In this document: one piece after another, positions 1 to 64,000 of the stretch
Layout of the letters: every line of letters starts with the position of its first letter
How positions within the stretch are numbered: the first letter of the stretch is position 1
Origin: an uncultured Thermoprotei archaeon
GTDB taxonomy: Archaea > Thermoproteota > Thermoprotei > QMSL01 > B3-G16
Reading direction: 5' to 3'
Assembly (NCBI GenBank): GCA_964517845.1
Contig: CAZFCQ010000003.1
Span: 35,978 to 99,977 of the forward strand
Length of the DNA: 64,000 nucleotides
Made by a program: the position numbers and the translations under genes
Notes under the pieces: generated by a model
Seen by the model: only the letters and a program-made list of their open reading frames with translations
Database searches by the model: none
What the model was told of the DNA's origin: nothing

Positions 1-2
1 TT

Positions 3-110
3 AAACCTGAAAGTGCTAAAGCTACCTATAAGAATGGCGTACTAGAAGTCGTCTTAGAAAAAGTTGAAAAAGAACCTAAAGAAAAAGGTTTTCGCGTTAA
101 GATCGAATAG
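3..110 (+). CDS. Small heat-shock protein (Hsp20/alpha-crystallin family), C-terminal fragment; the 5' part lies outside the window
   Basis: The in-frame translation ...KPESAKATYKNGVLEVVLEKVEKEPKEKGFRVKIE* matches the conserved Hsp20 C-terminal strand ('Y.NGVL.V.L.K'). The stop is at 108..110. Confidence 0.5.
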   Translation, partial: KPESAKATYKNGVLEVVLEKVEKEPKEKGFRVKIE

Positions 111-127
111 TAGATGTAAGAGTAAGG

Positions 128-141
128 TTTAAATTTATAAA
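128..141 (+). promoter_or_regulatory. Putative archaeal TATA box (TTTAAATTTATAAA) upstream of the Alba gene
   Basis: An AT-rich TTTAAA-type element lies about 53 nt upstream of the ATG at 194. No TSS data are available. Confidence 0.3.
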
Positions 142-193
142 TCGGCAAGATCTAAAGCAATAGAGAACACAAGGTGCAGAGGGGTATAATAGG

Positions 194-478
194 ATGTCAG
201 CTCCTAAGGAGGGCGTAGTTCTTGTTGGAGCGAAGCCCACTATGAACTACGTATTAGCTACAGTAATACAGTTTAACCAAGGTGCAGAAAGAGTAATAAT
301 CAAAGCTCGAGGAAGAGCTATTTCTAAGGCTGTAGATACTGCTGAAATAACGCGTTTAAGATTTCTAGCTGGACAAGTAGAAGTACAAGAAGTACGTATT
401 GGAACAGAGAAAGTAGGAGAACCTGGCAAAGAACGAAGTGTCTCAACAATAGAAATAGTGCTTGTCAGAAAAACTTAA
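194..478 (+). CDS. albA: DNA/RNA-binding chromatin protein Alba (Sso10b family)
   Basis: The 94-aa product [52 protein letters not shown]... has the typical Alba length and motifs. Confidence 0.9.
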
Positions 479-534
479 AATAGTAAAATACCTTCTTGCT
501 CTGCAAGCATTTTTTCCCTTCTATTCTTTAAATC

Positions 535-843
535 CTACCCCCACATCTTCATCATTAGTACCCAAGTAAACCCTATAAGTCCAAATTCTAGAAGTAGCAC
601 TATTATTGTAATAATAGGATCTACCTCCCTCTTAGCGAAAGTTGTCTCGTAGAAAATCCACTCTAGAAATCCAACGAATACTCCGGCAAGGTAGATCGTT
701 ATAGCTTTAACCAAATTCTTCTGCTTAGGGACTTCCCAATCTTTACCAGTAGCTATAATTATAGGGATTATAACATAACCTAACGCTACTATGCCTACCC
801 ATAATAAATCCATAGGATTAAGAAATCCTTCGAGTCCTATCAT
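535..843 (-). CDS. Small integral membrane protein (hypothetical). The start is trimmed to the internal Met (MIGLEGF...) to avoid overlapping the upstream gene
   Basis: Hydrophobic TM helices are present. An alternative start at 912 would overlap the 846..1217 ORF. Confidence 0.35.
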   Translation of the reverse strand: MIGLEGFLNPMDLLWVGIVALGYVIIPIIIATGKDWEVPKQKNLVKAITIYLAGVFVGFLEWIFYETTFAKREVDPIITIIVLLLEFGLIGFTWVLMMKMWG

Positions 844-845
844 TT

Positions 846-1217
846 TCACTCCTCCTCTAGCCTTATAAACTCGGGTCTCTTCTCTAATCTTATTATCGGT
901 GCATGGAACCATCCCACTCTTGTACCTTTGGATATTTCAACTCTTTCTCCTCTCTCATCTACCTTTACGAGTATGTAATTACCATCTAACTCCCTATCGC
1001 CTATATAATAGTAGAAGAGTGGCACTCCGTAAAGATTGTAATAGTCTTTAAATATCATAAGAATTCCGTACACATTTCTATCTTTTTCTTTAAAGTGAAG
1101 CACATATGCTGGCTGTCCTAATGAGCAGAGATAAGCAGCTATCCTACCTAAATCCTTAAACTCCTTCACTTTAACAGTTCTTACAGGCTGTAACTCTATT
1201 CTCCTCATACAAGCCAC
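846..1217 (-). CDS. Hypothetical protein (123 aa)
   Basis: The ORF has protein-like composition and lies immediately upstream of, and co-directional with, the membrane ORF. I do not recognise a family. Confidence 0.35.
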   Translation of the reverse strand: MACMRRIELQPVRTVKVKEFKDLGRIAAYLCSLGQPAYVLHFKEKDRNVYGILMIFKDYYNLYGVPLFYYYIGDRELDGNYILVKVDERGERVEISKGTRVGWFHAPIIRLEKRPEFIRLEEE

Positions 1218-1294
1218 CTTAAATTCGATCTCTTATTCTCATATAGATCACTCTTTAATTAGCATTATCTGAAATGATTTAGGGGTAAGAAGAC

Positions 1295-1846
1295 ATGAAG
1301 GTACTAATTATAGGAGATTTTCATATACCTACACGTGCCAAGATGCTTCATCCAGTTATTCGATATGAGATAGAGTCTCATACCTATGAGATGGTCTTTT
1401 GTACAGGCGATCTTACATCGCCCCAAGTACTAAAGTGGCTTAAAGGCCTTGCGCCTCAAGTTAAAGTAGTTAGAGGAAATATGGATTATCTAGCCTTACC
1501 TAAGCGAGAGTTAGTAAAGATATTTGATAAAAGAATTATAATTACTCATGGTAATGAAATTCGCCCACGAGGAAATAAAGCTAAACTTAAGGAGTTAGCA
1601 ATTAGATTAAATGCGAATATGCTAATTCATGGACATACGCATGAACTTTCAATAGACTTTTACAAAAATGAAGGCTTACTATTACTTAATCCTGGGTCCG
1701 CTACCGGTGTATGGAGTGGGGGAGGCGGATCTCTTATACCTTCTTTCATTATACTGGAGTTCCTAAGTACAAACGAAGTAGTTGTAAATTCTTACGAGTT
1801 GAAGAGTGGTAGACTTCTTAGAACTTCGTCAATTTTTCGATACTAG
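1295..1846 (+). CDS. Metallophosphoesterase (YfcE/MJ0936-like phosphodiesterase)
   Basis: MKVLIIGDFHIP...GNMDY...ITHGN...HGHTH carries the metallophosphoesterase motifs (D-X-H, GD, GNHD/E, GH-X-H). Confidence 0.8.
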   Translation: MKVLIIGDFHIPTRAKMLHPVIRYEIESHTYEMVFCTGDLTSPQVLKWLKGLAPQVKVVRGNMDYLALPKRELVKIFDKRIIITHGNEIRPRGNKAKLKELAIRLNANMLIHGHTHELSIDFYKNEGLLLLNPGSATGVWSGGGGSLIPSFIILEFLSTNEVVVNSYELKSGRLLRTSSIFRY

Positions 1847-1883
1847 GGAACATTTATCTATGACAGAGATACTCTTATAGTGA

Positions 1884-2243
1884 GTGGTGAGTCTCTATAT
1901 GAGTACTATCTCTTTTAAGGCAACATTAGTTGGTAAAAACTTAGTATCTGATCCTTTTGGTGGTAAGAATGTTAAACTTGAGCTTGTTGAAGAGCGAGAA
2001 ATGCCTATGCCTATACTTATTGAGGGACAGGGTTCTAGACAAGAGCTAGCAAGAGAGCTAGCCCCAATAGTTCGGCAAGTCGTGAGATCATTACCTTTTG
2101 CTAGATCAGGAAAAGTTAGTATTCCTCGTCTTACACTATGGCTTACGGAAGATGAATGGGAAAGATTAGAGCCAAAACCCGATATAGGAGATGAAGTTCT
2201 AGTAGTAGTAAAAGGTAGGAATATAGAAATACAAAAAATTTAG
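1884..2243 (+). CDS. Hypothetical protein (119 aa)
   Basis: The ORF has coding-like composition. No family is recognised, and the start may be the internal Met at 1899. Confidence 0.3.
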   Translation: MVSLYMSTISFKATLVGKNLVSDPFGGKNVKLELVEEREMPMPILIEGQGSRQELARELAPIVRQVVRSLPFARSGKVSIPRLTLWLTEDEWERLEPKPDIGDEVLVVVKGRNIEIQKI

Positions 2244-2245
2244 GT

Positions 2246-2545
2246 TTAATATTTCTTGATTCGTGTTTTCTTTAAGAGCTCTCTTAAAGAAATATCTTGA
2301 TATCGACCATTAGGCAATTTTCTACGTACTATTATAGGAAGTACTCCCATCTCTAGTTCATAAAGTGCTATGTCTATTGGATCTTTTACATTTGGAGGGA
2401 GATCAATTAGTATGGGAGCTCCAAGTGATATTTGTAATGCTCTAGCCCCTACTATTCTTGCTAATTCATATCTTGTTAATTTTGGAGGTCCTATTATTCT
2501 TCTCTTATTATGTGAACTCTCCAGGCTTATAGCTCTCCTCCTCAA
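2246..2545 (-). CDS. rpoK: DNA-directed RNA polymerase subunit K (Rpb6/omega homolog)
   Basis: The signature [22 protein letters not shown]...[14 protein letters not shown] is characteristic of RpoK. The start region overlaps the thermosome 3' end, so the true start is uncertain. Confidence 0.75.
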
Positions 2546-4166
2546 ATTCTTTCTCCTTCCCTTTTCCTTCCTTCTCCTTCGGTGGTGCTGCTGCTATTAT
2601 ATCGTCGATCCTTAATATCATTATCGCTGCTTCAGTAGCGGACTTAATAGTCTGTTTCTTTACATTAGCTGGTTCTAAGACACTTAGGAGTGTCGTATCT
2701 TCAACTATCTTGCCACCTATTACGTCAACGCCTGCCCAAACTTTGCCCTTTTCATGTAGACTTCTCAACTCTACTATAGCATCTACGGGTTCAAGACCAG
2801 CACTTTGAGCAAGTATTATCGGTATTATTTCGAGCGCCTCAGCGAACTTCTGCATAGCTAATTGCACTTTACCTCTAAACTTCATCGCGTATTCTCTTAC
2901 CTTTCTAGCAACTTCCATCTCTGGAGCTCCTCCACCACCTAAAATCTTACCTTCTTGTATTACATTCCTTACTACACATAAGGCATCGTGGAGAGCTCTT
3001 TCTGCTTCATCTACTACGTGTTCTGCACCACCTCTGATTAGTATGCTTACTGCTCTTGGGTTCTTACAGCCTTCAACAAACACCATGCGTTCTTCAGCTA
3101 TTTTTCTTTCCTCAACTAGCTTAGCATAGCCTAAATCCTTCTCAGTAAGATCATCAACATTAGTAACTATCCTTGCTCCTGTTGCTCTTGCTAACTTCTC
3201 CATATCACTCTTCTTAACCCTCCTAACAGCTAAAATACCATGCTTAGCGAGATAATGTTGAGCCGCGTCGTCTATTCCTTTCTGGCAGAAGACAACATTA
3301 GCACCAACCTTCTTAATCTTCTCAACCATATCCCTAAGCATACGTTCTTGCTCTTCTAAGAAAGCACGCATTTGTTCAGGACTTCTTATTCTAATTTCTG
3401 CATCATATTCAGGCTTCTCAACTTCTAGTGGTGTGTTAAGTAATGCTATTTTTGCATCCTCAATCCTCTTAGGCATACCAGGATGAACAACTTCCTTGTC
3501 AAGCACGATTCCTTTAATTAACTGTGTTTCACTAAGTGATTCGCCCTTCTTCTTTTCAATCTTAACATTATCTATATCTACTACCCATTTATCTCCACGC
3601 TTCTCAGCTACGTTTAAAGCGGCTTCTACTGCTAGCTCTGCTAGGAAGTCCTTATATTCAGCTACAGCCTTACTACCTAGAGATGTCATTGCCACTTTCT
3701 TCAGTACATCTTTATTCAGAGGATCTACTTTTATTGCGATCTCATCTATTATGCCAAGAGAATATTCCATAGCTTTCTCAAAGCCTTCTATAACTATTGA
3801 AGGATGAATCTCTTGGTCAAGAAGTTCTGCAGCATGCTTTAGTAGTTCGCCTGCAAGTATTACTACTGTTGTTGTACCATCGCCTACCTCATCATCCTGA
3901 GCCTTAGCGACTTCAACCATCATTTTAGCTGCTGGATGCTGAACTTCCATCTCTTTAAGTATTGTTGCTCCATCACCTGTTATGGTAACATCACCAAAAC
4001 TATCGACTAGCATTTTGTCCATTCCTCTAGGTCCTAAGGAGGTCATTACTGCTTCTGCTAATGCTCTAGCTGCTAGTATATTTGCTCTACGTGCATCTCT
4101 TCCAGTAGTTCTCTGTGTTCCCTCTTTGAGTATTAAAACTGGTATTCCTACAGTCTTCTCAGACAT
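2508..4166 (-). CDS. thsA: Thermosome subunit (group II chaperonin, CCT/TCP-1 family)
   Basis: The 552-aa product has the GDGTTT ATP-binding motif, the N-terminal ...[31 protein letters not shown] and a charged C-terminal tail. Confidence 0.95.
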
Positions 4167-4218
4167 TGATAACCCCCCAATAAGGTGTGATACTGCGTGC
4201 TCATGTTACTTGCACTTC

Positions 4219-4232
4219 TATATAAATATTTT
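4219..4232 (-). promoter_or_regulatory. Putative TATA box / BRE for the thermosome gene (minus-strand reading GAAAATATTTATATAG)
   Basis: A strong TTTATATA element lies about 50 nt upstream of the thermosome ATG (4166) inside an AT-rich intergenic region. Confidence 0.45.
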
Positions 4233-4524
4233 CATATGATCTACTATGTTCTTCTTCTGGCCTCTAATATGAAAATCAGGAACGATATTACTGTCCCTAA
4301 ATGGAATACTAATAGCTCAAAATCTAATGCGAATAAAGGTCTACTAAAGAGTATCCTATTCATTAGTAGGAAACAACTTATAGTGAGTAATAATAAAAAT
4401 GATATTAATGCAGAGAGGAGATCTTCCCTCATTACGAGAATTATGGATATAAGAGATAGCAATTAAATCTTTCCTTTACTATTAGGTAAACCCAGTACAG
4501 TCAAGCCTATAGGAGTCTGAGAAA

Positions 4525-4980
4525 ATGAATGATGATAAAAAAATGTCTGAGATAGCGTATATAGTCATTTTTGGAGTGCTCGCTATATTTGTTCCAAGAG
4601 CTTTGCTACCCTTCCTTCTTAATACAGAAGTCCCACTAGCAGTAATAGAAAGTGGCAGTATGGAACCAACTATTCACGTAGGGGACTTAGTTATAATAAA
4701 GGGGACTTCGCCTAGGGAAATAAAAACAGGAGATATAATAGTATTCAGAGCTCGTTTTCTAGATGGAAGCCTAACAGTACATCGTGTAATTCAGGTAGTT
4801 AAAATCGGTAATAAGATATTTTATAGAACCAAAGGTGATGCTAATATCTTTCCTGATCCTGCAATCTATAATGGTATAGGAAGTGTTTCTGAAAGCGATA
4901 TTGTTGGTATTGTTGTTGCTAGGATCCCGCTAGTTGGCTATATTACGCTAGTATTTACCAAACTTTTACCACATATATGA
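4525..4980 (+). CDS. Signal peptidase I, archaeal/ER type (S26B)
   Basis: An N-terminal TM helix is followed by the catalytic Ser motif ESGSMEPT, and the size is 151 aa. Confidence 0.8.
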   Translation: MNDDKKMSEIAYIVIFGVLAIFVPRALLPFLLNTEVPLAVIESGSMEPTIHVGDLVIIKGTSPREIKTGDIIVFRARFLDGSLTVHRVIQVVKIGNKIFYRTKGDANIFPDPAIYNGIGSVSESDIVGIVVARIPLVGYITLVFTKLLPHI

Positions 4981-5015
4981 TACTCCTATAACTTTACCTT
5001 GAAGGACAAATACCC

Positions 5016-5023
5016 TTTAAATA
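5016..5023 (+). promoter_or_regulatory. TATA box (TTTAAATA) of the TBP gene
   Basis: A consensus archaeal TATA lies 37 nt upstream of the ATG at 5060. An SD-like AGGTGA sits at 5047..5052. Confidence 0.45.
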
Positions 5024-5059
5024 TACCTTTATACATTTTCAATCTTAAGGTGATCATTT

Positions 5060-5651
5060 ATGCGTACGCGTAAGAAGCCGTCATATAAGATTGAAAATGT
5101 AGTAGCATCTGTAAATTTGCATCAGAAGATCGATCTAAATGCTATAGCTGAAAACGTTCCTAATGCTGAATATAACCCAGAACAGCTAGGCCAATAAGGC
5201 CTAGCTCTGAGAGTTCCCAGGTTTAGTATTCAGACTATCGAAACCTAAAACAGCTACTTTGATATTTAGCTCTGGGAAGATGGTTTGTACAGGAGCAAAG
5301 TCTGAAAAGCAAGTATATAAGACTGTTAAGTCGATAATCCGTACTTTGAAAAAGTATGGTATAGTTATCGAGAAAGAGCCTGAGATAACAATTCAAAATG
5401 TTGTAGCTTCAGGTAATCTTCACGCTGAAGTAAATCTGGAAAAAGTAGCTTATCTCCTTGAAAATAGCATGTACGAACCAGAACAATTCCCTGGTCTCAT
5501 ATATCGTATGGATGACCCTAGAGTAGTTCTTCTGATCTTTAGTAGCGGTAAATTAGTATGTACTGGTGCTAAGCGGGAAGAAGAAGTTAAAAGAGCCGTA
5601 GGTAAGATGTATGAGAAGCTAAGGAACCTGGGTGTCCTATATGAAGAATAA
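5060..5651 (+). CDS. tbp: TATA-box binding protein (TBP), interrupted after codon 42 by a 28-nt stop-containing hairpin insert. Exon 1 is 5060..5185 and the remainder is 5214..5651. The joined product is 187 aa
   Basis: Exon 1 translates as [42 protein letters not shown]. After the insert the sequence continues [31 protein letters not shown]...(second repeat)...[36 protein letters not shown], giving both TBP direct repeats. Removing exactly 28 nt restores the frame and the canonical EQ|FPGL junction. Confidence 0.8.
5186..5213 (+). other. 28-nt insert inside the TBP gene. The stem is AGCTAGGCC / GGCCTAGCT (5184..5192 / 5198..5206), the loop is AATAA (5193..5197), with in-frame TAA at 5195..5197, and the 3' tail is CTCTGAGAG
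   Basis: This is a perfect 9-bp inverted repeat read directly from the sequence. The length (28) is not a multiple of 3. The boundaries can slide by 1-2 nt because of AG microhomology. Confidence 0.7.
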
Positions 5652-6162
5652 GGTGCCTACAGAGCGAAAAGCTGAATTAAATACTCCTCTAGGCAAAATT
5701 GTAATACGTAAATTCATACCTTCAGACTTGGAAGCTGTTATTAAAATTAATAGAAGCTGTCTACCTGAGAATTATCCTCCATACTTTTTTATGCAACATT
5801 ATAGAGAGTTTCCTGAAGCATTCCTTGTAGCAGAACTCAATGGTGAAGTAGTGGGATACGTCATGTGCCGAGTCGAATATGGAATCTCTAATCTGAAACC
5901 ATCTCTCTCCAAAAAAGGGCATATAATTAGCATTGCTGTAGTACCTGAGGTACGTAGAAAAAAAGTGGGAGAAACTTTAATGAAACTAGCTATGCAAGCT
6001 CTAAGAGACATTTATAATGTAAGTGAATACTACCTAGAGGTTAGAGTCTCGAATACTCCTGCAATAAATCTTTACCATAAACTCGGCTACAAGGAGATAA
6101 AGCGAATAATAGGCTATTATCTAGATGGAGAGGATGCTTGGCTTATGGCTAGGCCTGCTTAG
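5632..6162 (+). CDS. N-terminal acetyltransferase (GNAT family, Ard1/RimI-like)
   Basis: The product carries a GNAT fold with acetyl-CoA motifs (...[19 protein letters not shown]...). The start probably lies at Met 5641 and overlaps the TBP stop. Confidence 0.75.
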
Positions 6163-6603
6163 CTATTCTACCATAACCTCTACCTCTCTTACAATTTGTG
6201 CTTTAGGCATGTAAACTTCTAATATACCATTTTTAAGTACTGCTCTCACTTCGTGAGGTTTTATCTTAATTGGTAATTTAACTTTCTTTACTATGTCACC
6301 TTGCCAAAATCTTTCTCTTATCAAGTATTTACCATCCTTTAGTATCTTTTCATTATTACCTAAAGCCTTTATTTCAAGTAATTCTTCCGTTACCTTTATT
6401 TTTATCTGATCTTTATCAAAGCCAGGAAGATCCATTATCACAACGATCTCTTCACCTAAATCTATTATGTCAATAGGAGGATCATATGGCATCTCATAAC
6501 TTACTTTCTCTACAGGTAATGAACTCATAATACTTCTGAACATCATTTCAATTTCTCTTCTTAATTTAAGGATCGCCTTGTAGGCATCATCATAATTTTC
6601 CAT
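6163..6603 (-). CDS. Small heat-shock protein Hsp20
   Basis: An alpha-crystallin domain is present (...DLPGFDKDQIKIKV...KNGILEV...). Confidence 0.8.
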   Translation of the reverse strand: MENYDDAYKAILKLRREIEMMFRSIMSSLPVEKVSYEMPYDPPIDIIDLGEEIVVIMDLPGFDKDQIKIKVTEELLEIKALGNNEKILKDGKYLIRERFWQGDIVKKVKLPIKIKPHEVRAVLKNGILEVYMPKAQIVREVEVMVE

Positions 6604-6761
6604 AGATTATCATTCCTCATTTTAATTTGGTTTAAATATAAGAAGTTAATGAGTATTTCTCCCTTTCAAGGTTGCTATATAACGTTTATTCATATCAGTT
6701 GGCTGACTAAAACTTATTTTACCTAGCTCTCTTATGTTAAAGGACGAGGTGATAGTATCTG

Positions 6762-7334
6762 ATGATAGAAATTCGATGGCATGGTCGAGGAGGACAAGGA
6801 GTAGTCACTGTTAGCCGCCTCCTTGCTATGGCTGCCCTCTATGAAGGTAAGTATGTTCAAGCAATTCCTCAATTTGGCCCCGAAACGCCCTGAAAAAGGG
6901 CGCGGGAGAGAAGTGGTGCGCCAGTTACAGGGTTTACTAGAATCAGCACTGAACCTATAGAAGTACATACTGGTGTCTACAACCCTGACATAGTTGTTGT
7001 AATAGACCCCTTTGTAATTAAGACAGTAAAAGTAACTGAAGGCCTTAAGGAGACAGGCATCTTAATAGCAAATTCCTCTAAAACTCCCTCTGAAGTAAAA
7101 AGTGAGCTAAACATAGCTAATCCAGTTTACGTAGTGGATGCAACTAAAATAGCCCTAGACATATTCAATAGACCGTTCTTCAATACTCCTATGCTTGGCG
7201 CCCTTGTAAAGGTTACAAACGTAGTTTCCTTAAATTCTGTAGAAAAAGCTATCAAAGAAAGATTTAGAGCTGAAATTGCTGAGAAAAATATACAAGCTGT
7301 AAGACGAGCTTATGAAGAGGTGAAGAGTGAATGA
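6762..7334 (+). CDS. porG: Pyruvate/2-oxoacid:ferredoxin oxidoreductase gamma subunit, with an in-frame TGA (6891..6893) inside a 24-nt hairpin insert
   Basis: The N-terminus [41 protein letters not shown] is followed by [TP*KRARE], then [34 protein letters not shown]...[15 protein letters not shown]. Without the 8 extra codons the protein aligns colinearly with PorG (canonical FG.ERRGAPV). An SD-like GAGGTGA lies upstream. Confidence 0.8.
6885..6908 (+). other. 24-nt insert inside porG. The stem is CGCCC / GGGCG (6886..6890 / 6898..6902), the loop is TGAAAAA and begins with the in-frame TGA, and the 3' tail is CGGGAG
   Basis: This is a perfect 5-bp GC stem read from the sequence. The boundaries can slide over 4 positions (GAA/GAG microhomology). 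A flanking CCCG/CGGG pairing is also possible. Confidence 0.65.
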
Positions 7335-7627
7335 GTAAAAAGCCTGGTTGGAGAGAGATCCCTATCGGTGGCTTAATACTCGAGCCAGGATCAACAGTTA
7401 AAGTACGTACCGGTGACTGGAGAACTTTCCGTCCGATAATAGATCATGACAAATGTATAAAATGCCTCATGTGCTGGATATACTGTCCTGACGCTTCAAT
7501 CATCATAGTAGGTTCAGGAGATACCGTTGAGCGTGTTGAGATAGACTACGAACATTGTAAGGGTTGTGGTATTTGTGAAAGAGTATGTCCAAGAAAGGCA
7601 ATTAGTATGGTACCTGAAGGTGGGTGA
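7331..7627 (+). CDS. porD: Pyruvate:ferredoxin oxidoreductase delta subunit (2x[4Fe-4S] ferredoxin)
   Basis: Two CxxCxxCxxxCP motifs are present (CIKCLMCWIYCP, CKGCGICERVCP). Confidence 0.9.
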   Translation: MSKKPGWREIPIGGLILEPGSTVKVRTGDWRTFRPIIDHDKCIKCLMCWIYCPDASIIIVGSGDTVERVEIDYEHCKGCGICERVCPRKAISMVPEGG

Positions 7628-7633
7628 ATTATT

Positions 7634-8842
7634 ATGGTAGTTAGTAGTGAGAAGATTAAGAAAGTTCGTATATTAGGACTTACAGGAGATGAAGCAGTAG
7701 CTCAGGCAGTAAAACAGTGCGATGTTGATCTCATATCTGCATATCCAATAACTCCACAAACCATTATTGTTGAACGTTTAAGTGAATTTGTGGCTAATGG
7801 TGAGGTGGACGCAGAGTTCATCGCTGTAGAATCCGAACATAGTGCTTTATCAGTTGTAACAGCTGCTGCTCTAACAGGAGCGAGAGTATTTACTGCAACA
7901 AGTAGTCAAGGCTTAGCACTTATGTTTGAAATATTATATATAACTTCTGCATTACGTGCACCAGTAGTAATGGCTATCGTTAACCGTGCACTTTCCGCTC
8001 CAATAAATATTCACTGTGATCATTCAGATACCATGGGTGCCAGAGATTCTGGATGGATACAATTTTATGCCGAAAATGTACAAGAAGCGTATGATTTAGT
8101 GTTTCAAGCTTATAAGGTAGCTGAAAATAAGAGCGTCCTACTTCCTACGATGGTGTGTTTAGATGGCTTTACCCTCTCTCACACTTTAGAACGAGTAGAA
8201 CTAATAGATGATACTGACGCCTTAAAATATCTGCCCTCTAAGCCTACATATCCATTCCCGATAAATCCTGAAAAGCCAATAACGTACGGTCCACTAGCAC
8301 TTCCTGACTTCTACTTCGAATTTAAAGTACAGCAAGCAGAGGCTATGAAACAAGCCCTTAAAGTAATACCAGAGGCTATGGAAGAATTTGGAAGAATAAG
8401 CGGAAGAAAGTATGGCTTCTTTGAGGCCTACGGCTTAGAAGATGCTGATGTTGCTGTGATCTCTTTAGGTAGCACTTCAGGCACTATGCGTTATGTCGCT
8501 AAGGAGTTACGTAAAGAAGGATACAAAGTAGGTACTGTTAAACTCACTGTATACCGGCCCTTCCCTCAGGATGAATTAGCTAAAGCATTAGAGAATATTA
8601 AAGTTATAGTTGCTATGGATAGAACTCTAAGCTTTGGTGCTGTAGGAGGCCCATTGTTTGAGGATCTGCGTTCCCTATTCTATGATAGTGAACAGCGACC
8701 ATTAATAGCAGACGTAGTCTATGGTCTTGGTGGTAGAGATTTAACCCCAGATGATGCTCGTGCTATATTTAAGTATGGACTTGAGATATCTAAAACTGGT
8801 CATGTTCCTGAAAAGGTTAAATTCGTAGGGGTGAGAGAATGA
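7634..8842 (+). CDS. porA: Pyruvate/2-oxoacid:ferredoxin oxidoreductase alpha subunit
   Basis: The 402-aa product has the POR domain I/II. It sits in the operon position after delta and overlaps the beta gene by 4 nt. Confidence 0.9.
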   Translation: MVVSSEKIKKVRILGLTGDEAVAQAVKQCDVDLISAYPITPQTIIVERLSEFVANGEVDAEFIAVESEHSALSVVTAAALTGARVFTATSSQGLALMFEILYITSALRAPVVMAIVNRALSAPINIHCDHSDTMGARDSGWIQFYAENVQEAYDLVFQAYKVAENKSVLLPTMVCLDGFTLSHTLERVELIDDTDALKYLPSKPTYPFPINPEKPITYGPLALPDFYFEFKVQQAEAMKQALKVIPEAMEEFGRISGRKYGFFEAYGLEDADVAVISLGSTSGTMRYVAKELRKEGYKVGTVKLTVYRPFPQDELAKALENIKVIVAMDRTLSFGAVGGPLFEDLRSLFYDSEQRPLIADVVYGLGGRDLTPDDARAIFKYGLEISKTGHVPEKVKFVGVRE

Positions 8843-9786
8843 GTCTAACTTTAAAATCATTACCTAGGGAAGAATTATTCGCCCCTGGACATAGTGCTTG
8901 CCAAGGCTGTGGAGCATCAATGGCATTACGTATCGCCTTAAAGGCTTTAAGACCTGATGAGACAGCAGTACTTGTATTCGCTACAGGATGCATGGAAGTT
9001 ATTTCAACACTATATCCCTATACTGCATGGAGAGTACCTTTCGTTCACTTAGCTTTTGAAAATGCTGCCGCAGCTGCAAGTGGGATAGAATCAGCATTAA
9101 GAGCTCTTGAAAGAAAAGGCCTCTTTAAGAGTAAGAAGAAAGTTCATGTAATTGCCATTGGAGGAGACGGAGGAACCTTCGATATCGGATTACAAGCCCT
9201 CTCAGGTGCATTAGAGAGAGGGCATAAAATGCTGTATATATGCTATGATAATGAAGCATACATGAACACTGGGATTCAAAGATCTGGAGCTACACCCTTT
9301 AGAGCTTGGACCACAACTACACCAGTTGGAAAGGAGATACCCGGTAAACCTCAATTTAAGAAGAATCTTGTAGGCATAGCTGCAGCTCACGAAATACCTT
9401 ACGCTGCAACAGCTTCACCAGCATACTGGGCTGATCTAATATCGAAGGTTCGAAAAGCTCTTGACGCTAATGGTCCCTCTTTAATACACGTGTTAGCACC
9501 GTGCCCCCTCGGTTGGCGCTTTAATTCAGCAATTACAGTGGATATCGCTAGATTAGCTGTAGAAACTAGATTCTTCCCATTATATGAAGTAATAAATGGC
9601 AGAAAATATAGGATAACCATTAAAGTACCCAAACCTAAACCCGTTACAGAGTATATCAAACTACAAGGAAGATACGCGCACCTACTTAGGCCAGAGTATA
9701 GTGATTTACTTAAGATGCTACAAGAAGCTGTAGATTCGTTCTACACATGGCTCGAACACATGGAAAAAGCCACAGCTAATTTATAA
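8839..9786 (+). CDS. porB: Pyruvate/2-oxoacid:ferredoxin oxidoreductase beta subunit (TPP-binding)
   Basis: The protein carries CQGCGASMAL and the TPP motif IGGDGG. Confidence 0.9.
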   Translation: MSLTLKSLPREELFAPGHSACQGCGASMALRIALKALRPDETAVLVFATGCMEVISTLYPYTAWRVPFVHLAFENAAAAASGIESALRALERKGLFKSKKKVHVIAIGGDGGTFDIGLQALSGALERGHKMLYICYDNEAYMNTGIQRSGATPFRAWTTTTPVGKEIPGKPQFKKNLVGIAAAHEIPYAATASPAYWADLISKVRKALDANGPSLIHVLAPCPLGWRFNSAITVDIARLAVETRFFPLYEVINGRKYRITIKVPKPKPVTEYIKLQGRYAHLLRPEYSDLLKMLQEAVDSFYTWLEHMEKATANL

Positions 9787-9840
9787 ATTATAACCCTTTT
9801 TACTTAATTTGTATTATTTTTCATTATCTAGGGGCTTTAA

Positions 9841-10353
9841 ATGAGCGCTACACTCAGAATATACAGGACACTTAAGAATTTTAAGAAGCTAACATATGAT
9901 GTACTCCCTCTCTTCCTAATGCTTCCCTTACTTATCTTTCTCATTCCTTATAATCTCTTTCCAAATCCACCGGAAGGAGAATACTCTATATTTTCATTAA
10001 ATGTAATTGTACATGTAGTATTCCTAGTAATATCCTTCTTCTTATCGTTAATTGTTCCTCGTTATGATAGATGGATAGTTAGGCCTATAGTTTCTAGTTC
10101 TATAAGATTTCGTGAGCTTGCTCTTTATTGGTTAATAGAGCCACTAGCAGCGATAGGAATATGCTTTCTAGGATTTATAACCTCTCTTATATTCAAGTAC
10201 TGGTCCCCTATGATACCTTATGTGTTTATAAGCTATACATTGTTACTAATAACAATACTAAGACTTAAGTTTCATTTTGAAATAATTGATCAGAGACTGA
10301 CTAAATTAGGAGGTTATCTCGTTGAGAGACGAGATAGAAAAATATCTAAATGA
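9841..10353 (+). CDS. Hypothetical integral membrane protein
   Basis: Multiple hydrophobic segments are present, and no family is recognised. Confidence 0.4.
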   Translation: MSATLRIYRTLKNFKKLTYDVLPLFLMLPLLIFLIPYNLFPNPPEGEYSIFSLNVIVHVVFLVISFFLSLIVPRYDRWIVRPIVSSSIRFRELALYWLIEPLAAIGICFLGFITSLIFKYWSPMIPYVFISYTLLLITILRLKFHFEIIDQRLTKLGGYLVERRDRKISK

Positions 10354-10738
10354 GTGTAAAAGTTTTGAAGTGAAATATGATGATAACGGAAATCCTCTTA
10401 TCACAGATTATAGAGGTATTTCTAAAGGCACTATCGATAAAGATAAGAGCGTTTCAAAAATATTAAGGCGACGACGTCGACGACGTAGGGTACCAAAGAA
10501 AATTGTAGAAATTGTTAGACTTATTTCTTTTAAGCTACTTTCAGAAAAGATAAAACATAGGGTTATCTTTGGTAATAAAGATGTTATGATCTATCTAGAT
10601 TTCGATCACTTCATTCACATATATCCTGATAAGATCACGATAGCTGGTTTCAACTCTTTAGAGGAAGCCCCTCTAATATACCTGAGAGAGATACTAGAGA
10701 ACTATGGCCCTGTTAAGCTTCTTAGGCCTTTAAGGTGA
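10322..10738 (+). CDS. Hypothetical protein with a poly-Arg (R8) tract
   Basis: The ORF has coding-like composition. The R8 run is encoded by (CGACGACGT)x2. No family is recognised. Confidence 0.35.
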   Translation: MRDEIEKYLNECKSFEVKYDDNGNPLITDYRGISKGTIDKDKSVSKILRRRRRRRRVPKKIVEIVRLISFKLLSEKIKHRVIFGNKDVMIYLDFDHFIHIYPDKITIAGFNSLEEAPLIYLREILENYGPVKLLRPLR

Positions 10739-10811
10739 CACTTCTTAAAAAGTTTTATATCTTGATTTTTTCTTAAGTACGAGGAGAATGTAATCAAGGC
10801 GGGAAATACCT

Positions 10812-13241
10812 ATGCGTAACCTTAGATTTGCACCTAAAATCTTAGATAAACGATGGAATGTGAATGAAGAACTAACTTTATTGCAGAAGTGGAGAGAAGA
10901 AGGCCTCTATCGTTTCAATAAAAATACCAGTAAACCAATATTCTCTATAGATACTCCGCCGCCTTATGCTTCAGGAACATGGCATGTAGGTGCTGCTGCT
11001 CATTATGCTCAAATGGATATGATTGCTAGATATTTTCGTATGAAGGGTTACGAAGTTTACTTCCCCTTTGGGGTGGATAGAAATGGACTTCCTGTTGAAG
11101 TCCAAGTTGAGAAGAAATACAATATCAGTGCACATGAAGTACCTAGAGACAAGTTCTTAGCTTTATGCAAATCTTTTCTAGATGAAGTAGAGAAGGATTT
11201 ACTCAGAATTGTACAAAGATTAGGCCTTAGTGTTACTAATCTAGATGATCCTTATAGAACGGATAGCCCTAAGTATAGAACACTTACCCAAGCCACTTTT
11301 ATAGAATTATGGAAAAAAGGGCTAATCTATGAAGCTGAGAAACCGGTTATCTGGTGCCCTAAATGTAAGACGTCACTAGCTGAATCAGAAGTAGAATATG
11401 CCGAGCGAGAGACTGATCTTGTCTACATAAAGTTCACTGTAAAGGAATCAAATGAAGAGATAGTGATTGCGACTACTCGTCCTGAACTTCTCTGCACTTG
11501 TGGAGCAGTAATATACAATCCTGAGGATAAACGATATCAACATCTCCAAGGAAAGCATGCTGTAGTCCCAATCTTCATGCATGAAGTCCCTATAATTCCT
11601 CATCCTTATGCAAAACCTGAGTTTGGAACGGGACTAGTAATGGTTTGTTCCTTCGGGGATCAAAGTGATGTTAGGCTATTTCGTGAACTAAACTTGAAAC
11701 CTAAGATAGCGATAACCCCTGAAGGTATAATGAATGAGATTGCAGGTCCGTACAAAGGATTAAAGGTTGAAGAAGCTAGAAAGAAAATCATCAAGGACCT
11801 AAAAAGCAAAGATCTTATAGCTAAGATTGAGCGTATAATCCATAGAGTTCCTATATGTTGGAGATCTAAGGATCCTATTGAATTCGTAGCTATGAAGGAG
11901 TATTATCTTAAACAATTAGACTTCAAGAAAGATCTACTTAAGCTTATAGACAATATAAAATTCTTCCCTCCTGAGAGTAAAAGAATGCTAATAAATTGGA
12001 TAAATTCGATAAGCATTGACTGGCCTATTTCTCGCCGTAGATACTATGGTACTGAAATCCCTATATGGTATTGTAAGCGATGTGGTACACCTCATTTACC
12101 TAAACCAGGGAGATATTATAAACCTTGGTGCGAACCTGCACCATTTGAAAGGTGTAAAAATTGTGGTTCAAAGGAGTTCATAGGTGAGAGCAGAGTATTT
12201 GATACATGGATGGATTCAAGCATATCCCCATTATTCATATCAAACTACATGTATGACGAAGAATTCTTTAAAAGAACCTTCCCTTGTACCCTCAGGCCTC
12301 AGGGTTATGATATAATACGAACGTGGCTTTACTATACAATATTAAGAGTATTCCAGCTAACTGGAAAGCCTGCCTTCAAGTATGTTAGAATATCTGGTAT
12401 GGGACTTGATGAAAAAGGAGAAGCTATGCATAAATCCAAGGGCAATATTGTCTATCCAATGCCTATTATTGAAAAATATGGTGCTGACGCCTTTAGATTC
12501 TGGGCAGCATCTGAAGCTAAGTTAGGAGATGACTATAGATATTCTGAAGCAAAGATAAGAGCAGCAAGTCTATTTCTTACTAAACTCTGGAATATCGCAC
12601 GTTTTATATCAAGATTCCCAAAAGTAACGGAAGAGGATTATGTCCTCTTACCCTTAGATCTCATGCTCTTAGGTAATCTAAATGATATAATCAGACAGTG
12701 TAAAGACGGTTATGAAAAATTAGATCCATTTATTCCCTCTAATTTGATTAGGAACTTCACATGGAATGTATTTGCATCACATTATCTTGAAGCAGTCAAG
12801 CCTCGAGCTTATAATTTTAATAACGAGTTTACCGAAGAAGAACAGCATGGCGCATGGTTCACCTTATACACAGCTTTGGAAATTATACTAAAGTTATTAG
12901 CACCTATAGCACCTTTCATAACCGATAGCATATGGCGAAGACTATTCTCAGAAGAAAGCATTCATTCTCAAAAATTTCCAGAACCTAATCCTTCTTGGAA
13001 CACTGAGTACAAGTATATGATTTCTCCATTTATAGAATTCAATAGTAGCATATGGCGTTATAAGAAAGAACACGGTTTAGCATTAAGTCAAGAGCTAAAC
13101 ACGGTAGTTTATGCACCTAAAGAGTTAAAACCCTTTGAACGCGATCTAAAAGCTATGCATAAAATCAAGGAATTACATTTCGAGGAACCTACTGAAGAAG
13201 CCATTGAAATAGGTCCAAGGATCTATATTCTTAAAATCTAA
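10812..13241 (+). CDS. valS: Class Ia aminoacyl-tRNA synthetase, most likely valyl-tRNA synthetase
   Basis: The 809-aa product has a HIGH-region analogue (PPPYASGTWHVGAAAHY), a KMSKS analogue (MHKSKGN) and an editing/CP1 domain. The size fits archaeal ValRS. I cannot fully exclude a LeuRS/IleRS-type enzyme. Confidence 0.6.
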   Translation: MRNLRFAPKILDKRWNVNEELTLLQKWREEGLYRFNKNTSKPIFSIDTPPPYASGTWHVGAAAHYAQMDMIARYFRMKGYEVYFPFGVDRNGLPVEVQVEKKYNISAHEVPRDKFLALCKSFLDEVEKDLLRIVQRLGLSVTNLDDPYRTDSPKYRTLTQATFIELWKKGLIYEAEKPVIWCPKCKTSLAESEVEYAERETDLVYIKFTVKESNEEIVIATTRPELLCTCGAVIYNPEDKRYQHLQGKHAVVPIFMHEVPIIPHPYAKPEFGTGLVMVCSFGDQSDVRLFRELNLKPKIAITPEGIMNEIAGPYKGLKVEEARKKIIKDLKSKDLIAKIERIIHRVPICWRSKDPIEFVAMKEYYLKQLDFKKDLLKLIDNIKFFPPESKRMLINWINSISIDWPISRRRYYGTEIPIWYCKRCGTPHLPKPGRYYKPWCEPAPFERCKNCGSKEFIGESRVFDTWMDSSISPLFISNYMYDEEFFKRTFPCTLRPQGYDIIRTWLYYTILRVFQLTGKPAFKYVRISGMGLDEKGEAMHKSKGNIVYPMPIIEKYGADAFRFWAASEAKLGDDYRYSEAKIRAASLFLTKLWNIARFISRFPKVTEEDYVLLPLDLMLLGNLNDIIRQCKDGYEKLDPFIPSNLIRNFTWNVFASHYLEAVKPRAYNFNNEFTEEEQHGAWFTLYTALEIILKLLAPIAPFITDSIWRRLFSEESIHSQKFPEPNPSWNTEYKYMISPFIEFNSSIWRYKKEHGLALSQELNTVVYAPKELKPFERDLKAMHKIKELHFEEPTEEAIEIGPRIYILKI

Positions 13242-13323
13242 TCTGAGAATAAGGCCTTTATTCCTTTAACACATGTGAGAATAAAACTTAATTGAGATTT
13301 TTACCTTACTTTAGCGTACGATT

Positions 13324-16227
13324 ATGTCCAAGCTACAGGGTAGTGTAGAGGAAGTCTCTAAAAAGACTAATGTTTTCAAGTTATTAGCTGACTCCATAAG
13401 AGATGCATTACATGAAAGAGGATTCTTAGAAGCCACAGAGCCGCAGAAAAAAGCTATACCCTTAATATTACAAGGCTACAATGTACTACTTATCGCTCCT
13501 ACTGGCACAGGTAAGACAGAGGCAGCAATTTTACCTATTTTTAGTATGTTTCTTTCCCTTAAAAATGATAAGAAGCTAGAACCAGGAATTTATATACTTT
13601 ATATAACACCCTTACGCGCGCTTAATAGAGACCTCTTAGACAGGCTTACATGGTGGGGAGAAAAGTTAGGTATAAGTGTTGCTGTTCGTCACGGAGATAC
13701 TGAACAGTCAGAAAGAACTAAGCAAGCAAAGAAACCTCCCGAATTATTAATAACAACTCCTGAAACATTACAAGCTTTACTTTCAGGTAGACGAATGCGT
13801 GCTCATCTAAGTAAAGTACACTGGGTAATAGTGGATGAGGTACATGAATTAGCTGAAGACAAACGTGGCTCACAACTTACTTTAGCTCTTGAGCGCTTAC
13901 GCCTTGTATGCAACAGAGACTTTCAGATAGTAGGGCTTTCAGCTACAATTGGCTCCCCTCAAGAAGTGGCCCACTTCTTAGTAGGTGCAAATAGAGATGT
14001 TAGAATAGTTAAGGTCTCTGTAACGCGTCTTATGAAATTAAAGGTAGTATTTCCTAAACCTATGCAAGAAGATTATGAGCTCAGCTTAAAGCTTTATACG
14101 CATCCAGAAGTTGCAGCTAGACTTAGATATATTAAATCCCTTATTGAGAAGCATAGGTCTGCTTTACTTTTTGTTAATACACGCGCAATAGCAGAGGTGC
14201 TAGCTTCTAGGTTCCATGTATGGGATGTTAACTTTCCTATTAGTGTTCATCATGGTTCCTTAGCTAAGCCTTCAAGAATTGCAGCAGAGAAAGGTCTTAA
14301 AAGCGGAGAGTTAAAAGCGTTAGTTTCTACGTCCTCCCTAGAGCTTGGAATAGATATAGGCCATGTTGATCTAGTCATACAGTATATGTCCCCTAGGCAA
14401 GTGACCCGTTTAGTACAAAGAGTAGGGCGCTCAGGGCATAGAATAGGGGGTATCGCTAAGGGAATCATAATTACTGCCGATCCTGATGATACTCTAGAGG
14501 CTATGGTTATTTGTCGTAAAGCATTAAATGAAGAACTAGAACCTATTTCAATACCTAAAAAACCACTCGATGTACTTAATCATCAAATAGTAGCTCTCTT
14601 TATGTTAAAAAGTAGATGGACGATTGATGAAATACTCTCACTATATGGACGTGCGTATCCTTATAAGGATCTAACAAAAGATGATCTTCTCTTTGTATTG
14701 CGCTATATGCACAGCCGATATCCCCGACTTGCATGGCTTTCTGAAGAAGATGGAGTCGTGCTCAAACCTAGACGTAGTAGGGAAATGTACCAATATTTCT
14801 TTGAGGAACTCTCTATGATACCTGATGAAAGGCACTACCTAGTAATAAACCATGAAGATAACACCCCGATAGGCTTATTAGACGAGGCTTTTCTAGCTGA
14901 GTATGGAGAACCTGGGATAAAGTTCATATTTAGAGGAAGCGTATGGGTAATTAAGGAAATCACACATGATCGAGTTTTAGTAACCCCATCTACAGATCCT
15001 ACAGGTGCTATACCATCATGGGTAGGTGAGGAGATTCCTGTTCCCTTTGAGGTTGCTCATGAAGTAGGTATATTGAAACGACATGTCGTAGAGGAACTAG
15101 AGAAAGGTAAAAGCTTAAAGGAGATAGCCCAGGAATTGGTATCTAAATATCCTATAGACCAAGAATCTGCTTATAGAGCTCTTGCTGAGATAGAGGCCCA
15201 ATATAACAAGGGACTACCTGTGCCTTCAGATAAAGTTGTTCTCGTAGAGACGTGGGGAAATATTGCTATAATTCATACGCATCTAGGAACTTTGGCTAAT
15301 AGAGCCCTAGCCAGAATGATGGGAGAGATTTTAGCAGAGATGCTTGGATCGAGTATAGGAGTACAACAAGATGCTTACAGAATAGTGCTACAACTACCTA
15401 AGAGACTCAAACCAAGTTCTTTTAGAAATGTGTTCAGGAAGCTTTATATGAGCGATTTAGACAAACTTATGAGACGCGTAACTTTACGCTCCGGCCTCTT
15501 CAAACGACGCTTAATACATGTAGCTAGACGCTTTGGCGCTCTTAAAAAATCGATAGACTTTACTGAAATTAGCTTAAGACGCCTTGTCGAAATGTTTGAT
15601 GGTACTCCTATATATGAAGAAGCATACTCAGAATTCCTTCAAAAGGACATAGACATAGACTCTGTTAAACAGTTCCTACATAGAATTGAAGAAGGTAGGA
15701 TAAGGCTAGACTATATAGACTCTAAAGATCCCTCTCCCTTGAGTAGATTAGCTTTAGAGCGTATTGCACGAAGAACTGAATTGATACCCCCTAAGAAGTT
15801 GCATCGCATAATAATTGAAGCAGCTCGTGCACGTCTACTTAATGAAGCACAAATTTTTATATGTACAGAGAATTGGGACTGGCTGGATAATATCAGAATA
15901 AAAGACTTACCAGAAAAGGTTGCTTGTCCTAAATGTGGATCAAAAAGAATAGGTCTAGTTAAGGCTGATGAGAAAACAGCTATAAAATTATTAACCCTTA
16001 AAGGAAAGGTAAGAAGTAAGCGAGATCATAGAATAATTCAGGAAGTAAAGGAAAGTGCGCAACTTATAGAGAGGTATGGTAAAATAGCAGCATTAGTTCT
16101 TTCAGGGCGTGGTCTATCTGTCAGGGATGCTAAGCATATCTTAGAACGAGAATCAAAGCTCTCAGAGAAGCTTATAGAATTAATAATTCAAGCGGAGAAA
16201 GAGGCATTAAAAAGACGTTTTCTCTAA
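13324..16227 (+). CDS. lhr: Lhr-like large ATP-dependent helicase (DEAD/DEAH box, superfamily 2)
   Basis: The 967-aa product has Walker A (APTGTGKT), DEVH and helicase C motifs, plus a long Lhr-type C-terminal extension with a Zn ribbon (CPKCGS). Confidence 0.8.
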   Translation: MSKLQGSVEEVSKKTNVFKLLADSIRDALHERGFLEATEPQKKAIPLILQGYNVLLIAPTGTGKTEAAILPIFSMFLSLKNDKKLEPGIYILYITPLRALNRDLLDRLTWWGEKLGISVAVRHGDTEQSERTKQAKKPPELLITTPETLQALLSGRRMRAHLSKVHWVIVDEVHELAEDKRGSQLTLALERLRLVCNRDFQIVGLSATIGSPQEVAHFLVGANRDVRIVKVSVTRLMKLKVVFPKPMQEDYELSLKLYTHPEVAARLRYIKSLIEKHRSALLFVNTRAIAEVLASRFHVWDVNFPISVHHGSLAKPSRIAAEKGLKSGELKALVSTSSLELGIDIGHVDLVIQYMSPRQVTRLVQRVGRSGHRIGGIAKGIIITADPDDTLEAMVICRKALNEELEPISIPKKPLDVLNHQIVALFMLKSRWTIDEILSLYGRAYPYKDLTKDDLLFVLRYMHSRYPRLAWLSEEDGVVLKPRRSREMYQYFFEELSMIPDERHYLVINHEDNTPIGLLDEAFLAEYGEPGIKFIFRGSVWVIKEITHDRVLVTPSTDPTGAIPSWVGEEIPVPFEVAHEVGILKRHVVEELEKGKSLKEIAQELVSKYPIDQESAYRALAEIEAQYNKGLPVPSDKVVLVETWGNIAIIHTHLGTLANRALARMMGEILAEMLGSSIGVQQDAYRIVLQLPKRLKPSSFRNVFRKLYMSDLDKLMRRVTLRSGLFKRRLIHVARRFGALKKSIDFTEISLRRLVEMFDGTPIYEEAYSEFLQKDIDIDSVKQFLHRIEEGRIRLDYIDSKDPSPLSRLALERIARRTELIPPKKLHRIIIEAARARLLNEAQIFICTENWDWLDNIRIKDLPEKVACPKCGSKRIGLVKADEKTAIKLLTLKGKVRSKRDHRIIQEVKESAQLIERYGKIAALVLSGRGLSVRDAKHILERESKLSEKLIELIIQAEKEALKRRFL

Positions 16228-17406
16228 TTTCGAAATAATTAACAATAAGAACATGATACAAGAAAATACTATTACAAATATAACACATATTTCCAAAAGC
16301 CCTTGTAATGGATGATATACTTGCTGTAAGGAGCACTTCATCTTAACATTAATCCCCTTAGGAACTGTGAATATTAAGTATTCATTAGGATCAGATACCT
16401 TAACTAAAGCCGTAACAATTATTCTATCGGTCATTACTATAGCGGCTTTATTGATGTAATCCTCTGGTTCTTTTACACTCGCAGCTGTGCTGGTTAAGTC
16501 TATAGGTACCCACCCAATATAAGGAATAAATGCCATTGCAAAAGCGTGAAGAAGGAAACCTTCCTCATGTACAGTAATTCTATCTCCTTCTTGAGGATTT
16601 TTTGTATTTGGTTCGTAATACATTGCGATTGCAACATATGACGGTATTCCTAAGGCTCTTAACAGTGTAGTGATTAATGCTGCTTGATCAGCACAATCAC
16701 CGGCTTTCTTTTTTATAGTCTCTAATGGCGACAATACAGTAGGAGTCTCTGCATAAGCTATATGCTCCTTTATCCACTTCACTGCACTTATCACTCTATC
16801 TGCTACATTTTCACTTTTACTTATATTCCATATGATCTCTCCTATCACACTCCATTTATCATCAGTATTCCAGTCCCAATCATTCAATGGAACACAATAC
16901 TCCCTTAAGTTCATTGGTATATCCGCTATAGTCCCTCCCTTGCCTTTTCTGACTAAACTCTTAACTCTAATAGGTAATGATAGAAGGTTCGCTACAACCT
17001 TAATGTAGAAGATATATGTTATGTTTATCTTCTGACCTGGCTTTAATACTTTATATTCGTTTAACTCGATAACCTTGTTATCATCATTATTAAGTTTAGT
17101 TGGCACCTGTACTTTCCTTTCATTAATGTATATCGTATAGTTATCCAATTTTTGCCAGTCCTTAATATCTGGAGGAAGTATTATCCTTATGAGATCCTCG
17201 CTTAATTTGACTCTTTCTTTACTTAGATTAATGATCGTTCTTTCTTCGCGGTATTCATATACGCTGTAAAGTAACTCTATGTCTAAAAGATAGCTGATTA
17301 TGAGTGTAATTAATAGTGAAAATGTAAAAGCAAGGGTTAAAGTTTTCCTAATGAGAGACATCATAAATAAGTGAATAGTGTATAAGCTTAAGAAGGTATC
17401 TATCAT
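16207..17406 (-). CDS. Membrane-anchored transglutaminase-like cysteine protease domain protein
   Basis: N- and C-terminal TM helices are present, and the TGase core Cys (GDCADQA) is followed by His/Asp. Confidence 0.6.
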   Translation of the reverse strand: MIDTFLSLYTIHLFMMSLIRKTLTLAFTFSLLITLIISYLLDIELLYSVYEYREERTIINLSKERVKLSEDLIRIILPPDIKDWQKLDNYTIYINERKVQVPTKLNNDDNKVIELNEYKVLKPGQKINITYIFYIKVVANLLSLPIRVKSLVRKGKGGTIADIPMNLREYCVPLNDWDWNTDDKWSVIGEIIWNISKSENVADRVISAVKWIKEHIAYAETPTVLSPLETIKKKAGDCADQAALITTLLRALGIPSYVAIAMYYEPNTKNPQEGDRITVHEEGFLLHAFAMAFIPYIGWVPIDLTSTAASVKEPEDYINKAAIVMTDRIIVTALVKVSDPNEYLIFTVPKGINVKMKCSLQQVYHPLQGLLEICVIFVIVFSCIMFLLLIISKLEKTSF

Positions 17407-17881
17407 GAGTTTCTTATTTAAGAAGGCTGCTATTGGAGGAACTTTCGATATTCTTCATAAAGGACATGAAAGACTATTTAGAGAAGCATTTATGGTAGCT
17501 GAAAAAGTGTTAATAGGCATTACTAGTGATACCCTCGTTACAAGACTTAATAAATCCCATAAAGTTTCTTCATTTGATAGACGCTTAATTCAAGTAAAGA
17601 ACTTACTAAGCAAACGAGGGTGGATCAAAAGATCTATAATAGTAAGGATAGATGATCCTTATGGTCCTTCGGTTACAGATCCTGAGCTAGAAGTCATAAT
17701 AGTCAGTGAAGAAACACTACCTCGTGCTTTTGAAATAAACGAACTTAGAGTTTTAAATGGACTGAGACCATTAGCAATAGGAGTCGTACAGATGGTACTA
17801 GCAGAAAATGGAAAACCAATCTCAGCTACGAGAATTCGAAAAGGAGAGATCGATAGAAATGGACGTCTATTAATAGTCTAA
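17405..17881 (+). CDS. coaD: Phosphopantetheine adenylyltransferase (archaeal cytidylyltransferase-like PPAT)
   Basis: The nucleotidyltransferase motif GGTFDILHKGH is present. The start is set to MSFLFKK, giving divergently overlapping starts with the TGase-like gene. Confidence 0.75.
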   Translation: MSFLFKKAAIGGTFDILHKGHERLFREAFMVAEKVLIGITSDTLVTRLNKSHKVSSFDRRLIQVKNLLSKRGWIKRSIIVRIDDPYGPSVTDPELEVIIVSEETLPRAFEINELRVLNGLRPLAIGVVQMVLAENGKPISATRIRKGEIDRNGRLLIV

Positions 17882-17948
17882 TTCTGTCTCCTTACTCTAT
17901 AACGCTAAATACTGTATTTAGCCAGATAATTATTTTAGGTGCACTTTC

Positions 17949-18977
17949 ATGAGTGAGAAGCCAATAAAGGTGGCGATAGCTGGCTTTGGTTTCATGGGGC
18001 ATACTCATGCCTATGCTTGGCTTAGAATACCTGAAGCTCAAATTAAAGCTATATTTGAAACTCCAGAAAGAGCACGAGAAATATCTCACGAAGCTATAAG
18101 GCTAGGTACTAATGTAGTAACAGATTACGAGAAAATATTAGAGGATCCTGAGATTAATGTAGTCGATATATGCCTTCCCACATTCCTTCATAAAGAATTT
18201 GTTATTAAAGCCTTAAAAGCGAATAAGCACGTACTTTGTGAAAAACCTATTGCATTAAGTCTCAAGGATGCAAAAGAGATGATAAATACCTGGAAGGCAT
18301 CTAAATCTAAGTTCATGGTAGCGCATGTTCTTCGTTTCTTTCCAGAATATAGACGAATTAGAGAATTAGTTAAGCAAGGCGTTCTAGGTGAGCCTAGAAT
18401 AGCACGAGCATATCGCTACGGTACATTTCCTACATGGGGAGTCAAAGGATGGTTTGGAGAACAAAGACTAAGTGGCGGTGTTTTTGTAGATTTAGCAATT
18501 CACGATATAGACTTTCTTAGATGGATTTTCAATGATGAAGCTGCCTATGTTTATGCGCTCTCGCCAGAACGAAAGATTATAAAGGATATAACTGCGCAAG
18601 ATCATGGTATTGCTCTTATTAAATTCAACCATGGAGGATTAGCTTATGTTATGGCAAGTTGGGCCTATCCTAAAGCGACTCCTTTCTCTACATACTTTGA
18701 ATTAGCTGGAACTAAGGGTCTCTTACAATTTGATAATAGATCGACAGCTCCTCTAAGATTATTCACTAACGAGAGTTTTACTCCACTTCAAGCATATCCC
18801 GAAGATCCTTATTATCTAGAGATAAGGCATTTTGTAGATCATATACTTAAAGACTATGAACTATTAGTAACACCAGAAGATGCCTATAGAGCACTCGAAA
18901 TTTCTTTAGCTGCAGTTAAATCTTCTATAATTGGCGAGCCTGTACATCTTCCCCTTAAAGAGGAGGTGAAGTTATGA
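17949..18977 (+). CDS. Gfo/Idh/MocA family NAD(P)-dependent oxidoreductase
   Basis: The protein has an N-terminal Rossmann fold (IAGFGFMGHTHA) and the consensus EKP motif. Confidence 0.8.
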   Translation: MSEKPIKVAIAGFGFMGHTHAYAWLRIPEAQIKAIFETPERAREISHEAIRLGTNVVTDYEKILEDPEINVVDICLPTFLHKEFVIKALKANKHVLCEKPIALSLKDAKEMINTWKASKSKFMVAHVLRFFPEYRRIRELVKQGVLGEPRIARAYRYGTFPTWGVKGWFGEQRLSGGVFVDLAIHDIDFLRWIFNDEAAYVYALSPERKIIKDITAQDHGIALIKFNHGGLAYVMASWAYPKATPFSTYFELAGTKGLLQFDNRSTAPLRLFTNESFTPLQAYPEDPYYLEIRHFVDHILKDYELLVTPEDAYRALEISLAAVKSSIIGEPVHLPLKEEVKL

Positions 18978-20038
18978 GGAAATTTAAAGCTGCTATCATC
19001 AGTTTTGCCCATATTCATGCATACTCTTATGCCCGCGTACTTAAAGGGCTGGATAATGTAGAGTTTGTGGCTATATGGGACGATAGAAGAGAAAGAGGGG
19101 AGCTTGCTAAAAACCGTTATGCTATCAATAAGTACTACGATGACCTAGATAAGCTTTTCAAAGAGAATAAAGATCTAGACTTTGTTATAGTAACTTCAGA
19201 AAACGCTAAACATTATGAACATGTAAAGATCGCCCTTGAGAATGATATTCATGTACTTTGTGAAAAACCTTTAACCGTTGACTTGAAACAAGCAGACGAA
19301 TTAGTAGGCCTTGCTAGAAGAAAAGGATTAAAACTAGGCACTTGCTTCGTTATGAGATTCCATACTTCTACTATCCAGGCTTATAATATCCTCCGTGAGG
19401 AGAGAATAGGTATTCCTATGTCTATTACTACTACTAATCATGGTACATGTCCATATAAAGAAGCTCACTGGTTCGTAGAGCCAGAGTTATCTTATGGAGC
19501 TCGTATAAGACTAAGGGAAGGTGATTCTAGATTTAGAGGAGGATGTATTACAGATCATACTGTACATTGTGCTGATCTTTTAAGGTGGCTTTTAGGAAGT
19601 GAAGTAAGTGAGATATACGCAGAAGTCGGAGGGAATATCAGAAGTGAACTAGAAGTCGAAGATAATGCTCTTGTAATCTTAAAATTCCGAAACGGCGTAC
19701 AGGCATCTATAGACTGCAGTTGGAGTAGACCTGAGGGCGTTTATCCAACATGGGGAGACGTTAATCTCTACATAGTAGGAACTAACGGTGCTCTTGATAT
19801 AGAAGCTTTTAATCAAAACATATGGTTGGCCACATGGGACACTCAAAGATTAGTTTTCAATTACTGGGGTACTGATGTAGACTGGAACATGATTGTACAA
19901 TTCATAGAAGCTATTGAACGAGATGAGGAACCTCGAGCTAATGGTTGGGATGGCCGTCAAGCTACTGAAATAATGCTAGCAGCTTACGAATCAGTCTCTA
20001 GAAGGAAGCCAATACGATTGCCTTTAACCCATACTTGA
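18974..20038 (+). CDS. Gfo/Idh/MocA family oxidoreductase (paralog)
   Basis: The product has the same fold (...HVLCEKPL...) and is translationally coupled to the upstream paralog by a 4-nt overlap. Confidence 0.8.
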   Translation: MRKFKAAIISFAHIHAYSYARVLKGLDNVEFVAIWDDRRERGELAKNRYAINKYYDDLDKLFKENKDLDFVIVTSENAKHYEHVKIALENDIHVLCEKPLTVDLKQADELVGLARRKGLKLGTCFVMRFHTSTIQAYNILREERIGIPMSITTTNHGTCPYKEAHWFVEPELSYGARIRLREGDSRFRGGCITDHTVHCADLLRWLLGSEVSEIYAEVGGNIRSELEVEDNALVILKFRNGVQASIDCSWSRPEGVYPTWGDVNLYIVGTNGALDIEAFNQNIWLATWDTQRLVFNYWGTDVDWNMIVQFIEAIERDEEPRANGWDGRQATEIMLAAYESVSRRKPIRLPLTHT

Positions 20039-20257
20039 GATTAAACTACTTTATTTTTATAATAACCAAATATTATAAAGAGAATTCATAAGCCAAATAC
20101 ATCCTGCATTATTATAATCACTTTACCATCTCTCGCTATACTCTTTAACTTTAACATCCATAGTGCTCCGTCGATTTCTTATAATCTTATCCTACGTTAA
20201 ATTTAAAAGGGTTTGAAGTCTATTTAAACCAACAGAGCAATGTTATATCACCTTGAA

Positions 20258-20312
20258 TTATGATGAATAGGGACTATCTGAGCTAATGATGATCATGCGG
20301 ATGTGCTGACCT
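20258..20312 (+). ncRNA. Candidate C/D box sRNA (2'-O-methylation guide)
   Basis: C box AUGAUGA at 20260..20266. D' box CUGA at 20278..20281. C' box AUGAUGA at 20286..20292. D box CUGA at 20306..20309. Guide spacers are 11 nt and 13 nt. It lies in a convergent intergenic region. Confidence 0.55.
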
Positions 20313-20341
20313 TTGTCATAACCTAATGAAATTTTCAGCAT

Positions 20342-21547
20342 TTAGAATAGAAATCTCCTCTTTATCTTCCCATAACTGGTAATGCACTCTCTAATAAGTT
20401 CCATCTTGTCAATACTTGTTAAACTATAAGAATACACCATAATTCCTTTTCTCCATACTTTAAGTGCTCTTTCTACTTCTTTCTGAATTTCATTACTTCC
20501 CATACTCTTTAAGGCTACTACTCCAGGGTATCCTTCACTTTTTAATAAACGGCGCGCTCTTAAGCATTGTTTGCTAAACCATCTAATGTCTTTCCCTAAT
20601 ATTTTGTAAAATAGAACAGGTTTCACAAGATCTACTATCCTATCTATTTCCCTATAGTCAATTCCTAGAGCCTTAGATATATCTGGAGGAGGTAGAATAG
20701 TAGATACTCTTACTCCATAGTCATGAGCAATGCTGGTCATATCGTCAAGTAACTCTGTTACTATATCTGTTCTAAAATTAAAGAAATCCTCTATATTACC
20801 GAATTTACCTAACCACTTTAGCTTTTCATAATTCCTAAATGTAAAGGCTTCTTCGAATGGTTCCTCTTTATCTTCCCTATGCAGTATTATTTTTTGTATC
20901 TTTCTCATAACGTGTTCTCTGCTTATCCTACTTAGTACATCACTTAGATTGAGGTTTCTACTCTTAGCTTCTATTCTACAATACTTACAGAAACAGGTTA
21001 TCCTGTTTCTCATAAGTGGTGATATCGGATGCCAGAATTCTCCTAATTCAATTTCCATAATGTCCTCTCTTGTTGCTAAATCTTCTATTAGTCCGAGGAG
21101 ATATCTTCTTACTTCTGGATTTAAAGGACATACCCAGGCTCCACCGTAATTAATGGGCTCTTTCACATTATCTACCATATAATATTTCATATTGTTTAAA
21201 GTCATGTTAAGACAATTAATATGAGCTACTATTTCAAGTCCATAAGAATAAGCTCTGCTAATGACATGTCTTAAGTCGAAGCATAGTAACTCTTTATATC
21301 TCTGAGGTCTAATAGATGTGGCTCTATAGAAATCATGTCGTGGCTCAAAATATAATTTTCCTGCTTCGCTTTCTCGTCCTACACTTTTATTGTCGTATGT
21401 AAGGATTAGATTCATTTTAGTAAAATTCATATTATTAATAAAGACTGATATGGAGTTAGCTCCTAGGAACCCAACAACATCGCTTAATGTTCTCTCAAGT
21501 ACATCTAAACAAAGATGTCGTGGATGCACCCACATACCTATGTACAT
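20342..21547 (-). CDS. Hypothetical protein (401 aa), possibly a glycoside-hydrolase-like TIM-barrel protein
   Basis: This is a long ORF with coding-like composition and a Cys cluster (CFCKYC). No motif is recognised with confidence. Confidence 0.4.
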   Translation of the reverse strand: MYIGMWVHPRHLCLDVLERTLSDVVGFLGANSISVFINNMNFTKMNLILTYDNKSVGRESEAGKLYFEPRHDFYRATSIRPQRYKELLCFDLRHVISRAYSYGLEIVAHINCLNMTLNNMKYYMVDNVKEPINYGGAWVCPLNPEVRRYLLGLIEDLATREDIMEIELGEFWHPISPLMRNRITCFCKYCRIEAKSRNLNLSDVLSRISREHVMRKIQKIILHREDKEEPFEEAFTFRNYEKLKWLGKFGNIEDFFNFRTDIVTELLDDMTSIAHDYGVRVSTILPPPDISKALGIDYREIDRIVDLVKPVLFYKILGKDIRWFSKQCLRARRLLKSEGYPGVVALKSMGSNEIQKEVERALKVWRKGIMVYSYSLTSIDKMELIRECITSYGKIKRRFLF

Positions 21548-21853
21548 TAGACCACCTTACCTTATGGGAATATTACTATTACCATCGCACATTGCTACGA
21601 TGATATACATAACTCACTATAGTGTTAGCATTTACTCTCATCATTATGTATGCTGAGAGGTCACTTCATGTGGTATTTTAAGTTAAAGACTTTATGAGTA
21701 TTTTGTCTGACATGGTGTATTATCCGGACACTATATATTGTCTCTAATGACACTTTTCACGTAATGGGAAAAGAAGCTATATGAAAGACGTAATACTACA
21801 GTACTAATCTTAGAAATACCAACCTCTATCTGTCCTGTAGACTCTAAAATTAG

Positions 21854-22057
21854 TTGGGTGTTGTAATGCATAGAAAAAGTCACTTAAGACTAGTAAGTAT
21901 TCACCTCCCTGAAAGCTATGTTTATGGATTAGACGAACTCGTAGACAAAGGGTTATATCCCTCAAGAAGTGAAGCTATACGCGTAGCAGTGAGAGACCTA
22001 TTAATGCGTGAACTTTGGAAAAGAAGAAGGCATAGCTCAACAAGACTTGTTGGTTGA
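21854..22057 (+). CDS. Ribbon-helix-helix (CopG/Arc-like) DNA-binding protein
   Basis: ...LRLVSIHLPESYVYGLDELVDKGLYPSRSEAIRVAVRDLLMRE has the typical RHH beta-alpha-alpha arrangement. Confidence 0.55.
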   Translation: MGVVMHRKSHLRLVSIHLPESYVYGLDELVDKGLYPSRSEAIRVAVRDLLMRELWKRRRHSSTRLVG

Positions 22058-22136
22058 TGACGTTATCTTAGGTGCAAGGCATTAACGCAAATATATAGAA
22101 AATTTTTAGAGACACTACTAATTCTATACTACTCAG

Positions 22137-22433
22137 GTGGCAGTACTGACCTCATCAGATGAAATAAAGCAAAAGATATTTGAGAAATTAAAAGAGATAG
22201 TAGATCCTGAAATAGGGTTAAACATAGTAGAAGCTGGCTTCGTACGTAATGTGAAAATAGAAGATGGAAATGTCTTAATAGAAATAATGCTTACATCGCC
22301 TTTCTGTCCTTTAGCTTTCTTCTTGATAAATGCTATTAAAGAGAAAGCATTACTTATAGAAGGTGTAAAATCGGTAGATGTCAAAGTAATAGGCTTCGGA
22401 ATTCCTCCAGAACTAGAAGAACGCCTTAAGTAA
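22137..22433 (+). CDS. DUF59/MIP18-family Fe-S cluster assembly protein (SufT-like)
   Basis: The protein carries ...VDPEIGLNIVEAGFV...TSPFCPLA..., the conserved DUF59 core with a Cys. Confidence 0.7.
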   Translation: MAVLTSSDEIKQKIFEKLKEIVDPEIGLNIVEAGFVRNVKIEDGNVLIEIMLTSPFCPLAFFLINAIKEKALLIEGVKSVDVKVIGFGIPPELEERLK

Positions 22434-22459
22434 AAATAAAAACAGCCACTACTTTCCAA

Positions 22460-23314
22460 CTATGTACTATCGCCAAGTCGCCTTTCTATATTTTTCACAG
22501 CTTCAGTTATCTTTCTTAGGTATTCGCTCTCTTCAGTTCTTTTTATATGCTCTAAGATGATATTATAGACCTTCTCAGGATTTGGTATCCCATAGAGAAC
22601 GTATTGTGCTCTAGCTCTAGTGACTTTAATACTTTTTCCCCCTCCTACAGAAGCTTCAAGTCCACTCTTCTGTATTCCAGCAGAAGTGAAGGCAAAGTTG
22701 CTTCCCATTCCAAGCTCTGAAGGGGTTATTGGTATCACAGTACCATAATTGAATATTTTCCCTATGATTCCTTTCTTTAGTATAACGTCCACTATGCGAC
22801 TATAGAATATGCTACGCTCTTCTGTAGTGAGAAAAGCTTTAGTAGTAATGATCCTATAGTTTGTTAGGTAGTACTCATACCCTCGTCTTTGTATATCAGA
22901 GACTATCAAACCTACTATGCTTATAATGCATAATAATGATAGAATCCCTTTTACATCAGGATTGATATAATACGCGTAGCTTGTCACAATAAGACAGATT
23001 ATCATATAAATTATAGGTACTTTCCAGGTGATTTTAAAGACTCCCATAATTACTCCTGGGATCATCATTAAAAGCCAAAGTAATATTAAATAACTCATCC
23101 ATCTGCCTATGTATAATAGACTTGAAATACCTAGAAATATTGCAAGCTTTATCAATATAGGTCTTACATAGTCTAAAACCAAGTAGGAGAGTAGTCCAGC
23201 AATAGTGGGATACATGGCAATGGCATAGTTAGTGAAGAATGCTAATGCTCTAGGTTTACATTTAAGTATTATGCTTTCATCGTTTAATAAGTGAACTTTC
23301 ATATTACTTACCAT
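22460..23314 (-). CDS. Membrane protein with a bacterial PH (YdbT-like) domain
   Basis: Multiple TM helices are present, with a central ...YYLTNYRIITTKAFLTTEERSIFYSRI bPH-like segment. Confidence 0.45.
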   Translation of the reverse strand: MVSNMKVHLLNDESIILKCKPRALAFFTNYAIAMYPTIAGLLSYLVLDYVRPILIKLAIFLGISSLLYIGRWMSYLILLWLLMMIPGVIMGVFKITWKVPIIYMIICLIVTSYAYYINPDVKGILSLLCIISIVGLIVSDIQRRGYEYYLTNYRIITTKAFLTTEERSIFYSRIVDVILKKGIIGKIFNYGTVIPITPSELGMGSNFAFTSAGIQKSGLEASVGGGKSIKVTRARAQYVLYGIPNPEKVYNIILEHIKRTEESEYLRKITEAVKNIERRLGDST

Positions 23315-23448
23315 ATATATGATGACAATAAGATGTACTTGAACATAACGCTACGTTTATATTCTTCCTAAGCTGATAAGCTATCAGTTTCAAGGAATAC
23401 CCTAGAGCGAAGTTCCAGCCGAGGTTTAGTATCAAAATTACCTTCTCA

Positions 23449-25035
23449 ATGGAGGGTCATAATATGACAGTCCTTGATGAAATACTCTCTCGTGAAGAAT
23501 TCCGGGGACTAAGCCCTGCTGAGTTCTTCTATAGGAATCGTGAAATAGCTGGCTTCTCTAATCCTAGTAGAGCACTATATCAGACTGTAAGAGAGCTAGT
23601 AGAAAATAGCTTAGATGCTACTGAACTTTATAGTATTCTACCCAATATTGATGTAGGCATTTCTATCGTCTCTGAGGAAAAGAATATAGTTAAGGTATCA
23701 GTGCGAGATAATGGAGTCGGTATACCTCCCAAGGAAGTTCCTAATGTCTTTGGAAAAGTTTTTTATGGCTCAAAGTATAAGTTAAGGCAATCAAGAGGTG
23801 TATTCGGCCTTGGCGTTAAGATGGCTGTACTCTATGCACAAATGACTACTGGTAGCCCAACACTTATTCGTACGGCATTACCTAAGTCTAAGAATGTCTA
23901 CGAATATCGGATACTTATAGACATAAGTAAGAACCAACCCATTATAGTTTCTAACAAAGTTTATAAGAATAAAAGTAAGTGGCATGGTACCTTTGTTGAA
24001 CTTACACTTGAGGGAAATTGGTCCAGCGCTAGATCTCGTATAATGGAGTACGTAAAAAGGACTGCCTTAATAACGCCCTATGCTACTATACGTTTCAAAG
24101 CACCAGGTATCGAATTTAGCTTTAAGAGAGTAACAAGAAAGCTTCCTCCTCCCCCTGGTGTAGGAAAGCCTCATCCTAAAGGAGTAGATATCGAACTTCT
24201 TAAACAGCTAATAGGCTCAGCTCTTGCTAATGATAACTCTTTAACGCTTCATGAATTTCTAACTCAGGTATTTGATAGTGTCGGAACGAAGACCGCACTA
24301 AGTTTTCTAAAATGGGCAGGTTATGATCCGAGGACTCCCATATCGAAACTAAGTATAAGTCAGTTAGATGATCTAGCACGAAAAATGAAGAATTATACTA
24401 AATGGAGAAGGCCGAAGCCGCATTCCTTATCTCCCTTAGGCGAAGAGCTATTAATGGAGGGAATTAAAGGCATACTAAAGCCTGAATTTACAAGTGCTGT
24501 AACTAGGAAACCCTCTAGTTATGGAGGCCATCCATTCGTGATAGAAGTTGCTATTGCATGGGGAGGTCAAATACCAGCTTCTGATAAACCAATACTCCTA
24601 CGTTTCGCTAATAAGATTCCCTTACTTTATGATGAAGGTGTTGATGTCTCTAGGAAAGTTATAGATAGCATTGATTGGAATTTATATAAAGTTAGATTCC
24701 CTGCCCCTTTAGCTGTTGTAACTCATATATGCTCGACAAAAATACCGTTCAAAGGAGTTGGTAAAGAGGCTATAGCTGATGTACCTGAAGTAGAGCGAGA
24801 GATAGAAATAGCCCTACGAGAAGTAGCTAGAAGACTGAAAAGATACTTATCTCGTATAGAGAGACAACTTGAAGTTAAAGTTAGATACGTAACAATATCG
24901 AAGTATATTGGGGAGATCTCTAGGGCTCTTTCAATAATAACTGGAAAAGATAGTAAACTCTTTGAAAAGAGGCTTAAGTTAATGGTTAATCAGAAAATCC
25001 TACGTAAGGAGGTGAAAGTTCATGAGACTAAGTGA
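23449..25035 (+). CDS. top6B: DNA topoisomerase VI subunit B
   Basis: A GHKL ATPase (Bergerat) fold and a transducer domain are present. The 14-nt overlap with top6A is typical. Confidence 0.9.
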   Translation: MEGHNMTVLDEILSREEFRGLSPAEFFYRNREIAGFSNPSRALYQTVRELVENSLDATELYSILPNIDVGISIVSEEKNIVKVSVRDNGVGIPPKEVPNVFGKVFYGSKYKLRQSRGVFGLGVKMAVLYAQMTTGSPTLIRTALPKSKNVYEYRILIDISKNQPIIVSNKVYKNKSKWHGTFVELTLEGNWSSARSRIMEYVKRTALITPYATIRFKAPGIEFSFKRVTRKLPPPPGVGKPHPKGVDIELLKQLIGSALANDNSLTLHEFLTQVFDSVGTKTALSFLKWAGYDPRTPISKLSISQLDDLARKMKNYTKWRRPKPHSLSPLGEELLMEGIKGILKPEFTSAVTRKPSSYGGHPFVIEVAIAWGGQIPASDKPILLRFANKIPLLYDEGVDVSRKVIDSIDWNLYKVRFPAPLAVVTHICSTKIPFKGVGKEAIADVPEVEREIEIALREVARRLKRYLSRIERQLEVKVRYVTISKYIGEISRALSIITGKDSKLFEKRLKLMVNQKILRKEVKVHETK

Positions 25036-26131
25036 TGAGGAGATCTTAAAAAGGCTTGAATCCCTTGCAAATAGAGTAGCTGAGCAAATACTCCGAGGAA
25101 AACCCCCTCGTATAGAAATTCCTGTAAGAACTCTCTCAAATACTATTTGGGATGAAAAGAGGAGAATCCTTCGGTTAGGACCGGCTAAGGCTAAACGAGA
25201 GTTCCTAGATGCAAGAGAAGTTCGGAAATTTATGCAAACACTTCTAATGTTAAGCTTGATAGTTATGGCAAGACGTGAAGGTGATTATCCAACAATACGT
25301 GACTTATACTACATGGGTAAACATACAATATCGTATGTAGATATTAGCGGTAGAACTAGGAAGGAAGAAACCTGGAATGATCAAAGAGAATCTAATAGTA
25401 TAATTGAGGATATAGAAGTTGCCACAGGGATTCTTAGAGAAGAAATGGGCATAATGCATGATGCTAAAGGGAAGATGGTAGGCAATATTATTATAAGGTC
25501 TAAAGGATACTTAATTGATTGTTCTAAGATGGGTAGTGGAGCTTATGCTATACCCCCCAATCCTGACAGACTCGAGATAGTAAAAGTTGAAGCTGATTAT
25601 GTACTAGTTATTGAAAAAGACGCTATATTTGAGAGGTTAAATGAGGAAGAGTTTTGGAGGAGAGAAAACTGCATATTGATAACAGGTAAAGGTCAGCCTG
25701 ATAGATCCACTAGAAGAATGGTGAGGCGCCTTTGGGAAGAGTTCGGCTTACCCATCTATGTACTTACTGATGCAGACCCCTATGGATGGTACATATATAG
25801 TGTATATAGAAGTGGTAGTATATCATTATCTTATGAAAGTGAGAAATTAGCTTGCCCTGAAGTACGTTTCATAGGAGTCACTACATCTGATATAGACAAA
25901 TACAACATTCCCCGTAATTACATAATTGCAGCTACTGATCGTGATTTAAAACGCGCAAATGAAATGTCAAAGTATCCATGGTTTCAGAGTAAAGCTTGGC
26001 AATACGAGCTTAAACTTTTCCTCAAAAGAAAAGAGAAAATCGAAATTGAGGCTCTTAGCGGTCATGGTTTTAAATTCCTATCTAATGTATATATTCCTGA
26101 GAAGATAGAGAAACGCCTCTGGATAGTGTAA
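25022..26131 (+). CDS. top6A: DNA topoisomerase VI subunit A (Spo11 homolog)
   Basis: The winged-helix (CAP) catalytic Tyr region and Toprim domain are present (...DADPYGW...). Confidence 0.9.
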   Translation: MRLSDEEILKRLESLANRVAEQILRGKPPRIEIPVRTLSNTIWDEKRRILRLGPAKAKREFLDAREVRKFMQTLLMLSLIVMARREGDYPTIRDLYYMGKHTISYVDISGRTRKEETWNDQRESNSIIEDIEVATGILREEMGIMHDAKGKMVGNIIIRSKGYLIDCSKMGSGAYAIPPNPDRLEIVKVEADYVLVIEKDAIFERLNEEEFWRRENCILITGKGQPDRSTRRMVRRLWEEFGLPIYVLTDADPYGWYIYSVYRSGSISLSYESEKLACPEVRFIGVTTSDIDKYNIPRNYIIAATDRDLKRANEMSKYPWFQSKAWQYELKLFLKRKEKIEIEALSGHGFKFLSNVYIPEKIEKRLWIV

Positions 26132-26141
26132 GGGTGACCTT

Positions 26142-27122
26142 ATGAAATATGTAATTGGCGTTGATGGAGGTGGGACAAAGACTATCGCTTTAATTTCTGA
26201 TTTCCAAGGAAGATTATTGAGTGTAGGTTTCTCAGGCCCCTCCAACTATCATATCGTTGGTATAGAGAATGCTAAAAAAGCTATAGCAAAAGCTATATCG
26301 AATGCGATTTCTAAGGCTAAAATAAGAAACGAACAAGCTCATGTTGCTTGTTATGGATTAGCTGGACTTGATTCGCCTAAAGATATACGTACTATGAAGC
26401 CGCATTTGGAAAGCTTAAATTTTTCAAAGAAGACCATAGTCGTGCACGATTCCCATATAGCATTGATGGGAGCTACGGCAGGTTCTCCTGGCGTTATAGT
26501 TATTGCAGGTACAGGTTCTGTTGCTGCAGGTATAGATGAAAAAGGAAATTATGTAAGATCCGGTGGTTGGGGTCCAGTTATAGGTGATGAGGGTAGTGCT
26601 TTCTATATAGCTAGAGAAGGGATAGTTGCTGCATTAAAATATTACGATGGAAGAGGAGCTCCAACTAAGTTGCTTGAAGCGATCCTTGAGGAACTTAACT
26701 TGGAAGCTCCTGAAGATATAATAGGTTTCATTTACACTCCTGTAGTAGACTTTAGCAAAATCGCTAAGCTAGCCCCCCTAGTTGCTAAAATAGCCTCAGA
26801 GGGAGATACTGTAGCTCAGGATATACTCAGGAGTGCTGGAAAAGAGCTTGCAAAAATAGCAATAGCAGTAATAAAGCGCTTAGGATTTGAAGAAAGATCA
26901 TTTCCCTTAGCGATAATAGGGGGTGCTTTTAAAGCAGGAGAGCATTTAATAAAAAGTTTCAAATCTGAGGTCTTAAAAACAGCTCCTAATGCTGTAATCT
27001 TAAGACCTCGTTTTCCACCTGTTGTAGGTGCCATATTTATCGCTCTTAAAGAAGCCGGTGTAGAAATCAGCAATGAAATTATAAATAACATAGAAACTTC
27101 ATTAACTAATGTAAAAATATAG
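26142..27122 (+). CDS. BadF/BadG/BcrA/BcrD-type ATPase (N-acetylglucosamine-kinase-like sugar kinase)
   Basis: An ASKHA fold is present, with the N-terminal GVDGGGTKT and the motif ...VIAGTGS... Confidence 0.7.
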   Translation: MKYVIGVDGGGTKTIALISDFQGRLLSVGFSGPSNYHIVGIENAKKAIAKAISNAISKAKIRNEQAHVACYGLAGLDSPKDIRTMKPHLESLNFSKKTIVVHDSHIALMGATAGSPGVIVIAGTGSVAAGIDEKGNYVRSGGWGPVIGDEGSAFYIAREGIVAALKYYDGRGAPTKLLEAILEELNLEAPEDIIGFIYTPVVDFSKIAKLAPLVAKIASEGDTVAQDILRSAGKELAKIAIAVIKRLGFEERSFPLAIIGGAFKAGEHLIKSFKSEVLKTAPNAVILRPRFPPVVGAIFIALKEAGVEISNEIINNIETSLTNVKI

Positions 27123-27130
27123 CATCATAA

Positions 27131-28228
27131 TTGTGGTGTAGGGTAATGAGTGCTTTACCCTTCTCAAGAAAAGCTCTCGAGGAATACCTTTATTCTATCT
27201 ATAAAACTGATAAACTTCAAGTCCTTGAGATTTCCCTATTAGGTAAAGGATGGCATGCAGAAGCATGGCGGATAAGAGTAATGATAGGCTCTGAAACAAG
27301 AAATCTAGTAATGAAATTCCTGAAAGGAGAAAAAGGTTTTGGACACGATTATCCTGCTGATAGAGCACAAGTGCTTCTTTTAGCTCATAAAGACTTTAAC
27401 GAATTACCTAATCATATAAAGTCAATAGATGTAGGCTATATTGACAGGGATAATAAACTCCACAGTGTAGGTGATTATGAAGAGTTCTTCATCTTAATGG
27501 AAGAGGCTATAGGTCGTCCTTATATAGAGGATCTTAGAGAGATTAAATCTCGTGGTTACCTCATTGAACACGACCTTAAACGTGTAGAAATACTAGCAAA
27601 TTACCTCGCTTCAATCCATAGAGAAAAGTTCTTTGGAGATGATGAAACGAAGATGAGACTTTACTTCAGGAGAATACGTGACCTTGTTGGACATGGTGAA
27701 ATGATATTCGGTGTCATAGATTCAGCATATCCTTATCAAAATCCCTATACTAAGCAGCTAAAAACTGTTGAAAGAAAAGTTATTGAATGGCGATGGAGGC
27801 TTAAGCAATATTGGCATAGACTATGCAATGTACATGGTGACTATCATCCGTTTAATATACGATTTACTGAAAAGGATGAATTAGTATTAATGGATAGATC
27901 TAGAGGAAGATGGGGTGAAGCAGCGGACGATGTGTCATGCTTAGCTATAAACCTACTGTGGTTTGCACTTCTGGATAAGGGCTCTTTCAAAGGTCCTTTT
28001 GCAGAACTCTTCTCTTCCTTTATTAATCATTACATAAAAGAGACGAACGATGAAGAGTTATTAAAAGTAATTCAGCCCTGGTTTGCCTTTAGAGCCTTGG
28101 TTATAGCAAGCCCGTTATTTTACCCTGAAAATCCAGAAAGTGTACGTAATGCTCTAATAAACTTCGCAGTAAACGTACTCGATTTAGATCTCTTTGAGAT
28201 AGATAAATTGCAAGAGTTATTGGTGTAA
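27131..28228 (+). CDS. Protein-kinase-like (APH/choline-kinase fold) phosphotransferase
   Basis: The Brenner motif HGDYHPFNI and a downstream Asp are present. The substrate is unknown. Confidence 0.55.
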   Translation: MWCRVMSALPFSRKALEEYLYSIYKTDKLQVLEISLLGKGWHAEAWRIRVMIGSETRNLVMKFLKGEKGFGHDYPADRAQVLLLAHKDFNELPNHIKSIDVGYIDRDNKLHSVGDYEEFFILMEEAIGRPYIEDLREIKSRGYLIEHDLKRVEILANYLASIHREKFFGDDETKMRLYFRRIRDLVGHGEMIFGVIDSAYPYQNPYTKQLKTVERKVIEWRWRLKQYWHRLCNVHGDYHPFNIRFTEKDELVLMDRSRGRWGEAADDVSCLAINLLWFALLDKGSFKGPFAELFSSFINHYIKETNDEELLKVIQPWFAFRALVIASPLFYPENPESVRNALINFAVNVLDLDLFEIDKLQELLV

Positions 28229-28233
28229 TCATC

Positions 28234-28755
28234 ATGCCTTTTGTCCTGTGGTTAACCGGAATCCCTGCAAGCGGAAAAAGTACTATTGCAAAGATACTTA
28301 AATTTAAGCTAGAACAGGAAAATGTGAAAGTAGCTGTGTTAGAGAGCGATGAAATTAGAAAAGTACTGACTCCTAACCCTAAATACACTGAGGAGGAAAG
28401 AGACTGGTTTTACTCAACCTTAATTTGGATTTCTAGCCTTCTTTATAGAAATGGTATTAACGTTATTATTGATGCTACTGCTCATAAGAGAACATATAGA
28501 GAGAAAGCTCGCTCTTTATTTGGTAAGGACTTCATAGAGGTTTATTTAAGATGTCCCCTTAAGGTAGCTATGAAGCGTGATCCTAAAGGTCTCTACAAAC
28601 GTGCTTTAAGAGGCGAGATAAAAACTCTCCCTGGACTACAGGTTCCTTATGAAGAGCCTTGTAATCCTGAGTTGATTGTAGATACCAGTAAAGAAGCTCC
28701 TAATGAAATAGTTAAAAAGATAATACTTTTCCTAAGATCCTCGGGGTACCTTTAA
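28234..28755 (+). CDS. P-loop kinase, adenylylsulfate (APS) kinase-like
   Basis: The N-terminal VLWLTGIPASGKSTIAKIL P-loop is present, and the size and motif spacing resemble APS kinase (CysC). The substrate is not established. Confidence 0.55.
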   Translation: MPFVLWLTGIPASGKSTIAKILKFKLEQENVKVAVLESDEIRKVLTPNPKYTEEERDWFYSTLIWISSLLYRNGINVIIDATAHKRTYREKARSLFGKDFIEVYLRCPLKVAMKRDPKGLYKRALRGEIKTLPGLQVPYEEPCNPELIVDTSKEAPNEIVKKIILFLRSSGYL

Positions 28756-28980
28756 TACACGTCTTTTATAATATAAAATAGTCCCCTTCCACCACATCAT
28801 AAGCCATAATGCTAGTAATGTGAATGCAGTTCCTACTCTAAATATTCCTCTAATAATGGGTTCATTGATCTTTATAGGCATTATGATATTTTCGATAAAG
28901 ATCAATATTCCAAGTAATATAATCCATGTGAAGATCACTAAGCAAGAAAGTTCAAGTGCTCTCTTAACACATCCTTTCAT
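28732..28980 (-). CDS. Small hypothetical membrane protein upstream of aglH
   Basis: Two predicted TM helices are present. The gene is co-directional with and adjacent to AglH, and overlaps the 3' end of the kinase gene. Confidence 0.3.
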   Translation of the reverse strand: MKGCVKRALELSCLVIFTWIILLGILIFIENIIMPIKINEPIIRGIFRVGTAFTLLALWLMMWWKGTILYYKRRVLKVPRGS

Positions 28981-28986
28981 TTCCCT

Positions 28987-30006
28987 TCACCCACTTATCA
29001 TCATTAGGAATGCGAGGAATATCCCTACTAGGGCTGAAATAAGCTCCATTATAGTTAACGAAACTACTATATCCACTTCTTTAGCTCCTTCGCTCCCAGC
29101 GATCATCCTTACTAATGTTATAGGAGCCTTTGGATCCTTTGAATCAATAATAGTACCATCTCTAAGAACTCTTGTAGGACGTGGTATTTTTCTATGTTCT
29201 TTGAACCCTTTTACAAATGCTACTACATAGAAGGCATTCATTATATGAGGAGAAAGAGCCGCCATTGCAATTATTTCTAGTCGGGATATTACTGCAATAG
29301 CTCCAATAGCAGCTCCTACGCTAAGACTACCTACATCACCACTAAAAACTTTCGCTGGATATTTATTATATGGTAAATAGGCAACTAATGTTGCTAATAG
29401 TATAGCACTTAATAATATGCCTTCCAAACGCTGTAACATTATAGCACTCACAAGTAGGCATAATGTAGCTATGCTACAAGTTATCGGCATCACTCCGTTA
29501 AGAACCTCAAGCATATTGACTGCATTAGCTGGCCCAGCAATCGCTAGTGGTAGTAGTAACCAATAAATTATCGTTAACCGCAATCTCCCTAAAATAGGAA
29601 TCTCAGGTCTTCCTAATATAATGATCTTCGGAAATCTTAATGAGAAGTATATAATAGGTATTATAGAGATAACTGTGGCAAGCATCTTTACCCTTCCACT
29701 TAATACTTTTAGATCATCAATAAAGCCTATTATAGCGTTTATAATAACTGGGAGTAGAAATGTCAAAACCTTAATCTTTAGTACATTACTTCCTCCCATA
29801 TACACGATAAGGCATCCTATCGTCAAACCTAGAATAATACTTAAACCACAGGATGTGGGGACCTCATTCTTCTCTGGTTTATGTACATCAATTCCTATAT
29901 GTCCTCTTGCCTTCATATATCTTGCTATAATTGGCGTACTAAAGTAAGTTATTAAAGCCGAAACTATGCTCGAGGTTAATATCAGTGGAATCATTATCTT
30001 TCGCAC
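28987..30006 (-). CDS. aglH: UDP-GlcNAc:dolichyl-phosphate GlcNAc-1-phosphotransferase (GT4 / MraY-WecA family)
   Basis: This is a polytopic membrane protein with the MraY/GPT signature (...DDLKVLSGRVKM..., NAVNMLEVLNG). Confidence 0.8.
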   Translation of the reverse strand: MRKIMIPLILTSSIVSALITYFSTPIIARYMKARGHIGIDVHKPEKNEVPTSCGLSIILGLTIGCLIVYMGGSNVLKIKVLTFLLPVIINAIIGFIDDLKVLSGRVKMLATVISIIPIIYFSLRFPKIIILGRPEIPILGRLRLTIIYWLLLPLAIAGPANAVNMLEVLNGVMPITCSIATLCLLVSAIMLQRLEGILLSAILLATLVAYLPYNKYPAKVFSGDVGSLSVGAAIGAIAVISRLEIIAMAALSPHIMNAFYVVAFVKGFKEHRKIPRPTRVLRDGTIIDSKDPKAPITLVRMIAGSEGAKEVDIVVSLTIMELISALVGIFLAFLMMISG

Positions 30007-30041
30007 CTCTTATATTATATGAGGCTAAAAGAAGATAGACA

Positions 30042-31022
30042 GTGATACTTATGAAGTCTTCGGAGAATATACGAAAAGAGTTATTAAAGGAAAGCGTAAA
30101 GGACTATAAAGTAGACAAGGATACAACAATTGCTCAACTAATTGAGTTCTTTAAAGAAAGTGGAGGTTTCACCTGTGTCGACATAGCTAAAGCTGTAGAT
30201 ATACTTACAGAGGCATATTCTAAGGAAAACTGTATAAACTTCTTATCCTTTCCTGCATGTATAATTGCTACAGGTTTAAGAGGTTTGCTAGCTGACCTCA
30301 TTAAAAGAGACTTAATACACGTAATCATAACTACAGGAGGAACTATAGATCATGACTTAGCTAGAAGTTTTGGAGGAAAATACTATAGTGGAAGCTTCGA
30401 TTTAGACGATGTCATGCTTAAAGACCTTAATATACACAGATTAGGCAATGTTTTAGTACCTTTAGAAAATTACGGACCCCTAATAGAGAAAGTAACTTGG
30501 CAATTAGTAGGTGAAATCTCCTCCTTAACTAGTAAAAGTGTCTTTGGGGTAAGAGAACTACTTTATGAGATAGGTAAGCGGATAAGTGATGAAAATTCAA
30601 TATTAGCTCAGGCAGCTAAGCATGGTGTGCGTGTATATGCACCCGGAATACTGGACTCAGCTTTTGGGACAAGCCTCTTCACATACTCTCAATTACATAA
30701 TTTCAAGCTTGATTTATTTAAGGATATGAAAGAGTTAGCGGATATAGTGTGGGAGGCAAAATGCTGTAGCGCTCTCATGATTGGTGGTGGTATATCAAAA
30801 CATCATACAATTTGGTGGAACCAATTCCGAGGGGGCCTTGACTATGCTGTTTATATAACTACGGCAATAGAGTATGACGGCAGTCTCTCAGGCGCTCGTT
30901 TAAGAGAAGCAATAAGTTGGGGTAAACTAAAAAGAAATGCAAAACATGTTACAATACATGGAGAAGCCACAGTTATATTACCTCTCATCCTTGCAGGTGT
31001 TTACGCAAGATTATCTCTATGA
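30042..31022 (+). CDS. dys: Deoxyhypusine synthase
   Basis: Family-typical motifs are present (...ITTGGTIDHDL..., ...GGGISKHH...). The size is 326 aa. Confidence 0.85.
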   Translation: MILMKSSENIRKELLKESVKDYKVDKDTTIAQLIEFFKESGGFTCVDIAKAVDILTEAYSKENCINFLSFPACIIATGLRGLLADLIKRDLIHVIITTGGTIDHDLARSFGGKYYSGSFDLDDVMLKDLNIHRLGNVLVPLENYGPLIEKVTWQLVGEISSLTSKSVFGVRELLYEIGKRISDENSILAQAAKHGVRVYAPGILDSAFGTSLFTYSQLHNFKLDLFKDMKELADIVWEAKCCSALMIGGGISKHHTIWWNQFRGGLDYAVYITTAIEYDGSLSGARLREAISWGKLKRNAKHVTIHGEATVILPLILAGVYARLSL

Positions 31023-31110
31023 CCTATACTGGCAAAGAAAATCTTCATAATGTTGTGACTTATGCTTTAGCAAAAAACAAAAATTTAAGACAAAACTGGA
31101 AATGTTTAAC

Positions 31111-31584
31111 TCATTTTTGAACTTTGTATAAGTATATCTTATGATTTCGCCAATCCTCATTTAATTCTATTACTTTAATTGGAGTCCATCCAGGTATTTC
31201 AAAGTCATGTGAAACAACCCTGGTGCCTGGTCTTAGTTCTTTTTCTAGTTTTGGTCTTAATCTCTCATTAACACTAGTTAGGAGATACATAGTTACGACG
31301 TCCGCCTCACTGATACTAATTTCGAAGAAGTCTCCATGAATTATTTTTATCTGGTTCTCTAAGCCTAATGCTTTAACTCTCTTAATTGCTTCCTGAACTA
31401 GGTCTTTTCTAATCTCGATACCTACACATTTAGCTCCGAACTCCTTAGCGGCTATAATTAATATTCTACCATCACCCGATCCTAGATCATATACGATTTC
31501 GCCTGGTCTTACCTCAGCTAGCTTTAACATGAATCTTGCAACATTTTCAGGAGTAGATACGAATGGTACTAAGTAGCGATACAT
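31111..31584 (-). CDS. Class I SAM-dependent methyltransferase (small, stand-alone)
   Basis: SAM-binding motif I VYDLGSGDGRI is present, with a GDFFE-type motif IV. Confidence 0.7.
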   Translation of the reverse strand: MYRYLVPFVSTPENVARFMLKLAEVRPGEIVYDLGSGDGRILIIAAKEFGAKCVGIEIRKDLVQEAIKRVKALGLENQIKIIHGDFFEISISEADVVTMYLLTSVNERLRPKLEKELRPGTRVVSHDFEIPGWTPIKVIELNEDWRNHKIYLYKVQK

Positions 31585-31811
31585 ATTCTCTTTCCCTCTT
31601 CAAGTTCTTCACTACCTATGCTATAAGCTTTTTCCTTTCCAAAATCCTCTATAAGCTCCTTAAGATAGGAGATGTCGCTATTTGCGTCGCAATGTTTTCC
31701 ATTATTTCCATAGTTTAGGTAATCCTGTACAGCTTGTCTTCTGCTTACTGTGATTATTAACAGAAAAGGTTAAAACACTCGATGTTTATACTCTTTCGAG
31801 GCGTGTAGAAT

Positions 31812-32234
31812 ATGAGCTCTTCACGAGAACCTCTTATCCTTAAAAATTTAAGGGATTGGATAGAAGAACAGAAACGTATTTTAAAGACCCTTAAGATGAG
31901 TGAGCGGGAACTTGAGGATGCTGACAGGTTAATGCTAATACTAGCTGCAAGAGTTGCTTGTTATCACATTTCTAGAACCATAAGAGGATTTGAAAGCTGG
32001 CTTCAGAATCCATTAGTAATAGGCTTAATGCCTAAAGAGATAGTTAGAGAGATGCAAAAACGTTTATGGAATATAATGTATGAACTCGTGGAGTATGACA
32101 TAAAGCATACAGGAGAATACCATGACTTCCTTCAGAAGATTATGAAAGAAGGCAAACTCCCTCCACTACTTTTCCAAGCAAGAGAAGGAGTTCGTAGACG
32201 AGGAGGAGCACCTCAAGTACCATACACTCTATAG
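31812..32234 (+). CDS. Hypothetical protein (140 aa)
   Basis: The ORF is coding-like, immediately precedes the Trm5-like gene and may be co-transcribed with it. Confidence 0.35.
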   Translation: MSSSREPLILKNLRDWIEEQKRILKTLKMSERELEDADRLMLILAARVACYHISRTIRGFESWLQNPLVIGLMPKEIVREMQKRLWNIMYELVEYDIKHTGEYHDFLQKIMKEGKLPPLLFQAREGVRRRGGAPQVPYTL

Positions 32235-32236
32235 CC

Positions 32237-33124
32237 TTGAAGAAAGAGCGAGAAAGATTAATGGAAAGAATCGCGAGGGAGATACTCTCTCCCGATGAAC
32301 GTGACTATTTATTAAAGCGTATTGATATAATTGGCGACATAGCTATAATAAAGATTCATCCATTTCTTGAACATAAACGTTTCGAGATAGCTAACTATCT
32401 ACTAAAAATTATGTCTAATATAAAAGTCGTTTATAGGCAAGTAACTCCCACTAGAGGCGCCTATAGGATTAAAGGCTTAGAATGGTTAGGTGGAGAGAAA
32501 AGAAGCTGGACTATAGTTAAGGAATATGGTTGCCCATTATTCGTTGATATTAAGAAAGTCTTTTACACTCCCAGGTTATCGTTTGAACACATGCGTATAG
32601 CAAAAATGGTCGCTCCCAATGAAGTAATACTAAACATGTTTGCAGGTATAGGTTCCTTCTCAATAATGATAGCCAAGTATGCACGACCTAAGCGTATTTA
32701 TTCAATTGACATAAATCCCTATGCTTATAAGTTAATGATAAAGAATATACGACTAAACAGAGTAGAGAATGTAGTTGTTCCTATCCTGGGTGATGCTGCT
32801 GAAATTATCCTACATCATAGACTGATAAATTTATGTGATAGAATACTAATGCCTTTGCCTTTCCTAGCTTTGAAATATTTACCTTTCGCGTTGCTTTCTC
32901 TTAAACCAGAAGGAGGTTATATACATCTATATCTAAACGTATTCGTACCTAGAGGAGTGAAAGCATGCCACCGTGCTATAAAGTTATGTGATTTAGCCTT
33001 TAAATCATTAAACTTAGATTATGAAATAACCTCTTGTAGAAAAGTGAGAAGCGTAGGCCCCCGCTTGTTACAAGTTGTACTTGATGTGCATATTAGAAAA
33101 GGTTTCTATTTTGATTTAGATTAG
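32237..33124 (+). CDS. tRNA methyltransferase, Trm5/TYW2 (Met-10+) family
   Basis: A class I MTase core is present (MFAGIGSFSI, DINP) with the Met-10+ topology. Confidence 0.65.
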   Translation: MKKERERLMERIAREILSPDERDYLLKRIDIIGDIAIIKIHPFLEHKRFEIANYLLKIMSNIKVVYRQVTPTRGAYRIKGLEWLGGEKRSWTIVKEYGCPLFVDIKKVFYTPRLSFEHMRIAKMVAPNEVILNMFAGIGSFSIMIAKYARPKRIYSIDINPYAYKLMIKNIRLNRVENVVVPILGDAAEIILHHRLINLCDRILMPLPFLALKYLPFALLSLKPEGGYIHLYLNVFVPRGVKACHRAIKLCDLAFKSLNLDYEITSCRKVRSVGPRLLQVVLDVHIRKGFYFDLD

Positions 33125-34245
33125 TACCTCCTCATATATTCCCGTACTCGTACTCCTGTTCCGATCAATCTTTTGATTATATCTTCCACAAATTTTATGT
33201 GCTTAGCTCTCTGACCCATAAATGGCCCCATGCCTTTTCTTCTAATGACTATTTGAAGCTCTGTACCTGCTAAATCTACATCAATGATTTGATTAACAGC
33301 CCAAGGTACAGGATGTATCGCGGTAAGTAATTCTATAAAATCTAAACTAAGCTCTATTACACGTGCCCTTAACGCTAGATCTTTCTCTATCGCTTGTATT
33401 CTTTCCCCTCCCTTGCCTACCACTCTTCCTAGATGTCCTGTCTTAGCTATTATAAGAACGTCAGGTACGTGTTCACTTCTTATATCGTATTTTTGCTTTG
33501 CACTTCTTAAATCGATTATAGTAAGTACATCAGCGTCAGGGGCTTTTTCCTTAATTATATCAAAGACTCTTTGCTCGTTATCGTTCATTTCTCTTTTTCG
33601 CATCTTTACCTCAAGAAGTAACCTTATTCCACGTAATGCACCTGGCCTAGCTATATCTTTCAATCCAAGATCTACTACTTCAGCTCTCTCTTCTCCTAAT
33701 AGCGACTCTCGTATTAAAGTAGCTCCATCTTTTTCTAATGGAATATCTTTCTGAAATATAGGATCCCCTGCTACTACAAATTTAGAACCCCGTCCTATTC
33801 TCATTAATACTTCACAAGCACTCTCGGGTTTTAAATTCTGAGCATCATCTAAGAATATTATGTCCTCATCAAAAGTCCTTCCTCGTAGAAAGTGAGAATC
33901 TGCTATAACTAATCTCCCTTCTTTTATAAGCTTCTTTACATCCTCAAAGTCGATTATTCCCTTAAGTACGTCTCTTAGATACGATGAAGCTGTCTCATAA
34001 AACATCTCTCCTAGTTCGACTATTGTCAGTTCTTTTCCGCTTGTAACATCAATAATAGGTCTAACTAATACGAATCTATGATACCTTCCTTGTAATGTCG
34101 CATCTATGGCATAAGCACAGGTAAGAAGACTCTTTCCTGTTCCAGTAGGTCCAAATACTCCTACGATTTCGTTCCTATCATTACTTAAAGCTCTTAATAG
34201 CCTCTCCTGACCTTTAGATAAAGGCTTAACTTTCTCAAGTAGCAT
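33121..34245 (-). CDS. PhoH-like ATPase with a C-terminal KH domain
   Basis: The P-loop is GPTGTGKS and the Walker B motif is present. A C-terminal KH-like segment carries (GKGGERIQ). Confidence 0.75.
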   Translation of the reverse strand: MLLEKVKPLSKGQERLLRALSNDRNEIVGVFGPTGTGKSLLTCAYAIDATLQGRYHRFVLVRPIIDVTSGKELTIVELGEMFYETASSYLRDVLKGIIDFEDVKKLIKEGRLVIADSHFLRGRTFDEDIIFLDDAQNLKPESACEVLMRIGRGSKFVVAGDPIFQKDIPLEKDGATLIRESLLGEERAEVVDLGLKDIARPGALRGIRLLLEVKMRKREMNDNEQRVFDIIKEKAPDADVLTIIDLRSAKQKYDIRSEHVPDVLIIAKTGHLGRVVGKGGERIQAIEKDLALRARVIELSLDFIELLTAIHPVPWAVNQIIDVDLAGTELQIVIRRKGMGPFMGQRAKHIKFVEDIIKRLIGTGVRVREYMRRY

Positions 34246-34274
34246 ATTTTTCTCCTCCTCTTAATCACTCTCCA

Positions 34275-35465
34275 TTATTGAATTACTATTCTCCTTCTGT
34301 AAAGAGTAGAGAGCATCCTTAGCTTTGCTAAGGTATTGGAATTATATGAAATTTTCCTATCAACATAGGCAATTATCTCTTTATCTATTATCTCCAGTCT
34401 CAGGATATTCACATTAAGTTCCTCCCTTAAAGCAGTTTTAACATCTTCCTCGTTTATATCTGGTAATTTCTTACCACATTGATTATTACAGTATATAGGG
34501 CTCGTACACATTCTCCCTGTGAAACATATGTTAGCACATGGAAGAGTATATCCCTGCCTATTAATCACATATGTCATGGCACAACAGGCCGAAAGCACTC
34601 CTCTTAGTCCTCTTTCTTTAGCAATCATTAAAGTCCTAACCTTTATATCTCTAAGACTCAAGTTTATCTGCTTCCTATTAGATAGTCTTCTAGTGTTTAC
34701 CCTTTCTAGGATATCCTTCACATTAAAGCCTGCTTTTCTTAGTCTATACAGTATGTTCTTAGTTACTCTAAATCCCCCTACAACTACCCCTATTGCCCCA
34801 TACTCTTTTGCTTCTTGGAGTATGTCATCTATTTCATCCTCGTTTATACCCGGAATTAAAGGTCTTAAAAAGAGAAATGGATAAAACCCTGCTTTCCTCA
34901 AATTCCTTATACTCTCTAATCTAAGTTCAGGCCTAAGAGCATTTGGCTCTAATCTCTTCCACTTACGGAGAGTGACTATCGTTATTAATGGACTTACATT
35001 TGTTGAGATATTTCTTAGCATTTCCGCCTCTTCTTGAGATATATACTCTTTAGTAGAGAACTGCATAGGATTCCTTAGATACTTGGAAATGGCTAGCATG
35101 TACTCTAGTGTCTTACTTTTAATATCCTTATTAAAGGGATCTGTAATACTTCCAAAAGCTAAGTACGTGCCTCCTACTCCTGGTATGAAGTAAGGGTTAT
35201 TAATTAGTGCGTAAACAAACTCTTTACCTTTAAGCCTATAAGGAACCGCTTTTCTAAAGGTAAACCCCATATCTTGTATGTAACAATAAACACATGCGTT
35301 AGGGCATCCAATCCCTGTATGGACTGTGATTCCACAAGGTCTAGGCTTCCTCTTACTGTGCGGGTCATTAATGGCAAGTTCACGTGCTCTAGAGTCCAAC
35401 ACTTCATTTAGTTTACGTATAAGTTTCCTCCTTTCCGAGATAACGATCTGATAATTACATATCAC
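34275..35465 (-). CDS. Radical SAM protein (Cys-rich C-terminal region)
   Basis: The CxxxCxxC cluster is CPNACVYC. The C-terminal Cys cluster is CCAMTY...CANICFTGRMC...CNNQCG. Confidence 0.7.
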   Translation of the reverse strand: MICNYQIVISERRKLIRKLNEVLDSRARELAINDPHSKRKPRPCGITVHTGIGCPNACVYCYIQDMGFTFRKAVPYRLKGKEFVYALINNPYFIPGVGGTYLAFGSITDPFNKDIKSKTLEYMLAISKYLRNPMQFSTKEYISQEEAEMLRNISTNVSPLITIVTLRKWKRLEPNALRPELRLESIRNLRKAGFYPFLFLRPLIPGINEDEIDDILQEAKEYGAIGVVVGGFRVTKNILYRLRKAGFNVKDILERVNTRRLSNRKQINLSLRDIKVRTLMIAKERGLRGVLSACCAMTYVINRQGYTLPCANICFTGRMCTSPIYCNNQCGKKLPDINEEDVKTALREELNVNILRLEIIDKEIIAYVDRKISYNSNTLAKLRMLSTLYRRRIVIQ

Positions 35466-35521
35466 AGAATCTCCCTAAAGCATTGTTAGTTATTTTTGTA
35501 CAATTTCCTTAAACTTATTAA

Positions 35522-36316
35522 TTGTTTATTAAGGTGTATGCCTCATTAAAGCTTGAAACTGAGGTTTCGCTTATGTTACTTGATTCATCTACCAAACGTG
35601 AAATAGCAATAAGAATTGCAGGAGACATAGTCCTCTCAGATAATGTAGGAGAAGCTATGAGATTATGGCGTGAACGTTTTGGCTTTACTCAAGCTCAAGT
35701 TGCTAGAAAGATGTCTGTCTCCTCCTCTGTAATTTCTGATTATGAAAGTGGACGTAGAAAATCTCCTGGTGTCAATTTAATACGCCGCTATGTTATGGCA
35801 CTAATCGAAATAGATGAAGAGCGTGGATCTAGAGTCACATCTATGTTATCAAGACTTTTAAGTGGTTCTGAAATGCTTAAGGAGGCGATACTTGATATGC
35901 GTGAATTCACAAAGCCTATTAGCATAGGTGATTTCTGTAGGTTAATAGGCGCTGTGTTATTAACTTGTAAGCACTCTTCTTCACAGCCAATATTAGGTTA
36001 TACGCTTGTAGATGGACTAAAGGTGCTTATTGATGTCCCTGCTTATGATTATCTAAGATTGTATGGTCATACCACTCAAAGAGCTGCTATTTTTACAAAT
36101 GTTTCAAGAGGCCGATCTCCAATAGTAGCTATAAAATCTATGCAAGCTGGCGCAGGCGGTATAAGACCTTCTCTTGTTGTGTTACATGGTATATCTGAAA
36201 AAGAAATCGATCCTATAGCCATTAAAGTTGCAGAAAAAGAGCGATTACCCCTAGCTACCGTTAGTGATATTGATATTGAAGAGTTAATAAGACGTTTGAG
36301 GTCTATACATGCTTAG
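35522..36316 (+). CDS. XRE-family HTH transcriptional regulator with a C-terminal domain of unknown function
   Basis: The HTH is FTQAQVARKMSVSSSVISDYESG. The true start is probably at MLLDSS (35573). Confidence 0.6.
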   Translation: MFIKVYASLKLETEVSLMLLDSSTKREIAIRIAGDIVLSDNVGEAMRLWRERFGFTQAQVARKMSVSSSVISDYESGRRKSPGVNLIRRYVMALIEIDEERGSRVTSMLSRLLSGSEMLKEAILDMREFTKPISIGDFCRLIGAVLLTCKHSSSQPILGYTLVDGLKVLIDVPAYDYLRLYGHTTQRAAIFTNVSRGRSPIVAIKSMQAGAGGIRPSLVVLHGISEKEIDPIAIKVAEKERLPLATVSDIDIEELIRRLRSIHA

Positions 36317-37386
36317 TACTCTCTCTGTATAACGTAGTCCGCGAGATCTACAAAATATTCTTTTGCCTCATCTCTAATGCTTAACTTACTTATAATCTTC
36401 TTCGCCTCTTCTGCAAGATTGTAGCTTACCTTTCTCACGTATTCAAGTATTCCTTTTTCCCTTAATATTTTACGTACTTTCTTAACTTCGCTAAGACTTA
36501 TATTCTCCTTTCCTAAAACTTGTAGAAAGACTCTCTTCTCCTCGTCATTAAGGGTGCGTATTGCTTTTATAACCAGAAGTGTAGCTTTTCCTTCTCTTAA
36601 ATCACTACCTATAGGCTTACCTAACACTTTTTCATCTCCATAAATCCCTAGGATATCGTCTTGAATTTGGAATGCTTCGGCTACCAGAACAGCATATTCC
36701 CTTAATTTAAGAAGAGTCTTCTCGTCGATACCTGCTAACACACTCCCAATACATATTGATTTCTCGAATAATGCTGCAGTCTTTAAACGTATCATTTTAA
36801 GATATTCTTCTTCACTTAACTTTTCATAATCTGTTATTGAAAACATCAAATCTAGTAACTCTCCATTAACCACCTCTCTATATGCTGAGACATAATACTC
36901 TAATGCTCTAGATACTCTTTCTCTATCAAACTTGGCGGTTAGTAAAGTTTCAAATCCTATGTTGAAAAGTTCATCTCCACCTAAAATTCCCATTGCAATT
37001 CCAAGTATCTTAGCCCTATGTGGGACTTCCTTCTCAAATAATTGTCCATAAAGTGTATGGAAAGTAGGCCCTCCCCTTCTTAGCTCATCTTGATCTATTA
37101 TATCATCGTGAATTAATGTTGAGTTATGAAGTAATTCAACACATGTAGATGTTCGTATTAGTTCATTAAGTTCTGTAGTGGGCTCTTTAACTGCAGAGTA
37201 TGCCATTATAAGTGTAATAGGCCTTAATCTTTTACCTCCTCTAAGTACAAATTCTTTCAAATTCTCGTAGAATTTCACGTTATCTTTATTCAACTTTCCT
37301 GCTTCACTTATTTTCTCGTCAAATATCTTCTTAAGAGCTTGTTCAATAGGTTGTTTATAAGTTTCTACAGCTTCTTTAAGCCTCAA
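36313..37386 (-). CDS. idsA: Geranylgeranyl diphosphate synthase (trans-polyprenyl diphosphate synthase)
   Basis: The first Asp-rich motif is LIHDDIIDQD and the second is DDILG. Confidence 0.85.
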   Translation of the reverse strand: MRLKEAVETYKQPIEQALKKIFDEKISEAGKLNKDNVKFYENLKEFVLRGGKRLRPITLIMAYSAVKEPTTELNELIRTSTCVELLHNSTLIHDDIIDQDELRRGGPTFHTLYGQLFEKEVPHRAKILGIAMGILGGDELFNIGFETLLTAKFDRERVSRALEYYVSAYREVVNGELLDLMFSITDYEKLSEEEYLKMIRLKTAALFEKSICIGSVLAGIDEKTLLKLREYAVLVAEAFQIQDDILGIYGDEKVLGKPIGSDLREGKATLLVIKAIRTLNDEEKRVFLQVLGKENISLSEVKKVRKILREKGILEYVRKVSYNLAEEAKKIISKLSIRDEAKEYFVDLADYVIQREY

Positions 37387-37401
37387 AGCGCATTTCCCTC
37401 T

Positions 37402-37857
37402 TTACTCTATTTTAATTCTATATCCTTTTACTTTCTTAGGGAGCCTTATTTCTAATATCCCTCCCCTGAAACTTGCCCTTGCTTTCATAGGATCAACTTT
37501 ACTCGGTAATCTTAAGACTTTTCTGAAGCATGTAAATCGTAATTCTTCTCCTAAATACCTTGGTCCTTCTACTTTAAATCCCTCTTTAAGCTGTGCCTCT
37601 ATTTCTACTGTATCTTCAGTGGCATTGATCTTTATATTGTTTTTATCAACCATTGGTAGATCAAAGGTAACTATTACTTCATTCTCGCTCTCTTCTATTG
37701 TACATAAGGGCTCTAAGCTTTTACTTTTATAATCCCACATTGGTCTATTAAGTTCTAAATCTCTCTCAATATCCTCTAGAAGCCTTCTAATCTCTCTCCT
37801 TATTTCTTCTACTATCTCACTAATTCTTCTGAAAGCCATATCCATCCCCTTATACAT
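37402..37857 (-). CDS. Small heat-shock protein Hsp20
   Basis: An alpha-crystallin domain is present (...FDLPMVDKNNIKINATE...GGILEIRLPK). Confidence 0.8.
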   Translation of the reverse strand: MYKGMDMAFRRISEIVEEIRREIRRLLEDIERDLELNRPMWDYKSKSLEPLCTIEESENEVIVTFDLPMVDKNNIKINATEDTVEIEAQLKEGFKVEGPRYLGEELRFTCFRKVLRLPSKVDPMKARASFRGGILEIRLPKKVKGYRIKIE

Positions 37858-38593
37858 ACATCATGGGTGGTACTTCAAATTCATGACTTTTCTGCATTCT
37901 ATTTAATGCGGTATTCGTTCTTCTCATAAGCTCTCTCAGCTTTATTCTTATCTGTTCTTCTTCCTTTAGGAGCTGGGTTACATCGATATTTAATCCTAGC
38001 ATTTTGTTTAAGACTTTTAATATGGAGGCTGCCGCTCCTGGATCAGGATACCCTCTATGAGATTGTGCTAATAATAAAACACTTGGTATTCTACGCTCCA
38101 AGCATTCCTTTAATATCATTGCATAGATGCCTACAATATATCCCTCTTCAAGTGGAAGTATGTTAGCTTCACTAAGTATTCTTTTTCCCTCTTCATGTAT
38201 AGCTATACCAAAGACTTTTGGTTCTTTTATTTCAACCCTATTTGGAGTAGCAAGCCCTCCTACAGAGACTACTGCCTTTACATTCTTCTCTACAGCATAG
38301 TCTACTATTGATTTAGCTAATGATCTAATAAGCTCTACTGAAGGAATAGCGATCTCTGAAGTTATTACATAAAATGTATCACGTCCGTAGACTCTTATTG
38401 GCATTTTAGGCTCTCCTCTATGAAGAACTATCACAGGAGGTAACATTTCTGAGTCAAAATATGCTACCTCTTCCATTTTCATTTGACTTATAATATGATA
38501 TGCGGCTATAGTCCCGACAAGTCCAACATCTGGTAAACCGTTTATAAGGTATGGACTCTCTACCAGAAGGCTCTTCTTCTCAACAATACGCAT
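37850..38593 (-). CDS. PAC2-family proteasome assembly chaperone (ATP-grasp-like fold)
   Basis: The N-terminal ...LINGLPDVGLVGTIAAYHI... is characteristic of archaeal PAC2-like proteins. Confidence 0.6.
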   Translation of the reverse strand: MRIVEKKSLLVESPYLINGLPDVGLVGTIAAYHIISQMKMEEVAYFDSEMLPPVIVLHRGEPKMPIRVYGRDTFYVITSEIAIPSVELIRSLAKSIVDYAVEKNVKAVVSVGGLATPNRVEIKEPKVFGIAIHEEGKRILSEANILPLEEGYIVGIYAMILKECLERRIPSVLLLAQSHRGYPDPGAAASILKVLNKMLGLNIDVTQLLKEEEQIRIKLRELMRRTNTALNRMQKSHEFEVPPMMYV

Positions 38594-38694
38594 TTCATGA
38601 CTCCCCTAGCTCTCTATATCTGCATTACTCTTTTTCTAGTTGTCGCTTTCTTGAGAAGAGAAAAACTTATAGAGTTAAAATCAATGAAGTAAGA

Positions 38695-38982
38695 ATGGAT
38701 AGAGAGATGTCGCGTGGAGAAGGTGAGAGATCTCTCTTAACTAAAATAGTTCTTGATGTACTTAAACCACATAAACCTTCAATAATCGAAATGGCTAATA
38801 CCTTGATCAATGTTGATGGAGTAAAGAAAGTTAATATCATTATAAGAGAAATGGATGCTGAAACAGAGACAGTAAAAGTAGTTATAGAAGGAAAGAGCAT
38901 CAACTATAATAGAGTAGAGGAGTCAATAGAGCATTTAGGAGCCTCCATACATAGCGTAGATGAAGTAGAAATGGAGAAATAG
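38695..38982 (+). CDS. DUF211-family small protein
   Basis: The 95-aa product is MDREMSRGEGERSLLTKIVLDVLKPHKP...IEGKSINYNRVEESIEHLG. The start is set at the internal Met. The longer ORF from 38551 would overlap the PAC2 gene. Confidence 0.5.
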   Translation: MDREMSRGEGERSLLTKIVLDVLKPHKPSIIEMANTLINVDGVKKVNIIIREMDAETETVKVVIEGKSINYNRVEESIEHLGASIHSVDEVEMEK

Positions 38983-38995
38983 TATTCATTGCCTC

Positions 38996-40180
38996 CTATA
39001 ATAATGCTCTTGCTATTTTTGCAAAGAAAACTGGATGCTTCATTAACTTCTGCGCCACTCTTTTCACATTTAATCCATTTGCTAAGTCTATTATATCCTT
39101 ACCTTCAAGAATTCTAGCTAATTCATTTAACTCATTATCGTTAAGTCTTTCCACAACTCTTAAAACTTTAAGACTTCGAGAAATCCTAATTCCCCAGTAC
39201 TTATCATACTCACTAACATACTCTTTAAGCTTATTATAAGTGATGTTATTCTCTACAATAGCTTCTCTCGCTATCCGTCCAGCTATCTTACCAGCTATTG
39301 ATGCTGAATGTATACCACCACCTGTTAAAGGTATAACCTGTCCAGCTGCATCACCGCAGAGCATTACATTACCTTTTACTCTCTCTTTAACCTGTCCACT
39401 TATAGGAACTGCTGAAACACCAAATTCAAGCTCTACGCTTCTCTTAAATCGTTCAAAATTCTCTTCTATAAATTTATCAATATATCTTCTAGGTATATCT
39501 CCTCTAACTCCTGCGCCAATTCCTACTTTTTCTTCTTCACGTGGGAATATCCATAAGTAACCTCCAGGTGCAATTCTTGTGCCTACCCTTATTTCCAATA
39601 CATGCTTATCAATAAGTTCTACATCATTCAGTATATACTGAGCTGTAGGTATAACTTCATATTCCTTTCTTCTAAAGAATGCCCTTCCTATCTTAGATCC
39701 TATTCCATCACATGCTATGACAATCTTCGGCTTAACTCTAATAAGCTCCCCTCGTTTAGATATTATGACATCTTCAACAAACCCTTTTTCATTAACTTTA
39801 TAATCGACTACAGGACTGTTGATCCATAAGAGTGCTCCATTTCGTCTAGCTCTTATAGCTAAGGTCTCTAACAACGCTCTTTTATTGATAATATATCCTT
39901 CACCCATTCTACTACTAATTTCAACATAATCTTTACCATTAGGCGCAAATACTAATACGCCTCTAATTTCATTACGTACTATGTTCCTATCTGGCTTTAC
40001 CTCTAGATCTCTTAATGTTGCGGCTGAAACTGCTTCTCCGCAAGGTTTCTTAGCTAGTTTATTTTCTTTTTCTACTATTAATACCTCTACTTCCCCTTTT
40101 TTAGAAGCTTCAATACTGGCTGAAAGTCCTGCAGGTCCTGCTCCTATTATGAGTATATCAACAACTCTTTCATTCAACAT
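38996..40180 (-). CDS. Geranylgeranyl reductase (digeranylgeranylglycerophospholipid reductase, FAD-dependent)
   Basis: The FAD-binding motif is DILIIGAGPAGL, and GDAAG is present. The start is set to MLNERVV. A start at 40288 would overlap endA. Confidence 0.8.
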   Translation of the reverse strand: MLNERVVDILIIGAGPAGLSASIEASKKGEVEVLIVEKENKLAKKPCGEAVSAATLRDLEVKPDRNIVRNEIRGVLVFAPNGKDYVEISSRMGEGYIINKRALLETLAIRARRNGALLWINSPVVDYKVNEKGFVEDVIISKRGELIRVKPKIVIACDGIGSKIGRAFFRRKEYEVIPTAQYILNDVELIDKHVLEIRVGTRIAPGGYLWIFPREEEKVGIGAGVRGDIPRRYIDKFIEENFERFKRSVELEFGVSAVPISGQVKERVKGNVMLCGDAAGQVIPLTGGGIHSASIAGKIAGRIAREAIVENNITYNKLKEYVSEYDKYWGIRISRSLKVLRVVERLNDNELNELARILEGKDIIDLANGLNVKRVAQKLMKHPVFFAKIARALL

Positions 40181-40229
40181 TGAACACCTACACCTATTTC
40201 TCCATAGACTTATCTTTAAAAATTCCTTG

Positions 40230-40787
40230 TTATGCTTTAAACCACTTGAAGACATAATAGCGTATAGCACGTGTTTGTGGATGTACAACTGCTATTACAA
40301 ACCTCTTTCTAACACTATGAGAAAGTCTTCCTGCTCTTATTATTTCGATAGGATCCATTTTTGCCTCATATGGCATTACATGCACTAAAAAAGGTGCGTG
40401 GTCTATACCTGGCCCGTATCTATATACAGCAAATGTACTTCCAAACTTTAATCCTGGTCTAACTACATATCCTTTGCTTCTTAAGTCTTTATAAACCTCA
40501 TAAACATCATCAAACATATAGTATATCTTCCTTGCATATTCTCTCACATCCTCAGGCTTAAGGCTTCTCCCTTGAGAATCGAAAACCTCAATTCTCCCTT
40601 TTTCGAGAAGATAGAGAGCTTCAAGTAATGAGAGCTCGACAGGTCTCTCTATGTCTAGTTCCTTAGGTTTGCTTATGCCTACTAATTTCCCATAAAATCC
40701 CTCTTTATAAAGCCTAGGAGCTTCTCTCTTATCCCAAGCTATAATTCGAGAGCCTATGAGCACAGCTTTTATCTTATCTTCGCTCAT
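40230..40787 (-). CDS. endA: tRNA-splicing endonuclease, catalytic subunit (EndA)
   Basis: The 185-aa product has the C-terminal catalytic domain ...YRYGPGIDHAPFLVHV...RLSHSVRKRFVIAVV (Tyr/His/Lys triad context). Confidence 0.8.
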   Translation of the reverse strand: MSEDKIKAVLIGSRIIAWDKREAPRLYKEGFYGKLVGISKPKELDIERPVELSLLEALYLLEKGRIEVFDSQGRSLKPEDVREYARKIYYMFDDVYEVYKDLRSKGYVVRPGLKFGSTFAVYRYGPGIDHAPFLVHVMPYEAKMDPIEIIRAGRLSHSVRKRFVIAVVHPQTRAIRYYVFKWFKA

Positions 40788-40874
40788 AAATAGCCCTACT
40801 TTAATATCTATCGTCTGGGAAAAATATTAAGAAAGAGAGACTAATAAATAAAACTTTCGAGGACGTGATTTTAT

Positions 40875-41930
40875 ATGTTCCAAACTAGTGAACTACTTGA
40901 AATCTCAAAGACTGTTTCAAAAATTAAGAAAAAGCAAATGATTCTGCTCTCACTTGCTGGTATAGCTACTCTGATAGCTTTCATATACCTTCTAGGAGGA
41001 CCAGAAGAAGCTTTAGGCTTAATCCTTCTAATAACCCCCATGACGCTCACTACTATGGTTTTGCTTGAATTAGTTAATATTACGCTCTACGGTATTGCGT
41101 GGTGGCTTATTTTACGAGCGATTCGTGGAAAGGTAAATTTAAAAGAGTGTGTAGTTGCTGGCTATGTTAGCATTCTCGGAGATATGTTAGTTCCTACTGG
41201 TATTACGGGTGAAGCACTCTGGTATTTGTATGCTACTCGTCGACTTAAGGTAAAATCTGGCGAAGCGGCAGTAAGCATTATAGTTCATAGATTAATCGAT
41301 AGTCTCCTTTTTACCTCAATAGTGTTGATAAGCTGGATACGTCTTTCTCTTCTTTATCACTGGCGTACGCATCCATTAGGTCAGTACGTAAGTTTAGTTG
41401 TACTTGCATCAATATTTTGTTTTTCTTGCCTCTACATTTTACTACATGTAGACTTAGTTTCAGATCATGTAGAAAATATACTTACTAAGATATCGCATAA
41501 GCTCTCGAAATACAAGATGTTCTCTAGAATTGAGGTTCTCAGATTCTTCAATGATTTCCAGAATGCCGCTCTTTTAATAAGACATAACATGCTAAGTACT
41601 ACCTTAATAACACTTGTGTTATTAACACGCTGGCTCTCTGGCATCTCTATACCTTATGTTGTATTTAATTCCCTAGGATATAAAGTAAGTTTCTGGTTAA
41701 CGGCATTAGCATATCCACTTTATGGGCTTACATTATTACTACCAGGGGGTATTCCTGCTATGATAGGTATACTAGATGTTACTATGATATCAATTTTCCT
41801 TCTTCTAGGCATAAAGAAGGGTGTAGCTATTGCTGTATCATTTATAACACGTTTAGTTACTATAGTTACAGATCTTCTATTCATTTCTATAATTTCAGCC
41901 TATATGGGTATTAGTGAATTTATCAAGTAA
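40875..41930 (+). CDS. Integral membrane protein, UPF0104 / lysylphosphatidylglycerol-synthase-TM-like (flippase-like) family
   Basis: It has about 8 TM segments and is 351 aa. Confidence 0.5.
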   Translation: MFQTSELLEISKTVSKIKKKQMILLSLAGIATLIAFIYLLGGPEEALGLILLITPMTLTTMVLLELVNITLYGIAWWLILRAIRGKVNLKECVVAGYVSILGDMLVPTGITGEALWYLYATRRLKVKSGEAAVSIIVHRLIDSLLFTSIVLISWIRLSLLYHWRTHPLGQYVSLVVLASIFCFSCLYILLHVDLVSDHVENILTKISHKLSKYKMFSRIEVLRFFNDFQNAALLIRHNMLSTTLITLVLLTRWLSGISIPYVVFNSLGYKVSFWLTALAYPLYGLTLLLPGGIPAMIGILDVTMISIFLLLGIKKGVAIAVSFITRLVTIVTDLLFISIISAYMGISEFIK

Positions 41931-42621
41931 ACCTATGTAATGCTATCATCATCACATCGTCAGATGCATCTTCAAATAAATCAGCTATATTTTCGAGAAA
42001 CTCTATGATGAGTCTTATAATATGAACATGTGGTTTGTTTAGCTCTTCTAATGTTAATAAATCAGTCTCTCTATAAGCTAAATCTGCCTTTTTCTCAGAA
42101 TCGCTTACTTCTTTACAAAATTCTAGAACCTGGTTTAAGTTATATCGTAATGCAAATACGGCTCTTCTAAATGCATCATAAGCTTCTATCACACTACCTA
42201 CAAATTCTCTTAAAGGTTCTAATAGGCTAAATGGTATCCCCCATCCTTTTTCTTCTAATCGTTCTAACCTATATGCAATACCCTCTAGATAATCTGCTAC
42301 CTGAACAATTTTGCCTGTAAGTCGAATCCAATCTTCCCGTATCTCTAGTCCAGGTGTAGTTCTAGCTATATAATTGTATAGGTCACGTTTTATTCTGAGT
42401 ACTTCTTCTCTGCTTTCTCTAATTCTCTCTAATCTCTTTCTGAAATCTTCCTTCTTTCTCTCGTATTCTAATAAGCATTGATATAATTCATGTAGTGCTT
42501 CCCCGATATTTCTTGTCTGTTCTTCTATCATGTCAAGTATTCGCCTTGTAGCTTCGTCCTCTCTAGATATAAACATTCTTTCTTTATTTTCATCGATGTT
42601 AATTATACTCACAGATGCCAT
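41923..42621 (-). CDS. DUF47 (PhoU-like) family protein
   Basis: The architecture is an all-helical bundle of paired helices, typical of TIGR00153/PhoU-like proteins. Confidence 0.55.
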   Translation of the reverse strand: MASVSIINIDENKERMFISREDEATRRILDMIEEQTRNIGEALHELYQCLLEYERKKEDFRKRLERIRESREEVLRIKRDLYNYIARTTPGLEIREDWIRLTGKIVQVADYLEGIAYRLERLEEKGWGIPFSLLEPLREFVGSVIEAYDAFRRAVFALRYNLNQVLEFCKEVSDSEKKADLAYRETDLLTLEELNKPHVHIIRLIIEFLENIADLFEDASDDVMMIALHRFT

Positions 42622-42680
42622 CTCCTAGAGCTTTGTTTTCAGACATATAGGGTTTAAAGTATGATTTATTTAAAAGTTTA

Positions 42681-42956
42681 TTACCTTGCCGTAGTAGTTA
42701 GCGGTCTCCTTACTGTAGCTATAGTTCTATCTGCTACACCTCTCTCTCTTAACTCTTGGGCATTAGCCCAAACTTCATTTTCAGGAACGGTATCTAGGCC
42801 AATAACTTTAAAGCGTATTTTCTTCTTACCAGCTATAACTATCTCTACCATATCCTCTATACCTAAGTATCTCATAGTCTTTGGATTCATCTTAGCCATT
42901 CCTCTATCGACGTCATTCCTTTGCCTAATCCTTAATCTCTTCTCGACTCTCTTCAT
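42681..42956 (-). CDS. Stand-alone Cdc48/VAT N-terminal-like (double-psi beta-barrel) domain protein
   Basis: ...RLRIRQRNDVDRGMAKMNPKTMRYLGIEDMVEIVIAGKKKIRFKVIG resembles the VAT-Nn substrate-recognition domain. Confidence 0.45.
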   Translation of the reverse strand: MKRVEKRLRIRQRNDVDRGMAKMNPKTMRYLGIEDMVEIVIAGKKKIRFKVIGLDTVPENEVWANAQELRERGVADRTIATVRRPLTTTAR

Positions 42957-42962
42957 AACTCT

Positions 42963-44711
42963 TCACCTGCTAGGATACCTTTTTTTCAAATCTTTAAAGG
43001 ATACTTTAAGATTTATGTAGCTTTCAATAATAGGTATTACTTCATTTTCAGGTATTCTTATCTGTTCCCATGTATCTCTATCTCTTAATGTAACTGTCTT
43101 ATCTATCAAAGTTTGACCATCTACTGTGATTGCTAAAGGCACTCCTATTTCATCAGCTCTTGCATATCTTCTCCCTATTGAGCCTGATATATCATAGAAA
43201 GCTGCTATTCCTCTATTTTTTAGCCCCTTGTATATCCTTAGAGCTTCACGCTTCATGTCTTCATTATCTATGAGTGGAAATACTACTGCTTTTATTGGAG
43301 CTACATCTGGTGGTAGCTTTAAAACCACTCGACCTCGTACTTCATAGTATGCATATTCTAATGTAGCATATACAAGTCTATCAGCACCATATGAAGGCTC
43401 TACTACATGAGGTATGAACCTTCTCCCTGTCTCCTTCACCTCTTCAAGGCTTATATCAACCATATCTCTAGTAACTCTCTTTCCATCAACTATAGCAAAA
43501 CCTCTTTCTTTAAGTTCTTTGATGAATTTCATATCTTTACTTTTCTCTTCTATTAATCTTGCAAGCTTTTTTGCTTCCTTCTTGAACTTAGGTCCTATTA
43601 TCTCCATGCGTGGTCTTACTCTATAAACCTTAAGAATTTTTGGATGTTCATATTCCTGAAAGACTCTTAGATCTTGCCTACTGTATTCCATATGTCTTGA
43701 GAGATCGTAGTCTGTCCTATAAGAGTGACCTGCTACTTCAACCCATCCCCATCTTTCAAGCCAAACTGTCTGATCGAAAGTTTGCAAGGCATAATGTGCT
43801 CTCTCTTCAGGCAATTTTTCTACGAACATCTGTTTATCACTCGGTATGCCTAGGCTCCTAACAAACCTTTGACCTAAGCCCATGTAGAAAGCTAACCATT
43901 CATTCTTTACGATATCTTTTTCAAGTAGTTCTTTAACTCTAACTTTAATGGGTTCTTCTTTACCCTCCAAAATTCTCTTTATGGGTAAAACTTGAATCAC
44001 CTCATCTTCTACTTCATTCAATACAGGGCATTTAGGATCTTCAGGATCAAAGAAGAGCTCTAATTCCATTATGGTGAATTCCCTTAATCTTATTGGTCCT
44101 TGTCTAGGCGATATCTCGTTCCTCATAACCTTACCTATTTGAGCTATGCCTAGAGGTAATCTACGTCGTGCTGCTTCGAAAACTCTCTTGAAAGAAATAA
44201 ACATCCCTTGAGCTGCTTCAGGTCTAGCATAGCCTATATTACCTTCATAAGGTCCAATAGTTGTCTTAAATAACAGATTAAACGTTCTCACTTCTCCTAA
44301 CTCACCTTGACACTCAGGGCACCTTATGTTATATTCTCTTATAATCTTAGTAAGTTCCTCTGGAGTAAGCTTTTCTAATCCCCCTAATTTTGTTACTTCC
44401 TCGATTAAATGATCCGCCCTATATTTTCTGTGACATTTAGTGCATTCAACTATCATATCAGTAAAGTGCTCTAAATGGCCTGAAGCATTAAAGACTATCT
44501 CAGGCATTATTATTGGAGTCTCTATCTCAACCATAAATTCTTGGTACTCATATATGAACGTACGTCTCCACTTTTCCTCAATATTTCTCTTAAGTAATGT
44601 TCCTAAAGGACCAAAATCTAGGAAGCCTCTTACTCCGCCATATATCTCTACAGATGGCCAGAAGAACCCTCTTCTACGAGCTAATTCTACTATTTTATCA
44701 TATTTATCCAT
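42963..44711 (-). CDS. glyS: Glycyl-tRNA synthetase (archaeal/eukaryotic alpha2 type)
   Basis: The N-terminal MDKYDKIVELARRRGFFWPSVEIYGG... is followed by class II motifs. The size is 582 aa. Confidence 0.9.
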   Translation of the reverse strand: MDKYDKIVELARRRGFFWPSVEIYGGVRGFLDFGPLGTLLKRNIEEKWRRTFIYEYQEFMVEIETPIIMPEIVFNASGHLEHFTDMIVECTKCHRKYRADHLIEEVTKLGGLEKLTPEELTKIIREYNIRCPECQGELGEVRTFNLLFKTTIGPYEGNIGYARPEAAQGMFISFKRVFEAARRRLPLGIAQIGKVMRNEISPRQGPIRLREFTIMELELFFDPEDPKCPVLNEVEDEVIQVLPIKRILEGKEEPIKVRVKELLEKDIVKNEWLAFYMGLGQRFVRSLGIPSDKQMFVEKLPEERAHYALQTFDQTVWLERWGWVEVAGHSYRTDYDLSRHMEYSRQDLRVFQEYEHPKILKVYRVRPRMEIIGPKFKKEAKKLARLIEEKSKDMKFIKELKERGFAIVDGKRVTRDMVDISLEEVKETGRRFIPHVVEPSYGADRLVYATLEYAYYEVRGRVVLKLPPDVAPIKAVVFPLIDNEDMKREALRIYKGLKNRGIAAFYDISGSIGRRYARADEIGVPLAITVDGQTLIDKTVTLRDRDTWEQIRIPENEVIPIIESYINLKVSFKDLKKRYPSR

Positions 44712-44832
44712 GTTTTCCTCCTCGTTCTTAATGTCTCTATATCGCAGAGCATTTCTAGGGTTAAATATAGATATCCTAATTTAAGCATAAAGAATGAATT
44801 TCCTCAAAAAGATTAAGAGAAGGTAACGCATT

Positions 44833-45741
44833 ATGAACGAGTTCGAAGGCTTAGTATACCCTATGGGGCCACCATTAAGAGGGTTTAATCATCCATGGAA
44901 TGAAGCAAGATATATTATTATAGGTTTTCCTTTTGATGGTACTAGTAGTTATAGACCAGGTACTCGATTTGGCCCTCTAAACATAAGATTGTCTTCTTTA
45001 ATGATAGAATCCATGAGCTTATTTTCGAAACTTAGTATAGATGAGATACCTATCTATGATATAGGCGATGTCACTGTAGTACATGGTAATGTTACTGAAA
45101 GTTTAAAGAGGCTAAAAAGTGTCATTGAATTAGTATTAAATAAAAATAAGAAGCCTATGGTAATTGGTGGTGAACATACACTCACTTTAGGAGTATTGAA
45201 CGCTCTTAAAAGGCATATTAAACAAGATGAATTCTGCTTAGTATCCTTAGATGCTCATATGGACTTATATGATGAATGGCCCTTAGGTCAGAGGGTTTCT
45301 CATGCAACTACTCTACGCAGATCTTATGAACTATTAGGAAATAGTGATATCATAATCGTAGGTGTTAGAGCCTGTGATCCTGAAGAAATAACCTTTGCAG
45401 AGGAGCACAATATAAAGTATATTTCTTCTTTCGATATTGACTCAAAATCTACTAGAGAGGTGCTTCTAGAAAGAATTAAAGATAAGCAAGTCTATTTGAG
45501 CCTAGATATTGATGTACTCGACCCTTCTATAGCCCCAGGAGTTGGAAATCCTGAAGCTGGTGGGCTAAACTATCATACTTTACTGAAATTACTCAAACTA
45601 ATAATACAACATTCTAAAGAGATGTTAGGCTTTGATTTAGTAGAATTTAATCCACTAGTTGATATGACTGGGACTACAAGTGTTATCGCTACTAGGCTTC
45701 TGTATGAAGTCCTTTCACTTGATTATCCTCGTAGTCATTAA
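44833..45741 (+). CDS. speB: Agmatinase (ureohydrolase / arginase family)
   Basis: Mn-binding motifs are present (GGEHTLT, DAHMDL, SLDIDVLDP). Confidence 0.85.
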   Translation: MNEFEGLVYPMGPPLRGFNHPWNEARYIIIGFPFDGTSSYRPGTRFGPLNIRLSSLMIESMSLFSKLSIDEIPIYDIGDVTVVHGNVTESLKRLKSVIELVLNKNKKPMVIGGEHTLTLGVLNALKRHIKQDEFCLVSLDAHMDLYDEWPLGQRVSHATTLRRSYELLGNSDIIIVGVRACDPEEITFAEEHNIKYISSFDIDSKSTREVLLERIKDKQVYLSLDIDVLDPSIAPGVGNPEAGGLNYHTLLKLLKLIIQHSKEMLGFDLVEFNPLVDMTGTTSVIATRLLYEVLSLDYPRSH

Positions 45742-45744
45742 GGC

Positions 45745-45888
45745 TTATACTCCTTTAACTTTCTTAGCAATAGGCGGACGGACTTTATATATTATCCTAT
45801 ATCCGCAGAAAGGACACATTATGCTAGGGATTAGCTTGAGATCTTCTAGCTCAAAGGTCTTTCCGCATCTTCCACACTTATAAGTCAT
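45745..45888 (-). CDS. rpoP: DNA-directed RNA polymerase subunit P (Rpb12/RpoP homolog). It is absent from the supplied ORF track because it is only 47 aa
   Basis: Manual minus-strand translation gives MTYKCGRCGKTFELEDLKLIPSIMCPFCGYRIIYKVRPPIAKKVKGV. This is the Cys4 zinc ribbon with the conserved CPxCGxRI motif. Confidence 0.75.
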   Translation of the reverse strand: MTYKCGRCGKTFELEDLKLIPSIMCPFCGYRIIYKVRPPIAKKVKGV

Positions 45889-45999
45889 ACTTATTTCCCT
45901 TCTACAAACTTCACTTCTCTGCTTTTTAGTATTTCGGAGTAAACGGTTAGATTTAAATAGTCTGCTAGACTAATCACAACAAGGAGTTGATGGGAGAGA

Positions 46000-46311
46000 A
46001 TGAGTGAGGAGATCTCCCCTATAAGGGGGTTGCCAAAGGAACTATACGACTATGAAGAGATAATTAAAGAGCAACAACGTGTAAGAGTGCGTGTTGAAAG
46101 ACGACGCTTTGGAAGAGAAGTAACTATAATTGAAGGTATAGACAGTAGAGATGTAGATTTAAGAAAAATCGCTAAAGTTCTTAAAGGTAAATTAGCTTGC
46201 GGAGGTACTGTTAAGGAAGGCAGAATAGAGCTACAAGGTGATCATAGAACTAAGGTAAAGGAAATTCTTATTAACTTAGGATTTTCGGAAGATCAGATCT
46301 TCATAGAGTGA
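46000..46311 (+). CDS. Translation initiation factor aSUI1 (eIF1 homolog)
   Basis: The SUI1 domain is present (...[18 protein letters not shown]...). Confidence 0.85.
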
Positions 46312-46317
46312 AAGCTC

Positions 46318-46509
46318 TTGCCATTAAAGAGGAGAAGTGTAAGAGAAGAAACTATTTTATGTTGTCCAGTATGTGGTTCTATAAATATAGAACGGATTAG
46401 AGTTCTAGGAGTGACTCCTACGCTTTACTTATGTAAAAATTGTGGTTACAAAGGCTACATAGTACTTGAATTAGATATTAATAACTTTAAGAGGGAAACA
46501 AATGCCTAA
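46318..46509 (+). CDS. Small zinc-ribbon protein
   Basis: CPVCGS...CKNCGY (Cys4) is present, and the gene is immediately downstream of aSUI1. Confidence 0.45.
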   Translation: MPLKRRSVREETILCCPVCGSINIERIRVLGVTPTLYLCKNCGYKGYIVLELDINNFKRETNA

Positions 46510-46996
46510 TCCTTTCTACACCCTTTATTTCCTCTATAACTCTTATCACTTCCTCTGGAACATATTTTCTCCACTCATCACCTTTAGCCATTAACTCCCT
46601 AATCCTAGTAGCATTATATAGCTCCCTCTTATAGAAAGGTATTCCCTCAACACGATATCCTTCTTCTTCAAATAACCTTCTTGAAAGAGAATCATTTGTA
46701 AATACTATATCGAACTTTGGCGTATATAATCTAACCATGGCTACCCATAACGAGTGCACTCTATCAGTATCAGGAACTGCAACAATAATACATTTATCCA
46801 GCAGTTCTCTCGACTTTAATACTCTCCATATCATCTCTATTCTCTCGCCTACTGTAAATGGGTTCTCCCATGTATGAGAAAATTGTGCGCTTCCTATTCC
46901 TATTACTAGTTCGTGCACTTTACTTAAAATCCACTCTATGGCCTTTAAGTGTCCATAGTGGAATGGCTGAAATCTACCTATGTAGAAGCCCCTCAT
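46487..46996 (-). CDS. nadM: Nicotinamide-nucleotide adenylyltransferase (archaeal NMNAT)
   Basis: MRGFYIGRFQPFHYGHL carries the (H/T)xGH nucleotidyltransferase motif. The size is 169 aa. Confidence 0.85.
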   Translation of the reverse strand: MRGFYIGRFQPFHYGHLKAIEWILSKVHELVIGIGSAQFSHTWENPFTVGERIEMIWRVLKSRELLDKCIIVAVPDTDRVHSLWVAMVRLYTPKFDIVFTNDSLSRRLFEEEGYRVEGIPFYKRELYNATRIRELMAKGDEWRKYVPEEVIRVIEEIKGVERIRHLFPS

Positions 46997-47141
46997 TGAA
47001 GCTGTTCACCAGTTGATGATTCATTATCATGACTTATTTATATCCTTTTATGATCTTTACTAAGAGTGTACTAAAGAATACCAAAAAGCAAGAGGCTTTC
47101 TTATTGGTAAAAACCATTAAAACAAGGGAATTAAGGAAAAA

Positions 47142-48119
47142 CTAACGAACTGGTATCTTTATTTTTAGCTCTCTAGCAAGTTCTTTATACCTATTTCTTA
47201 CAGTTACCTCTGTAACTTGAGCAGCCTGTGCAACTTCTTTTTGCGTTCTTATATCTCCTTTAAGTAATGACGCTATGTATATCGCTGCAGCTGCTAATCC
47301 TGCAGGATCTTTTCCTGCTGTAAGGCCTTTCGCCCTTGCCGCTTTAAGTATTGAAATGGCCTCCCTTATAACTGTTCCATCTAGCTTTAATGCTTCAGCT
47401 ATTCGAGGTACGAAATCTACAGGATCTGCTAATGGTACCTTAACTGCTCCCTCTCTTAATAAGAGTCTATAGCATCTAGCAACTTCTTTCTTTCCTCCTC
47501 TAGTATACTTGGCTATTTCATCAAGTGTTCGAGGAATTCTTAACTCTCTACATGCAGCGTATATCGCTGCAGCCATTACAGACTCTATGCTTCTTCCTCT
47601 TACTAACCCTTTCTCTACAGCACGTCTATAAATCTCCATCGCTTGTTCCTTAACGCTTTTAGGTAATCCTAACTGAGAGGAAATTCGTTCTAACTCTATA
47701 CTTGCTTGTTGCAAATTTCTCTCTAATGAGGTTTGTACTTTACTTCTCATTTGCCACTTTCGAAGTCGAAGCATCTCTAATCTACGTTTGTATGTTATCT
47801 CTCTTCCTAATGCATCCTTGCCTCTCCAATCTATGACGGTAGTAAGATTGTCGGGTGTAGCTCGAGTAAGCGGAGCACCTACACGACTTCTCCTAAGTTT
47901 CTCCTCCGGAGTGAAAGCTCGCCATTCAGGTCCTAAATCTATAAGCTTCTCATCTAGTACTAAACCACAGTTAGTACAGACTACTTCTCCTCTTTCATAA
48001 TTATAAGTGAAGGTATCATTACCACATGCAGGACACTTAATAGGTAAGGTTATTAACTCATCCGGTGAAGAGTGAGCATGCCTTCTTCTATTAACTTCTC
48101 TCACAATAACCACCTCCAT
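47142..48119 (-). CDS. tfb: Transcription initiation factor IIB (TFB)
   Basis: An N-terminal Zn ribbon CPACG...CTNCG is followed by two cyclin-like repeats. Confidence 0.9.
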
Positions 48120-48160
48120 AAGACTTATATATACGTATGCATATGAAAAGAGCCATAATA

Positions 48161-48170
48161 TATTTAAACC
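48161..48170 (-). promoter_or_regulatory. Putative TATA box (minus-strand TTTAAATA) for tfb
   Basis: The element lies about 45 nt upstream of the TFB ATG (48119). Confidence 0.3.
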
Positions 48171-48253
48171 TTTCGGTTAGAGGCAACTATAAATATCTAC
48201 TCGCATGATTAAAAGTTTTTCGCATCATTAATCTAATGTAGGTTTATAGTTTT

Positions 48254-49582
48254 TCATAACTCTACTTTACATCTAATAACACCTGCGTTCTTTCGCTCAC
48301 TCATAGTTATCTTAAAAAGCTCCATTATAAGTCTTCTCTCTTCATTACTCATTATACGACCCTTTCTTAGCACGAATTTTCTATATATCCTTAATATATC
48401 ATTTAAATCGAGTTCAATAGCTCCTATTCCTAATTTCTCTATCCATAGTGTAAAGGAAGGCACATCTTTTATTATCATACCATGAAGTTGAGAAGCTACG
48501 CCTATTCTTTTTCCTGGGTATATTATCACTCCTGCGGAAGTTTTGACCATATCGCCCATAATGCATCCTAGCCTAGGTAGTCTAGTGTCTACCTCTTTAC
48601 CTCTTATAAGAACCTTTACATTCCTGTAATTGCTTTTTAAACTGAAAATTATAGTACCCACTTCAAGATAGATCCATTCACCCAAATAGGAATACTCTAT
48701 ATGGCTGTAATGCTCTACATCACTAAATCCATGTATTATTGTCTCCCTTACTTCTCCTCCTATCTTACATTTGGGCCCTATATTGCTTCCTCCTCTTATG
48801 GAGGTTCCCTTTAATAACCTACTTCCTGCTCCTATATATGAGGGTCCTTCTATTCTAACGGTAGCTTCTATATCGACATTCCTATCTATAAAGATAGGGC
48901 CGTACTTAGTATTAAAAACTACATTTGGCTCTACTTCAACATCCTCTGAAATATGAATATATTCCTCACTCCCTATTAGATAACTTCCTTTAGGAATTTC
49001 CTTTTCTTCTTTCTTCGCAGATCTCTTGAAATCTTCAAAAAGCAATTCACCATTGTGCTTTATGAGATCCCATACGTAATCTACTATTAAGTACTTCTTT
49101 ACCTCAATAATAGGTATACCCTTCTTACGTAGTCGTTTAATGGCTTCTACTGTCGACCCTTCTACTAAGTTACTACTAATTAGCTGGAAACTGGCTTCTT
49201 TAAGTCTGGCAATAAGGAGTGTCTCTCCATCTACTAGAATTAATTCCTCTCTTGGAATTTTCTCTAATAATCTTAAGGAAGCTCCATAAGCTAATAATCT
49301 ACCGTTAATCAACAATACATCTTCATCAATCTTGTGGGGTTCATTGATTATGTATCCACTAAGTTTCTTACGAAATAACGGAGCGAGATAATTTCTCATA
49401 AAAAGAGCTCTTCTATCGATTTTATAGCCAAGGTTGAAAAGAACATTCTCTATTCTTTCTCTTAAAGTGAACATACCCGTCTTGAGTTCATATACAGGTC
49501 TCGTATAGGTTAACGGTATGAAATTTTCATATTTTTCATCTTCAAAAAGTAAGAAGATAGTCATGCTTAGTCCCTTTTTCAC
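48254..49582 (-). CDS. Sugar-phosphate nucleotidyltransferase with a left-handed beta-helix (GlmU-like) C-terminal domain
   Basis: An N-terminal NTP-transferase fold is followed by hexapeptide repeats. The protein is 442 aa and lies adjacent to a GlmS-like SIS protein. Confidence 0.6.
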   Translation of the reverse strand: MKKGLSMTIFLLFEDEKYENFIPLTYTRPVYELKTGMFTLRERIENVLFNLGYKIDRRALFMRNYLAPLFRKKLSGYIINEPHKIDEDVLLINGRLLAYGASLRLLEKIPREELILVDGETLLIARLKEASFQLISSNLVEGSTVEAIKRLRKKGIPIIEVKKYLIVDYVWDLIKHNGELLFEDFKRSAKKEEKEIPKGSYLIGSEEYIHISEDVEVEPNVVFNTKYGPIFIDRNVDIEATVRIEGPSYIGAGSRLLKGTSIRGGSNIGPKCKIGGEVRETIIHGFSDVEHYSHIEYSYLGEWIYLEVGTIIFSLKSNYRNVKVLIRGKEVDTRLPRLGCIMGDMVKTSAGVIIYPGKRIGVASQLHGMIIKDVPSFTLWIEKLGIGAIELDLNDILRIYRKFVLRKGRIMSNEERRLIMELFKITMSERKNAGVIRCKVEL

Positions 49583-50667
49583 CTGGCTTTGACGACTTTA
49601 ACCAATCCTCTAGGTTCATCAGGATCTAATCCCTTGAAGATTGCTGTATAATAGGTTAATAACTGGCAAGGAACTGCATATAGTATCTGGCTAAATAATG
49701 AGTCAAATGTTGGTACCTTTAAGGCTAAGTCTGCGTAATTTAATGGTTCCTGGTCTTTCTCAACATGGATTATAAGGACTGTAGCGTTTGTATCCTTGCA
49801 TCTCTTAATTACCTTAAGGAAGATTTCATGAGCTTTTTCTCTTGAGGGAGGTGGGCAAAGGGCTAGAACAAGCGATGTAGCATCAAGTAGACTTATTGGT
49901 CCATGTAGAAATTCTGCAGCTGAGAATGCCTCAGCATGAATTAATGTTCCTTCTTTGAGCTTTAACGCTCCTTCAATAGCTATAGGATATGTAATATCTG
50001 CTCCTAAGATGTATGCGTGTTTAATCATCTTCATGACTTTAGCTATTTCGGGAATCGTGTTTTCGTAATATCTTTGAGCTTTTTCTATAATTTCAGATAG
50101 TCCGTACAGTATGTTCCAAAACTCCTCCGTTTGCTTTTTACTTATGACATTTCTAGCATAAGCATATTCTATCGAGAAGGCATAAAGCGCTACGAGCTGG
50201 GCTATATAAGTTTTAGTTGCTACTATGGCTCTCTCTTCGCCTGCTTCAGTTAGTATTAGATAATCGGATATCTTGGCTAATTTGCTTTCTTTGAAATTAG
50301 TGATCCCTAGAATCTTTACCCCTTTCTCTTTGGCCATCTTAGCCGCATCTATTACATCGATAGTTTCTCCACTTTGACTTATAGCAATAAGTAAGTCTCT
50401 CTCATGTAGGCTTCTTAAAGGCGAATATATTAGCTCACTAGCATAAATAAGGTAAGGTAAATTCTTACTTACTTCGCTTAAGATGTAACTTGCAGCAATC
50501 CCTGCGTGAAAACTAGTTCCGCATCCTGTTATAATCACTCTCTTATACTCATTTTCACATATCCTTTTAGCTATATCCTTAAAATTCTCCCTCTTTTCTA
50601 GCGTCTTCCTTATAACCTCTGGTTCTTCTCTTATCTCTCTAAGCATGTAATGATTTTCCTTTCTCAA
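49579..50667 (-). CDS. SIS-domain protein (glucosamine-6-phosphate synthase isomerase domain-like / sugar isomerase)
   Basis: Two SIS domains are present (...ITGCGTSFHAG..., ...ISQSGET...) and there is no glutaminase domain. Confidence 0.7.
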   Translation of the reverse strand: MRKENHYMLREIREEPEVIRKTLEKRENFKDIAKRICENEYKRVIITGCGTSFHAGIAASYILSEVSKNLPYLIYASELIYSPLRSLHERDLLIAISQSGETIDVIDAAKMAKEKGVKILGITNFKESKLAKISDYLILTEAGEERAIVATKTYIAQLVALYAFSIEYAYARNVISKKQTEEFWNILYGLSEIIEKAQRYYENTIPEIAKVMKMIKHAYILGADITYPIAIEGALKLKEGTLIHAEAFSAAEFLHGPISLLDATSLVLALCPPPSREKAHEIFLKVIKRCKDTNATVLIIHVEKDQEPLNYADLALKVPTFDSLFSQILYAVPCQLLTYYTAIFKGLDPDEPRGLVKVVKAR

Positions 50668-50723
50668 AATCTCACCTACTATTCTCCTCTATAGTCTCCT
50701 CTTAATTTAAAGAAAAATAGAAA

Positions 50724-50799
50724 TGGTAGCCCGGCGGGGATTCGAACCCCGGTCGGCGGGGCCAGAGCCCGCCATGCTTGGCCGCTACACCACCGGGCT
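50724..50799 (-). tRNA. tRNA-Gln (anticodon CUG), 76 nt including a genomically encoded 3' CCA
   Basis: The cloverleaf was derived by hand. The acceptor is AGCCCGG/CCGGGCU. The T-arm is CGGGG-UUCGAAU-CCCCG. The anticodon stem is GCGGG/CCCGC with loop CUCUGGC (U33, CUG, G37). Confidence 0.85.
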
Positions 50800-50925
50800 T
50801 TTCATATTCGTACTAATAGCTAGATCTTCAAACGAGGATTTAAGCTTTCTTACTTTAAAGGCTTATGTACTCTTTATATGTCTAAAGAGAATAAAAGAGA
50901 ATACTATCAAAATATAATGACTATC

Positions 50926-52230
50926 TTATGCTCCAAGTCTTTTGAAGACCTCCCAACCTAAATACTCTGCCTCGTCTCCTAGAATCTCTTCTATTCTTAA
51001 TAACCTATTATACTTCGCTGTCCTCTCTCCTCGTGCTGGTGCTCCAGTCTTAATTAACCCTGCATTAAGCGCTACCGATAAATCGGCTATAGTAGTATCC
51101 TCAGTCTCACCAGATCTATGACTAACTATTACGTTATATTTATTCCTTAAGGCTAACTCAGCAGCATCTATTGCCTCAGTTAGTGTTCCTATTTGGTTTA
51201 CTTTAAGTAATAAGGCATTAGCAGCACCAAGCTTTATCCCTTTACTTAATCTCTCTATATTAGTTACAAAGAGATCATCACCTACTATTTGTACTCTATT
51301 ACCAAGCTTCTTAGTTATTATGCTAAACCCTTCATAATCCTCTTCGTAGAATGGATCTTCTATAGATTTAACAGGATACTCGTCTATAATTCCTAAATAG
51401 TATTCCAATAACTCATCTCTACTCAGAAGCTTATTATCGATCTTATACTTATTGCCGTCATAGAAACTCGAGGCAGCAGCGTCTAGTGCTAGTACTATAT
51501 CGTTCTCAGGATCGTAACCTGCTTTTTTAATAGCGTTTACTAATGCATCTAAAGCCTCCCTTGTTTCCTTCATAGGTGGTGCAAAGCCTCCTTCATCACC
51601 AACGTTGATTGCTGCAAGTCCATACTTTTCCTTTAGGTAATTTTTAAGTTCGTGATATACTTCACTTCCTATTCTTAATGCTTCACTAAATTTGTCTACT
51701 CCTAATGGCATTATCATGAACTCTTGAATGCTTAGCTCATTCCCTGCATGCTTTCCTCCATTGAGTATATTCATCATAGGAACTGGCAATATATGAGCTC
51801 TTACGCCACCTAAATACCGAAATAGCTCTACTTGGAGAGTGTTAGCTGCTGCTTTAGCATTAGCTAACGAAACACCAAGTATTGCATTTGCACCTAATTT
51901 TGACTTATTTTTAGTTCCATCTAACGTTAGAAGTGTTTTGTCAAGTTCTCTTTGTCTCCTTGAATCCATACCTGTGATTATCGGTGCGATTATAGTGTTA
52001 ACATTATCGATAGCTTTTCTTACTCCTAATCCATGATATCTTTCATCCCCATCTCTAAGCTCTATAGCTTCATGCACTCCTTTAGAAGCTCCAGCTGGTA
52101 CTTCTGCTATTCCTTTTCCTCCTCCTTTTGTTCTTATCTCAACTTCTACTGTAGGATTCCCTCTGGAGTCTAAGACTTCCCTAGCCTTGACATAGGCTAT
52201 TTTAAATAGATCCTCAGGTATCCATATCAT
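50926..52230 (-). CDS. eno: Enolase (phosphopyruvate hydratase)
   Basis: The product is 434 aa and carries the enolase signature ...SHRSGETED... Confidence 0.95.
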
Positions 52231-52240
52231 GATATATCAC

Positions 52241-53077
52241 CTAACTAATTTTACTCCTTAAGAAGATAAGTATACTCCTCAAGTCATCAATTGATACGCG
52301 TTTATTCCTACTTAGCCAGAACATTTCTAGTAAAATAAAGTGGGCTTTGCTATTGTTTATAAGATTCACCATATTATCGATATCAATATCTCCCTTTCCT
52401 AATAGGAAGTGATCTCGTACTTTTTCTCCTTCAACTCTGTAATCGTGAATGTGAATTACTTTGACTTTATCTCCTAATGTCCTAAACCATTTTTCAAGTT
52501 CACTAGTCTCTTTTAGTTCTTCTTTCTTAGTATTAGCAACTATCATGTGCCCTATATCAAGGCACATGTAGAGGTTTCCTATTTCATGAAGTATAGTATT
52601 TATTTCCTCTATCTTACCAAGGAATTCCGTTGGGTTATTTTCCAGCGTAGGTTTCACTCCTGCTTCATTACATAACCTAACGATTTCCTTTATGGATCTC
52701 TTAGTAGCTTGATAAACTGCTTTATAGACTTCTTCATACTCCGTAGCTTCTTTAGTAAAGATATGAAAATTAAAATATTCACTCTCTAGCTTCTCTGCAA
52801 AAGATATGCACTTTTTATATACCTTAAGAGATGCTACTCTTAAATTCTCTCTAGGGCTAGCTAAGCTTATATCTCTCCAAGGAGCATGAATCCCAACCTT
52901 GAAGTCATACTCTTTAATAAGCTTCTTCACTCTATTAAAAACGATCTCATCGATAATTTCTGGCCATGGATAGTCCAATGAAATTTCTACATAATCGAAT
53001 CCCTTTTCGTAGGCTATCTGTAAGACATCATCTATTCTACCACTTCCATACCATATAGGTAAACCAAAATATCTCAT
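52241..53077 (-). CDS. Sugar phosphate isomerase/epimerase (xylose-isomerase-like TIM barrel)
   Basis: AP-endonuclease-2 / XylA-like TIM barrel motifs are present. Confidence 0.6.
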   Translation of the reverse strand: MRYFGLPIWYGSGRIDDVLQIAYEKGFDYVEISLDYPWPEIIDEIVFNRVKKLIKEYDFKVGIHAPWRDISLASPRENLRVASLKVYKKCISFAEKLESEYFNFHIFTKEATEYEEVYKAVYQATKRSIKEIVRLCNEAGVKPTLENNPTEFLGKIEEINTILHEIGNLYMCLDIGHMIVANTKKEELKETSELEKWFRTLGDKVKVIHIHDYRVEGEKVRDHFLLGKGDIDIDNMVNLINNSKAHFILLEMFWLSRNKRVSIDDLRSILIFLRSKIS

Positions 53078-53126
53078 TCTCCTCTCCTATAATTTAGATT
53101 TAATATAAAAGATTAGGACTTTTAGA

Positions 53127-53522
53127 TTAAGTAAAAACTGGCCTAAACTTTATACCATACTGTATTATTCCTTCCTCTCCATTCTCACAGATCTTTCTAA
53201 GTACTGCTTCTACTTCGATACCTATATTTACTTCCTCAGGTTCTATGTCGGTAAGCTGTGCTAGTACCCTGGTACCATCTATAAGCTCTACTATAGCTAT
53301 AACATATGGTGCGTACTTTTCATATCCTCTAGGAGGAACTCTGATTACTGTAAATGTTAAAACCTTACCCCTTTCAGGGAGCTTTACATCACGAAGGTTC
53401 CTACTATGACATATAGGACATACTTTTCTTGGTGGATAATATCGTTTTCCACAGGAGAGACATTCACTACCAATAAGTCTATAATGGTATTTTATTCCTC
53501 TCCAATATCTGGGGACACTCAT
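53127..53522 (-). CDS. DUF35 OB-fold/Zn-ribbon protein (scaffold of the archaeal thiolase/HMG-CoA synthase complex)
   Basis: A Zn ribbon (CLSCGKRYYPPRKVCPICHS) is followed by an OB fold. The gene is adjacent to thiolase and HMGCS. Confidence 0.8.
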   Translation of the reverse strand: MSVPRYWRGIKYHYRLIGSECLSCGKRYYPPRKVCPICHSRNLRDVKLPERGKVLTFTVIRVPPRGYEKYAPYVIAIVELIDGTRVLAQLTDIEPEEVNIGIEVEAVLRKICENGEEGIIQYGIKFRPVFT

Positions 53523-53533
53523 ATTTACACCTC

Positions 53534-54691
53534 CTAATCTCTACGTTTTAATATATGTATCACCACAGTTCCTCCCACTCCTCCTGTAGACTGAAGAAGA
53601 GCAGTCTCAGCCTTAGAAATCTGATTCTTTCCGGCTTCTCCTCTTAATTGAAGAGTAGCATCTATGACTTGAAATATTCCTGTAGCTCCTACTGGATGTC
53701 CTCTAGCTTTAAGGCCACCCATGGTATTTACAGGTATTTTCCCATCCCTAGCTATTTCTCCTTCCCTAACGAGTAAATATCCCTCTCCCTTCTTAGCAAA
53801 TCCAAGATCCTCAAGTGCTAAAACTCCTAATATAGTGAATGCGTCATGTACTTCTAGTAGATCTATATCTTTAGGCTCTAGCTTAGCCTGTCCATAAGCT
53901 TCTTTTGATGCTACTACTGTAGCTCTTAATGTCAATATATCGTCACGCTCATGTATCGATAGATAGTCTGTAGCTGCTGAAGATGCTATAATTTCTACTG
54001 GAGTATCAGTTAATTTCTTAGCTCTATCTAATGTTGTTATGACTAATGCTGCAGCCCCATCGCTGATGGGAGCGCATTCTAGCAAATGAATTGGATCAGC
54101 TATAAATGGAGATCTCAAAATATCTTCAAGTTTAATAGGATTCCTATATTGAGCATAAGGGGTATTACATGCATTCTCATGCATGTAGACAGCGAAAGAA
54201 GCGATATCCTCTTGTTTTACATCAAATTTATGCATATAATATCTATAGATTAATGCATTTAGTCCAACAAAAGTAGCACCAGAGTAAACTACATACTCCC
54301 TATCATCTGCCATCGCCAAGGATAACGTCACATCAGGAGTTAGTTTATCTGTCATCTTCTCCACACCTCCTGCTATTACCATATCGTAAAGACCTGAAGC
54401 TACTGCTAGGTAAGCTTGATGTAAACTCATACCCCCCGAAGCACATGCTGCCTCAACTTTAGTAGCCATTATGCCTGGTCGACCTATATGACTAGCTAAG
54501 AGGGCTCCTAAATGCTCTTGTTCTTGCAAGCTACCACTCATCATATTACCTACGTACAGTGCTTCTACCTTATCCACTCCTGCATCGTCCATAGCTTTAA
54601 GAGCTGCTTCAACGAAGAGATCTCTTAATGATCTTTCCCATAATTCACCTATTTTTGTGTAGCCTATCCCAGCTATAGCTACCCTTCTCAT
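53534..54691 (-). CDS. Acetyl-CoA C-acetyltransferase (thiolase)
   Basis: The thiolase fold has the active-site Cys region (...VEAACASGG...) and C-terminal His/Cys motifs. Confidence 0.9.
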   Translation of the reverse strand: MRRVAIAGIGYTKIGELWERSLRDLFVEAALKAMDDAGVDKVEALYVGNMMSGSLQEQEHLGALLASHIGRPGIMATKVEAACASGGMSLHQAYLAVASGLYDMVIAGGVEKMTDKLTPDVTLSLAMADDREYVVYSGATFVGLNALIYRYYMHKFDVKQEDIASFAVYMHENACNTPYAQYRNPIKLEDILRSPFIADPIHLLECAPISDGAAALVITTLDRAKKLTDTPVEIIASSAATDYLSIHERDDILTLRATVVASKEAYGQAKLEPKDIDLLEVHDAFTILGVLALEDLGFAKKGEGYLLVREGEIARDGKIPVNTMGGLKARGHPVGATGIFQVIDATLQLRGEAGKNQISKAETALLQSTGGVGGTVVIHILKRRD

Positions 54692-54702
54692 AAGGATCCT
54701 AC

Positions 54703-55752
54703 CTATGTCCTAATTTTATTACGATATACAGCATAGAGTGCATAATCTACATATTTACGTCTCTTAACATAGTCTAATACTTTAGGAGCAAGATCTCTCT
54801 TACTTTCAATTGCATCCTGGACTACAATACTGAAAGCATCACTTCCAGCACCTGAGCCAAATGAAACTGCTAAGATTCTGTTACTTGGCTTAGCGATATC
54901 TAGAATACCTGCTAGACCTATTAATGTCGAAGCAGCATATGTATTCCCTATTTCTCCACATAGCAGGCCTGGTTTTAGTTGATCTACTTTAAAGCCTAGA
55001 ATACGCGCAGCTGTCATAGGGAATTTAATATTTGGCTGATGAAAAACTACATAATCAAAGTCAGAAATCTTAAGCCCAAGATTTTCCATTAAGCCTTTCG
55101 CTGCCTCAACAATATGCTTGAAATAGGCAGGTCTACCTGTAAATCTACCAGTATGCATTGGATAAAATTGCCCCTCTCGCCTCCAGAAATCTGGAGTATC
55201 CGTTACATAGGAGTACGATCCTTCTATATAAGCTATAGTTTCATAAGATTTTGGAGCTAGAATATAAGCCGCAGCACCACAGCCCGCAGTATACTCTAAC
55301 GCATCTCTAGGTCTTCCTTGAGCTGTATCGACTCCTATTGCTAACGCATAATTAACCATGTTTGATCCTACTAATGCTATAGAAGCCTCAAATGCCTCTG
55401 TTCCAGCTTTGCATGCAAATTCTAAATCTGCAGCTAGGCTTACTGGAGTTATACCTAATGCCTCGGCGATTATAGTCGCACTCGGTTTTACAGCATAAGG
55501 TTTACTTTCTGTACCGATTCGTATGGATCCTATATCACGTGGATCTATTTTTGCTCTTTTTAATGCATTTTTTGCAGCTTCAATAGCCATGGTAACAGAA
55601 TCTTCGTCAGGTCCTACGATACTCTTCTCCTTTACTGGAATAGTAGAACTCTTCCATATCCTGGAAATTTCTTCTCCTTTTATCCTATACATTGGGATAT
55701 AGACTCCATAGCCTATTATACCTACTTCCCTTGAAGGTCTCATATAGTTCAC
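54703..55752 (-). CDS. Hydroxymethylglutaryl-CoA synthase (archaeal type)
   Basis: A thiolase-like fold is present, with ...[11 protein letters not shown]... around the catalytic Cys. Confidence 0.85.
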
Positions 55753-55809
55753 GAGAAAATACTAAGTAAGTAGAGAAGATAATATAACTTACGTTTCCTG
55801 TCGAAGGAT

Positions 55810-56358
55810 TTATTCGACAAGTTTTAATATCTCTTCTAGACGAGAATTCAGATCTCTTAACATTTCCTTTATCCTATTTACTCTTCTTTCTAACTCCTTC
55901 CTCCTAGATCTCTCTTCACTATATTTTGAAAGAAGATTTTCTCTCTCACTCTCTAACTCCCTAATTCTCTTTTCTAACTCTTGGGTACTTTCTGCTAGAA
56001 GTTCTCCTGGTAAAGTTACCTTAAAGCCCTCCTTGCGTATTTTCTCATAAGTTTCTCGTACTAATCTACCAGCTTTAGTTCTACCACTAAGGTGATTTCT
56101 TATTGTACCCTCAGATCTGCCTAGGTCATCTGCTATCTGACTTACACTCATGCCTGCTCTTTCCCTTGCTAAGGCCCCTGCGGCTACTGCTAAAGAGTCT
56201 ATCCATGTTAATCTCTCTTCGCTCTCCCTAATCTCCTTAATTACATCTTCCCTTAATAGAGTTCCGATCAAAAGTGCTGTCTCAAGTTTGTGAATCTCCT
56301 CTCTACCTAAAGGTCTTAGAGGTATCTCCTCATTATTCATAATTATCACCTTACTCAT
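55810..56358 (-). CDS. HTH transcriptional regulator with a C-terminal coiled coil
   Basis: A putative HTH (MSVSQIADDLGRSEGTIRNHL) is followed by a charged heptad-like C-terminus. The gene is upstream of and co-directional with the KaiC-like gene. Confidence 0.5.
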   Translation of the reverse strand: MSKVIIMNNEEIPLRPLGREEIHKLETALLIGTLLREDVIKEIRESEERLTWIDSLAVAAGALARERAGMSVSQIADDLGRSEGTIRNHLSGRTKAGRLVRETYEKIRKEGFKVTLPGELLAESTQELEKRIRELESERENLLSKYSEERSRRKELERRVNRIKEMLRDLNSRLEEILKLVE

Positions 56359-56388
56359 ATTACTAGAAATAATAGGGGATATTTAGTA

Positions 56389-57147
56389 TTATTCCTCCTC
56401 TAATATTCCTCTTCGTATCCGCAGGGTCTTATCTGCATAAATTATTATACCTTTGTCTGTTATATCGAATGGATGTCTTCTCATACTATGCGATGTCCCT
56501 CGCATTTTCCACACTATAACACTTCTCTTTAATTCTCCCTCATATTCGTCCAGATCAAGTCTTATAATACCATCAGCTGCATGCTCAACTCCAGGTCCAC
56601 CGAATCCTCTCTCTGTAGAGCTTACTTGACTTACTAATATTGATGTACATCCCATACCTGAAAGCATTCTCTTTAATTGCATTACTACACTCCTTGCGAC
56701 TGATGGTTTAGTTAAATACAATGTAGATACAGAATCTATAACTACCCTTTGAGCATTTACCTCCCTTATAGCTCTTCTTAATACATCGACTAACTCATGT
56801 ACATCGTCTGGATTCTTAACAACATACTTCTCCCTTTTTGCATACTCTCCTATGCCTCCTGTAAAAGCATCTACTATGGCAAAAAGCCCTTCTATTTCGT
56901 AATCTTTAACTTCCCAACCAAATTTTGCCATATTATCTATTATCTGTTTAGGATGTTCCTCTAAAGCAACAAGTATTCCTGGCTCCCCATTTAATAGTCC
57001 ATAATACAGAAATTGTTGCCCTAATATTGACTTACCTGTTCCCGGCCCCCCAGATAAAAGGACTATATTCCTTCGAGGAATACCACCATGTAATACTTCA
57101 TCCAATCCAGGTACTCCAGTCTTAACTCTCTCTATCCTTTTTGGCAT
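56389..57147 (-). CDS. KaiC-like RecA-superfamily ATPase (single KaiC domain)
   Basis: The N-terminal [31 protein letters not shown] carries Walker A, with Walker B (VVIDS). Confidence 0.8.
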
Positions 57148-57216
57148 CCCTTATTCCCGAGTAATATGTCTCCTAAAAGCGTATTATTAATCTTTAGAAA
57201 TTTGTGATGATATCTA

Positions 57217-57852
57217 CTACTTACAGTACCTCTTAGTTATGTAATCCTCTATAGCCTTGAATATCGTTTCCATGGCATCGTATCTTAATAGCTCTCTACT
57301 GCCCTTAGCCACATAGTAGATACCAGGCTTCTCTATGAAGCCCATTAGAAGAAGTTCTCCTTCTAAAAATTCTATCAAAAAGTGTTTCCCTCCTGCGGAT
57401 ACCTTAAGTACCTCATCAATTAATTCCTTTATAAGAGCAGCTTCCGCTTCTCCCTTCTCTTTATTCCCTTCTGTAGTTTCAATAAGTAGACCAGAAGCAT
57501 CTGCTATTGTTATACCCTTAAGTTCGTATCCTTTAGCTAGTTCCTCTATTGAATTAGCTTGTATTAATGTTATCTTTCTTTCCTTTTCTACTTCGTGTCG
57601 TAATGTACCTTGTGTAAAGCTCCCTAAAACCATTCTAGCTAATAATCTTATAGAGCTTGAATACTCCATTATGAATTTCCCGAGTACCCTATTCGTTTCT
57701 CTTAGGTCTTTAATAAGCTTCCTACGTAAATACGTACTGACAAGTAATAACGTTAAGGCGTATATTATGATCATAAGCACGTCTTTAGGGGTAAAAGAAA
57801 GCAGATCTTTTATTATAAAATCCCATAAGTTACTCAGAAACTTCACCTCCAA
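57217..57852 (-). CDS. Membrane-anchored Roadblock/LC7 (MglB-like) domain protein
   Basis: An N-terminal TM helix is followed by a C-terminal roadblock-like ...ITIADASGLLIETTEG... Confidence 0.5.
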   Translation of the reverse strand: MEVKFLSNLWDFIIKDLLSFTPKDVLMIIIYALTLLLVSTYLRRKLIKDLRETNRVLGKFIMEYSSSIRLLARMVLGSFTQGTLRHEVEKERKITLIQANSIEELAKGYELKGITIADASGLLIETTEGNKEKGEAEAALIKELIDEVLKVSAGGKHFLIEFLEGELLLMGFIEKPGIYYVAKGSRELLRYDAMETIFKAIEDYITKRYCK

Positions 57853-58165
57853 ATATCTTCCTTAGTATAACATATATCTTACCTAGGTTAGGTTTAACTC
57901 TGGTCTTGCTTACAATATACTCTTTTCCTTTTTTAACAATTATGATATGACTCTCATCCTCTAACATGATATCTACATGCTTTATGTTATGAGGAAAAAT
58001 CTCGCTTTTTATGATCTTTATTATTTCATTTAGAGTTTCCTCGCTTATGTCTCTAGGGGAAAATTTACCAAGTACATCACCATTACTACTTAAGACTATT
58101 ATCCACTCTATGTCCTTTCTACTCTCTACTAATACTCTTTTAATTAGAGTCTCCCATGATTTCAC
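57830..58165 (-). CDS. Roadblock/LC7 domain protein
   Basis: The 111-aa product has ...IIVLSSNGDVLGKF... with an alpha-beta-alpha sandwich-like pattern. Confidence 0.5.
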   Translation of the reverse strand: MKSWETLIKRVLVESRKDIEWIIVLSSNGDVLGKFSPRDISEETLNEIIKIIKSEIFPHNIKHVDIMLEDESHIIIVKKGKEYIVSKTRVKPNLGKIYVILRKIFGGEVSE

Positions 58166-58273
58166 TTTAAGCCCTCTTTATTAACCTTTAAATCTAAGTT
58201 GAACTAGTATTAATCACGCATTTATGTATATTTACCCATAGTATGTCTTCCATGTACTTATAAGGGGGACTTT

Positions 58274-59434
58274 ATGCCTGCTAATCTGCCTGCTGAAGCA
58301 AAAGCTAAATGGATTAAAGTTATGGAAGCTAGAACTCCTGAAGAGAAATTAAAAGCATTACAGGAATTCCTCTCTTGTGTCCCTAAACATAAGGGAACTG
58401 AAAAGCTTATAAGTCGAATTAGACGTCAAATGGCTCTATTACGTAGAGAGATAGAGGAGCGACGACGAAAGAAACATAGTACTTATTCTCCTTTTTCTAT
58501 ACCACGAGAGGGGAATCTTCAATTAGTACTTATAGGTATGCCTAACTCTGGTAAAAGTTTACTACTTAGAAGATTAACTAATGCTAAACCTAAGGTTTCT
58601 CCTATACCCTTCTCTACTAACATACCTGTACCTGGTATGTTTATTTATAAAGGCGTCCTAATACAGATCATAGAAGTTCCTTCGTTTTTCCTCCTCTCAA
58701 GTAAGGGTTCTCTAGCCTCTCAATCATTAGCACTTATAAGAAATAGTGATGGTATCCTCATGGTTCTTGATGCTAGTGAAGATCCCTTAGAACAATTCAA
58801 TAGGATAACTAAAGCCCTTGAAGGAGCACATATCAACATAGTTAGATCATCATGCTTAATTGAAATAAAACGTACAAGAGAGGGGGGTATAAGGATTTTT
58901 GGTAAGCTTAGAGGGTGCACTCATAACGATGTCATAAAACTTTTGAATTCTTATAGAATCTTTAATGCAGTAGTTCATATATGGGGCGAAGCAACCCTTG
59001 ACGATATAGAGAACTCCATATTTGAAAGTTACGTATACAAGCCTACTATTGTCTTAGTAAATAAAGTCGAAGATAAATCTGCACATTATAAAGCTATTAA
59101 GGTAAAAGATCTATTAGAGGAGAAAGTACCTACTCTCCTTATCTCAGCTAAAAGTGGTAGTGGCTTAGATCCCGAAAAACTAGGTTCCTTAATATTAAAA
59201 ACATTAGATGTTATTCGCGTATACACCAAAGAGCCTGGTTCGCCCCCATCTCCTAAGCCACTTGTTTTACCAAGAGGAGCTCGAGTAATAGATGTAGCTC
59301 GTAGAATTCATAGCCATTTTGAAAAGTATTTTAAGTACGCTAAGGTATGGTCAGAATACTTACCTTATTCTCCTCAAAGAGTAGGTGCTGACTTTGAATT
59401 ACATGATGGGGATATAATTGAGATACGAGTATAG
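58274..59434 (+). CDS. DRG-family (Obg-like) GTP-binding protein with a C-terminal TGS domain. The G3 motif is divergent
   Basis: G1 is GMPNSGKS. A YKG..IQ.. block is present as in DRG, but the G3 site reads EVPS instead of DxPG. The C-terminal TGS is ...LHDGDIIEI. Confidence 0.65.
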   Translation: MPANLPAEAKAKWIKVMEARTPEEKLKALQEFLSCVPKHKGTEKLISRIRRQMALLRREIEERRRKKHSTYSPFSIPREGNLQLVLIGMPNSGKSLLLRRLTNAKPKVSPIPFSTNIPVPGMFIYKGVLIQIIEVPSFFLLSSKGSLASQSLALIRNSDGILMVLDASEDPLEQFNRITKALEGAHINIVRSSCLIEIKRTREGGIRIFGKLRGCTHNDVIKLLNSYRIFNAVVHIWGEATLDDIENSIFESYVYKPTIVLVNKVEDKSAHYKAIKVKDLLEEKVPTLLISAKSGSGLDPEKLGSLILKTLDVIRVYTKEPGSPPSPKPLVLPRGARVIDVARRIHSHFEKYFKYAKVWSEYLPYSPQRVGADFELHDGDIIEIRV

Positions 59435-59498
59435 CATTTAGCTATTTTAAGAAATACCTTAACTTTTCTTAAGTTTTTAGAAGTAGTAGGGTCTTACA

Positions 59499-61244
59499 AT
59501 GAGAAGAGCATCCAGAGATACTAACGCTAAGGAATTATTTCTCTTACGAGCTGGTACTATGTTAGCAGTCTCCTTACTTACTTTTTCATCACTATCCTCA
59601 TCACCTTTATCATTAAGCCTAGCATTCATAGCTCCTCTTCTAGCCCTAAAAAGCATGTCGTATGCAGTTATCTACGACCTCATAGCTTATTGGTTCTTAT
59701 GCTTTCTTTATCAGACACCTTTAGCTGTAATACTGCTACCCTCAATCATAATAATTATTTTACAATCTCTAAATACATGGATTAGCGGTCTAGGATTCAT
59801 TTCAATAATGTTATCAGCATTGAATAATCGCTTTACGTTTTTTGCTCCGTCTATTCTTTTAATCACATCCTCCTTTATGCCTGCAAAGGAAGCTCTAATA
59901 TTCTCCATATTTACTTCCATCTCTTCTCTCTGTTTATTAGTATGGAGTGGCTCTTATCAATCTTTACTAATGGTGATTCCTCCTTTCATGAATTTCTCAA
60001 TACCCACTGGTATGCAGTTTAATGGAAGTATAGTTGATACGATTCTTCAATCCTACCCTTTCATTTCTAGTCTTCTACGGATATTCCTAGCTGATTTAGT
60101 AGTACCATTACAATTCTCCCTCTACGTCTCCTCCTCCTATATATCATCAATGATTCATGAAAAGATGAAACATAGATTAGGCGCATTTTTATCGTTGCTA
60201 GCATCCACATTTTTACCCTTGGTTTTGATTATTGCAAATCATGGATTTCTCTTAGCTAAATATGGGCTTTCAATCCCTTATCATAACTACTTGCTCTTGC
60301 TAATAGTAACTTTAGCTTTATGCTATACTTTAACTCAAATCTCGCTTCTTTCAGAGAGACTAGCATATGCCTCTAACTCCTCTAACTATGGTTATTATCA
60401 AAGTAGCCCTTTAAATAAAACCCTATCTCTCGATGATGTAGGAGATATGGAATGGCTTAAGGAAGAGCTTTATGAATCAATAGTACTTCCACTTATCGAA
60501 TCTAAATTAATGCGATATTATAATGTAAAGCCTGTTAAAGGTATACTTTTATTTGGCCCTCCGGGATGTGGTAAGACTCTAATAATGCGTGCATTAGCTT
60601 CATCGATAAGAGCTAATTTCCTTTACATCAGGTTTAGTGATATCCTCTCTAAATGGTATGGAGAAAGTGAGCGTAGAATAGCTGAAATCTTTGAGAAGGC
60701 AAGAAGTATGAGACCTTGTATAATATTTCTTGATGAGATTGATGCGCTAGGACGTAGTCGTGATTCATATTCATCTGATGATGTAGCGCCTAGGATACTA
60801 AGTGTTATATTAAGCGAGATGGATGGTCTGGATCCAAGCGAAGGCGTTATCGTCGTAGCAGCTACAAATACTCCTCACCTCTTAGATCCTGCACTCTTAA
60901 GACCAGGTCGTTTCGATAAACTAATATACGTTCCTCCTCCTGACTTAAAAGCTAGAGCTGAAATCCTTAGAGTTCACCTCCGTAATATGCCCCTAAGTGA
61001 AGATGTAAGTATAGAGAAATTAGCTTCACTTACGGATGGTTTTTCTGGCGCAGATTTAGCGATGTTATGTCAGGAGGTAGCTAGAAGAGTGGCTCTAGAA
61101 GCTGCTAAAACTAAGCATTACCGTAGAATTACAATGGAAGACTTTCTCAAGGTCCTTTCTCGCATGAAGCCAAGTATAACATCAGAGCTTTTAACTAAGT
61201 ATGTAGAATTTCAGCGATTTTATGAAAGGAGATTTCTAATATAA
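59499..61244 (+). CDS. Membrane-embedded AAA+ ATPase (N-terminal polytopic TM domain + single AAA module)
   Basis: The protein has about 300 aa of TM helices, then Walker A (GPPGCGKT), Walker B (IIFLDEID), SRH and sensor 2. Confidence 0.75.
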   Translation: MRRASRDTNAKELFLLRAGTMLAVSLLTFSSLSSSPLSLSLAFIAPLLALKSMSYAVIYDLIAYWFLCFLYQTPLAVILLPSIIIIILQSLNTWISGLGFISIMLSALNNRFTFFAPSILLITSSFMPAKEALIFSIFTSISSLCLLVWSGSYQSLLMVIPPFMNFSIPTGMQFNGSIVDTILQSYPFISSLLRIFLADLVVPLQFSLYVSSSYISSMIHEKMKHRLGAFLSLLASTFLPLVLIIANHGFLLAKYGLSIPYHNYLLLLIVTLALCYTLTQISLLSERLAYASNSSNYGYYQSSPLNKTLSLDDVGDMEWLKEELYESIVLPLIESKLMRYYNVKPVKGILLFGPPGCGKTLIMRALASSIRANFLYIRFSDILSKWYGESERRIAEIFEKARSMRPCIIFLDEIDALGRSRDSYSSDDVAPRILSVILSEMDGLDPSEGVIVVAATNTPHLLDPALLRPGRFDKLIYVPPPDLKARAEILRVHLRNMPLSEDVSIEKLASLTDGFSGADLAMLCQEVARRVALEAAKTKHYRRITMEDFLKVLSRMKPSITSELLTKYVEFQRFYERRFLI

Positions 61245-61319
61245 AAACCTCTTAATAACTTATTTAAAGAATTTCCCTTTGAAAATATCTTAGAGAAAAG
61301 ATCTTGTGGTGAATTTCTA

Positions 61320-62807
61320 ATGAAAAGGAGAAAATATGCATTCTATAATGGAAATAACAAGTGCATCATCTTTGGATTCTCTCTGTTAATACTTGTCCTA
61401 TCTATCTATGGTCTCCTAATGATAGCCAGTACTTTACGTGGTGCTAGTGCTGAGCATGTTTACTATGGTTATGTTCCTCCTAGTACTGATATCGAGAATA
61501 TTGATGAGCTGATTAATGGTGAGATAAGAAACTACACACCACCCCCTGGAACAGCACTACTAGACATAATAGGCACAGAGGATAATACAAAGGTTGAAGT
61601 CTACGATATATCAACTGGTGAAAAGATAGTAAGCATTACTGTAGATAGGTTAGAGAAGAAGACACTATTCATACCATATGGTACTTATTTCAAAGTAGTA
61701 AGTAATAAGAGAGTAATAGCCCACCTAGTCGGAGGAAATGATGGTCCCAGTATGGATCGTGGTGAAGCAGGCTTCTACCCATCAGTAGAGGGAGGGTTTA
61801 GAGGTAAAGAGTTCATATTCATACCTATGTCAGTATCTGACAGCTATGTAACGGGGCACTCTAATGGTTATAATGCTTATATTCTTGGTCTAACAAAAGC
61901 AGACTTTGAGCTAGTAGACTCATCTGGTGTTTGGTCCTCAAAGAGTACTGTTGATCAACACGGTGCTAAAATGTACTTATTATGGGGTAGAATTAATCAT
62001 GGAGATGCAGCGATGGGCGCTGGGAACTCCATGATATTCCATCTAACCGCTAGTGATGATGTGATGGTAGCCTCAATGAATAGTGGTGCTTTAATAGCAG
62101 TACCAGCAGTTACAGGAGGTTTTGTTGGTAAGTTATTCCTAGCACCAGTACACATGTCGTTCCGCCCAGGAGTAGGTACTGCTGGCTTGCTAATTATTCC
62201 TTGTGAGCCTGGTAAGGTTGAGATTTATGATGCTTCTAGTGGTGAGAAAGTCGCTGAGAAAAGCTTTAGTGAGAGTGATGTAGCCCAAAACACCTACTGG
62301 TTTAGAAAATTCGGTCAAACTAGGGAGAAGGAGTACATAATTAAGAGTACTGGTAATATTGTTGTTTATACTGGTGTTACTGATGGTAGTGAGGATCCTC
62401 AGGATATGGGTCCTGATGTTACTATTGTTGGTGCTAGACCTAATGAACTCATTAAAGTCTTCGTACCAACTATTGGTATAATTTTCGCTCCTGAGGATGT
62501 TAAGGTTACGATTGATGGTGTTATGAGGAGGCTTAAGAAGGATGAGTTTACACTACTCGATATGGGTGTTCACTCAATTAAAGCAGATGCTCCCATAATA
62601 ATCGAACTAGTCTGCACAAAAGGAACACCATGGGCTTGGGGAGAGTATCTGATTGAGCCTGCTGATATTCTCAAATCATACGAAATACCAGAAGGCTTCG
62701 GTGAAATCAAAGCCGGTTTAAACATTACAATGATAGTCGGAATAGCAGTTGTGGTCATTATTGTAGCTCTTGCTGTATTTATAATGATGCGAAGGAGAAG
62801 AAGATAG
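61320..62807 (+). CDS. Secreted/cell-surface protein with an N-terminal signal anchor and a C-terminal TM anchor + poly-Arg tail
   Basis: An N-terminal hydrophobic segment is present. The C-terminus is ...ITMIVGIAVVVIIVALAVFIMMRRRRR. Confidence 0.55.
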   Translation: MKRRKYAFYNGNNKCIIFGFSLLILVLSIYGLLMIASTLRGASAEHVYYGYVPPSTDIENIDELINGEIRNYTPPPGTALLDIIGTEDNTKVEVYDISTGEKIVSITVDRLEKKTLFIPYGTYFKVVSNKRVIAHLVGGNDGPSMDRGEAGFYPSVEGGFRGKEFIFIPMSVSDSYVTGHSNGYNAYILGLTKADFELVDSSGVWSSKSTVDQHGAKMYLLWGRINHGDAAMGAGNSMIFHLTASDDVMVASMNSGALIAVPAVTGGFVGKLFLAPVHMSFRPGVGTAGLLIIPCEPGKVEIYDASSGEKVAEKSFSESDVAQNTYWFRKFGQTREKEYIIKSTGNIVVYTGVTDGSEDPQDMGPDVTIVGARPNELIKVFVPTIGIIFAPEDVKVTIDGVMRRLKKDEFTLLDMGVHSIKADAPIIIELVCTKGTPWAWGEYLIEPADILKSYEIPEGFGEIKAGLNITMIVGIAVVVIIVALAVFIMMRRRRR

Positions 62808-62871
62808 GTAAACTTATATAAACTACTCTATTGTTTTTTTATCTTAGAGATTCATTTGAAAGGGGATTTTC

Positions 62872-64000
62872 ATGCGAATTAGGCTATTAATCATTAGTTT
62901 CATATTGATAACTTTACTGTCATTAACAGTACCATACACTTCCTTAATAAAAGCCCAGCAAAGTTCTGTAAGGACACCTCATGGTTTCGAAAAAATAATA
63001 GAGAGCTTGAATAAGACGGCCATAATGGAGCATGTCCGTTTCTTCTCAAGTCTTGGTTCTAGGGTTACAGGATACCCTGGTTTCTTTAAGGCTGCTGAAT
63101 ATATAGTCGCAAAACTCCGTGAATATGGTGTTCAACCCTATGGTGATAGCTACTTTGAGTACTTCAATATAACAGTACCTATTGACAAAGGTTGCTATGT
63201 AGAGCTAGAGAATGGTACAAAGATAAAGGCATATGCGCTTTGGCCTAATCTAGTAAATCCTAGCCCATACGAGAGCCCTGAAGAAGGAGATATCTTAGTA
63301 TATATTGGTAAAGGTACTTTCGAAGAACTAAAGGGTATTAACGTAGAAGGGAAATTTGTTCTAATGGATTTCAATTCACGCTGGTACTATAAGATCCCAT
63401 TGTTACATGGTGCTAAAGGTGTGATATTTGTACCTGAAATACCTGAGCTAATAATGCGTCCAGAAGCTGAACAGAAGTTACTGCTTATACCATTACCTTT
63501 CCCAAGGCTTTATGTCCCATTAGAAGAAGGTGGCGAACAACTACTTAGACTATGTAAAAGTAAAGGAAGTGAAGGTATCCGTGTTCATATCAGGCTAAAT
63601 ATGCAGTGGGAGAGTATCCAAGTTCCAAATATTGTTGGTTTCGTAAAGGGCACAGATCCAGAACTTTCTGAAGAAATAGCTGTAATAACTGCTTTCTATG
63701 ACTCATGGTCTATTGTACCAGCTATTTCCCCTGGAGCTACAGACTCTTTAGGAATAGCTTTCTTACTAGAATTCGCTAAATATCTCGCACAAAATCCTCC
63801 ACGTAGATCTGCTCTAATAGTAGCATTAGCAGGACACTGGGAGGCACTATGGGGGGCTAGAGAGTTTGTTGAAAGACACTTTGATGAATTAGATAGAATT
63901 GTAATGTTCGCAGGTTTAGATCTTGCTAGCGATTCTAATACAGTAGCGTTATGTGGTGTAGGCTATACGTATTCATTCATTTACCAGTACATCGTTAACT
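62872..64000 (+). CDS. Secreted M28-family metallopeptidase with a PA domain (3' end outside the window)
   Basis: A signal peptide is present (MRIRLLIISFILITLLSLTVP). The open frame is uninterrupted to the window end. M28-like ...ALAGHWEALWGARE... is present. Confidence 0.6.
   Translation, partial: MRIRLLIISFILITLLSLTVPYTSLIKAQQSSVRTPHGFEKIIESLNKTAIMEHVRFFSSLGSRVTGYPGFFKAAEYIVAKLREYGVQPYGDSYFEYFNITVPIDKGCYVELENGTKIKAYALWPNLVNPSPYESPEEGDILVYIGKGTFEELKGINVEGKFVLMDFNSRWYYKIPLLHGAKGVIFVPEIPELIMRPEAEQKLLLIPLPFPRLYVPLEEGGEQLLRLCKSKGSEGIRVHIRLNMQWESIQVPNIVGFVKGTDPELSEEIAVITAFYDSWSIVPAISPGATDSLGIAFLLEFAKYLAQNPPRRSALIVALAGHWEALWGAREFVERHFDELDRIVMFAGLDLASDSNTVALCGVGYTYSFIYQYIVN

Follow-up and report, generated by a model that had tools for sequence, protein, structure and literature searches.

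Known and proposed BHB introns in archaeal mRNAs

The intron of the cbf5 pre-mRNA was reportedly described by Watanabe et al. in 2002 and by Yoshinari et al. in 2006. [quoted passage not shown] 2009, PMC2738675). This intron has a relaxed motif and is a substrate of the heterotetrameric splicing endonuclease of Crenarchaea (PMC2738675). Another BHB intron, the excision of which matters for expression, lies in the 5′ UTR of HVO_1309 in Haloferax volcanii (Schwarz et al. 2020, PMC7714728). The mRNA BHB introns reported in the literature consulted are these two cases, cbf5 in Desulfurococcales and Sulfolobales (coding sequence) and HVO_1309 (5′ UTR), and a 2023 review considers that more of them probably still have to be discovered. 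A literature search combining TBP with BHB introns returned nothing relevant.

The present analysis concerns the TBP gene found on a stretch of 64,000 nucleotides from an uncultured Thermoprotei archaeon (contig CAZFCQ010000003.1). This whole stretch is referred to as the window, and all positions are counted from its first letter. The gene is interrupted by 28 nt at 5184-5211, which, with a probability of roughly 90%, constitute an archaeal BHB intron in the TBP pre-mRNA, cut by the tRNA-splicing endonuclease EndA. From the motif itself, the restoration of the reading frame, conservation and covariation among relatives, purifying selection, and the presence of EndA, we infer that it is cleaved out and that its exons are ligated.

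The interrupted TBP reading frame

From the ATG at 5060, the TBP frame encodes 42 TBP residues (...AEYNPEQ), continues with LGQ, and stops at a UAA at 5195-5197. The +1 frame after the insert carries both TBP repeats and ends at the stop codon at 5651. An earlier note on this DNA had read the gene in the same way, as 42 normal codons followed by a stop and a resumption in the +1 frame, and had observed that a 28-nt deletion recreates the junction EQ|FPGL. Translation bears out these reading frames, as well as the two-repeat TBP of 187 aa that results from the deletion. Because the flanking bases repeat, the deletions of 5184-5211, 5185-5212, and 5186-5213 are equivalent, each giving EQ|FPGL and an identical 187-aa protein. 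The insert had previously been placed at 5186-5213, which is right for its length and its product, but the meaningful boundaries are 5184-5211. The perfect 9-bp palindrome also pointed out at the time, AGCTAGGCC-AATAA-GGCCTAGCT with TAA inside the loop, is indeed present at 5184-5206. The 66-nt insert region has a folding energy of -24.6 kcal/mol (z = -3.87), and none of 200 shuffles was equally stable.

Once spliced in silico, TBP contains two complete Pfam TBP (PF00352) domains, with a score of 231.7 bits, and the match of repeat 1 extends over positions 2-85 of the 85 in the profile, uninterrupted over the splice junction. The split gene is called as two ORFs of 45 and 123 aa, the precomputed hits placing Pfam TBP on the 45-aa ORF. 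The in-frame starts downstream of the insert are TTG 5259 (opening a 130-aa ORF) and ATG 5280, the latter being the gene caller's start of the second ORF. A putative promoter and ribosome-binding region lies at 5016-5054 on the + strand, with a TATA-like TTTAAATA at 5016-5023 and a Shine-Dalgarno sequence, AGGTGAT, at 5048-5054, upstream of the ATG at 5060. Both elements, a TATA box and a Shine-Dalgarno sequence, had been reported before and are found by direct reading of the sequence. The upstream region of the orthologue at locus L084 displays the same TTTAAATA and GGTGA elements.

Predicted BHB structure and excision

All elements of the predicted TBP structure lie on the + strand. Exon 1 (5060-5183) would comprise 41 codons and the C that opens the Gln-42 codon. 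The 28-nt intron (AGCUAGGCCAAUAAGGCCUAGCUCUGAG) would span 5184-5211, with boundaries predicted from the BHB geometry, and exon 2 (5212-5651) would start with the AG that completes Gln-42 and run on with FPGL... to the stop codon. In the transcript, exon CAGA (5178-5181) and intron UCUG (5206-5209) would pair in the central 4-bp helix H (5178-5209), which is present in the MFE fold. This helix would be flanked by two 3-nt bulges, the 5′ bulge ACA (5182-5184; predicted cut C5183|A5184) and the 3′ bulge AGA (5210-5212; predicted cut G5211|A5212), and by a GC-rich intron hairpin. The latter occupies 5185-5205 and is formed by the inner 8-bp helix h′, in which GCUAGGCC (5185-5192) pairs with GGCCUAGC (5198-5205), and by the loop AAUAA (5193-5197), where the in-frame UAA (5195-5197) sits. 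On the exon side, an outer helix h (5174-5215) would pair AAC (5174-5176) with GUU (5213-5215), leaving C5177 unpaired.

Since this outer helix is weak, with 3 bp and an unpaired C, the modelled motif of the repeat-1 intron is a relaxed one, not a strict hBHBh′. Membership in the BHB class is defined by two 3-nt bulges on opposite strands with a 4-bp helix between them, an arrangement found in the window TBP with CAGA/UCUG and the bulges ACA and AGA. Of these elements, H, the 5′ bulge, and h′ all appear in the MFE fold, in which G5211, the middle nucleotide of the 3′ bulge, is paired with C5177.

In archaeal BHB introns, including that of the cbf5 pre-mRNA, cleavage takes place between the second and third bulge nucleotides (PMC2738675). 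Applied to TBP, this rule designates exactly 5184-5211, one of the three frame-restoring deletions, and the predicted spliced junction is AACCCAGAAC|AGTTCCCAGG. In the proposed mechanism, the splicing endonuclease, with its catalytic EndA subunit encoded at 40230-40787, would cut after the second nucleotide of each bulge. An RNA ligase, which we take to be RtcB (the archaeal RNA ligase), would then join ...GAAC to AGUUC..., thereby recreating the Gln codon and EQ|FPGL and allowing the synthesis of a normal two-repeat TBP of 187 aa. On unspliced TBP mRNA, translation would end at the stop codon in the hairpin loop.

A similar candidate intron in POR-gamma

A second candidate, with the same architecture as the TBP intron, is located 1.7 kb downstream, in the gene for POR-gamma (pyruvate/2-oxoacid:ferredoxin oxidoreductase gamma), which sits within the POR operon. 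On the + strand, exon 1 (6762-6884) would be followed by an in-frame intron of 24 nt (6885-6908), with a UGA at 6891-6893, and by exon 2 (6909-7334). Helix H pairs CCCG (6879-6882) with CGGG (6903-6906), the bulges are AAA (6883-6885) and AGA (6907-6909), and h′ is a 6-bp GC stem between CGCCCU (6886-6891) and AGGGCG (6897-6902). The 3′ side is effectively a loop (BHL-like), and the z-score of the fold is only -1.2. Excision gives FGPE|RSGAPV, with GGCCCCGAA|AGAAGTGGTG as the predicted spliced junction, and Pfam POR scores 160.8 bits on the spliced form versus 146.9 when the insert is read through.

The POR-gamma intron occurs in four genomes, including that of the window, with lengths of 24, 23, 22, and 20 nt, and its removal restores FGPE|R.GAP in all four. 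One compensatory stem change is observed among the orthologues. Selenocysteine incorporation or readthrough at the UGA was also considered and rejected, given that the introns of the orthologues cause a frameshift and have UAG or UAA as their stop codon.

Conservation in related genomes

Relatives were searched for with the N-terminal TBP fragment (exon 1). Seven clusters of TBP fragments, 42-58 aa long and 82-92% identical, were obtained from uncultured 'Thermoprotei archaeon' metagenome-assembled genomes (MAGs) and from metagenomes; these N-terminal fragments bear the NCBI name 'hypothetical protein'. The contigs of the relatives are syntenic, with the gene order arcadin-1, Rpb6, thermosome, signal peptidase, TBP, GNAT acetyltransferase, Hsp20, and POR. 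Alignment with the related TBP loci, a check that had been proposed earlier, places the intron at the same TBP site in every relative of the clade that was found (at least seven sequence clusters). Six distinct repeat-1 introns are complete (26, 27, 28, 28, 31, and 32 nt), while in a seventh, at locus L095, the sequence is broken by a scaffold gap. Excision by this cut rule restores EQ|FPGL for each TBP intron of the clade. In loci L091, L092, and L095, a second TBP intron occupies the homologous EQ|FPGL site in repeat 2. This repeat-2 intron is 27 nt long, in frame, and carries a UAG; that of L091 forms a strict hBHBh′, with a clean 4-bp outer helix (GAAC/GUUC).

Over the TBP and POR-gamma introns together, the geometry of the cut rule is matched in 12 cases out of 12. 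An in-frame stop codon is likewise found in the hairpin loop of all 12, for a chance expectation of 0.08-0.35 per intron, and the loop length, the loop sequence, and the identity of the stop vary. Such a stop codon would act as a fail-safe against the translation of unspliced mRNA. No spliced or intron-less form of these TBP or POR-gamma proteins was detected in a collection of 15 billion proteins.

The splicing endonuclease

The window encodes a tRNA-splicing endonuclease catalytic alpha subunit, EndA (185 aa; 40230-40787, - strand), matching Pfam PF02778 and PF01974. Its best PDB matches are 3P1Z_B from Aeropyrum pernix (2.5e-52), then 3AJV_B and 2ZYZ_B (Pyrobaculum), all alpha subunits of heterotetrameric crenarchaeal enzymes, whereas the match to the homotetrameric M. 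jannaschii enzyme reaches only 1.4e-23. The alignment is ungapped across the Crenarchaea-specific loop, and K40-P41-K42 correspond to K44-P45-R46 of A. pernix. This loop, together with Lys44, provides the broad specificity needed for relaxed motifs and non-canonical positions (PMC3241643). Judged by its sequence, the window EndA is of the crenarchaeal (alpha-beta)2 type with the broad-specificity loop, and it is the enzyme predicted to cut the TBP and POR-gamma introns. Among the ORFs of the 64-kb window, neither an EndA beta subunit nor, by Pfam, RtcB was found.

The intron could also be removed at the RNA level by machinery other than EndA and RtcB, or its splicing could be partial and regulated, with unspliced mRNA predominating and either the 45-aa peptide or a C-terminal fragment being functional in itself. 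The relaxed outer helix counts in favour of such scenarios, and the in-loop stop codon of every intron might reflect a function of the unspliced form. Nevertheless, the EndA rule fits the geometry of the 12 introns exactly, the gene for a suitable EndA lies nearby, and the available starts (TTG 5259 and ATG 5280) would produce a TBP devoid of part of repeat 1, which makes such scenarios very improbable. IRE1-type splicing was rejected as a candidate, as the TBP element has only one hairpin and its predicted cleavage sites are located in bulges separated by 4 bp, and not in two adjacent stem-loops that each present a site in a 7-nt loop.

Covariation within the motif

Covariation was analysed on an alignment of eight TBP introns, in which the arrangement of the bulges and the 4-bp helix is kept. 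Standard pairs are formed in 95% of the cells, and in six pairs both partners have changed. A covariation score of 0.452 was obtained, versus 0.212 for shuffles, none of 500 shuffles being as high, and a displacement of the partners by ±1 to 3 columns lowers pairing to 16-50%. Helix H is 97% paired and contains one compensatory pair, A5179:U5208, which joins an exon base (the synonymous third position of a Pro codon) to an intron base and is A-U in four introns and G-C in the four others. Compensatory changes affect five of the eight pairs of the inner helix h′. For the outer helix h, 92% of the cells are paired, with no compensatory change. When the TBP and POR introns were aligned together with MAFFT, their structures did not fall into register.

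RNAalifold, run without a supplied structure, recovers three of the four pairs of H as well as the inner stem, with compensatory changes in 7 of 11 pairs. It favours the pairing of U5206 with A5184 (A17:U43, giving a longer hairpin) over that with A5181 (A14), the fourth pair of H. The ambiguity is real, and the canonical register is retained because only its cut keeps the conserved Gln. Overall, the alignment indicates that the BHB structure has been kept in evolution by compensatory change.

These data also bear on translational bypassing, the only rival explanation with a superficial appeal, in which the ribosome would take off at GAA/CAG, skip the hairpin and its stop codon, and land before UUC. 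The setting evokes such a process, as the insert is a short hairpin, GC-rich in a genome that is otherwise AT-rich, with a stop codon just past the take-off region, and in the window, GAA (5180-5182) and GAG (5211-5213) are possible synonymous take-off and landing codons. However, exon 2 is immediately preceded by the codon UAG in L086/L094 and by UAA in L095, so that no matched landing codon is available there, and a bypass starting from GAA would lose the Gln of EQFPGL, which is retained in repeat 2 and in the retrieved homologues. Bypassing requires neither an exon base that covaries with the 3′ portion of the insert nor conserved 3-nt bulges 4 bp apart, whereas a BHB requires both. In addition, the inserts vary from 20 to 32 nt across two unrelated genes. 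Bypassing is, therefore, disfavoured and considered very improbable. Regarding the earlier proposal of a removal at either the RNA or the translation level, the RNA level is the part that gains support, through BHB splicing. The earlier note had named no removal mechanism.

Purifying selection and independent assemblies

Between the genomes of the clade, codon positions 1 and 2 of TBP exons 1 and 2 are 84-100% identical, while position 3 is only 29-58% identical. The clade TBP proteins are 84-99% identical in both exons, and synonymous sites are saturated, which is why codon-position identities were used instead of dS. The conservation of positions 1 and 2 alongside diverging third positions, with dS saturated, points firmly to strong purifying selection on the spliced TBP frame in both exons.

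A disrupted, non-functional copy of TBP, with an intact paralogue elsewhere in the genome, is hard to reconcile with these figures, even if a second TBP could lie outside the 64-kb window. With synonymous sites saturated, a pseudogene would not be expected to encode proteins so similar in both exons. The interruption stays at a constant site with its structure maintained, the promoter and Shine-Dalgarno elements are retained, and the same pattern recurs in POR-gamma, inside the POR operon. Moreover, no intact close paralogue appears among 8000 scored TBP homologues, the closest intact TBP being 78% identical and belonging to a different lineage (a Methanomethylicia MAG). A pseudogene is, thus, highly improbable, in line with the earlier note, which had judged it unlikely for an essential gene. 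Lastly, an assembly or sequencing artefact that inserted 28 nt, for which nothing speaks beyond the general possibility in MAGs and which had already been doubted, is effectively refuted by an 81-nt region that recurs unaltered in different samples, assembled with MEGAHIT, with SPAdes, and by JGI, by strain variants (two of at least three independent assemblies) that are 99.3-99.5% identical and differ at 36-39 other positions across about 7-8.4 kb with the intron region unchanged, and by orthologous introns of different sequence in other species.

Specificity and negative controls

A strict scan demanded 6 bp or more in the stem, no more than 9 nt in the loop, a stop codon inside the intron, and rescue of the ORF on excision. 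It returned two matches in the window, recovered all described introns in the clade loci, and gave no comparable match across the 475 kb of 80 further archaeal TBP loci. When the BHB criteria were loosened, scans of the window yielded hundreds of matches whether or not the ORF-rescue filter was applied, at the rate of random sequence; a loose count of 52 compares with 46-68 in Markov simulations, and only TBP and POR-gamma stand out. In GTDB representative genomes, the TBP gene runs without interruption at each of the 80 best loci. Apparent length excesses among these loci were discarded as cross-matches between repeat 1 and repeat 2, and the top protein match (P0001) was set aside as an unrelated three-repeat TBP.

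Six GC-rich perfect hairpins are present in the window, the GC content of which is 37%, and two of these are the TBP and POR-gamma inserts. The others, at 9196-9223 (POR-beta), 47553-47571 (TFB), 52544-52568, and 1399-1424, were rejected as candidates, as they lie inside intact coding sequences. The same-strand gene junctions with small gaps in the window are all ordinary stop/Shine-Dalgarno/start boundaries, Pfam analysis of about 65 window ORFs revealed no further truncated gene, and Rfam detected a single tRNA in the window. A degenerate DNA pattern searched against metagenomes retrieved only the two Guaymas contigs already found.

Significance and comparison with known systems

Until now, protein-coding BHB introns have been near-singletons. 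The introns of TBP, a general transcription factor, and of POR-gamma, a gene of central metabolism, are added here at the scale of a clade, with comparative proof of constraint. Gene callers split such intron-bearing genes. A simple search signature for more of them is a compact BHB rich in GC, with a stop codon in its loop and an ORF that is rescued by excision. The clade offers a tractable system for studying the invasion of mRNAs by tRNA-type introns, and splicing alongside coupled transcription and translation. The occupation of EQ|FPGL in both TBP repeats raises the possibility that these introns can colonise paralogous or palindromic sites. A tentative scenario, which we regard as possible but on balance doubtful, combines this colonisation with the loop-stop fail-safe and with a coupling of global transcription to EndA/RtcB through TBP splicing, in parallel with XBP1/HAC1.

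Several known systems share part of these features. The non-canonical tRNA introns of Crenarchaeota/Thermoproteales (BHB or BHL motifs, not at position 37/38) are similar in motif, in the enzyme loop involved, and in their small size, but here the substrate is an mRNA without a tRNA body, and excision must keep the reading frame. In T4 gene 60 and the GC-rich byps of yeast mitochondria, short hairpin inserts bearing a stop codon lie in an essential ORF that still gives one protein; these depend on matched take-off and landing codons, which are lacking in L086/L094 and L095. The unconventional, spliceosome-independent splicing of XBP1/HAC1 mRNA relies on IRE1, with a 26-nt intron in XBP1 and RtcB-type ligation in metazoa. 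It resembles the TBP case as a short intron in a transcription-factor mRNA, the removal of which changes the frame, but it differs in its nuclease (IRE1), its twin stem-loops, and its stress regulation. XBP1/HAC1 unconventional splicing is mentioned in PMC13149111.

Among archaeal mRNAs, the HVO_1309 intron is comparable as an mRNA substrate of the archaeal splicing endonuclease (a predicted property for the introns described here), although it lies in a 5′ UTR, leaves the reading frame uninterrupted, and is handled by an alpha2-type enzyme in a euryarchaeon. The cbf5 intron is the closest counterpart, being likewise BHB-like, inside a coding sequence, relaxed in motif, and clade-restricted, with a shared cut rule (predicted here). 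The differences concern the host genes (TBP and POR-gamma), the lineage (uncultured 'Thermoprotei' MAGs, with a TBP closest to that of Methanomethylicia), the number of introns (up to two per gene, at homologous sites of an internal repeat), and the format (a compact 20-32 nt, nearly all GC-rich hairpin, with an in-loop stop codon). By Pfam, a cbf5 gene is absent from the ORFs of the 64-kb window. The two sets of introns share no sequence homology, and those of TBP and POR-gamma are best classed as analogues of the cbf5 introns, not as members of their family. The TBP intron is almost certainly of the very rare protein-coding BHB kind, of which cbf5 is the only coding-sequence family reported earlier. 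To this kind, the TBP and POR-gamma introns add two features, namely the occupation of both TBP repeats at the homologous site and a conserved stop codon in the hairpin loop.

Predicted introns in TBP and POR-gamma

The TBP gene is not the only one in the window with a predicted bulge-helix-bulge (BHB) intron, as the POR-gamma gene (6762-7334, plus strand), located 1.7 kb downstream, carries an analogous BHB-type intron of 24 nt (6885-6908, plus strand), with an in-frame UGA inside. This intron is kept in relatives, where its length is 20-23 nt, and the POR-gamma gene is split, or overlooked altogether, by gene callers.

In some members of the clade with split TBP genes, a further intron of 27 nt is found in repeat 2 of TBP, at the homologous EQ|FPGL site (3965-3991 in contig L091, an identical sequence in L092, and about 1693-1719 in L095). 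The recurrence of an intron at this homologous position suggests either intragenic copying or a preferred insertion site. The best match in the initial protein search, P0001, bears no relation to the clade with TBP introns. This TBP homologue (275 aa, from an ENA contig of 1754 nt) contains three TBP repeats, not two.

The hairpin loop holds an in-frame stop codon in all 12 TBP and POR-gamma introns of the window and its clade relatives, while the identity of the stop, the loop sequence, and the loop length vary. In the window, these codons lie at 5195-5197 (TBP) and 6891-6893 (POR-gamma), both on the plus strand. Such in-loop stops may constitute a fail-safe against the translation of unspliced mRNA.

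At 1399-1424 on the minus strand, antisense to a metallophosphoesterase gene (1289-1846), there is also a GC-rich hairpin of 7 bp whose flanks are BHB-like (GTAC ttg GGGCGAT gtaag ATCGCCT GTAC aaa). As this gene is intact on the sense strand opposite the hairpin, the resemblance is probably due to chance.

Splicing endonuclease and other window contents

The window encodes EndA, the catalytic subunit of a splicing endonuclease of the crenarchaeal heterotetramer type (40230-40787, minus strand), in which the Crenarchaea-specific loop is present (K40-P41-K42). Neither an EndA beta subunit nor RtcB was found in the 64-kb window. The only tRNA gene detected there by ARAGORN and Rfam, both of which may overlook split or intron-containing tRNAs, is an intron-less tRNA-Gln CUG (50724-50799).

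Two unusually long segments (576 and 303 nt, at 21556-22133 and 20038-20342, respectively) are devoid of ORFs of at least 70 codons, and neither has an Rfam match.

Finally, an arcadin-1 homologue (1884-2243, plus strand; Pfam PF18653, 116 bits) adjoins Rpb6 and the thermosome. Arcadins are partners of the crenactin cytoskeleton, and this homologue is a possible clue to the affinities of the lineage.

Follow-up and report, generated by a model that had tools for sequence, protein, structure and literature searches.

Predicted bulge-helix-bulge introns within the TBP and porG coding sequences of an uncultured Thermoprotei archaeon

In an uncultured, heat-loving Thermoprotei archaeon, the genes for the general transcription factor TBP (TATA-binding protein) and for a subunit of pyruvate oxidoreductase (porG), both presumably essential, are each interrupted by a short insert that carries a stop codon. 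Both genes lie in a 64,000-nt stretch of genomic DNA, referred to here as the window. Analysis of the two inserts and of their counterparts in related genomes indicates that they are archaeal bulge-helix-bulge (BHB) introns located inside protein-coding sequence, a reading to which we assign a probability of about 0.88. The BHB motif is defined by two 3-nt bulges with a 4-bp helix between them at the exon-intron borders (PMC5829648).

The reading frame of the TBP gene (5060..5651, + strand) breaks after ...EYNPEQ through an insert of 28 nt. Its boundary can be drawn in three equivalent registers, and the register that forms a BHB motif is 5184..5211. From its 5' end, the insert consists of an A, a perfect GC-rich hairpin (GCTAGGCC-AATAA-GGCCTAGC), the tetranucleotide TCTG (5206..5209) and a terminal AG. 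The hairpin stem (h') pairs 5185..5192 with 5198..5205, and its loop AATAA (5193..5197) contains an in-frame TAA. Exon 1 (5060..5183) covers M1 to E41 and position 1 of codon Gln42, and exon 2 (5212..5651) extends from positions 2 and 3 of this codon to the stop. The 45-aa exon 1 ORF matches the Pfam TBP model, and the insert-free protein of 187 aa matches the Pfam and NCBIfam models from end to end with no gap across the junction. TBP is uninterrupted in all 80 GTDB relatives among the matches listed. In the databases, the proteins that match TBP exon 1 at an identity of at least 82% are all truncated (7/7), with ...EYNPEQ followed by two to four differing residues. The top-scoring TBP match (P0001) was rejected as kin, as it is an unrelated triple-repeat TBP.

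The porG gene (6762..7334, + strand) is interrupted after ...FGPE by an in-frame insert of 24 nt (6885..6908) with a TGA stop. The insert has the same order of elements, namely an A, a perfect GC-rich hairpin (CGCCCT-GAAAA-AGGGCG), the tetranucleotide CGGG (6903..6906) and a terminal AG. Stem h' pairs 6886..6891 with 6897..6902 around the loop GAAAA (6892..6896). The sequence-only reading, which reported the lengths, the stop codons and the perfect GC-rich stems of both inserts correctly, placed the stop in the hairpin loop in each case; this holds for TBP, whereas the porG TGA (6891..6893) straddles the stem and the loop. Exon 1 (6762..6884) encodes M1 to E41 and exon 2 (6909..7334) runs from R42 to the stop, followed by porD, porA and porB, so that porG is the first gene of an otherwise intact porGDAB operon. 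The 43-aa exon 1 ORF matches the Pfam POR model. As had been claimed for both genes, removal of the insert yields a consensus protein: the insert-free PorG of 182 aa also shows an end-to-end, gapless match across the junction to the Pfam and NCBIfam models. The uninterrupted sequence FGPER.GAP is present in 80/80 metagenomic PorG relatives among the matches listed. In both genes, the motif broken by the insert is an essential one. Neither a second TBP nor a second porG copy was found in the window.

The inserts are a property of the genome rather than of one assembly. The window comes from a metagenome-assembled genome, which by itself would permit a sequencing or assembly artefact. However, several assemblies built independently with different pipelines (ENA, JGI and Logan, the read sets of which may overlap) contain this DNA and both inserts at 100% identity over 2.4 kb, and divergent versions of the inserts occur in four further genomes from other samples, making an artefact vanishingly improbable. 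A search among ~15 billion proteins returned no intron-less allele. Within the window, which has a GC content of 37%, the only hairpins with at least five G:C pairs are the TBP insert, the porG insert and a tRNA stem. Hairpin-first scans of the window showed that only the TBP and porG inserts have BHB flanks and interrupt an ORF. These scans replaced a permissive whole-window BHB scan and an initial ORF-rescue scan, which had mostly returned chance matches and gene-boundary joins. Two AT-rich 5-bp candidates (16176..16195, + strand, and 27472..27492, - strand) are at chance level, as shuffled sequences give ~6 such matches, and neither rescues an ORF. About 12 candidates in ~1 Mb of more distant relatives all proved false by translation, with a junk frame on one side or a continuous ORF, and ~30 weaker candidates from a relaxed rescan were judged as a group to be noise or operon boundaries. 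The TrmI gene, located upstream of the window, is also split but was rejected as a third case, since a T6 run there carries a +1 frameshift and no hairpin is present.

Examination of the insert borders showed the core of a BHB motif in both genes, with a central helix H in which four Watson-Crick pairs link the 5' exon to the tail of the intron, with bulges of 3 nt and with a stem h' of 6-8 bp. In TBP, the exon half of H (CAGA, 5178..5181) pairs with TCTG at 5206..5209. The 5' bulge AC|A (5182..5184) and the 3' bulge AG|A (5210..5212) predict cleavage at 5183/5184 and 5211/5212, respectively, and the outer helix h is the single pair C5177:G5213. In porG, the exon half of H (CCCG, 6879..6882) pairs with CGGG at 6903..6906, the bulges AA|A (6883..6885) and AG|A (6907..6909) predict cleavage at 6884/6885 and 6908/6909, and the outer helix is likewise a single pair, C6878:G6910. 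The sites predicted by the motif coincide in both genes with the boundaries set independently by protein alignment. The chance of four Watson-Crick pairs at a fixed register is estimated at ~0.4% per gene, and two exact BHB registers would arise jointly by chance with an estimated probability of ~1e-5 to 1e-4. The motif formally belongs to the relaxed HBh' class because the outer helix has only 1 bp. The earlier statement that no canonical BHB can be drawn is in substance incorrect: the 4-bp helix, the 3-nt bulge, the intron helix and the symmetric cleavage of the core are canonical, and only the outer helix is weak. Folding calculations showed that the minimum free energy structure of porG includes the core formed by H, the bulge and h'. 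For TBP, the BHB conformer lies ~6 kcal/mol above a competing fold (37 C, 59-nt context).

Relatives of the two genes were obtained by looking up the exact clusters to which the truncated fragments belong and by searching with the exon 1 peptides. Inserts of 20-32 nt occur at the same sites in four further genomes, GCA_964544255.1 (L171/L173), SRR26701729 (L174), GCA_003650925.1 (L175) and ERZ1742239 (L176), with flanks 65-87% identical to the window; across the flanking genes, nucleotide identity is about 70%. The orthologous TBP introns, with compensatory changes in their stems, are 32 nt (L171), 31 nt (L175) and 26 nt (L176) long, and the orthologous porG introns are 21, 21, 20 and 22 nt long in L173 to L176. 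In these four genomes, each junction region has exactly one BHB solution, and the sites predicted by each restore the protein. In GCA_003650925.1, repeat 2 of TBP contains an additional intron at the position homologous to that of the first. This second intron forms a strict hBHBh' motif, its outer helix having 4 bp. In all 10 introns, helix H has four Watson-Crick pairs with 3-nt spacing on either side, and H and h' together enclose the 5' bulge; the outer helix closing the 3' bulge is a single pair in nine of them, including both window introns. All 20 bulges read A-N-A, with a freely varying middle base. The loops and the intron length (20-32 nt, all three residues modulo 3) also vary freely.

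The helices, in comparison, are kept throughout. All 113 helix pair cells are paired (113/113), and six compensatory pairs were found, one of them in the exon-intron helix H of each gene, in alignments of only five sequences each that are related by descent and thus have limited power. For porG, 50/50 cells are paired with two compensatory pairs, a result equalled by 10 of 500 shuffles, while slid controls reach at most 54%. The change in its helix H is C-G to U-A: in L173, a synonymous exon change from CCC to CCT is matched by an intron change from CGGG to CAGG. For TBP, 63/63 cells are paired with four compensatory pairs, a result reached by none of 500 shuffles, with slid controls at or below 46%; its central helix is invariant in the four orthologous introns, and the covariation in H comes only from the paralogous repeat-2 intron of L175, in which H is changed to CGGA/TCCG. 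As judged from this covariation across the five genomes, the helices appear to be maintained by selection.

The window encodes a candidate enzyme for the excision. The gene at 40230..40787 (- strand) encodes the catalytic (alpha) subunit of the tRNA-splicing endonuclease EndA (TIGR00324, 111.9 bits). Its best PDB relatives are 3p1z_B, 3ajv_B, 2zyz_B and 2cv8_A, and it is closest to the alpha chains of A. pernix, P. aerophilum and S. tokodaii. The alignment runs without a gap through the specific loop, in which K40 aligns with A. pernix K44, and these loop residues are missing from the loop-less M. kandleri enzyme (5x89). The specific loop of crenarchaeal EndA permits cleavage of relaxed HBh'/hBH motifs (PMC5829648). 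Cutting such motifs in RNAs other than tRNA calls for an (alpha-beta)2 enzyme that has this loop and its Lys. By sequence comparison, the enzyme is thus predicted to be of the crenarchaeal heterotetramer type, with broad specificity and a loop suited to relaxed motifs. In the ~84 kb of the window and its flanks, no EndA beta subunit was found and RtcB is absent from the Pfam matches.

These features suggest a pathway for both messages. In the pre-mRNA, the four exon bases just 5' of the insert would pair with four bases near the 3' end of the insert to form helix H, the GC-rich hairpin within the insert would form helix h', and a 3-nt A-N-A bulge would remain on either side of H. EndA cleavage falls after the second base of a bulge, and the EndA heterotetramer containing the catalytic subunit encoded at 40230..40787 would cut each bulge at this position. 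The exons would then be joined by an RNA ligase, by analogy RtcB. The spliced mRNAs would encode full-length TBP (...EYNPEQ|FPGL...) or PorG (...FGPE|RSGAP...), whereas translation of the unspliced mRNAs would terminate after 2-5 codons. Excision by this endonuclease, one of two mechanisms put forward in the sequence-only reading, is strongly supported at the level of prediction because the geometry predicts the exact sites, both helices covary and the EndA is of the broad-specificity type.

The other mechanism put forward, programmed translational bypassing, would have the ribosome take off at a Glu codon, slide over the hairpin and the stop, and land on a further Glu codon. Both window inserts follow GAA and end in GAG, with the stop and the hairpin between them, and for porG a hop gives the same protein as splicing. 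However, the GAA...GAG architecture does not extend to the relatives, in which inserts end in GAA or GAT: the landing triplets in the five porG introns are GAG, GAA, GAT, GAA and GAT, GAT encoding Asp in two of the five, and that in the repeat-2 TBP intron is AAG. In TBP, as had been recognized, a hop from GAA to GAG would drop Gln42 of PEQFPG, a residue kept by every relative. A stop directly 3' of the take-off codon is a requirement of the T4 gene 60 bypass, whereas the stops here lie 2-5 codons past the take-off codon and are never adjacent. Bypassing also offers no explanation for the 4-bp pairing of the exon with the intron tail, which is conserved and covaries, or for the fixed 3-nt spacing. 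The landing triplets, the loss of the TBP Gln and the position of the stops contradict bypassing, which we consider scarcely credible. Similarly improbable is that the inserts are inactivating and the BHB fit coincidental, TBP and porG being pseudogenes or one of several paralogues. Each insert does bring in a stop codon, gene prediction reports both genes as fragments that NCBI labels hypothetical proteins, and further TBP or porG copies may exist elsewhere in the genome. However, the interruptions persist in five genomes with the flank divergence given above, both exons are intact and consensus-like, and the changes in the inserts are either compensatory or confined to loops and bulges. Intact exons together with compensatorily changed inserts in five genomes therefore point to purifying selection rather than decay. 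The otherwise intact porGDAB operon, the lack of a second TBP or porG in the window and the low joint chance of two exact BHB registers likewise argue against inactivation.

The inserts might instead be removed by machinery other than EndA or have another role, for example as a regulated pause or termination hairpin giving short peptides. The relaxed 3' side of the motif and the competing TBP fold would allow another mode of recognition. However, the introns have, and conserve, all the geometric features that define an EndA substrate, the strict motif occurs in one member of the family (the L175 intron in TBP repeat 2), and full-length TBP is presumably indispensable. We know of no other archaeal system for the precise excision of 20-32 nt, and this possibility is very unlikely. 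Self-splicing elements were rejected on size and content. Group I and II introns have catalytic cores of hundreds of nucleotides, compared with 20-32 nt here, and Rfam matches in the window comprise one tRNA and nothing else. Inteins are incompatible with inserts of this size that contain stops, often shift the frame and hold no in-frame protein-splicing domain. The single tRNA seen is an intron-less tRNA-Gln (50724..50799), and the flanks of the window have none.

EndA-processed BHB introns thus remain the preferred reading, and their closest counterparts are found in cbf5. Watanabe in 2002 and Yoshinari in 2006 reportedly described BHB introns in the cbf5 pre-mRNA of Crenarchaeota. The cbf5 introns, present in Aeropyrum, Sulfolobales and Desulfurococcales, are of tRNA-intron size and often have a relaxed motif (PMC2738675, Yokobori 2009); archaeal tRNA introns range from 11 to 175 nt (PMC2738675). 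The TBP and porG inserts resemble them in being short and tRNA-intron-sized, in lying within protein-coding sequence with borders that form an often relaxed BHB, in having a host with a heterotetrameric EndA and in a lineage-restricted distribution with gain and loss. They differ in their host genes, in that splicing is here predicted from sequence, in their lineage (uncultured Thermoprotei MAGs with TBPs nearest the Methanomethylicia/Culexarchaeia type), in that one gene can carry two introns at homologous internal-repeat sites and in that 20/20 bulges read A-N-A. The inserts are thus best regarded as predicted further pre-mRNA BHB introns of the cbf5 type and not as a new class. The claims of a new class of mini-intron and of a mechanism essentially undescribed for Archaea were overstated, as BHB introns in cbf5, which often share this relaxed motif, have been on record since 2002.

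Other systems share some of these features. Crenarchaeota and ARMAN have non-canonical tRNA introns of the HBh'/hBH type, which are cut by an EndA that carries the specific loop and is of (alpha-beta)2 or epsilon2 composition (PMC5829648, PMC3241643). These introns are alike in motif class, enzyme requirement and size, and in their accumulation in lineages with a broad-specificity EndA. However, the substrate here would be an mRNA, so the exon half of H is constrained by codons and no tRNA body would help recognition. The 5' UTR BHB intron of Haloferax volcanii HVO_1309 (PMC7714728) also lies in an EndA-processed mRNA; it belongs to a euryarchaeon, the EndA of which is of another type, and its removal rebuilds no reading frame because it is located in the untranslated leader. 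The eukaryotic IRE1/RtcB splicing of XBP1 (26 nt) and HAC1 involves a very short structure-defined intron, a protein endonuclease, an RtcB-type ligase and an unspliced message with a different or truncated product. However, neither the nuclease IRE1 nor its twin stem-loop motif is related to EndA or BHB, the TBP and porG inserts are not members of that system, and the regulatory role established there is purely speculative here. T4 gene 60 and the Magnusiomyces mitochondrial byps resemble the inserts in that a conserved ORF gives a normal protein despite a short insert with a hairpin and a stop, whereas TBP and porG lack conserved matched take-off and landing codons and an adjacent stop, and a hop would cost TBP a conserved residue.

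In the literature searched, cbf5 is the sole archaeal protein-coding case: one paper states outright that it is the only archaeal protein-coding sequence with an endonuclease-spliced intron (PMC7714728, 2020), and another cites only cbf5 papers for pre-mRNA substrates (PMC12397907, 2025). TBP and porG would add two genes to it. Two unrelated central genes with conserved, covarying introns across a clade of uncultured hydrothermal Thermoproteota, with up to two in TBP, would make mRNA a recurrent substrate of the tRNA-splicing machinery and more than a one-gene curiosity. The TBP repeat-1/repeat-2 pair offers a natural test case for BHB intron gain. A further, speculative and rather unlikely proposal is that the introns are a conserved control point, at which EndA and ligase activity gates TBP and pyruvate:ferredoxin oxidoreductase in the manner of IRE1/RtcB and XBP1, that the second TBP intron of GCA_003650925.1 arose by self-copying of a BHB intron into a paralogous exon and that many more such introns may exist; if true, self-copying would be an active route by which protein-coding genes gain introns. 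The introns also create an annotation problem, as gene callers split TBP and porG, and the pieces of TBP are entered at NCBI under the name "hypothetical protein". As a result, these MAGs seem to lack an essential gene or to have a broken one, which affects estimates of completeness and metabolic inference. As compact substrates of 20-32 nt with A-N-A bulges, the introns are handy for studying how EndA recognizes relaxed motifs.

The gene for the TATA-binding protein (TBP, start 5060) and porG (start 6762), which encodes the gamma subunit of pyruvate:ferredoxin oxidoreductase and is the first gene of a porGDAB operon, are both interrupted in the window (GC content of 37%). The TBP reading frame meets a stop after 45 codons (...EYNPEQLGQ*) and continues in a different frame; that of porG meets a stop after 43 codons (...FGPETP*) and continues in the unchanged frame. 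When 28 nt of TBP and 24 nt of porG are removed, the products are proteins of 187 and 182 aa with gapless junctions and end-to-end matches to Pfam TBP (both repeats) and NCBIfam TBP, and to Pfam POR and NCBIfam PorC, respectively. Both inserts contain a perfect GC-rich hairpin whose loop contains or touches the stop codon. Thus, the two inserts had been described correctly in the sequence-only reading. Among the short perfect hairpins of the window, at least five G:C pairs are present only in the two inserts and one tRNA stem. The TBP hairpin (GGCCAATAAGGCC, 5189..5201) is also a GGCC-N5-GGCC palindrome (an SfiI-type site), which is probably incidental. The 2.4-kb region with the inserts is 100% identical among the ENA, JGI and Logan assemblies, which come from different pipelines and possibly common reads. 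In a collection of ~15 billion proteins, truncated TBP and PorG fragments are present and the exact spliced proteins are absent.

The tRNA-splicing endonuclease (EndA) cuts the archaeal bulge-helix-bulge (BHB) motif after the second base of each bulge. [quoted passage not shown] Both inserts fit the BHB core with a weak outer helix, although it had been claimed that no canonical BHB can be drawn. The TBP motif is CAGA-AC|A-[GCTAGGCC AATAA GGCCTAGC]-TCTG-AG|A, with CAGA:TCTG pairing, and the porG motif is CCCG-AA|A-[CGCCCT GAAAA AGGGCG]-CGGG-AG|A, with CCCG:CGGG pairing. Cuts after the second bulge base give predicted introns at 5184..5211 (TBP) and 6885..6908 (porG), exactly the borders required by the protein alignments in both genes. 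In a stringent BHB scan of the window, a stem of at least 6 bp was found only in these two inserts, and no other candidate joins two otherwise interrupted frames when it is removed. In both introns, only one C:G pair forms the outer helix at the 3' bulge, and the motifs are therefore formally HBh'. A rival fold of the TBP intron is more stable than the BHB by ~6 kcal/mol at 37 °C; the H-bulge-h' core of porG, h' being the intron hairpin, already lies within the minimum-energy fold.

The window encodes an EndA (40230..40787, minus strand, TIGR00324). Among solved structures, it is most closely related to the catalytic subunits of the heterotetrameric EndAs from A. pernix, P. aerophilum and S. 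tokodaii. The alignment is gapless through the 'Crenarchaea-specific loop', which confers cleavage of relaxed motifs (PMC5829648), and pairs K40 with A. pernix K44; the EndA of the window also has residues that are missing from the loop-less M. kandleri EndA. Neither a beta subunit nor RtcB was seen within ~84 kb (window and flanks).

TBP is contiguous in all 80 species-representative genomes among the matches listed (TBP identity at most 75%), which span Methanomethylicia, Culexmicrobium, Bathyarchaeia and Thermoprotei; the best protein match (78%, full length) is from a Methanomethylicia MAG. Similarly, the FGPER.GAP motif is unbroken in 80 metagenomic PorG relatives among the matches listed (identity at most 64%). 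Only truncated proteins came from the cluster-mates of the fragments and from a TBP exon-1 peptide search: seven TBP clusters of 42-58 aa, each ending in ...EYNPEQ plus 2-4 differing residues before the stop. One more truncated PorG variant was found separately. Comparison DNA came from four other genomes, GCA_964544255.1 (L171, L173), SRR26701729 (L174), GCA_003650925.1 (L175) and ERZ1742239 NODE_866 (L176), with a GC content of 40-49%, exon flanks 65-87% identical to the window and unchanged synteny. TBP exon-1 fragments P0133, P0136 and P0138 (DRZ82_02985, J7L11_06035, DRN15_00395) are labelled 'hypothetical protein' at NCBI, and no porG gene is called at L175 6571..7282 in the public annotation; such MAGs therefore seem to be without intact TBP and PorG.

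Across the window and the four genomes, each junction region has exactly one BHB solution, which restores the consensus peptide. The introns measure 28, 32, 31 and 26 nt in TBP repeat 1 and 24, 21, 21, 20 and 22 nt in porG; as these lengths cover all three residues modulo 3, the frame is shifted in some versions and kept in others. The loops are completely different between genomes. Helix H has four Watson-Crick pairs in every intron, and all 20 bulges of the 10 introns read A-N-A with predicted cleavage after N (in the window, 5182..5184 and 5210..5212 for TBP and 6883..6885 and 6907..6909 for porG). The first intron base is A and the 3' exon starts with AG in TBP and porG alike. The invariant bulges and common borders could reflect either an enzyme preference of the clade or a common origin. 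With five related sequences per set, the covariation statistics are indicative rather than definitive: for TBP, 63/63 cells are paired and four pairs covary (0/500 shuffles; slid controls at most 46%), and for porG, 50/50 cells with two covarying pairs (matched by 10/500 shuffles; slid controls at most 54%). Pair-breaking substitutions are found in neither alignment, and unpaired positions vary. In the exon-intron helix of L173 porG, a synonymous Pro change in the exon (CCC>CCT) is compensated in the intron (CGGG>CAGG).

A further TBP intron (TBP-2; L175 5465..5491, QMSP01000001.1, 27 nt, in frame) lies in repeat 2 at the position homologous to the repeat 1 site (...YEPEQ|FPGLIY...), a site without an intron in the window's TBP. 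It has the strict hBHBh' form, with a 4-bp outer helix (GAAC/GTTC), CGGA/TCCG as helix H, a 7-bp h' and AC|A and AA|A bulges. Both sites have the exon context ...CC[A/G]GAAC|AGTTCCC..., suggesting that an intron may have been copied into the paralogous site.

Translational bypass, the 'hop' mechanism of the sequence-only reading, fails on several counts. Two of the porG introns have GAT at the landing position and TBP-2 has AAG there, and a hop in TBP would remove a conserved Gln. In addition, the take-off and stop codons are not adjacent, and the covarying exon-intron helix is left unexplained. Pseudogenisation of the two genes is contradicted by the intact exons and by the evolutionary preservation of the structure across five genomes. 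An assembly or sequencing artefact is excluded by the divergent insert versions in other genomes, and removal by an unknown mechanism other than EndA, which nothing calls for, is unlikely.

The TBP and porG elements have the testable features of BHB introns and are predicted to work like cbf5 introns and non-canonical tRNA introns. Judged from their sequences, they are of the same kind as these and not the proposed new class of mini-intron; the host genes and the lineage are new. The cbf5 intron was stated outright in 2020 to be the sole BHB intron reported in archaeal mRNA, with one additional 5'-UTR BHB case in Haloferax (PMC7714728). In PMC12397907 (2025), the only citations for pre-mRNA substrates are the three cbf5 papers, and the pre-mRNA introns in PMC2738675 and PMC5829648 are those of cbf5 only. 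The literature searched contained no report of TBP or POR introns. No third affected gene was found among ~85 genes seen from the window's genome, and no such introns in ~1 Mb from more distant relatives.

The gene for TrmI (tRNA m1A58 methyltransferase; L168 1..532, minus strand; ENA ERZ27227320 k141_910475) is broken into two ORFs, of 62 aa (N-domain) and 192 aa (catalytic), by a +1 frameshift at the T6 run of AAG AAG TTT TTT C|GTC TTT AAA. It lies ~8.2-8.7 kb upstream of the window, has no hairpin and no BHB and was rejected as a third case. The gene calls are identical in a second assembly (L169), compared at that level; the split may reflect a homopolymer error, a genuine frameshift or programmed +1 frameshifting. 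At 59499..61244 (plus strand) lies a 581-aa ORF of which ENA calls only the C-terminal 265 aa (an AAA ATPase with Vps4_C); the remaining ~316 aa at the N terminus match no family, and four tiny opposite-strand ORFs are called in the region. Crenactin-like actin and arcadin-1 genes (L168 6151..7422, minus strand, and 10605..10949, plus strand; window ~1899..2243) lie near thermosome, Alba and SMC-like genes, a neighbourhood that fits a Thermoproteota (TACK) affiliation. P0001 (L084 332..1159, ENA ERZ27254865), a TBP of 275 aa, has three tandem repeats instead of two and is unrelated to the window's genome.

Follow-up and report, generated by a model that had tools for sequence, protein, structure and literature searches.

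The closest described counterparts of the elements reported here are the introns of the cbf5 gene in Desulfurococcales and Sulfolobales (Watanabe 2002; Yoshinari 2006; Yokobori 2009, PMC2738675), which represent the only confirmed case of archaeal mRNA splicing within a coding sequence (PMC2738675). These introns measure 16-44 bp, adopt a relaxed form of the archaeal bulge-helix-bulge (BHB) motif, are in frame in some instances, interrupt a catalytic codon and are tied to a hetero-oligomeric splicing endonuclease (PMC2738675). Papers from 2020 (PMC7714728), 2023 and 2025 still list only cbf5 and a single 5'-UTR intron, and the 2023 review expects more. Much the same architecture is found in the non-canonical tRNA introns of Thermoproteales and other Crenarchaeota (Marck and Grosjean 2003; Sugahara 2008; Hirata 2011, PMC3241643), which are 11-175 nt long and combine a 4-bp helix with 3-nt bulges and an outer hairpin. 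Cleavage by the tRNA-splicing endonuclease EndA falls on the bond between nucleotides 2 and 3 of a 3-nt bulge, as seen in a crystal structure with the bulge 13-14-15 in which the 14/15 bond is cut (PMC12397907, 2025), and a Crenarchaea-specific loop enables the enzyme to cut motifs that are relaxed and lie at unusual positions (PMC3241643; PMC12397907). Searches of a literature collection turned up no description of introns of this kind in TBP or POR genes, which does not amount to proof of novelty.

The window analysed here, a stretch of 64 kb of archaeal DNA with a G+C content of about 37%, contains a porG gene (6762..7334, + strand) with 24 extra nucleotides, ACGCCCTGAAAAAGGGCGCGGGAG, at 6885..6908, which include an in-frame TGA at 6891-6893 and are conspicuously GC-rich by contrast with their surroundings. 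The insert splits the conserved FGPE/RxGAP motif of PorG: from the ATG at 6762 the frame runs through QFGPETP to the TGA and then onward, in the same frame, to the stop at 7332-7334, and as written it terminates after 43 codons. A sequence-only reading of this DNA had reported the insert, exactly as it stands, between FGPE and RSGAP, had described the rest of the protein as colinear with canonical gamma subunits and had placed porG first in the por operon, and all three statements hold. Without the 24 nt, PorG can be aligned over its full length (1-182) to 9BT4_E, a PFOR gamma subunit of solved structure, the junction being free of gaps, and the gene order is porG-porD-porA-porB, the remainder of the operon (7331..9786, + strand; porD 7331-7627, porA 7634-8842, porB 8839-9786) being intact and uninterrupted. 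The upstream part of the gene (6762..6884, + strand; 41 codons, ending in QFGPE) holds the GRGGQG segment, and the earlier judgement that this part is needed and that a restart downstream would not rescue the gene is right; the downstream part (6909..7334, + strand) comprises 141 codons and the stop. The hairpin formed by the insert occurs once in the window against 0.05 occurrences expected. A mobile repeat of the type of a MITE-like GC hairpin was rejected as its origin, there being one copy in 64 kb even when up to 3 mismatches are allowed, and the porG insert differing in sequence from the TBP insert described below. An Rfam search of the window at gathering thresholds returned tRNA-Gln only.

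The hairpin had been given as CGCCC-loop-GGGCG, and it is real in folds of the region, but the stem is one pair longer than stated: CGCCCU pairs with AGGGCG (6886..6902, + strand; 6 bp) around the loop GAAAA, and the TGA straddles the stem-loop boundary, its T being the last base of the stem and GA opening the loop. Nor is the hairpin the whole feature, as the earlier account, which offered no mechanism, had taken it to be; it supplies just the outer helix of a larger structure, whose central helix pairs exon 1 with the insert. The 5' strand of this helix, CCCG (6879..6882, + strand), belongs to the Pro-Glu codons of exon 1, and its 3' strand, CGGG (6903..6906, + strand), lies in the insert. 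Between the two helices stands the bulge AAA (6883..6885, + strand), and the central helix is followed on the other strand by the bulge AGA (6907..6909, + strand); the arrangement of 4-bp helix, bulge, hairpin and bulge is the layout of an archaeal BHB motif. The minimum free energy (MFE) fold of 6850-6945 pairs CCCG 6879-82 with CGGG 6903-06 and leaves AAA 6883-85 unpaired, the AAA bulge is 3 nt in both the MFE and RNAalifold folds, and the helix-bulge-hairpin core is seen in the MFE, centroid and RNAalifold folds alike. For the 43-nt core the folding energy is -17.6 kcal/mol (z = -2.81), a stability matched by 2 of 200 shuffles, whereas the 96-nt context is not unusually stable (z = -1.19). 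On the 3' side, AGA occupies the correct symmetric position after the central helix, but the closing outer exon-exon helix is weak or absent, consisting of C6878-G6910 or of 3 bp across a 3x3 internal loop and amounting to 1-3 bp or none. The 3' splice site as modelled is thus a relaxed form of the motif, of the kind accepted for cbf5 and crenarchaeal tRNA introns.

A cut after the second bulge nucleotide on each strand, applied without reference to the protein, falls at 6884/6885 and 6908/6909 and takes out exactly 24 nt. We put the probability at roughly 85% that the insert (6885..6908, + strand; ACGCCCUGAAAAAGGGCGCGGGAG) is a pre-mRNA mini-intron of the archaeal BHB type that is removed by cleavage and ligation. 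In the transcript, CCCG of exon 1 and CGGG at the 3' end of the insert would form the central helix and the GC hairpin would form the outer one; EndA would cut after nucleotide 2 of the AAA and AGA bulges, and an RNA ligase would join CCC GAA to AGA AGU, restoring FGPE-RSGAP in the mRNA for a normal PorG of 182 aa. RtcB is the RNA ligase that carries out this joining in other archaea. The predicted product contains the peptide across FGPE-RSGAP that had been proposed for detection, while an unspliced porG transcript, stopped by the in-frame codon, would yield only 43 residues.

The window itself encodes a catalytic (alpha) subunit of the tRNA-splicing endonuclease (40230..40787, - strand; 185 aa; PF02778 and PF01974), which exceeds the cut-off of TIGR00324, the NCBI endA model. 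Its best PDB matches are alpha subunits of crenarchaeal (alpha-beta)2 enzymes (A. pernix 3P1Z_B, 2.6e-52; P. aerophilum 2ZYZ_B, 1e-42; S. tokodaii 2CV8, 1.4e-40), against a value of only 1.2e-23 for the alpha4 enzyme of M. jannaschii. The catalytic His, the residue mutated to Ala in 3AJV, is intact, and in the Crenarchaea-specific loop ISKPK aligns with VEKPR of A. pernix, where K44 and R46 correspond to K and K. The protein is probably of the broad-specificity crenarchaeal type and is the putative cutter of the porG intron and of the TBP intron described below. Neither an EndA beta subunit nor an RtcB ligase is found among the annotated ORFs of the 64-kb window.

Comparison of porG orthologs, which the sequence-only reading had put forward as a check, places the insert in a wider setting. 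Contigs from five further lineages were reached through truncated gene calls and synteny, and the insert occupies the same codon in all six lineages, which are not independent events since the ortholog introns share ancestry; it is present in 0 of 160 other porG loci fetched, and the motif is contiguous in 159 of these 160. Among the matches listed, the best full-length PorG homologues are about 65% identical and uninterrupted, and searches of genome and metagenome contig collections with spliced PorG gave no interrupted ortholog among the matches listed. The intron measures 24 nt in the window and in the close strain L088 (stem CGCCCU/AGGGCG, loop GAAAA), 22 nt in L001-5 (same stem, loop ACU), 23 nt in L173-5 (stem CGCCUU/AAGGCG), 20 nt in L169-172 (stem CGCCU/AGGCG, loop UAA), 21 nt in L176 (central helix CCUG/CAGG) and 18 nt in L177-9 (stem CGCC/GGCG, loop UUA), the helices being kept and the loop differing in both length and sequence. 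The cleavage rule recovers the frame and the sequence FGPE-R(S/R/M)GAP in 6/6 lineages, among them the three whose intron length is not a multiple of 3. All 59 of 59 cells of the alignment are paired, sliding the partner strand lowers this to 28-53%, and RNAalifold arrives at the same core without guidance. Two pairs are compensatory, one of them between exon and intron: in L176 CCCG/CGGG has become CCUG/CAGG, a synonymous change of the Pro codon in the exon being matched within the intron. The other is stem pair 5, in which C-G has become U-A in two lineages.

These comparisons bear on three quite different accounts of the locus. A small palindromic insertion might have inactivated porG, with another oxidoreductase covering its function, and a nonsense pseudogene of this sort had been considered from the start; it would fit a frame that ends after 43 codons and a gene that gene callers split or truncate in every assembly examined. 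Both exons are nevertheless under strong purifying selection, with heavily diverged synonymous sites (between the window and L001, 20 of the 41 codons of exon 1 differ, 18 synonymously and 2 non-synonymously, and exon 2 shows a similar pattern), the insert has been kept at one site in six lineages with its helices conserved and its loop free to vary, porD, porA and porB are intact, and TBP, essential and of single-copy type, carries the same kind of insert. A pseudogene is in our view very unlikely. Sequencing or assembly error, the other doubt raised at the outset, deserves mention for a metagenome-assembled contig, in which local errors at short GC hairpins are possible, but over 8,209 nt, which take in the insert, the window is matched exactly by an independent ENA assembly of another sample, and L088 and the five other lineages have the element too, in contigs that come from several samples and more than one assembler, leaving an artefact exceedingly improbable. 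Readthrough or recoding of the UGA, finally, would yield a PorG with eight additional residues, TP-x-KRARE, and draws on what is seen in the window only, namely 24 nt that are in frame and a hairpin at the UGA. TGA is not special to the site, since ortholog inserts have TAG or TAA depending on the lineage, and the inserts of 22, 23 and 20 nt in porG shift the frame, as do those of 28, 26 and 31 nt in TBP, so that in-frame readthrough can be no general solution; the motif that the extra residues would split is moreover contiguous in the 159 other porG genes and in the solved structure. The earlier expectation that UGA is not recoded here therefore stands, and we see next to no chance of it being wrong.

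A second intron-like insert interrupts the TBP gene, 1.7 kb upstream of porG. Exon 1 (5060..5183, + strand) ends in AEYNPE and the C of a Gln codon, the intron (5184..5211, + strand; 28 nt) lies between YNPEQ and FPGL, and exon 2 spans 5212..5651 (+ strand), the splice junction thus falling within a codon. The central helix is formed by CAGA (5178-81) and UCUG (5206-09), the bulges are ACA (5182-84) and AGA (5210-12), and the outer helix, GCUAGGCC/GGCCUAGC, has 8 bp and the loop AAUAA, a textbook form of the motif; in a single-sequence fold the core reaches z = -5.07. If the insert is retained the frame shifts and runs into a TAA, whereas removal of the 28 nt by the cleavage rule gives a complete two-repeat TBP of 187 aa. 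The nearest intact TBPs (72-78% identity) have YNPEQFPGL uninterrupted; P0220, the best TBP match, was dropped as an unrelated three-repeat protein. Ortholog introns measure 26, 28, 31 and 27 nt, the ortholog contigs likewise call TBP as two pieces, and L169/L180 have an additional 27-nt TBP intron at the homologous site in repeat 2. Across the six TBP introns 72 of 72 cells are paired and 6 of 12 pairs are compensatory, 0 of 500 shuffles reach the score, pairing falls to 14-42% with slid strands, and RNAalifold supports the structure. We infer that the TBP insert is a second BHB-type mRNA intron, independent of the porG case. The spliced junctions predicted for the two genes read GGCCCCGAA/AGAAGUGG and AACCCAGAAC/AGUUCCCAGG.

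The porG insert has, at first sight, the look of the gap in translational bypassing, in which the ribosome would take off at the Glu codon, slide over the hairpin and land 18-24 nt downstream. Bypassing elements such as those of T4 gene 60 and the byps of Magnusiomyces mitochondria are likewise short GC-rich hairpins with a stop in an essential ORF within AT-rich DNA, the porG stop lies near the start of the hairpin, and in the window Glu is specified by GAA, just ahead of the gap, and again by GAG, the triplet with which the gap ends. Those elements depend on matched take-off and landing codons and are devoid of an exon-intron helix with paired 3-nt bulges, however, whereas take-off and landing triplets are identical in 0/6 porG lineages and the landing triplet, being GAU, GAU or GCU, specifies another amino acid in three of the six. 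The take-off codon is not immediately followed by the stop, in TBP a codon is split by the junction, and bypassing leaves unexplained the conserved 4-bp exon-intron helix, the two 3-nt bulges and the compensatory changes between exon and intron. We consider it very improbable in comparison with BHB splicing.

Taken together, the porG and TBP introns form a set of twelve, 18-31 nt long, with structure in common but not sequence, and in 12/12 the cleavage rule restores an uninterrupted conserved protein. The helix-bulge-hairpin core is the MFE structure in 10 of the 12 intron cores (z from -1.6 to -5.1), the remaining two, both from L177, having a competing MFE fold, and a strict hBHBh' form is found only in the repeat-2 TBP intron of L169, which has a 4-bp outer helix. 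A joint covariance model of the porG and TBP introns could not be built, as MAFFT found no common structural register. Scans of the window with a loose BHB geometry gave 352 matches against about 300 in shuffles, and with the added requirement that removal join two open frames 151 matches against 127-161 for random deletions; the loose scans do not beat their controls, and geometry alone is therefore a weak predictor. A strict descriptor, which was derived from the twelve introns and is circular for them, has a background of 3 matches in 986 kb of unrelated loci (0.19 per 64 kb) and of about 0.4 per shuffled window. One further match to it, at 16176-16195 at the 3' end of Lhr, was set aside as a false positive, the unspliced C-terminus being conserved in other lineages, and the ORF junctions at 22460 and 57830-57852 (- strand) were rejected for want of a GC hairpin and of a bridging family match. 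TBP and porG are the only genes interrupted over about 20 kb of synteny.

All twelve introns contain a stop in the reading frame of exon 1, whereas 4 and 1 have one in the two remaining frames; the mean for shuffled introns is 2.6/12 and 0 of 2000 runs reach 12, a result that is suggestive only, the introns forming two orthologous sets and hence not being independent. The stop may plausibly act as a fail-safe against translation of unspliced mRNA under coupled transcription and translation. It also lends something to the idea that cleavage serves mainly as a switch, either destroying the mRNA without efficient ligation, as in the decay initiated by the tRNA endonuclease of yeast, or setting the amount of PorG and TBP through conditional splicing. 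Such a switch would share the structural evidence for splicing, its hosts encode a general transcription factor and an enzyme of central metabolism, and the HVO_1309 intron appears to affect expression (PMC7714728). No result obtained here bears on regulation, however, and precise ligation is the only route to a functional protein in two genes that are both under purifying selection, from which it follows that productive splicing should be at least common. A predominantly regulatory role for cleavage accordingly seems improbable to us, and BHB splicing remains the preferred account.

Set against the described systems, both elements have the testable features of cbf5-type BHB pre-mRNA introns, and it is on these features that their splicing is proposed. 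As in cbf5, an essential conserved site is interrupted, an (alpha-beta)2 endonuclease is linked to the element and annotation regularly gets the host wrong, presenting it as split or frameshifted. Unlike cbf5, the hosts are porG and TBP, in another thermoproteotal lineage, and a stretch of 2 kb holds two to three of the introns. In one lineage both repeats of TBP are interrupted, at homologous sites, and all 12 introns have a stop in the exon frame; splicing of cbf5 has been demonstrated experimentally, whereas that of porG and TBP we infer from sequence. With the crenarchaeal tRNA introns the elements have in common the 4-bp helix, the 3-nt bulges, the outer hairpin, the size range, the class of enzyme and a relaxed motif of the sort tolerated by virtue of the Crenarchaea-specific loop, but the host is an mRNA with no tRNA body, and codons for Pro-Glu restrict the sequence that the exon can contribute to the central helix. 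The intron of HVO_1309 in Haloferax volcanii (Schwarz 2020, PMC7714728) is also a BHB intron in an mRNA and a substrate of the splicing endonuclease, yet it is 46 nt long, lies in a 5' UTR rather than a coding sequence and belongs to a euryarchaeon with an alpha2-type enzyme. The eukaryotic HAC1/XBP1 system (Ire1 with RtcB or Trl1) offers a more distant parallel, being a spliceosome-independent short mRNA intron handled by an endonuclease that reads stem-loops and by a tRNA ligase, with an unspliced mRNA that gives no functional protein; it differs in its unrelated nuclease, Ire1, its other motif and its regulation by stress.

The source lineage is a deep thermoproteotal (TACK) clade. Its nearest named relatives by TBP are Geothermarchaeota, Methanomethylicia, Nezhaarchaeales, Thermofilaceae and "Thermoprotei", and no close relative appears among the matches listed in the genome collection. 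Arcadin-1 is encoded in the window and crenactin in a sister lineage.

porG and TBP would be two further central host genes for archaeal mRNA introns after cbf5, for more than twenty years the sole known spliced archaeal coding sequence, and the reach of the tRNA-splicing machinery into mRNA may be wider than previously supposed. Automated annotation of archaeal MAGs breaks real genes: both genes are mis-called in every assembly examined. The extra TBP intron, which occupies the homologous site in repeat 2, would provide a natural system for the study of intron gain and of a quality-control or regulatory role. A broader proposal, which we hold to be speculative and rather unlikely, is that mRNA mini-introns are a regular feature of genes in this clade, possibly spreading to similar sites, and make TBP and POR dependent on EndA and the ligase, with the in-frame stop selected as a fail-safe. 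Spread to similar sites is suggested by the homologous position of the repeat-2 TBP intron and by the host sites of the porG and TBP introns, which are both CCN-GAR with an exon 2 that begins with AG. Were this proposal true, the clade would possess an archaeal counterpart of controlled splicing of the HAC1/XBP1 type.

A stop codon in the exon 1 reading frame is a shared feature of the predicted bulge-helix-bulge (BHB) mini-introns in the porG and TATA-binding protein (TBP) genes of the window and its sister lineages. In all 12 introns, which comprise those of the window (stop codons at 6891-6893 and 5195-5197) and those of the related contig loci L001, L169, L173, L176, and L177, a stop codon in the frame of exon 1 lies within or beside the hairpin loop, compared with 4 and 1 introns for the other two frames, and it is kept in every case despite differing loop length and sequence.

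The TBP gene (window 5060-5651) carries its own predicted BHB intron of 28 nt (5184-5211), located between YNPEQ and FPGL, and a complete TBP with both repeats is regained when it is taken out. When the lineages are compared, this intron shows stronger covariation than the porG intron. The splice sites of both host genes also resemble each other, with Pro-Glu codons (CCN GAR) immediately 5' of the 5' splice site (window 6879-6884 in porG and 5177-5183 in TBP) and AG at the start of exon 2, a common context that could reflect either a target preference or coincidence. A second TBP intron of 27 nt, predicted with the strict hBHBh' form that includes the outer exon-exon helix, is found in one sister lineage (L169 2606-2632, equivalent to L180 8606-8632) and is absent from the window TBP. 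Its location in repeat 2, YEPEQ|FPGLIY, is homologous to that of the repeat-1 intron, a placement that points to either the gain of an intron at a comparable target site or conversion from one TBP repeat to the other.

The same window that holds both predicted introns encodes the catalytic subunit of a tRNA-splicing endonuclease (40230-40787, minus strand); it belongs to the crenarchaeal (alpha-beta)2 type and has the specificity loop. The sole tRNA gene in the 64 kb, tRNA-Gln(CUG) (50724-50799, minus strand), is intron-less.

The strict BHB descriptor derived from the 12 introns also matches an AT-rich hairpin where the gene for the Lhr helicase ends (16176-16195, plus strand; 3' end). Removing it as an intron would destroy the C-terminus ...EKEALKRRFL, which is kept in other lineages; the hairpin is a chance match. 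Two pairs of adjacent minus-strand ORFs were also considered. In the first (22133-22459 and 22460-23314), just one in-frame stop lies between the ORFs; in the second (57217-57852 and 57830-58165), they share 23 nt. No convincing BHB hairpin was found at either pair and no family match bridges either one, a weak bPH_2 match in ORF 22460-23314 being the only family match among the four; each pair may represent a gene split in some other way, or just two distinct genes. Two stretches lacking any ORF of at least 70 aa, of 303 nt (20039-20341) and 585 nt (21548-22132), are unusually long in an otherwise dense window, and nothing in Rfam matched either at gathering thresholds.

Among the compared loci, the porB gene call of L001 (4937-6286) is 449 aa, whereas that of the otherwise near-identical L002 and L004 is 315 aa; the 3' end may differ through a frameshift or through the assembly. 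The window further encodes Arcadin-1 (1884-2243), and a sister lineage carries a crenactin gene (L180 1-878). Both mark a cytoskeleton that is otherwise characteristic of Thermoproteales and Korarchaeota, and they are helpful in placing the clade of the window.

Follow-up and report, generated by a model that had tools for sequence, protein, structure and literature searches.

A probable dual-guide C/D box sRNA gene in an uncultured hydrothermal Thermoproteota archaeon, with diverged copies in three related lineages

Archaeal C/D box sRNAs, a class reportedly described by Omer et al. in 2000, Gaspin et al. in 2000 and Lui et al. in 2018, often have minimal terminal stems, and the linker between their boxes D′ and C′ (the k-loop spacer) is expected to vary in length. 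Which nucleotide they methylate is given by the N+5 rule: it is the one paired with guide position five, counted upstream from D′ or D. To our knowledge, the proteins L7Ae, Nop5 and fibrillarin are universal in archaea. The sRNAs are rarely annotated in metagenome-assembled archaeal genomes. The class is also described in Dennis et al. 2015 and has been reviewed (PMC7994747), with roughly 50-130 C/D sRNAs per genome in the members of the Thermoproteota studied. C/D sRNAs are expected by the dozen in such genomes, and the element described here is of this type. Among the described families, the dual-guide sRNAs Sac-sR22, Pca-sR122 and Iho-sR422 target helix 97 of the 23S rRNA with a GCGGUUA(C/U) guide (PMC4644070, supplementary file 1).

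The window, by which we mean the whole 64-kb stretch of DNA analyzed (64,000 nucleotides), was searched on both strands with the four-box pattern RTGATGA-N10-14-CTGA-N2-12-TGATGA-N10-14-CTGA. A single match was obtained, and the pattern was absent from all 300 dinucleotide-preserving shuffles. A looser scan for the C/D layout again returned only this site, which spans 50 nt from box C to box D (20260-20309, +; Table 1). The preliminary description had read the box order and spacing as C-11-D′-4-C′-13-D, and that reading proved exact. The element resembles the archaeal class in its RUGAUGA and CUGA boxes, ordered C-D′-C′-D, in its two spacers of ~11-13 nt and total length of about 55-60 nt, and also in its intergenic position beside the 3′ end of a gene, its thermophilic crenarchaeal host and its failure to fold stably by itself. 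The window copy departs from the class in its 13-nt C′-D spacer, the modal length being 12, and in its weak terminal stem, neither difference being categorical. Spacers of 13 nt were also seen in other conserved C/D families of related genomes, and the range of guide spacers given for archaeal C/D sRNAs ends one nucleotide short of this length (PMC7994747).

Table 1. Coordinates of the element and of the sites discussed with it (positions in the window unless a locus is named)
Feature	Coordinates	Strand	Basis and remarks
Oligo-T tract TTTATTTTTA, just past the stop of the upstream ORF	20050-20059	+	Read from sequence; possible terminator
TATA-like octamer TATTTAAA, 31 nt upstream of box C	20221-20228	+	Read from sequence; putative archaeal promoter
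Whole conserved sRNA block, probable transcript of about 55-63 nt	20254-20316	+	Four-lineage profile match
Box C, AUGAUGA (fits the RUGAUGA consensus)	20260-20266	+	Read from sequence
C-D′ spacer, 11 nt, ATAGGGACTAT (RNA: D′ guide AUAGGGACUAU)	20267-20277	+	Read from sequence
Box D′, CUGA	20278-20281	+	Read from sequence
D′-C′ linker (k-loop spacer), 4 nt, GCUA	20282-20285	+	Read from sequence
Box C′, AUGAUGA	20286-20292	+	Read from sequence
C′-D spacer, 13 nt, TCATGCGGATGTG (RNA: D guide UCAUGCGGAUGUG)	20293-20305	+	Read from sequence
Box D, CUGA	20306-20309	+	Read from sequence
Members of the Thermofilaceae/Thermoproteales-like C/D family	L014:9222-9267, L018:5338-5383, L024:4553-4598, L027:5825-5871, L031:14630-14584		

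At the gathering thresholds of Rfam, no C/D family was found in the whole window. The sole match at threshold was a tRNA gene (50727-50799, -; 56.4 bits), and this gene has no complementarity of at least 8 bp to either guide. In the sensitive mode, the element was the only C/D-like match in the window; it gave end-to-end, in-register, sub-threshold matches solely to archaeal C/D families, about a dozen in number, the best family having a whole-window E-value of 0.52. RF01139 (sR2; 23.5 bits against a gathering threshold of 42) and RF00095 (snoPyro_CD; 23.1 bits against 45) both align end to end over 20256-20312 with the boxes in register, but their guides are unrelated to those of the window. 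The element is not a member of sR2 or snoPyro_CD, nor of any Rfam family at threshold. The supplementary tables of Dennis et al. 2015 contain no guides identical to the window's, and a full-text literature search for the guide strings returned only unrelated papers.

The element lies between a 354-aa ORF on the + strand (stop 20036-20038) and a 401-aa ORF on the - strand (stop 20342-20344), which bears out the convergent intergenic position previously assigned to it. No ORF of at least 40 aa overlaps it in the window, and the gene calls of matching public contigs, which cover protein genes only, place no gene there. The upstream ORF encodes a GFO/IDH/MocA oxidoreductase, and the element is found 220 nt downstream of it on the same strand, ending 32 nt from the stop of the convergent ORF. 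The convergent ORF (20345-21547, -) is without a Pfam domain, and a comparison with 5.8 billion proteins returned, besides its own cluster, only two diverged homologue clusters; by these searches, the 401-aa protein is clade-restricted and without assigned function. The 354-aa protein is encoded identically on ENA, JGI and Logan metagenome contigs, with Topo VI and other archaeal genes nearby. From loci around Topo VI-B, the nearest genomes are the 'Thermoprotei archaeon' MAG AUK163 (Pescadero) at 77% identity and MAG B12_G16 (Guaymas) at 67%, followed by Thermofilaceae MAGs at about 63% and Pyrobaculum and Thermoproteus at about 55%. Judged by these comparisons, the host is an uncultured hydrothermal Thermoproteota archaeon.

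Diverged homologues of the element are present in three other lineages, in or near the same gene neighborhood. The copy in locus L006 sits between the same two genes (the 401-aa homologue at 60% identity) and reads GGGCT-ATGATGA-CTAGGGACCGTT-CTGG-CTTAGGGAG-TGATGA-TCAAGCGGTTGTG-CTGA-GCCC; the same element is also present on L009, which is MAG AUK163, and on L209. A more degenerate copy, ATGCTGA-GTGGAGGCCGT-CTGA-...-TGATGA-TGAGCGGTTGTG-CTTA, adjoins a 401-aa homologue of 47% identity in L007 (GCA_964544255.1). The third, in L210 (4206-4155, -), was found via the oxidoreductase (71% identity) and reads ATGATGA-CTAGAGAGGCCC-CTGA-TGA-ATGATGA-ACAGCGGATTTG-CTGA; the same oxidoreductase pair is about 600 nt away and on the opposite strand. 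The copies in L007 and L210 likewise abut the 3′ end of a convergent gene. More distant orthologous loci (L211 and L212, 65-67% identity) are without the element, and none was found within the 180 nt of sequence of L213 (75% identity). A profile built from the four lineages (R1) matches the window block with 55.9 bits (E=2.8e-15), the window being one of its training sequences, and found no family members beyond the four lineages in 1.375 Mb of Thermoproteota loci.

Identities of the window element to its homologues in L006, L007 and L210 are 0.80, 0.69 and 0.77, each above the maximum of 300 shuffles (0.62-0.69), and the 100 nt upstream stay at the shuffle mean (0.58-0.60). The invariant columns of the alignment are those of the four boxes and of a D-guide core, GCGG.U.UG. 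The ATG.TGA of box C and the TGATGA of box C′ are identical in all four lineages. CUGA is the box D′ of every lineage but L006 (CUGG) and the box D of every lineage but L007 (CUUA), and the D′-C′ linker ranges from 3 to about 14 nt. No two of the four lineages have the same D′ guide; its 5′ part, (A/C)UAGGGAC, is common to the window and L006, and its 3′ part has diverged. By this measure of conservation, the element is kept under selection in the four lineages.

The D-guide core GCGGUU, which can pair with the AACCGC of the helix 97 5′ strand, is shared with sR22, sR122 and sR422, and the D guide of L006 has AAGCGGUU in common with Iho-sR422. The D′ guide starts with (A/C)UAGGG(A) here, and Sac-sR22 has A(UUU)UAGGGGA. 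However, relative to box D the core is 3 nt out of register with that family, so that a different nucleotide would be methylated, and the 3′ end of the D guide (GUG) pairs poorly with the GAU/GGU of the helix 97 site. The window copy also has A, not U, at the N+5 position of its D guide. Neither a same-register complement to ...G(G/A)UAACCGC... nor a D′ complement to ...CUCCCC(G/U)A(A/G)A... is present in the guides, and the D′ target segment of sR22 (CCCUCCCCGAAAAG) was matched by the D′ guides in none of the 112 23S loci searched. Kinship with the sR22/sR122/sR422 family is possible.

Under the N+5 rule, the D′ guide would direct methylation of the nucleotide opposite A20273; the corresponding position of the D guide is A20301. 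Complements of the guides were sought in rRNAs of organisms other than the host, namely 112 23S-bearing loci, among them 17 complete operons, which were collected from metagenomes by a crenarchaeal A-loop signature, and also in 39 distinct tRNAs, the window itself, the E. coli rRNA (L008) and the archaeal 23S rRNAs supplied with Dennis et al. 2015. Several recurrent candidates were obtained in 23S rRNA. The D guides of L006 and L007 could pair with helix 97 at (G/A)UAACCGCU, about E. coli 2738-2746. The D′ guide of L007 could form 10 bp with GCGGCCUCUA, just 3′ of the sarcin-ricin loop (about E. coli 2676-2686), and that of L006 could form 11 bp with CGCGGUCUCUGG, the variant of this site in L158; helix 93 is a further candidate for the D′ guide of L006. 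For the D′ guide of the window, the candidate is AGUCCCU(A/G)U in the central loop of the peptidyl-transferase center, about 2060-2068, in Thermoproteales-type rRNAs only, and it is not above chance (P=0.07 with shuffled guides). The 23S regions of these candidate sites are recognized methylation hotspots (PMC7994747).

None of the candidate duplexes in other crenarchaeal 23S rRNAs, 9-11 bp in length, exceeds the shuffled-guide nulls. With shuffled guides, a match in one or more of the 17 operons arises in 48-87% of cases, and the counts for the real guides do not exceed this null (P = 0.07-0.87); for both guides of one sRNA to match within 150 nt, P is at least 0.06 against shuffled guides. 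No tRNA target was found among the 39 distinct tRNAs, and targets inside the window were not above chance. The D guide of the window has no recurrent complement in the 112 23S loci, the 17 full operons, the 39 tRNAs or the window, and it differs from the guides of L006 and L007 in having A, not U, at N+5 and U at position 10, with the result that the helix 97 candidate no longer fits. The most plausible substrates would be in domains V-VI of the 23S rRNA, as hypotheses only, and in the window lineage the D guide may have become an orphan or may pair with a sequence peculiar to that lineage. More generally, 9-bp matches between guides and GC-rich rRNA are no evidence by themselves.

Other pairings were considered and abandoned. 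A guessed pairing of the D guide with 23S helix 91 (CACAUCC...) was dropped after a metagenome scan for GATGTCGGCTCNNCACATCCGCAT found nothing. The D′ guides pair over 9 bp with helix 93 in E. coli (CGGUCCCUAU, 2606-2615), but crenarchaea have CGG(U/A)CUCUAC in helix 93, which weakens the match, and it is not significant. Pairings of the D guide with helix 27 or helix 15 of the 16S rRNA reached only 8-9 bp with 2-3 G.U pairs and were not recurrent at the thresholds used. The assignment of rRNA contigs to the host by flank GC and tetranucleotide signature was uninformative, as it mostly tracks GC; a 23S locus from the same JGI sample (L149) has a Desulfurococcales-like helix 93 and is without guide matches.

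The rRNA loci also gave observations of their own. Thermoproteales-type 23S rRNAs (L093, L101, L105, L106, L130 and others) have U at the equivalent of E. coli A2062 (GAGAAGUCCCU...), and other crenarchaeal 23S rRNAs keep A there (GAGAAGACCCC...). In L132, L137, L146, L183, L198 and four more 23S loci, either helix 93 is shifted 150-250 nt away from the A loop or GAGACAG runs into sequence that is not rRNA, which suggests rRNA introns or insertions. L097 contains two A-loop matches (2152 and 5216), 3 kb apart.

The lack of a recurrent target for the window D guide brings in an alternative, namely that the locus encodes a C/D RNA that, at least in the window lineage, does not guide rRNA or tRNA methylation. 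Its guide or guides would then be orphans, and the RNA might be a chaperone, act on another RNA target, be the product of a drifting gene or be cis-antisense to the 3′ end of the 401-aa mRNA. The changes at the critical N+5 position and at position 10, which take the D guide off the helix 97 site, are in its favor, as are the differences between the D′ guides of all lineages and the fact that orphan guides are common in archaea (PMC7994747). On the other hand, the window copy retains four perfect boxes and all lineages keep the D-guide core, which points to a pairing partner that is conserved too, and the absence of a target rests on rRNA from other organisms only. The antisense variant is consistent with the proximity of the gene to the convergent stop in the window and in the L007 and L210 copies, but the convergent partner is a different gene in L210, which makes a gene-specific antisense role unlikely. 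Overall, we regard a non-guiding C/D RNA as improbable.

An L7Ae-binding k-turn that forms part of a longer RNA, such as the 3′ UTR of the upstream oxidoreductase operon, with a regulatory and not a guiding role, is much harder to sustain. The element does follow that operon on the same strand at the short distance given above, and L7Ae is reported to bind k-turns in mRNAs (PMC5539422). A simple k-turn, however, needs no complete C/D plus C′/D′ dual architecture, and in L210 the element lies on the strand opposite to the oxidoreductase genes. An oligo-T tract follows the upstream stop (Table 1), a possible terminator that would part the sRNA from the upstream operon. A TATA-like octamer is found 26-31 nt 5′ of box C in all four lineages; outside the window, the corresponding A/T octamer stops 26-28 nt short of box C (ATTTTTAA in L006, TTTTTAT in L210 and TAATTAAA in L007). 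Together, the conserved octamer and the oligo-T tract suggest an independent archaeal transcription unit. A scan for bacterial-type promoters and terminators, which is not designed for archaea, found no terminator. We consider the mRNA k-turn very improbable.

None of the RNAs of the window, L006 and L007 has a predicted fold that beats its shuffles (z = -0.04 to 0.43). This is in line with an RNA whose k-turn boxes are bound by proteins and whose guides stay open, and it speaks against a structured riboregulator. In the window, the terminal stem is weak (two mismatches, then A-U, A-U, G.U and U.G), and in L006 it is a clear 6 bp, GGGC(U)/GCCC. In the L006 copy (2108-2178, -), the D′ guide (GACCGUU) is partly complementary to the D guide (AAGCGGUU), over 7 bp including 2 G.U pairs, and a similar partial pairing of the two guides is seen in L007. 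A hairpin was considered from the apparent covariation of D-guide positions 5 and 10 (A/U versus U/A) and was rejected: L210 has A5/A10, so that the covariation is a coincidence, and the fold z is about 0. When CA(W)CCGC(W)UG was searched for as a target pattern, the only match was the antisense strand of the gene itself.

A functionless chance cluster of motifs in AT-rich intergenic DNA, which the shortness of the individual boxes and the weak whole-window E-value of the best Rfam family might suggest, is effectively refuted and has a negligible probability, given the conservation of the element above every shuffle in three other lineages, with flanks that are not so conserved and invariant columns that fall at the boxes, as well as the empty shuffles for the four-box layout; moreover, the homologous loci differ at 20-31% of positions, as opposed to assembly chimeras of one sequence.

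We conclude, with a probability of about 85%, that in this uncultured Thermoproteota archaeon the block 20254-20316 (+) encodes an archaeal C/D box sRNA with two guides. The sRNA belongs to the well-known C/D class, yet to no curated Rfam family. Its motif architecture, non-randomness, conservation in four lineages and lack of a stable own fold are direct observations. Of the preliminary description, the dual-guide sRNA of ~55 nt is well supported by the boxes and their spacing, the conservation in relatives, the TATA-like element and the sub-threshold matches to archaeal C/D families. Its expectation that the targets could be read from the guides was not confirmed, as matches in the 112 crenarchaeal 23S loci and 39 tRNAs were no better than those of shuffled guides.

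The expression of the sRNA, its assembly into an RNP and the methylation that it directs would follow the class by analogy. Transcription would probably start from the gene's own TATA-box promoter, with the octamer listed in Table 1. Boxes C and D would form a k-turn and boxes C′ and D′ a k-loop, both bound by L7Ae, and Nop5 and fibrillarin would then assemble on the L7Ae-bound boxes. Each spacer would base-pair with a substrate RNA, in which fibrillarin would 2′-O-methylate the nucleotide that the N+5 rule singles out.

The loci of relatives also contain other C/D families that are clearly conserved. One distinct conserved family occurs near Topo VI in Thermofilaceae/Thermoproteales-like MAGs, with guides of about AAAGCGCCUU(A/G) and (G)AGAGUACC (Table 1). 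A second is found in Desulfurococcales/Sulfolobales MAGs (L072-L079, about 9880-9930, +), directly upstream of Topo VI-B; its guides are ACGACGGUCUC and UCUUCUCUUCU, and its C′ box deviates to UGAUGU. The third, with GCUGGUGCG / GGCUCGUG, is in the Vulcanisaeta loci L050, L053 and L054.

The only mildly new aspect of the locus is the apparent turnover of guides at a positionally stable gene, seen as D′ guides that change from lineage to lineage and a D-guide N+5 base that flips between A and U. A tentative and rather unlikely explanation is that the guides turn over fast through retargeting among neighboring sites in 23S domains V-VI, or through co-evolution with lineage-specific rRNA; in that case, the D′ guide of the window would direct methylation of the U found in place of A2062 (E. 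coli numbering), at the entrance of the peptidyl-transferase center and exit tunnel in Thermoproteales-type 23S rRNA. The finding changes no concept, and its practical use is in annotation. An uncultured vent clade of Thermoproteota gains one well-supported C/D family, with variants from four lineages, and with it a small natural series in which guide drift can be set against fixed boxes and a fixed genomic position.
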